This document shows, piece after piece, positions 1 to 63,488 of a DNA stretch of 63,488 bases. Position numbers and translations under genes: made by a program. Source of the DNA: Dimorphilus gyrociliatus (taxonomy: Eukaryota; Animalia; Annelida). Numbering within the stretch: position 1 is the first letter of the stretch; every line of letters begins with the position of its first letter. The stretch covers positions 1-63,488 of the forward strand of contig CAJFCJ010000062.1 in the NCBI GenBank assembly GCA_904063045.1. Reading direction: 5' to 3'. The notes below the pieces were generated by a model. The model was not told the origin of the DNA and ran no database searches. It worked only from the letters and a program-made list of their open reading frames with translations.

Positions 1-1360
1 ATATATATATATATATAGTTTATCTATATTTAGTACACGGCATATAAAATATTGCAATTTGTATACTACAGTATATTAAATTGTATCAGATATTTCTCTT
101 CTTCTATACTCAAAAAGACTATTTAACTCTTTAACAAAAAAGAAAAGATACGAAAGCAAAGAGGTTTTCTTTTCTTCTGAATGGATGCGAAATAATTTCC
201 AAACAAAAAATATCTCCGAAAACAATTGCCTCTACGCAAATTAGGCCTAAATTGTTAATAACTGAAACGTGATAGGCAACAGTAACGTAGGTTAACAAGT
301 GACTGTTGTGTTTTGTTACACTTGGCTTGAATCATTCGTCTAATAATCGATAACTTACAGATTTTAAGAGATACAAAACTTACAATTAAAGACGAATTAA
401 TTTCTTCCGTCGTTTCCATAATATGAACATTTCCGTTGTAAATAGAACTGAAATGTCAGCAGTTTTAAGGAACCGATCAATTAAGCAGAATATGTATTTT
501 AAAATGGGATTTAAAGGCATTTAAAGATCAGGCCTATTTATTTAACTACAACACCAGATTATTAGTTACATTTTCCTCTACTTTATTATGTTTATTGTAC
601 GAATAGTTTGTCTGTGTTTGTTTAGGAGAAACATATAAGAGGGGAAGAAGATATCCTCTTTCCTCCTACTCTGTCTTTCTGTCTCTTTTTCTTTCTCTTT
701 CTTGGCCTTTCTTTCCCTTTCTCCACTTGTCTATTTAGATATATATATATATATATATATCTATATGTATGGAATGAGATATGTATTTATACATGTGTAC
801 CTATATATATTATAGAGATTTATATAGATCTCTTCCTCTTCCTTCTCCTCTCTTTTCATTTCAAATTCTACTCTTATTATGTAAAAATTGTAATGCAATT
901 ATAAGAAAAACGCCCTGATTGTCGAATTGAAACGAAAGAGAATAAGTATAATTTATCTATCGACCTATTTCTTTCATTAAAATTTTCCACTATTACTTCC
1001 ACTATTAGTTTGCCTCATTTCTTTTCGCTCAACACGCTTTCCTGCTTCTTGTTGTTGTTGTCCTTATTAGAATTGACCCCATTTTATTTTATTTATTCTT
1101 TAATCATTAAAATATCAAGCCAACAAGAAAATCCCAAGTAAAAAAAATATTTTTTTACACGGGGCGCTGATTTAATAGTTGACGAAGCACGCGTGTTATG
1201 TACTAATTATGACCTAATTTACCTTCCCATTTCCCAAAATGTTAGAAGAATAGGGCAAGAAAGACAGAAGACTGAATTTTAGAGATATACTGAAGGCTAC
1301 GATACAGAAAGAGAGGGGGGCAAGGCGGAGAAGGGCGGAGAGAGAAAGAAAGCCATAGAG

Positions 1361-1370
<10 letters not shown>

Positions 1371-1412
<42 letters not shown>
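1371..1412. repeat. (AG)21 microsatellite; representative of many (AG)n/(CT)n tracts in the window
   Basis: Read directly. Similar tracts near 2275, 4490, 8905, 19020, 20410, 43185. Confidence 0.97.
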
Positions 1413-1417
<5 letters not shown>

Positions 1418-2203
1418 GTGAAACAGAGAGCAAGAGACGAAATGAGTATGATAATGGAAAAAGGGGAAAGGAAGTGGAACGAGATAAATCTAGTCACCTA
1501 TTCGTTATCATGAAATTAGCTCTTTATTTGTAACAATTAGCATTTTTTTTCCATGACCAATTGATGGATAAGATGATCATTCATCAAGAGTTTAGACTTT
1601 TAGGAAGAAAAAAAATCAACGATAATAAACGTCGTATTATCCATATCCGTAATTAAATTGATTTTTTTTGTGGGTTAATTGTTTACTGTCCCCTTTTAAG
1701 GACTTGAATTATCAAACTAACATGAAAATCACATTGGAAAAAAATTAGGTAAAAGGTAAAAGTACAAAAATCGAAAAGAAAATGGTAGAGTAAAAACGTA
1801 GCGAAACAAAAAATTGTAGCTTTTACAACAAGTATGTAATTTCTTACGAATGTTCCCTTTTTTCGTTTAATTGAAGGGAAAATTATCAAATTGTCTACGT
1901 TTCTATCAGCTTCAAATTAAGCCTATTCCATTACTTATTAGCAATAAAATCAACTTTGATTTCTAACTAAACTGTAATTATAGATAATAGAGAAAGACAG
2001 AAAATGCTAAAAAATCATTTCGATCTGTGAAAATGTTGTTAAGATTTAATGAAACGAGAAAGTGAACGTAAATGTATATTGTGTATCTAGTAGGCCTATG
2101 TTTATTCTCGTATATTTACTTCAGTATACGATAGGTGTGAAATAAGTGTAAGCAAGGAGTCGAGAAAAAGCGACAGGAAGACGGAGAGAAAGATCTATTG
2201 AGG

Positions 2204-2237
<34 letters not shown>

Positions 2238-3838
2238 GGGGAAAGAGAGGGAGGAAGACAGGGAAGGAGGTAGGAGAGAGAGAGAGAGAGAGAGAAAGAG
2301 ACAGACAGACAGACTGAAACAACAGCATTATTATCTTTTTAATATAGAAAAAAAACAAATTCTTGACATATTTTTCATAAATAATTTAAAAAACCCGACA
2401 AAAACAACAAAATCAAGAAAGTTCCTTTTCTTTTCTTTTATCATACTTTCCTTCTCATTTTCTTTCTTTTACTTTTTTCTCCTTCCTTCCTCCTTGCCTC
2501 CTTTGTCCATTCCCTTCTCTCTCTGTCTCTCTCTAATATTAATTTAACTACATTTACTAGATCGGGACTATCGAACGTTTCACCACTTTCCCTTTTTCAA
2601 TTTGATTGAAAAAAACAAAAAACTAAAATCAATCGTATTTTTTTCCTGGTCGAAGCGAGCAGGAATAAAAGGGGAAAGAAAATTAACAAGCTTTAGGCCT
2701 AATTATTAGAGAATAGATAAAAAAAGAGAGAAAAGAAAATCACCTATTTGCGGATAGATAATGAAAAGAGATTATGAAAAGGGAAATAAGGATTTTTCCC
2801 TATTAATTTTTTTAAGCAAAAAAAGTGTTGAACGTTAGAATGTCGTTCGATAATTTACAGTATTTTTTCTTTTTCTTTTAGATTTTCAAGTGTTCAATTT
2901 TCAATTAAAAATCAATTAGGCTAGATTTATTGTCAGCTTTATTACCAGACTATGTATTTTCTGTCATTTAAAACAGCTCCAAAAACGCTATAGGATGATT
3001 AGTCACACAAACTTCAATTTTTTGCCTATTATTTAATATTCATTGGCTTTTGTTTAAAAACTATTACCTGCTTGTTTAGAACAACAGAAAAATTAAGTGG
3101 AAAAGTAGAATATATAGCAAAAATATAAATATTAATACATTTCCGTGACCCAATTTAATTATAGAAAACCAGCCCTAGAAAACCTTCGATTAATCTAATA
3201 GCTGACGCAATAGAAACGAGTAGTGAGAATGTCAAGTTGAGCGCAAACATTTTGCAAAGAATGTACTTTTTACTGTCTAGAGTATATTCCATAAATGTTT
3301 ATTATTAGCAGCGACGATTGTTTGTTGGTTTCAGTTCAAAGTTGCTGGTAATTACTGGCGTTTCTATAATGTTCAGTTTTTACCGTATAAGTCAATATGT
3401 ATTGAACGTATTTCTCTGCCAAATCGATAGCAATACGATCGCATAGAGAGAAAACAAAGGATTTGGATTACATTCTGAATTCTTTTAGGCAAAAAAAAAC
3501 TCTTTTATTCCATTCAGAAAAAAAAATTCTACTATACTTTCCTTTCTATTGTTTTGTTTTTGTCTCACATGATTTTGAAGGGAAAAGAAAGCTCTTTATC
3601 TTTTCTTTAGCTATCTCTCTCTTTCTCTCTTTGCTTGCCATTTTTCGCCGTTTGCTATTCTACTTAAATATTTACATTATAGTCTTTTCCGCTTCTCTCC
3701 TCCTCCTCCTCCTCCTCAATTCACCGACACTGATTTCATGTAGTCATTAAGCAATTCATCATAAGTAGTTGACATTGCGTGACCGACAGGCATTTCGTGA
3801 CAAAACAACGAATGTCTTTAATAAATCATTTTCCCCAG

Positions 3839-6800
3839 GTGGGATTTAGGAGACGCCTTTTGCGACGCGTGGACATCGCTGGACGTCCTATTATGCACAG
3901 CCAGTATTATGAATCTGTGCGCTATCAGTATTGATAGGTGAGTAAAGCATCGGTAAATTCAATTAGTAGCCCTATTTTAAAGTTTTGCTGTAATTAAGTT
4001 GAAAAAAACTCGATTCTCTTTTCAACATTTCACCGTAAACACAGATATCTCGTCATAACCCGTCCTTTTGATTACGCATTGAAGAGAACACCTTCAAGAA
4101 TGGGTTTAATGATCTTGATTGCTTGGGTGGCATCCGCCGCTATCAGTATTCCTCCAGTTTTCGGTTGGAAACCTACTCGATCGGATGGAGTATGTATCAT
4201 ATCTCAAGACATCGGATATCAATTCTACGCCACTATATTCGCTTTTTACTTGCCATTAGGAGTAATGATTTTTATTTATGGAAAAATTTACAAGGTAACA
4301 TTTTTATATAGTCGTTTTCTTTCCTTCCCTTTTTTTTATTTCTAATTAAGCTACTTATTTATTTATTTCTTCTATTTCTTCCTTTTAAATTTTTTACTAC
4401 TTAAAAAGAGGGTTTTTATTCTCTTTTCTCACGGTATATACGTAATATTGCTCTATTTAATCTAATCGAAATTCCTAAAAATCTCCTTTCTCTCTCTCTC
4501 TCTCTCTCTCTGCTCTCTGTTCTTCTCTCCAGCTCCACCTTCCCATCCTTCTTCTTAGAATAAAGAAGTTTATATACGTTGTATATAAATAATAAAAAGA
4601 GAAGAATGAGCCTTAAGCCTGCCTGAATCGCAAATTAATTAGACTTCAGAAAAAAATCATTTCAAATTGATCTTTAAAACTTCAAAAGCTATTGATTGTC
4701 TATAAAGGACAAGGTTGAACAAGGTCAAATGTCCTTTTTTAAAAATTACTACTTTCTCTTCTCCGTCTTGTCGAATCATCAGCTAGTTGAGTTAGGAAGA
4801 AAAAGCTTTTACTTACTTAAAAATATGTCACATCTCGGTAAATAGCTAGCAATTTTTACCGTTTTTCTATCATCAAGAAGATGAGCCTATCGAAAAGTGC
4901 ACATGACACAACCAGATATGCCAAAGGCGTTTTGGCCTCATTAACTTTTCAACAGTATTACTATATGCCTACGACTACTGTCGTTCCCCAGCAAATTTTC
5001 TATATGTATAATAATTCCTTTTCCGGCTATTGATATAAACTACAAGTGACATAATTGATTAACGAAATTGAAAACCTACGAAACAGCCCATAACACTAAG
5101 AGGAAAAGGAGATTGCTCTTTGACCCCTTTCTTTTTTGCTGTAGAGAAACCTCAAAAAGATTTTTTTTCTCATTTGCCTTAAAAAAAAAAAGAGGAACAC
5201 TGCAAGGCCCCTGATATTCCCCCTCCCCCCTTTGCGGTTGTTTCTTGATAAATTACTCGTATTATTTCATTAGAAACTTTGAAACTCCATTAGAATGGAA
5301 GACAGTCATAAATATGTGGAAATATAAAAGTGTTTATATATATATATATATATATTCTGTATGTTCTATATATTTCAAATATTCGGTATATAGACACACA
5401 ACCTACACCCGTTTACCTACAAGTTCTGTTTGATTGTATATTTGACCGCAGGGCCAATACGAAAATATTGAAATCATTACAAATAATAAGATATTCAATT
5501 GTCCAAAAATTGATCAAAAATAGTAAAATATCAGGCGAAAACAGTAAAAAACAATACAGTAAATAGAATCTCGACGTATAAATAAAGAAAAACTAGAAGG
5601 AAAGGAGAAAAAGAGAAAATATAATTCCTATAAACGCCAGCGTCGTTACCCCAAAAGACCAACTCTTTTCATATCAGACGACAAACACGCCCTTACAAAA
5701 AATCGTATAATCCTTTTCCCTTCAATCGGGCGTCGCAGATTACGGCTAATAGACGCCCATAAATTCGGATAATCTAACGGACATTTCCGTATAATGAAAG
5801 AGTAAATATTAATTAGGAATAAAACGCACTTAAGCCGTTTATATAGCCCATGTTTTTATGCGTTTAAGCGTGCAACTAAGTATGGGAGTTGGCGTTTTAT
5901 CTAACTATAGGCTCAATGAAATATAGCTCACATATCCTCCACGCATACTTTAACCAGCCTAAATTTATTCTTTTTAGAGTGTAGATTAAAATTTAGCCTA
6001 TAATGAAATTAACTGTTCAATCAATTGGATTGACGGAAAGGTATTGGAATGTGACATAGAAAAAATAGTCTGTTTGGTATTTCTGTAATTTATCCAAAGA
6101 TTGATTAATTAGTTTGTTAATAACAAAGTTATAAATTAATTAATCTAATATCCTTGTCATCTTGGCTTTATGTCATTTTTCGTCTTTTTTTATTAGTTTT
6201 TTTGGTAGGAGCTGTTTAGCCTATTAAAAGAAAATATCTTTTAAAAGAATAAATGACTATGGATAATAGCAATAATAATAATAATAATAATAATAATAAT
6301 CATTATTCATCATTATTCTTATCATCGTCCTCATCAGCAGCAGCAGCATCGTTCTATCCCTTTTTCTCTAATATAATCATCCTCTTTTTCATTCTTTAAG
6401 TATTAAAACTGATATTTTCTGCCTCATTTCATTTCAATTCCCTTCTATTCTGCCTCTCTCTCTCTCTCTCTGCCTCTGTTTCTGTCTTTGTCTACATTTC
6501 CAGCCGCCTGTCTCTGTCTCTGTCTCTGTCTCTCTATCTTTAGAATCATCTCTCTATCCATCCATCCATCTACCTATCTATCTATAGTGCCAAATTTTCT
6601 CTTTGCAATATTCGGCTATTAACTAATTTATTTATTTGTGTCCTCTTTTGTGGGAAACGAATGCGACGAATTATAGCAATAAAGATTAGAATAAGACTGT
6701 TTATTTTGCATTTTGAATCATTAAGGAATGCTGTTTTAAAGGTAATCTTTAAAAAATGCGGTCGCAGATCTACGTGTATTTTCTGTTCCGCAACCAATAG

Positions 6801-7872
6801 CAACGGAGAAAAAAATAAATTCTACTATTATCAACCTATAAGATAGTAATTGCGTAATTTTAATTAGGAAACGATCCTTCAGGCTTCCTAACAAAGCAAG
6901 GGGATGGAGAGAAGAATTCTTTAATGATGCTTGAGGTTGACTTGTTTAGTATAGGAATAGGAGAGTAAGAAGACGATTAGAGTCGTCTTCTTACCTTTTA
7001 AACATACTAGGGATCTAAATATATTCATTGCACCTTTGCTTGCAAGTAAAACGATATCATTAGACGCATATACTATTCGTATTGAATGTTTAGGCGTTGG
7101 TAGATTAGGCCTAGCAGTTCAGCTTTTCTAACCGTAGATATTGGAAGAGAGGGAGGGATGGAGAGAATAAACTTTAAGTTAATTTCTACTCTTTTTCTTT
7201 TCACTATTCATCTTAAGGGAAGAGGTGAAGAAGGGTTGTAGTGGCGGTGGTAGAAGAAATCAGGATAAATGAATTTCGACAAGATAATGAAAAAAATAGG
7301 ATAACTTAATAATTTTTGTTTTTTTCTCTCCTTTTTCCACATTATAGGTTAGCCACGATATCAAAATTAAAGAGGCACGATCTCAACCTCGGTGCAGTAT
7401 GATTAGCGCCTCAGCGAGCACAGCTTTCTCAGACGATAGGAGAAGGTCTTCTGACCAGGCTAAGAACAACGATCGCTCTTCCGGCGACTCTTCAGCCCAC
7501 ATGTTATCGAAACCTCGTAAATCATTAACTAGTGCGGGAGCGGCGATTTCTGGTTTATTAAAGAAAAAGCATAAAGAATCCTCAAGCCGAGAAGGCAAAG
7601 CAATTATCACATTGGGTGTCATCATGGGAGCTTTTACCGCATGTTGGCTTCCATTTTTCATTTTGGCCCTCATTCAGCCACTATGCAACCAATGCATACC
7701 ATCTAGGGTTATGACTTTTTTCCAGTGGTTAGGATATATCAACTCCTTCCTAAATCCGTTCATCTACGCCAGATTTAATACAGAGTTTCGACGACCTTTC
7801 AAGGAGATACTGCTCTTTCGTTGCCGGGGTATTAATAAAAGGTTACGATCCTATTCGGGTCAATACGATTGA
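3839..7872 (+). CDS. HTR7: 5-HT7-like serotonin receptor (class A aminergic GPCR), 5'-partial; exons 3839-3937, 4045-4294, 7348-7872
   Basis: Spliced translation gives [33 protein letters not shown]|[16 protein letters not shown] (TM3 Asp, DRY split by a GT-AG intron), [20 protein letters not shown] (TM5), [21 protein letters not shown] (TM6) and [14 protein letters not shown] (TM7). Splice phases agree. The TM1-2 exon(s) were not found in 1-3838 and presumably lie upstream of the window. Subtype assigned from recalled similarity to invertebrate 5-HT7. Confidence 0.85.
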
Positions 7873-8894
7873 TCCGTCTTTTACAAAAGGCACCTCTCTC
7901 TTTGTACAAAAAAAGAATTCGCTCATTTGTTTGTTTTGTTTACAGAGATTTTTATTTTTGGGGCAGTTTATACTGTATTATAAACATGACGTTCGATAGT
8001 TTGCTCATAAAATTTTTAAGATATACAGTATGTATATATGTATTTGTATATTTGTATGAGTAGGAGTGTATATGTACAGAACATATATATATGTATATAT
8101 ATACATAAATTTATATATATATATATTTGTATATATATACTAATATGTATGTATGTATGTTTGTATGCCTGTGTGCGAGTGTATGTATGTATTAAGTATG
8201 TATAGACGTGCGTTTGTACAATGTATATGTATATGTATACATATATCCCGTAGCGCTTTTCTTTACACTGGTCGAAAGAATACTCGATTGTTTGTTTTTT
8301 TTTCTTGGTTTGTTTGTCAATAAAAATTTTGTTGTGCACTGAAAAAAAGAAAAAAAAGAAAACTATCATCAACATGAAAATATGATAGTTGAAATAAAAG
8401 TTAATATTAGAAAAGAGAAGAAAGAGGAGAATAAGAGTGAAGAGAGGGAGAAGAAGGAGAAGAAGATTAAAAACAATAATGATAATTGAAGGTTTTAGTA
8501 AAAAAATTAATAAAAAGAGCATCTATAAAAGACAAGGAAAAAGATAAAGTTCATAGGATTTAAACGTTGGAAGAAAATCCGTTTCAAAGAAGGGAGAAAG
8601 AGAAAAAATTTTTTAGTATTGCATTTCTCTAAGGATTAATAAAGAGTAGTAAAAAGGAAAATGATCTATATTTAAATACAGTAGTATCAAATTCACAGAC
8701 AATAGAATTACTTTATTAAAAAATATCCATTCCGTCAAAAAACTTGAATATCATCTTTTATAAGAATACAAATTTGCTTTTTTAATTACTTTGAAGAAAT
8801 GATGATAAATTAAAAAATTAAGCTTAAATCTTTTATTCCATTTCCTGCATTACTCTCTTTTTCTCTCTGTCTCTTTCTGTCTCCTCTCCCCCGT

Positions 8895-8938
<44 letters not shown>

Positions 8939-9283
8939 ACTCTCTCTTAATCTCGTGTCTGGTTCTTTATCTCATATATCTGCTTTTGTTATGTTACTTT
9001 TTTAACAGAAATTGAAGATGAAAAAAGCCAATGTTCTTCTTTATATTTTTATTAGAAATTAAACTTTCTTCTTTTTTCCGCCGCTTTCTTATTTTTCTCA
9101 CGAAGATTATCAATCACAATTTGTGTCAAGAACTGGATAGCAATTTTCTATCTCTCGAAAATATACAATTTAACTAGAACCTCTCCATTTCTGTACTTTA
9201 CTGGTTACTTCTGATTCTTTGTCGTATTTGTCTAATCTTGTATTTTATTCAATTTTTCTTTTTGAGTTCCCTCCCCCCCTCCT

Positions 9284-9334
<51 letters not shown>

Positions 9335-12300
9335 TTATAAATATATAGTTTCTCAACTCTCCGTATGAACAATCACCTCCCACATACCTCCCCCTAGCTC
9401 CTTCCATTACACCTCTACCCTGTTTTCCTTTTCTCAACGTCCTTCTTCCTGTCTGCCAATCTATCCGCCCCCTACCTCTCCTCCATTTCTTTTTTCTTCT
9501 ATTCTCTTCTCTCTATCAATCCCCTCGATTGAGGTGGATAATCGATATGTTTTTAATAATAATATAAGGATATGCCTTCTTTAGTATAAATAAGCCTATT
9601 GTATTTAATTATTATAATCCGATTGAATTCCTTTTTTGGTGAGTTTACATAAACAACACTAGTCGGACATGGGCACGCTAAAAGAAAAGATTTTTGACAG
9701 ATGGCGCTAAAGTAGTCGATTTTAATGATGAGCTTTTCTTTTGATCAGAGTGCATACTGATTTAGTCATGCTGAAACGGCTTCGCGCTTAAAACGCCCTA
9801 TCCTCATTAACAAATATCATAAGGATTTAAGAGAAAAGCGGAGGTGAACGTGCTATTTAAGTTCATTTATTCTGCAATACTTTGGTTAGGTGAAGAGAAT
9901 GAAAAATATCTTTCAGAGTGCCGGTACACTGTAAAAAGAGACTTTTGTTTCCTTCCAATAACTCCTTTTTTCGACTCGTTTGATTAGTAGCGTCCTCTAT
10001 TAATAAAGACTAGTTATAGATAGACTAATCCAACAGAGAAACATGAAAGAAAATTATGAAAATTTGATAAATTACGAAGCTAATAAAAACAATAGATGAA
10101 CGTAATTCTTAAACGATTAAACGATGATAAGAAGAATAAAATTCTTTTGTTCCACCTGCGTAATTTTACCTTTTTCTGTAAACAGTTTAATTATTATCTG
10201 TTATACGGAAACTCCTTAATTATATGGATTTAGCCAATCCTTTTAAATCCTAATAGGCGACATTTACCCGCTGCGACTCTACCTCATTTTGTATAATATT
10301 GTATTCTTTCATTTAGCAAATCGGTTAAATCAAGGAATATTATCAAAAGATAATTATTCATTTTACCTTTCTTTTCGACGCCTAATCATTAAAAACCACA
10401 AATAGTCCTAATATCATTTTTTTTTCTTGTATTAATTAGCAATAAAAAGATACTGTCATAGCTTTAATTCTTCTTACAACCCATTTTGTCTCTTTTATAT
10501 GTATCTCTCTCTATATTCTCTCTTCCCTCCCCCTCTCTCTGTCTCCTATTTCGAAAAAGAGAAATACGAGATTTACAGGGAGGCGTACACAGACGCAAAA
10601 GACGACGAGACAGTAAAAATAGAAGAAAAAAGAATTGAAGAGAAAGGCAAAAGAGGGTCGTTGCTCAAACAGACCAAAGGAGTAGCTAAAAAAAATAACA
10701 TTTCTTCTATATTGAGAAAAGTGCAAGAGAGAATGACAGTAGTAGAAAGAGAGGAAGGGAAAGAGGTGGGGGAGGGGTTGGGGATACAGAGAGACAGAGA
10801 TGGTCTGAAGAAAATACCAGAAAGGATAAAAGGACTTCAAGTACAGCAAAATTGAAAAATGCAAGTCTATTCATTTTGCAGTCTGAAAGAGGAGAAGAGC
10901 TAGATCACTTGTTCTTCAAATGTCATGTGATATTATAATAACAGATTGTAAAAAATAAGTACTTATTTTTCGTATGTTGCTAGTTAACGATAAATAGTGA
11001 GAGCATTCGCTTGCAAATTAGCTGACTTTTTTATTCTCTGTGTAACCTTAACTTATTTATTTGAAATAAATTATAGATAAAGCCACTTTTCTACTCCTTT
11101 GCCAATTTATCATTCATCAGGTAGTCAAGAGATGGCGCTAAAATTTGCATACTCTCTCGCTGTGTGTCAACGTATCCATCTAGCGATTGCTTTTAAAACA
11201 AACTTTGATTAAAGAGATTAACACTAAAGCTAAGAAAGTTTATTTATATAATGAGACAATTCTTAACAAGACTTTTCTCCCACACTCTTTTCTCTCAACC
11301 AATCCCGCCCACTTAATCACCACACCTCCTTCCCTATTTCCCCAAATATGCTCACTTAAATAAAATTCTGAATAAGCAAAATTCCTAAGATCAATCTCTT
11401 TGCCACAAAATTGTGTCTGATTCATTTATTTATGAATATATATACATATTTCAAGAAGAAAGAAGAAGAGGTGTAGGAGGAGGAGGAGGAGGAGGAGGAG
11501 GAGGAGAAAGAAGGTGAGGATAATGGTGCTGATGGTGATGATGAAAGAAAGAAAAAGATAATTTGATTTGGTTTTTTTTTCAAATGAAGCGATTTAAACA
11601 AATGATAATAAAGATAACGAAATCTTTTTCCTCTTTGATATTTCTCACCTGTTGGAGTGAATTCTTTCCTTTTATTATCATTTTCATTGTAAGAAGGGAA
11701 GGGATAAATTCCTATCTTGAATCTTGACATTCAATCGAAGGAGACAAGAGATTCAATACCTCTTTTTTAGTGGGAAATGGCTGCTTTTTGTGGTTGTGAC
11801 ATTTGTTACATTTTCTGTTCTTTTCTTTTGTCTCTTCAAAAACTCTAAACTATGTTATTATCTAAGAAAGGTGAAGGATGAGTACGTTCTTATAACGGTA
11901 GTTATCAGAACTTTTTTCAAACCTAAGAGTTTTAGGTCAGAGGTTAAAAGAAAAAAAAGTAAATATCTCGAGAGAGAGAGAGAGAATGAAGTAGGATAGA
12001 ATAGGTTTGAGAAAGAAAGCTAGTAAAAAAGGAGGAAATAAGGAAACAATATAGGCGAATAATTGTTGAGGAGAGTTGATTTCTAGGGTTTGATATATAT
12101 TGTCTTGCAGGTGGAAGTTTCTTCGAAAAAGCTAATATGTATACTCTACCATTGACCTATAAACTTAGATATACAATCTCTAAACAATACTTTCCGATGA
12201 TTGTCAGAAAAGGGATAATTAACATTTTCAAAAGAGTAGAAGATGTCGTTGATTGAAAGGCAATCGATCCATACTTAAATAGTCTACCGATATTATATAA

Positions 12301-13189
12301 GTTAGTTTATAGTGCTCTTCTAATCCGTCAAATTTGGGCTAATAATTAAAAATAACAAAAGGAAAAGAAAGTAGAATTTTTCTTGAAAATATTGCCATTT
12401 CCATCTGTGCAAAGTGAAAGGAGAAGAACAGAAGGAAAAGAAAAGACGAGAGAGAAGAGAAATTATGATTACAAACTAGAAGAATAACTGTATTTTTGAT
12501 TTTTTTTTCTCTGAGAAAAACCAAAGCAGGTAAACTAAAGTGCAATTAAGGAGGAAAATACTTAAGTATGAATGCTGCCAATAAAGTAGACAGACGATGG
12601 TTGTAAAAGGCTAAAGCGTATATTTAGTGTGCATATACTGTACATAGCGTAAGGGGAGAGAAGAGAAGGCGAATTAGGGTTTTGTGAATACGAGAAAGGA
12701 GGAAAAAGTGGAAAATGAAGGTATTTGTTAGAATAATAAGATAACATTTATAAAATGAAAAAAAAATGCATGTGTCAGAAAGAGAAGAAAATGAAAGTGT
12801 GCACTTTTAAATTGGACGGATAAATCGGTGACTGACTGACTGACTATGTGGCTCCCTAACTGAGTAGGTGAGTGGGTGGATGTATTAAGAAGATACTGGC
12901 ACTATCAAGAAGTTCAAAATACTTTAATTCGTGTATTTCTATTCGTTTTACAGAGATATTTTTTGCTTTTGCTTTGTTTTGTTGATGTAGAAGTTTTTTT
13001 TCTTTCTTTTGTTATTGTTGTTGTTGGTTAAATAAAATAAATAAGCGCAATTTAAACGTTGAATTATATCCTTTTAAAGAATTTAATACATTTACACCAA
13101 AGGTTCTGAATTAGTGAAAGAGATGAACATCTTTTCTCTTTCGTTTTCTCATTCTTTACAACACAAAAATCAGTGTTCGGAAAAAAAAC

Positions 13190-13525
13190 CTAACAATACT
13201 GTGCCATTTCGTTCAAGGAGCATTTGTTGACGCAACATTCACAAACTATACCTTGATTTCCGGCAGTCTGCCTCTTATTTAACATAGCTAGAGCCCTCTT
13301 CTTGGGATGAAAAACCTTTTCGGAACGTTCCACTGATCTCTTCTTCCTGCCGACCATCCTACAAACCGTTTGCAACATTGTTTTTAAATTGTCGCCACAG
13401 ATATAGTTTTGATTGGTAAGCTTTTGATGAAATGTACACGAGTGCTCGTAGCCGGCGTCTATATAAAAAGGCAATAGAAGAAGGAGCGCGGTTGTCAGTA
13501 CTAGAGCCTGTTGTTTCGTTTTCAT
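13190..13525 (-). CDS. Insulin-related peptide precursor (molluscan/annelid 8-Cys type), 111 aa, uninterrupted CDS
   Basis: Signal peptide, B chain GYEHSC...ICGDNLKTMLQTVC, dibasic sites RKKR/KKR/KR, A chain GIVCECCVNKCSLNEMAQYC. A 3' splice acceptor (ttttttttacag) lies 20 nt upstream of the ATG. Confidence 0.93.
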   Translation of the reverse strand: MKTKQQALVLTTALLLLLPFYIDAGYEHSCTFHQKLTNQNYICGDNLKTMLQTVCRMVGRKKRSVERSEKVFHPKKRALAMLNKRQTAGNQGIVCECCVNKCSLNEMAQYC

Positions 13526-51302: not shown

Positions 51303-51880
51303 TATTCTGTCGTTCTAATTGTTTGTTAAGACAAGAGAAAAAATGAAAGAAGATTAAGAAGAAAGCAAATACTTACTCGATCGATACCCGGCATTTTATA
51401 CATAAAAACCAAAAAGTAAATAATGAGAGGAGCAAAAAAAACACAATATACAGTATATAGTGTATATATATACACGTCTATATACCCTATATTATAGAAA
51501 AAAGCTTTATTCGTGCACTTGTATTATATTTATTTTGTTCCATCTTGCATTCCCTTACGAAAGTATTTATTTACATATTTTGCTGCTTTTTTCTGGTATT
51601 TGTTCTCCTATTTTTGTATTAAATATCAAACTTTCTTTTCTTTTTGTTTTTGTTGATATTTTTCAAAGGAAGACGACAATAAACTAAAATAAAGTTTCCT
51701 TTTTGTCAACGTTAAAGAAAAGAGAAAACATTTTTTGTTCATAAATTTAACCCAAAAAAAAGACATTTTATTTGATTTTTTTGTCAGTAACACTTGCCTT
51801 TAAAAGGCAAATTAGCAATCGTTTCATGTTTTTTAGACACAGAAAAAAAGAGTATGCAAGAGTTTTCTTTTTTTGTTATC

Positions 51881-54511
51881 CTATGAATATTTCTCTGATA
51901 GTTTAACACTCGAATGAGGTTTGTGCAATTCAAATATATAAATATGGTTCTGTCCGGGGAACATGAATGATTCGGATATAAATAATCTAGTCTGAGGTCC
52001 CCGATTCCAGTATCTGCCAATTATTTTTGAATTAACCATTACCAGTCCCCTATTCCAGTGTTTCATATCGATATATGTATCGTGAGGTCTGCCGATTATC
52101 ATAATAGATATCTTGAACAACGATGGCGCCTCCATTTTTCCGTGAAAGAATTCCCAATTTTTCGAATAATTCAACATTTTTGCAAACTTCTACTCAATTT
52201 TGGATTTTAAAGTGTGGTATTTCTCTTTTAATTGATGTTTGTTCTTTTTTTTTACTAGTTTAATATTTAAATAATAAACACCACACAAAAAAATCCAACC
52301 TCGTTAAAATTCAAGTTTCCTATCTTATAACCAATTAATTGCACGTTGTTAATTAATACACGACCTCTTAAGCCTTTCCTTTGATCGTTCAATCTTGATG
52401 GTGCGTAAACTCTTCCGCAATTTTCAATAAATATATCTAAAATGTTACTCTTCTCCAAAGTCACTTTGTCCAGTCTTACGGGTTTACTAAGTATTGCTAC
52501 AATGTTGTCAACTTTTTGTAACGTTTTGTTGTTTATAATAACTAAACCGTAATCATGAAGGGCCCCGATAAAGTTCATTTCCTTTCCTCTCATAAATGTT
52601 GTCCTGTAAATAATATATCCGAAATCGTATCCCATAACTTCCATGGGAAGAACGTCTCTCTTCGATGTCATCGTTGGTCTTTTAAAGTATCGCCGAGCTA
52701 TTAAATTTATGTAAATATTTCATGAGGGAGGGAGGCAGTTGGTGTATTTGTATGTGTGCGTGTGCGTGTGTGTGTGTGTCTGTGTGTATGTGTGAATGTG
52801 TGTATGCATGTGTGTGTATTTATATATACACGTGTAGGTGTGCTGTTTTTGTTTTCCTTTTCTCTCATTTTTCCCTTATAGTAAACGAATTTGAGTTAAA
52901 GAGAAAGCAAAAATCTTATGCTTATACGCATATGTATATGCAAATATACATACACGCATCCACCTATCGACGCACCAACCCATACTCACACCTATACTAG
53001 TTTAAATTTAGTAATGATAATTATTATTGTGGATGAATTGTTCGGCGTCACTTTAAAATATCAATAATGCTCTGGTAAGGCATATAGCTAGTTATTTCAT
53101 ATTTCCCATAATTTCTGGAAGGATAATTTAAAGGTGGTGGAGGACCTCCGTCAACAGAAATTTTTGTATCTTTAAGAGCCGATCTGATAACAAAATATTT
53201 CTGTTCGTATTCTCCACTTTCAGTAACTGGTGCATCGGAGAAAAAGGTCGTCAAGTCGAACTGAAGTTGAGAGTCTGTATAATTAATTGCGCCCGAATTA
53301 AATCCATAATTCGTCCCTCCGATAAACGGATGGAAAACAAACGAAGTTCCTAAAACAACGCTTCTATAAAGTCTGTTTCTAAATTCGGTAAGGTTCAATT
53401 GCTCGTATTTCATTGCCCATTTCATGTTATGAGCAGTTGGTAGGGCCATAAGAAGAACGGGAACATCTGGTTGAATAGATCTTAACTTTACGACAGCCGA
53501 AGTTATATCTTCATGAGGAGAATCGATTAGTAGACATTTAATCGTTTGAGGGACTCGATCTCGGCCAATAAAATTTACACGATCTGCCAGAAATATTATC
53601 TCGTCTAAACTATTCTTTCGAAATTGAATAACGAGAAAATTCAAATAAGTATCATCTTTGAGATATAGACCAAAACCGTGTTCAACTTGAAAAGCTATTA
53701 TTGGCCCTCCATAGAAAGAGTATACATATGGGAAAATATCGTCTATTAACGCCTGCATATAACTTCTAACTGGATTTAAAAAAGTTTCGTTCGAAGATCT
53801 AATTTTATGTTTAATATTTTCCTTTAAAAGCCACGAAGGTAAACCACCCCAATCCAATCCATTCTCTACAAAGGGTCCAACTTGAAGAATTACATAAAGT
53901 TTTAGGCTCTTTATCATCTCTAAGAAATTCTTAAGCGAGGTGAAATTCTTTTTGCCCTTGATTCTTTCGTGAATATTCCAAGGTACAGGAAAGACGACCG
54001 TGTTTAAACCGGCAGCCTTCATTTTAAGTAATCGATCATACCAACTAGATTCAGGAGTTCGAAAGTAGTGAAAAGTTCCTGAAAGAGTTTTAAAAAAAGT
54101 TTATCAGTAAATTCTTCTCAGAGATATTTATGTAGAGCTGATATAAAGGAAAACAGGAGAATTGAACAAACCTCCTGCAATTCTGAATGGTTGCTGGTCA
54201 AAGAGAAACTCATTTCCTTCAGCTGTTAAACCTTTATGTGCCCTAGGAGGAAGCTTTCTTGTGGTAGGAATTCTTGAAGTAGTAGACGGTGGCGGTGGTT
54301 GGGTAACATCTTGAGCTAATAGAATGTGGTCTACACCTCCCTGACGTTTTCTGGCTTCGGGAAGAATCTCAATGTCCTTTTGCCATGAGTAAGTAACCGG
54401 TTCGTAGTCTTCTTCTCGATAAGAGTCCAAGAAGATATTAAAAAAGAACCAGGCGGCTGTCACGAACAGGGTGAATCTAATAAATTTTTTTAGAGTTTTT
54501 GTTCGCACCAT
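51881..54511 (-). CDS. GH35 beta-galactosidase-1-like protein with N-terminal membrane anchor, predicted catalytically inactive, about 684 aa; exons 54511-54172, 54078-53052, about 52678-52300, 52189-51881
   Basis: GH35 motifs GTFHYFRTP, KMKAAGLNTV...VPWNIHE, WGGLPSWLL, YGGPIIAFQVE, GGTNYGFNSGA, DTYIDMKHWNRGLVMVN...GRYW..GPQ. The acceptor of exon 3 is uncertain. Confidence 0.88.
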
Positions 54512-55229
54512 CTTGCACGAAAGGACTGGCGGATTGCTGATAGCACTAAATCAATCTACTCAATAAAATTTAACTCACCTTGAGTAATAATTCAGCCTAG
54601 ATATATCTATATATATTAGTACTTATGTACAAAATTCTAAATATTGAGGATAAGAATTAAAGATTCAATGAAGCGATTGAAATTGTTAAAGATTCTTTTT
54701 TATAGTAAATACGAATATGTGTATACAAAGATATATATATATATATATATATATATCACAAATATATATACAATCCTTAGCATATGATATGTTATGTATA
54801 AATTATATAAACTTCAATAGATGCAGAATTTTCATTAGACAAATAGAAACAGAAATATAAACAACTTAATCACCACCTTTAGAACAAAAACAGTTTTCAT
54901 ACAGACGTTAGCATAAACTTTATATTAAACATAACACAATATACTGTTGATCAGAAAATGTACAACTTGCACAGCTTTATTATAGTTTCAATTATTTGCA
55001 TATTCTTTTTAATAACACACTACATATCACCAACAGTTTGTAGCCCTTAATATTGTACTTGTACCGATAATATTATCATGAGAAGAACCTATACAATAAT
55101 ATTGTAAATTCTTGACTTGTTTATTTACTAATATCCAAAATAATACAAATTTTTTAAATAGTAATTTAAATATTACAGCGAGGCGACATCTGTAACAAAT
55201 TTCGATTTTTATTAACAATAGCTAACTGT

Positions 55230-57570
55230 TTAATCAACATGAACCACACTGTAAATTTTTCGCACAAACCAGAAAGATGCCAAGAATCCTATTGTTCCAG
55301 TTAAAATGAAGAATAGGAACGTCATAATAAACGTATAACCAAAATAGAGAAAAGTGCTTACAAAAGTGTTAATCTGTAGCTTACTAGAATAGTAATGAAT
55401 GGAATATATAAAGAAATAGAAAGCGGTAAAGCCAGATGTGAAAAATGAACGCCACCACCAATGATAGTCCTCAGCGCACAAGTGAAAGTAGCACAAAAGT
55501 ATCGTTGCTTCAGAACATGTTACGAGAAGTATAACGAAAACAAGTAGGAGGAACCCAAACATGTAGTAGGTTTCGTGAGACCATATCGAATTAAGGATGA
55601 AGAAAAGTTGAATAAATATGCATCCGAAAGGTAAAATTCCACCCATAACAATCCCGGGCAGGGGACGAGTGTAGAACGATTGATCTGGAATTTGACGAGG
55701 GATCTGATTTGTTCTTACTGGGTGTTCAATGGCCTGAAGATAATTTTAATAGCGTTAAAAAAGTTTTTTAATCTCATTAAACATTCAAAACAAATTCGAA
55801 ATTCTCTACTTACTTTCTTTTTAAATCCAAAATATGCGCCAACGAAGCTCAAAGGTACAGATATACCAAACCATAACGCCAATAGAGCTATTAGCGTAGT
55901 AAATGGAACTGCAGCAGAACTTCCTTCACCCCACATAATCAAATTTAGCACGAAAAAAACTCCAAAGGTAATTCCTGGTACTAGGAATGCGGTTAGAAGG
56001 ACATTTGATTTCCATTTTTCACCTCCAAACATCTTATATATTCTGGCACTTACAAATCCGGCTGGTGTACCCAAACAAACGTATAATACAAGAACGCACG
56101 TCATTAATGAACCACGGTTGGCCGGTGAAAGAAATCCAAGGCATGCAAACAAAAGGGTTATAACAACCATACAGATAATTTGAATTCCATTTCCAACAAA
56201 AACTGAGAGAATCATTCCCTTACGAGGTGATCTAAAAACATCGCCGTGAACTAGTTTCCATCCAAATTCTTCTCTAGCATCTTCAGAATTATCCAATTGG
56301 TTATATCTTGCAATATCTTTGTGTAAAGTTCTCAGCATTATCATAGCTACCATACCAGATAAAAATAAAACAATTACAAGAGAGTTCATAATTGAAAACC
56401 ATTGAATATTGGAATGTGGCATAGATTCTAATATATAATCCCATCTGCTTGACCACTTTACTGTGTTATTTTCTACAAATGTAACAGAATACGTATAACT
56501 AATCTTAACGTCATTATCTGTATTTTTAAAGCCAAAAGTTGGTAGAGAGTCGCCTCCACCTTCGCAATATGGGACTCCATTCGCATCATGATGATGCTTT
56601 ACACTCCGTGGGATTATTTTTGCCTTAATTAGTCGTCCACCAGGAGTACCACTGAGGCTTTTTCCCCAGTCTTCTTTTTCACCATTATGATATTCAATAA
56701 TAATATCAACATGATTAAACAAATAAAATGTGTTTGCTTGACTATACGAGTTAGACGACGAGCAATGGTCCATTCCCTTGCCATTTTTGTTTACATAGCA
56801 ACCAACAGGAAATCCAGTTGTGCAAAATGGTTTACCACCAGCAGTATTGTAACACCAAGCTAGAGGCATATTATCAATAATCCAATGATGTTTATAATGT
56901 TTCAAGATAGCTTGTTGGAGGAATTTTAACTTTTTATCATCATCTTTCTTCTGTCTACTATACGTTTTAGTACAGAGATGTTGACATTTTTCCGTCTTAT
57001 TGAATTTAAGCTGTTAATAGAGAATATAAAAAGATCAAATCAACGGTTGTTCTTGTAAAAACTAAATTAAAAGTTAAATAAGTAACTATTGAACAAAACA
57101 TTACTCACTTGATAAGGTGATGGTCTTATTCTCTCGCCAAATACGACCTGGCCTAAATTTTCTACAGGAGATTCTTTGTTAATAACGTCTTTCGGCGCTT
57201 GACAAAAATCGAAGCTAAAATAATTCAAATAATGAAATTTTTACAGTGAAACAACACAATATAACTTGAGAGAAAATTATTAAAAATGTTTTATCTATAA
57301 AATAATAATTACGCTGTATATTCAAAAGGTAGAACCGAATATACTGAATCCAGACGATTCACGTAAAGCTTTATATCAGACTGTCATAAATTAATAATGT
57401 AAGTAGTTATTAGATTTTTTTATAACAATAAAAAATTGTTCGAAGAAGACACTTACTTTGCATTTCTCTCCCTTGTTGCAATAAGTAACAGGTGCTAACC
57501 CGGGTAAATAGAATGCAGCAACGCTACCTAATAATGTTAATAGCCAACAGGCATTTATGAGTTTGTTCAT
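55230..57570 (-). CDS. TM9SF2: Transmembrane 9 superfamily member 2 (nonaspanin), about 662 aa; exons 57570-57457, 57380-57313, 57214-57109, 57010-55814, 55733-55230
   Basis: [80 protein letters not shown]-terminal KIYSVVHVD; phases consistent. Confidence 0.95.
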
Positions 57571-58690
57571 GATTTTTCTGGAGTATTGCTACTTCGTAGG
57601 GTGTGTGAATAGTCTAACCAGAATTCATCAAAAATGGCGAGCGAAAGACACGTCAACTTGAAATCTGGCTCGTGGTGCTTTTTGATTGTATAGGCGTATC
57701 TATTCTGCGGAATTCGGATCCATATAAGACCTTGTGAATTCTGATAAAAATTTTTTAAAAAATTACACTTTGATATACTAAGCACACTTATTTAACATAT
57801 CAAATCATCAAAGATAATCTAGACTATTATAATATCGCATTTTTCTTTGTAAAATGTACACTTGGACATTTACTTTACAGTTTTTATTTTATATTATGTA
57901 AAAGTCTATCTAAATCTTATTGTATGTGGTATTTAGCTATTCCCGAAAGCACATTGCAATTTACCGGCAATGGAAAGAGAAAATAAAGAGCAGTATTACT
58001 ACTTTAAAGTAGTGAATTAATAAGATGGTAACATAGCACTGCTCACAAATTCAAATAAGCAAACGAATTATTTTACATATTAAATAAATATCTACTTTGA
58101 TTTAGGTTGACATAATTATAGAGAACTTGAAAATGAATATGTATGAGTTAAGAGGTTCAAGTTCAATACATTCTTTTATCTCTGCACTCGGTATATAAGA
58201 ATGATAACTGGGGTATATAATAAAAAAAATGTTTCTTTTCTTCAGTACTACAGGAAAGACTATTTCTCTTTCTTAAAAACTATACATGGAGTGAAAAAAG
58301 AGTAGTTGAATACTATTTAGATAAGTTTAAAACTTTTAAAATAGTATACCCATATCGAATAAGTTTATTTGTTATTGTTATTATTGCTACTGTATATAGA
58401 ATGTTTTAATAATCTTAAGAGAACTTTAGATAAATATAGAAAGGAACGTTACATAAATACAAATGAAAATAGTATTGTTAAGGCTTTATATTTAAAGTAT
58501 TTATTTAAATGAAATAGATTTATTATATATTTTAATTAATAATATTTGTTTCATCAAACGTTTTTATTATTTAATATTAGGAAAAATATAAGTTAAATTC
58601 AGTATCAATCTGTCATTGTAAAAGCAAAGTCAGTTCATCTTGCATTCAATCACACCCGCCTTTTAGACATTCCTTTAAACACGTATCAAA

Positions 58691-61562
58691 ATGGCCGGCA
58701 TGAAATTCGAATATGATGAAAAAGGTGGAACGTTTTATTACTTCCTCATTTCTTTCTATGTTTTGGTGCTGATTCCTGCCACCTATTATGGATGGTTATT
58801 TATTCGAAAAAAGGGTTGGTAAATACCTATCAATATGGATGATTTTGCTAAAACAATATGTTTCATGTTCTTCTCTTTAGAAAATAAAGAAGTTTCGGAA
58901 AAGGACTGTAGGTGTTTACCTTGTTTAAATAAAGAGAAGCTACTGGAAACCACTCAACCAAAACAAAAAGTTAAACGACCATTAGTGTTAGTAATTTTAA
59001 TTAAAAATCCCTCCCTCCATGGTCTCTAATATTCAACAGAATGAGAAAAACAATGCTAACAGTGTTTTTCTCCACTTGATAAAAAATATATAAAGATTAT
59101 ATTATTGTTTTCTTTCTCATTTTCAATTCTAAAAATAATCTTAATTATAATTATAGAAATTATATTCCACTTTCTCTTTTTACAGCATTATATTGTTAAT
59201 AATTGGATGGAGCATATTCTTTTTCCTGGCCTATAAAACATCACAAATTGAATTAGACTATTCGGAATATGACCCTTACACAATATTGGAATTGGAAAGA
59301 GTAAATATATACATATAAATGCCTTATTACATACATTTTAATCAATTCTTAGTTTTCTAAATGCGGATAATTTCATTATTATTTTTTCAGGGATCGTCAG
59401 TTAAGGAGATTAAATCTCAATATCGCAAACTAAGTAAAAAACACCATCCTGATAAAGGGGGAGACCACAAAACTTTTATGAAAATTGCTAAAGCGTATGC
59501 AGCTCTGACAGACGAAGAGTCTCGTAAGAATTGGGAGGAATATGGAAATCCTGATGGACCTACAGCTACAAATTTTGGTATTGCGTTACCAATCTGGATT
59601 GTAGAAAAGCAAAACTCTATGTGGGTTTTAGGATTATACGCTCTCGTTTTTATGATTATTTTACCCGTTGTCGTTGGTACTTGGTGGTATCGTTCAATTC
59701 AATTTAGTGGAGACCAAGTACTTTTGGACACTATGAAATTTTATGGGCAATTTTTTAGTAGAACACCTAATATGACTCTGAAAAGAATTTTAATGATATT
59801 AGGCGGCAGCTTTGAATTTTCTAAATTCTATAACAAGGATATCATTGACAGAGAATCGGATAATATAGAAATACCTCAATTGATGAAAGAATTACCTAAT
59901 CTTAATGAAAAGAATAAGGAAAAGCCATTTAATCTATCTTATAGTTTGAAAGCTAGAGCTTTAATTCACGCTCATTTGGGTAGAATATCCCTTCCTCCTA
60001 CAACGTTAGAGAATGATAAAAACTACGTTTTAGGAAAGTCATTAAATCTGGTCAATGAAATGATAAAAGTGATTACTCAAGTTATTAGTTATTTCAAAAC
60101 GACGCCAGATATGCAACTAAAGCTCCAAGATTGAACACTGTTGAATATTGTATAAAAATTTGTCAAATGTTAGTTCAAGCCTGTGGGATACAAAAAGTCC
60201 TTGCTGCAATTACCCATATAACGAAAAACGCTATCCATTTTGTAACGAAACGTAGATGTATAAAGACAATTAAACAATTTGTAGAAATGAAAAGTAAAGA
60301 AAGACGAGCGTTATTAAGAACCTTAAGTGATGCTGAATATAGGTAAGATTTTTAACAATTTTTCCATTACTTAATATTTTTTTAGAATTAATTAATTAAT
60401 TGTTTAAAATTTTTGTTATTCTTTTTTAAATAGAGACGTGATGAATGTTTGCGCAAGAATGCGATATAGATTTAAAAGCGGAGGTTGCCGTTAACGATGA
60501 AGAGGATAATTCAATTACTGCAAATTCTATTGTAACAGTTCGTGTGATTCTAGAAAGAAAACATTAGAACCAAATGAGAGTGATGAAGAAGATGAGAAAA
60601 GAGAAGACGCTGGAGATAAGATGGAAGAAGAAAGGAAAAAGTTGATGAAAAACAAAACCTTTGTGGCAGAAAGCTCAGAAAACGAAAAAGAAAAAGCTAA
60701 AAAGCCGAAAAGCAGGTAAAAAATATCTTAAAGAATATAAAATCTTTATTCAAACTATACTGTTTCTTCTGTACATTTAGGAACACGCACGGTTCTTGTA
60801 CCTGTTGTGAATAGAACAGAAAAGCTCGCTGAGGTAGCATCGAAGATAAAATAAAGAAAAAAGATGAGAATGAGAGTGGGGCAAGTGATGAAAGTGATAA
60901 GATTCGAAGACAGTCCAGAAGCAAAGAGATCACAAAACAATGAAAAGAAGGAAGACAATGACAGTGATTCAGTAGATGATGCAAATGATTCTGAAGAAAA
61001 TAATGAGGACGATAACGAGGAAGAGGATTGGGTAGGAAAATTTTCAGACGAAAGAAGAAAGAGAATTCCTTTGAAACTAAATCAAAAGAAACTCATTTAG
61101 TTCATTGTCCTATTATCCGTTAGATAAATACGAATGGTGGTACCTATACGTAGCAGATAAAAAAAACAGCAGCTCATTTCTATGCCTAAGCATGTTCAAA
61201 GTTTAAAAGATTATGAGGAAGTGGAGTTACAATTCGCGGCTCCTACAAAGCCTGATGTATATACTATTCTGTTTGTTTAATGAGCGATTCTTACATGAGT
61301 TTCGACTAACCAAAACATAAAGGTAAAGATTTTTATATCAGAAATTTATGTAGAAAAATTATTTTATGCGACTCTTAAAAAAGTTGTAAGCAGAATTATG
61401 TACACTTTTTGTTTTCTTAACCACAGTTGGATGTTAAAAAAGCTAAGCAAGTCCTTGATCATCCTCAATGGCAGAAAATCGACGAAGACGAGGGCAAAGA
61501 AATTCAAGTAATGACGATGAAGATTCCTCAGATAATGATGACTATGATGATTCGATGACTAA
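58691..61562 (+). CDS. SEC63: Translocation protein SEC63 (DNAJC23); exons 58691-58814, 58881-58986, 59186-59300, 59391-60342, 60434-60715, 60781-61322, 61427-about 61562; 3' half carries multiple apparent sequencing frameshifts
   Basis: MAGMKFEYDEKGGTFYYF, J-domain YRKLSKKHHPDKGGD, NWEEYGNPDGP, FGIALPIWIV, KARALIHAHL. Sec63-domain fragments (WDTKSP/LLQLPHI, EWWYLYVAD, MSDSYM, DHPQW) are recoverable only by frame switching after about 60120. Confidence 0.93.
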
Positions 61563-62260
61563 TTATAAAAAAGTGAATTTTTTGTCAACTGATTATAGTA
61601 CAGGTATTAGTTGAAAATACTAATAAATGTTTTTGTTTCTTCTGTATACATGATAAAAGAAGAGAATAAGGTTAAGTTTTAGATGTATTTAACTTATTGT
61701 ACAATGGGCCATGTATACAGTTCGAAAGATCCGTATAAAGTAAATTGTTTAGGGAAATGCCTTTCAAAGGCCTTTTATATAAGCGTCCAAATTGTTTGTA
61801 ACCGAAAGAATTGTAATTTTGTTGATAAAAAGAAATAGTTCTATCATGTTGATTGAACAAATCACTAATGTTTTCTATTATTCCTATTACTATATTATTA
61901 TCATTATCATTTTCAAAGTAATACAACAAATATTCCATCATATCATTTGAATTAATAATTTTCTTAGTAAGATTATTAGGTGTCATTAAGAGAGACGAGG
62001 CTAATTAAATCTAGATCAACTGATGTAGGAGATGGTTGTTTTTATTTACAGAACTTATTACGATAATAACAATATCATCATCGTAAGCGTTTTATATACA
62101 AAACACTACTGTACATTGTAAGTTATTTGTTGTCTAATTTTCATATGGTTGGGCGATAAAATGCGAATTAAGATGGGAGAAAAAAAGACGTCTACTTATA
62201 ATTTATTAATGAAAAATGTCATAATTTTAAAAATAAAAGAAAAAGGAAATATTGTCAACA

Positions 62261-62897
62261 TCAAAGTTCCGTTTTACCATTTTCTTCTAACAAATACTGC
62301 ATGTAACCAACTTTCTTATACTTTGTTAAATATAGCTTTGTAAACATATTATCCAAGCTTTGCAGTTGATCATCCGACAATCCTGCCTGTCAGATAGATA
62401 GTTTAATAGAACAAAAAAGAAAGTTTTTACTATTGTTTCAAGTAAAATAAATGTTATTTTACTAAAAATATAATGATATAATGTAACAGATAAGAAATTA
62501 GAAAAAAAATATGCCAACTTACAACGTCATGCGTCATATCTTGGTCCATTAATTCTTGGGTAGCCATTGCCCTAGAAATCTTTTCCAGCCATCATGTGGT
62601 AATTTCCACAGGGCCGTAGAATCGTCTTCCTTCGGAAATCGAAAACACACTTTAACAGCCAAATATACGGCTTTTCTGTCTGTTGCAAATAGAGATAAGT
62701 TTATATACAATATATATGTTCAATTTCTCACACAGTATTCTAATAAACATTTAATAAAATATTTACATCTTTTCCATTGTATTGGCTGAGCTCTTCGTGA
62801 CTAAAACAGGTAGTTCCTATCTATATCAATTTTTAACGGGCTGTAGCCGCAATGAATAACGCAAATAAGCCACAGCGAAACTACTTGTATCCAACAT
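62261..62897 (-). CDS. NENF: Neudesin (cytochrome b5-like heme/steroid-binding MAPR protein); exons about 62897-62767, 62679-62523, 62386-62261; frameshifted in this sequence
   Basis: Not in the ORF track. Pieced across frames: signal peptide, FSHEELSQYNGKD|TEK(P)VYLAVK, SEGRRFYGP-GNYHMMAGKD-SRAMATQELMDQDMTHDV|AGLSDDQLQSLDNMFTKLYLTKYKKVGY...KTEL*. This matches the neudesin pattern FTEEEL..Y...PIYLAVKG..FYG...Y....GKD; GT-AG junctions. Confidence 0.85.
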
Positions 62898-63269
62898 TTT
62901 AACGTGAAGAATATATTCGTATGATAAAGATAAAAATATTGTTATCTGTCGACTCACTGCGAACCTATTTAAGTTAATTTATTACTAATGCTCACTAGTT
63001 TTACTAGATGTATTAATATCTGTGGATCAAAGTACTAATTTCTTATATCTCTCCGTTTTATTGCTATTTCTACTATTATCACAATTAATATGATGCTATA
63101 ATGAAAAATATACAAAAAGAGGGAAAAAGAGAGAGATAGAGAGACACAGAGAGAGAGAGAGAGAGAGAAGATAAAGGTTTACCATATGGAAAGAAACAAG
63201 CTTTTCTTATACATTTCACTGATACATTGTTATAGGCAAATATTTCTAGTTTTATAGAAACAATTGCCT

Positions 63270-63488
63270 TATTTAATGTGTTTTTTCTTATTTTACTTGT
63301 ACCAATCCAATTTTGAGCATTAGCCGAAACATACACGAATGCTCTTTTAATTAGTAGATAAGAAATCCGAAAAGTAACGCGTATCCAACTGCAACATCTA
63401 GCAACAGATACTGATACCAGGGCATATCAATTCCGTAAGACCTCAAGTGCCTATCCCCGTATTTTATTACGTTTCTATCCAATAAACT
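63270..63488 (-). CDS. 3' end of a UDP-glucuronosyltransferase (UGT); gene continues beyond the window, stop position uncertain
   Basis: Minus strand reads VYWIE-VIKYGDRHLRSYGIDMPWYQYLLLDVAVGYALLFGFLIY-IKRAF, the conserved UGT pre-TM motif (WIE.V.+.G..HLRS...D+.WYQY..LDV) plus TM. Two single-base frameshifts. Confidence 0.82.

Follow-up and report, generated by a model that had tools for sequence, protein, structure and literature searches.

A predicted membrane-anchored GH35 protein of Dimorphilus gyrociliatus lacks both catalytic glutamates and is maintained under purifying selection

On its minus strand, the window analyzed here (the whole 63,488-nt stretch of contig CAJFCJ010000062.1 of the annelid Dimorphilus gyrociliatus) carries a gene for a GH35-fold protein in which both catalytic glutamates of human GLB1 are replaced. 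The same two losses occur in its orthologue in a related dinophilid species (P0001) and in a second, paralogous copy present in both species (copy B; P0017, GenBank CAD5125489.1, and its own orthologue P0193), and these genes evolve under strong purifying selection. Because of the glutamate losses, this selection, and the grouping of the four proteins in one dead clade, we read the gene as encoding a pseudoenzyme, i.e., a protein that, judged from sequence, is very probably dead as a galactosidase yet functional. Taken as a whole, a selected, non-catalytic, anchored GH35-fold protein with a scaffold or binding role is the reading that we moderately favor, and the scaffold or partner-binding mechanism within it is a tentative guess.

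The coding sequence comprises 2049 nt (683 codons) in four exons with GT-AG splice sites throughout (Table 1), close to the open frame of about 684 amino acids that an initial annotation of this DNA had reported; the exon 1 donor (GT at 54171) was read from the open reading frame and the sequence. A Pfam search of exon 2 returned Glyco_hydro_35 (PF01301; E = 1.9e-60; score 205.6 bits, cut-off 27), and BetaGal_ABD_1 and BetaGal_gal-bd matched exons 3 (7e-14) and 4 (4.4e-15), respectively. HMMER aligned exon 2 to the GLB1 structure 3thc with an E-value of 7.7e-45. The comparison of a predicted structure with human GLB1, which the initial annotation had proposed as a check, was made with an AlphaFold2 model of exon 2 (pLDDT 94.3): its top Foldseek match is human GLB1 itself (3thc_A; TM 0.87, rmsd 2.0 Å), and the barrel fold is kept. 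Together, AlphaFold2, Foldseek, and Pfam give the GH35 architecture of a (beta/alpha)8 barrel followed by two all-beta domains. An ESM Atlas feature search returned generic bacterial GH35 clusters and nothing else.

Table 1. Features of the pseudo-galactosidase gene, in positions of the window
Feature	Position	Strand	Description
Exon 1	54172..54511	-	113 codons + 1 base: start, cytoplasmic tail, membrane helix, stem, first GH35 strand
Signal anchor, predicted type II	54428..54511	-	Basic tail MVRTKTLKK and hydrophobic residues 10-28
Pro/Thr/Ser-rich stem	54236..54316	-	AQDVTQPPPPSTTSRIPTTRKLPPRAH, read from the translation
Intron 1	54079..54171	-	GT...AG, 93 nt, phase 1
Exon 2	53052..54078	-	Entire GH35 TIM-barrel domain
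Sugar-binding segment	53855..53878	-	GPFVENGL for GPYICAEW; Gly at E129
Acid/base site	53675..53683	-	E-H-G for E-N-E within GGPIIAFQVEHGFG; His at N187, Gly at E188
Nucleophile site	53444..53446	-	Ala at the GLB1 E268 position, within PVLLMALPTAHNMKW
N-glycosylation sequon NYT	53276..53284	-	Common to all four dead proteins
Intron 2	52679..53051	-	Phase 2; holds a CA-rich microsatellite
Exon 3	52300..52678	-	First all-beta domain, BetaGal_ABD_1
N-glycosylation sequon NKT	52522-52530	-	Exon 3; retained in all four dead proteins
Intron 3	52187..52299	-	Phase 0
Exon 4	51881..52186	-	C-terminal beta-sandwich, BetaGal_gal-bd (coding 52186-51884), and stop codon (51883-51881)

At both catalytic sites, the HMMER alignment of exon 2 to human GLB1 is gapless: QVENEYG pairs with QVEHGFG, and the nucleophile segment PLINSEFYTGWLDHW of GLB1 with PVLLMALPTAHNMKW of the worm protein. 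Gly at E188 and Ala at E268, which the initial annotation had read from an ungapped comparison, recur in the HMMER and MAFFT alignments, and its exchange of GPYICAEW for GPFVENGL holds in the HMMER alignment. The register at the catalytic sites is unambiguous, as the anchors that flank them (G123-G124-P and P206...W220) hardly vary across the family. In the AlphaFold2 model, strand beta-4 (residues 126-133) stops just before the Gly of the acid/base site, and the Ala of the nucleophile site sits in strand 208-213 (beta-7). Across the four dead proteins, the acid/base position reads G/G/G/S and the nucleophile position A/S/N/N, with the N187-E188 motif of GLB1 appearing as HG in the window protein and as HG, DG, and NS in its relatives. 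The PROSITE signature PS01182, G-G-P-[LIVM](2)-x(2)-Q-x-E-N-E-[FY] (PMC3103743), is not matched, with GGPIIAFQVEHGF failing at N and E; some live relatives also miss the G-G-P part, and therefore only the E-N-E core is diagnostic.

The galactose-binding side chains are missing along with the acid/base and nucleophile glutamates. Roles in catalysis or galactose binding have been assigned in GLB1 to the N187-E188 motif, Y83, E129, and Y270 (PMC6566704). At Y83, E129, N187, and Y270, the window protein has P, G, H, and P (HMMER and MAFFT) and the four dead proteins have P, G, H/D/N, and P; the E129 column, Glu in 93% of the family, is thus Gly in all four. Y306 and Y333, which we take to be galactose contacts in the GLB1 structure, are replaced by H and S in the window protein (H/N and S/A/P across the four). 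More broadly, 17 of the 61 columns conserved at 85% or more in the family are changed in the window protein, and these 17 include all six of the literature catalytic or sugar-binding residues in the set (Fisher p = 2e-4). The other 44 are kept, 39 of them invariant among the four dead proteins.

These replacements weigh on the role that the initial annotation had suggested, a pseudoenzyme kept as a lectin, chaperone, or scaffold: catalytic death and selection stand, and the lectin option is weakened by the loss of sugar-binding residues. As a lectin, the protein would bind carbohydrate (perhaps not galactose) in a remodelled cleft and serve at the membrane as a lectin or a receptor for cargo. 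Pseudoglycosidases that retain glycan binding are a known class (e.g., YKL-39; review PMC7828330), the beta-sandwich domains are intact and form the most conserved part of the protein, and six replaced pocket residues (P30, Q65, G73, P213, V247, F279) are identical across the four dead proteins and could constitute a new ligand site. However, the literature-defined contacts of GLB1 and the two that we add are replaced, the former mostly by Gly, Pro, Ala, Val, or Phe; positions 133, 134, 211, 216, 249, and 280 differ among the four proteins; and the changed family-conserved columns are no more conserved than average (8/17 versus 43% overall). Sugar-binding residues were lost here together with the catalytic ones, which is not the YKL-39 pattern, and a galactose lectin using the old pocket is unlikely. 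We regard the lectin reading in its broader form as unlikely too, at roughly a one-in-several chance.

Phylogenetically, the four proteins form a fully supported clade, ((window, P0001) 100/100, (P0017, P0193) 100/99) 100/100, whose stem of 1.67 changes per site is the longest branch in the tree. This dead clade is nested with live annelid enzymes (support 94/89), and the window gene falls inside a 32-row non-GLB1 animal clade (100/100) that excludes GLB1 and includes bat GLB1L2 (P0037, so named by its source). By this placement and its N-terminal signal anchor, the protein belongs to the GLB1L2-like membrane-anchored subfamily. The D. gyrociliatus assembly also holds a live, GLB1L2-like GH35 paralogue with all catalytic residues (P0018; CAD5115321.1); a reading of P0018 as anchorless was rejected, as translation from an upstream ATG in the same frame would supply a signal anchor.

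The short basic tail and Pro/Thr-rich stem described in the initial annotation are present in the translation, and its transmembrane helix and type II topology are predicted by hydropathy and flank charge and are kept in the orthologue. Specifically, residues 10-28 have a Kyte-Doolittle 19-residue mean of 1.77 with a basic N-terminal and an acidic C-terminal flank, suggesting type II topology, and the first 13 residues of the orthologue are identical to those of the window protein. The stem is the least conserved part, both between species and between paralogues. The conserved NYT sequon fits a luminal or extracellular domain, and a Golgi or cell-surface location of the pseudo-galactosidase appears probable. 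An N-terminal anchor also occurs in live annelid relatives and in mammalian GLB1L2. As the live GLB1L2-like enzymes of annelids around the dead clade are likewise signal-anchored, the predicted anchor is ancestral and not special to the dead gene.

The presence of P0018 raises another alternative, that the dead protein is a regulatory or anchoring partner that tunes the activity or location of its live paralogue, much as HPSE2 relates to HPSE1. GLB1 forms oligomers (PDB 7kdv, by its title), a property in keeping with such pairing, and dead paralogues opposing an active relative are known (PMC12406646). Yet P0018, if translated from the in-frame ATG upstream, probably carries a signal anchor itself and therefore does not need an anchoring partner; we consider this alternative improbable.

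Less probable still is an enzyme that works by non-canonical chemistry, whether it relies on other residues, is assisted by its substrate, or catalyzes a reaction other than hydrolysis. Some GH-fold proteins, myrosinase among them, do work with one catalytic residue missing, and potential substitutes exist: E132 (GLB1 E186) is retained, a His flanks the missing acid/base residue in the copy A proteins, and three of the four proteins are acidic at position 71. Here, though, both catalytic residues and the entire -1 subsite are gone, the nucleophile position offers only the residues given above, and the candidate substitutes vary between paralogues (H/H/D/N beside the acid/base; E/E/N/D at position 71).

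The initial annotation had proposed an orthologue search and dN/dS analysis, and both support its claim that an intact gene is dedicated to a catalytically dead GH35 protein, with open frames and with glutamate losses common to the orthologue and the paralogue pair. The related dinophilid species has an orthologue of copy A that shares its introns and its neighboring gene, TM9SF2, and the TM9SF2-to-GH35 gene order is kept in both species. Exon 1 is 73% identical to its counterpart (L007:3470-3808), with intron 1 sharing the donor phase and acceptor place; at the orthologue locus L001, intron 2 has the same position and the intron 3 donor the same place. Exon 3 is the best conserved part (83% identity to the orthologue, 55% to the paralogue P0017), and exon 4 is 78% identical to the orthologue. 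Exons 1 and 4 are colinear with residues 1-115 and 602-703 of P0017, respectively. The gene for P0017 is intronless and 2136 nt long. P0017 was rejected as an orthologue of the window gene because the related species carries both types, making it a paralogue, and a retrocopy origin of copy B is unsupported because live P0018 is intronless too.

Substitutions were counted per exon and then summed across exons. Exons 2-4 of copy A, compared with the orthologue (L001), gave pN 0.124 and pS 0.738, exon 1 gave a pN/pS of 0.19, and the copy B species pair gave pN 0.147 and pS 0.692. Neighboring TM9SF2 has a pN/pS of 0.21 between the same two species, and constraint on copy A is about equal to it. 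Exact look-ups with three open reading frames of the window gave no match, a protein search with the neighboring TM9SF2 exon returned no identical protein, and a metagenome scan with a 29-nt word of exon 2 found nothing; the sole RNA hint for the gene is one coral metatranscriptome holding 22% of the sampled words, and a literature search on the SRA runs yielded no hit. Although protein searches returned no full-length product of the window gene, a decaying or unexpressed pseudogene left open by chance is close to refuted, given frames intact in four genes of two species, conserved splice sites and gene order, and a pN/pS of ~0.17-0.19 with near-saturated synonymous sites, which rules out decay.

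For the anchored, non-catalytic protein that we favor, we propose the following origin. A membrane-anchored GLB1L2-like beta-galactosidase would have been duplicated in the Dinophiliformia lineage of annelids, and one burst of change would then have removed the two catalytic glutamates together with the side chains that contact galactose. A second duplication would have given rise to copy A (four exons) and intronless copy B, after which both dead copies would have evolved slowly. With its N-terminal signal anchor in the membrane, the bulk of the protein would be either extracellular or luminal within the secretory pathway, and it may serve there as a binding or scaffold subunit through the preserved barrel and beta-sandwich surfaces, with neither hydrolysis nor canonical galactose recognition.

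Pseudoglycosidases are known in GH18, GH1, GH13-like, GH33, and GH79 families, and our full-text literature search found no paper describing a GH35 pseudoenzyme. The dead GH35 pair is lineage-restricted, and it offers a clean case: in two paralogues and two species, both glutamates and the sugar subsite are removed, the fold is kept, and constraint resembles that on a housekeeping neighbor. For pseudoenzyme research, it adds an annelid with a small genome in which a dead and a live paralogue form a tractable pair, and it hints at non-catalytic roles in the poorly understood GLB1L2/GLB1L3 family, for which the literature that we examined holds expression reports and yielded no biochemical function. 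Nucleophile-less copies also occur in Paralvinella, in a metagenomic pair (P0063, P0102), and in a conserved mammalian "GLB1L2-like" clade. Since such copies recur, one might speculate, with considerable doubt, that anchored GLB1L2-type GH35 proteins have a second, non-enzymatic job (e.g., partner binding in the Golgi or at the cell surface) for which copies are repeatedly released. If true, the worm genes would be its extreme example, in which a GH35 fold serves as a receptor or regulator in the manner of Klotho.

Among known systems, the protein resembles GLB1L2/GLB1L3 in its N-terminal hydrophobic anchor, stem, GH35 barrel, two beta domains, and common non-GLB1 animal clade. GLB1L2, however, retains the ENE motif and the nucleophile Glu, whereas the worm protein has neither and its dead clade sits on the longest branch of the tree. 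GLB1 is the best structural match and shares the three-domain layout, but it is soluble, acts in the lysosome, and has E188 and E268, both absent from the predicted membrane-anchored worm protein. The elastin-binding protein resembles the worm protein in being encoded by a GH35 gene and lacking catalysis; it arises, however, by alternative splicing of active GLB1, whereas the worm has a separate, permanently dead gene in two paralogues.

Outside GH35, a similar layout is that of 4F2hc and rBAT (SLC3; GH13-like), type II membrane glycoproteins with a short cytoplasmic tail, a single helix, and a large glycosidase-fold ectodomain, which in 4F2hc is non-catalytic and serves as a partner subunit. 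They differ in fold family and in having a juxtamembrane Cys for linkage to the light chain, which the worm protein lacks: none of the 113 exon 1 residues is a Cys, nor is any of the first 116 of P0017. The chitinase-like lectins YKL-39 and YKL-40 (GH18) are likewise animal pseudoglycosidases under selection after loss of catalytic residues (PMC7828330), but they are secreted and keep their sugar-binding residues, where the worm protein is anchored and has replaced them. The Klothos, finally, are membrane-anchored GH1 pseudoglycosidases that act as receptor scaffolds and in which the former sugar pocket binds peptide (PMC7828330); they share with the worm protein a membrane anchor and a glycosidase fold without catalysis, and differ in GH family, type I topology, and tandem domains.

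Copy A, the four-exon GH35 pseudo-beta-galactosidase gene, lies in AT-rich, eukaryotic DNA (window GC 32%), where GT-AG introns join four minus-strand open-reading-frame pieces (54511 to 51881) into 683 codons, in line with the open frame of about 684 residues in the initial annotation. Compared one by one, exons 1–4 are colinear, in order, with residues 1–115, 117–466, 475–600 and 602–703 of the full-length relative P0017, which supports the gene model without any joining of exons.

Features of the copy A locus and related sites on other contigs
Feature	Position	Strand	Basis or remark
Aquaporin-like exons	window 47058-48260	-	neighbouring gene
Syntaxin-6	window 49917-51302	+	neighbouring gene
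Copy A exon 4	52186-51884, stop 51883-51881	-	Pfam BetaGal_gal-bd
Copy A exon 3	52678-52300	-	Pfam BetaGal_ABD_1
CA-rich microsatellite	window 52740-52850		copy A intron 2
Copy A exon 2	54078-53052	-	Pfam Glyco_hydro_35, 1.9e-60
Copy A exon 1	54511-54172	-	ORF and GT-AG splice sites
TM9SF2	window 55230-56905	-	718 bp upstream of GH35 start; order kept in L007
DnaJ/Sec63-like exon	window 59361-60134	+	neighbouring gene
Last-intron acceptor, related species	L001:2060-2075		appears to add one codon (Gln) relative to window gene
Upstream extension of P0018	L006:1384-1500		D. gyrociliatus CAJFCJ010000006.1, upstream of CAD5115321.1

Exon 2 aligns with human GLB1 (3thc; HMMER, 7.7e-45) without gaps at either catalytic site, pairing QVENEYG with QVEHGFG (acid/base), PLINSEFYTGWLDHW with PVLLMALPTAHNMKW (nucleophile) and GPYICAEW with GPFVENGL, so that the Gly at E188, the Ala at E268 and the GPFVENGL replacement first read from the sequence alone all recur. 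In GLB1, E188 is the acid/base and E268 the nucleophile, Y83 and E129 are hydrogen-bond partners of galactose, N187 is a ligand of the C2-OH and Y270 orients E268 (PMC6566704); copy A has E188G, E268A, Y83P, E129G, N187H and Y270P. At the 61 columns conserved at a level of at least 85% across 111 relatives, the window protein has kept 44 and changed 17, and all six literature residues within this set are among those changed (Fisher p = 2e-4). The AlphaFold2 model of exon 2 (pLDDT 94.3, pTM 0.92) places Gly134 just past strand 126–133 and Ala211 within strand 208–213 (where beta-4 and beta-7 would be expected to end), and its top Foldseek match is human GLB1 (TM 0.87, rmsd 2.0 Å), the structure with which comparison had been proposed. 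Together, the replacements and this confident model indicate that copy A retains the GH35 fold but has probably lost its catalytic chemistry.

Searched exhaustively, 1.84 billion cluster representatives yielded only two close clusters, P0001 (79% identical) and P0017 (51%); all other matches are at most 38% identical to copy A and nearly all are catalytically intact. P0017 (GenBank CAD5125489.1, 711 aa; intronless gene of 2136 nt) is a Dimorphilus gyrociliatus entry whose locus agrees with the window in GC (0.324 vs 0.321), and it is therefore probably a paralogue in the same genome (copy B). Orthologues, which the initial annotation had suggested seeking, were found for both copies in Logan assemblies of SRR23372229 and SRR23372228, from a related dinophilid species: P0001, on a contig with exons 2–4 and introns positioned as in copy A, and P0193, which shares 76% identity with P0017 and also lacks introns. 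Another contig from these runs (L007) carries TM9SF2 and then copy A exon 1 (73% identical between species, with the same first 13 residues and donor phase), reproducing the TM9SF2-to-GH35 gene order of the window.

A careful maximum-likelihood analysis of 36 GH35 domains resolves these four catalytically dead proteins as ((window, P0001) 100/100, (P0017, P0193) 100/99) 100/100. Their stem, at 1.67 changes per site, is longer than any other branch, and their end branches measure only 0.09–0.15. With support of 94/89 (not starred), the four cluster with live enzymes of annelids (Owenia, Capitella and the catalytically complete Dimorphilus paralogue P0018) inside a 100/100 clade with bat GLB1L2 and without GLB1. 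Six replacements are common to all four (Y83 to P, R121 to Q, E129 to G, Y270 to P, N304 to V and D332 to F), which places the dismantling of the active site before the A/B duplication and that duplication before the split of the two species.

Losses also occur elsewhere in GH35. A mammalian "beta-galactosidase-1-like protein 2" clade (P0064, P0071, P0199, P0200, P0205, P0207, P0211; golden mole, lemming, bank vole, gerbil, hedgehog, hippopotamus, sloth, armadillo), which the tree places as sister group of an intact protein, adjoining GLB1L2, keeps the acid/base ENE and has Val or Leu at the nucleophile position, with Y83H in 6/7 and R121C (hedgehog P0199 has Tyr and Ser at these two positions), E129D, Y270T and W273S; it looks like a conserved GH35 protein without a nucleophile. 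The nucleophile alone is lost (Gly, Leu) in P0019 (Paralvinella palmiformis KAK2151313.1) and metagenomic P0063 and P0102, independent losses in the same annelid-rich clade with N-terminal anchors present, while bacterial P0109/P0167 (Verrucomicrobiaceae MAG) and P0057 keep the nucleophile and read ENGYA, i.e., Gly at the acid/base.

The short basic tail and type II transmembrane helix initially described are also predicted here: the tail MVRTKTLKK, a hydrophobic stretch (residues 10–28) and an acidic C-terminal flank (DSYREEDYE), with no small-residue cleavage motif after the stretch, match what is expected of a type II signal anchor. All 4/4 dead proteins conserve two sequons, NYT and NKT. 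Similar anchors in most live relatives, in GLB1L2 and, provided translation starts at an upstream in-frame ATG, in P0018 mean that the anchor is ancestral and no invention of copy A. The annotation of P0018 starts at an internal ATG; the in-frame ATG lies 39 codons upstream, and the extension (basic tail plus hydrophobic stretch, FTCFMFCLICIYYLIY) looks like a missing signal anchor. From its architecture, the copy A protein may reside in the Golgi or at the cell surface.

We tentatively favor a binding or scaffold mode of action, in which the copy A protein would serve as a non-catalytic subunit in the secretory pathway or at the cell surface. Across the four dead proteins, invariance stands at 43% of domain columns overall and at 39/44 of the kept family-conserved columns, where the core is still constrained. 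It is 8/17 at changed family-conserved columns and 6/12 at active-site positions (acid/base G/G/G/S, nucleophile A/S/N/N, W273 H/A/P/F); the old center has come to evolve like average surface, which argues against both a new catalytic center and a conserved sugar subsite. A glycan lectin, one of the main rivals, is consequently unlikely, although the six fixed pocket replacements give a new ligand some scope. The earlier proposal of a lectin, chaperone or scaffold pseudoenzyme thus stands as to a non-catalytic, constrained gene and is weak as to a lectin on the old sugar subsite, where residues are replaced and positions vary. Regulation of the live paralogue, the other main rival, seems more doubtful still, and residual enzymology, a minor one, is very improbable.

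Decay of copy A as a pseudogene is scarcely credible, since constraint on the dead GH35 genes equals that on the housekeeping neighbor TM9SF2, and the dN/dS check once proposed gives ratios far from 1. Synonymous sites of copy A are too near saturation for correction, with omega ≤0.08 where correction works; corrected omega for copy B is ~0.085.

Constraint between D. gyrociliatus and the related species
Comparison	Codons	pN	pS	pN/pS
Copy A, exons 2-4	569	0.124	0.738	0.17
Copy A, exon 1	112	0.140	0.731	0.19
Copy B pair	711	0.147	0.692	0.21
TM9SF2 large exon (control: neighboring gene, same species pair)	353	0.138	0.666	0.21

The only RNA hint for copy A is a coral metatranscriptome with 22% of sampled words. 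Public protein searches returned no full-length or identical product of copy A or the adjacent TM9SF2, whereas GenBank does contain that of the paralogue; this region is perhaps unannotated or merged into one long model. A full-text literature search found no paper linking GH35 with pseudoenzymes. Pseudoglycosidases are a well-known class (PMC7828330), to which the putative binding or scaffold protein of copy A adds a GH35 case.
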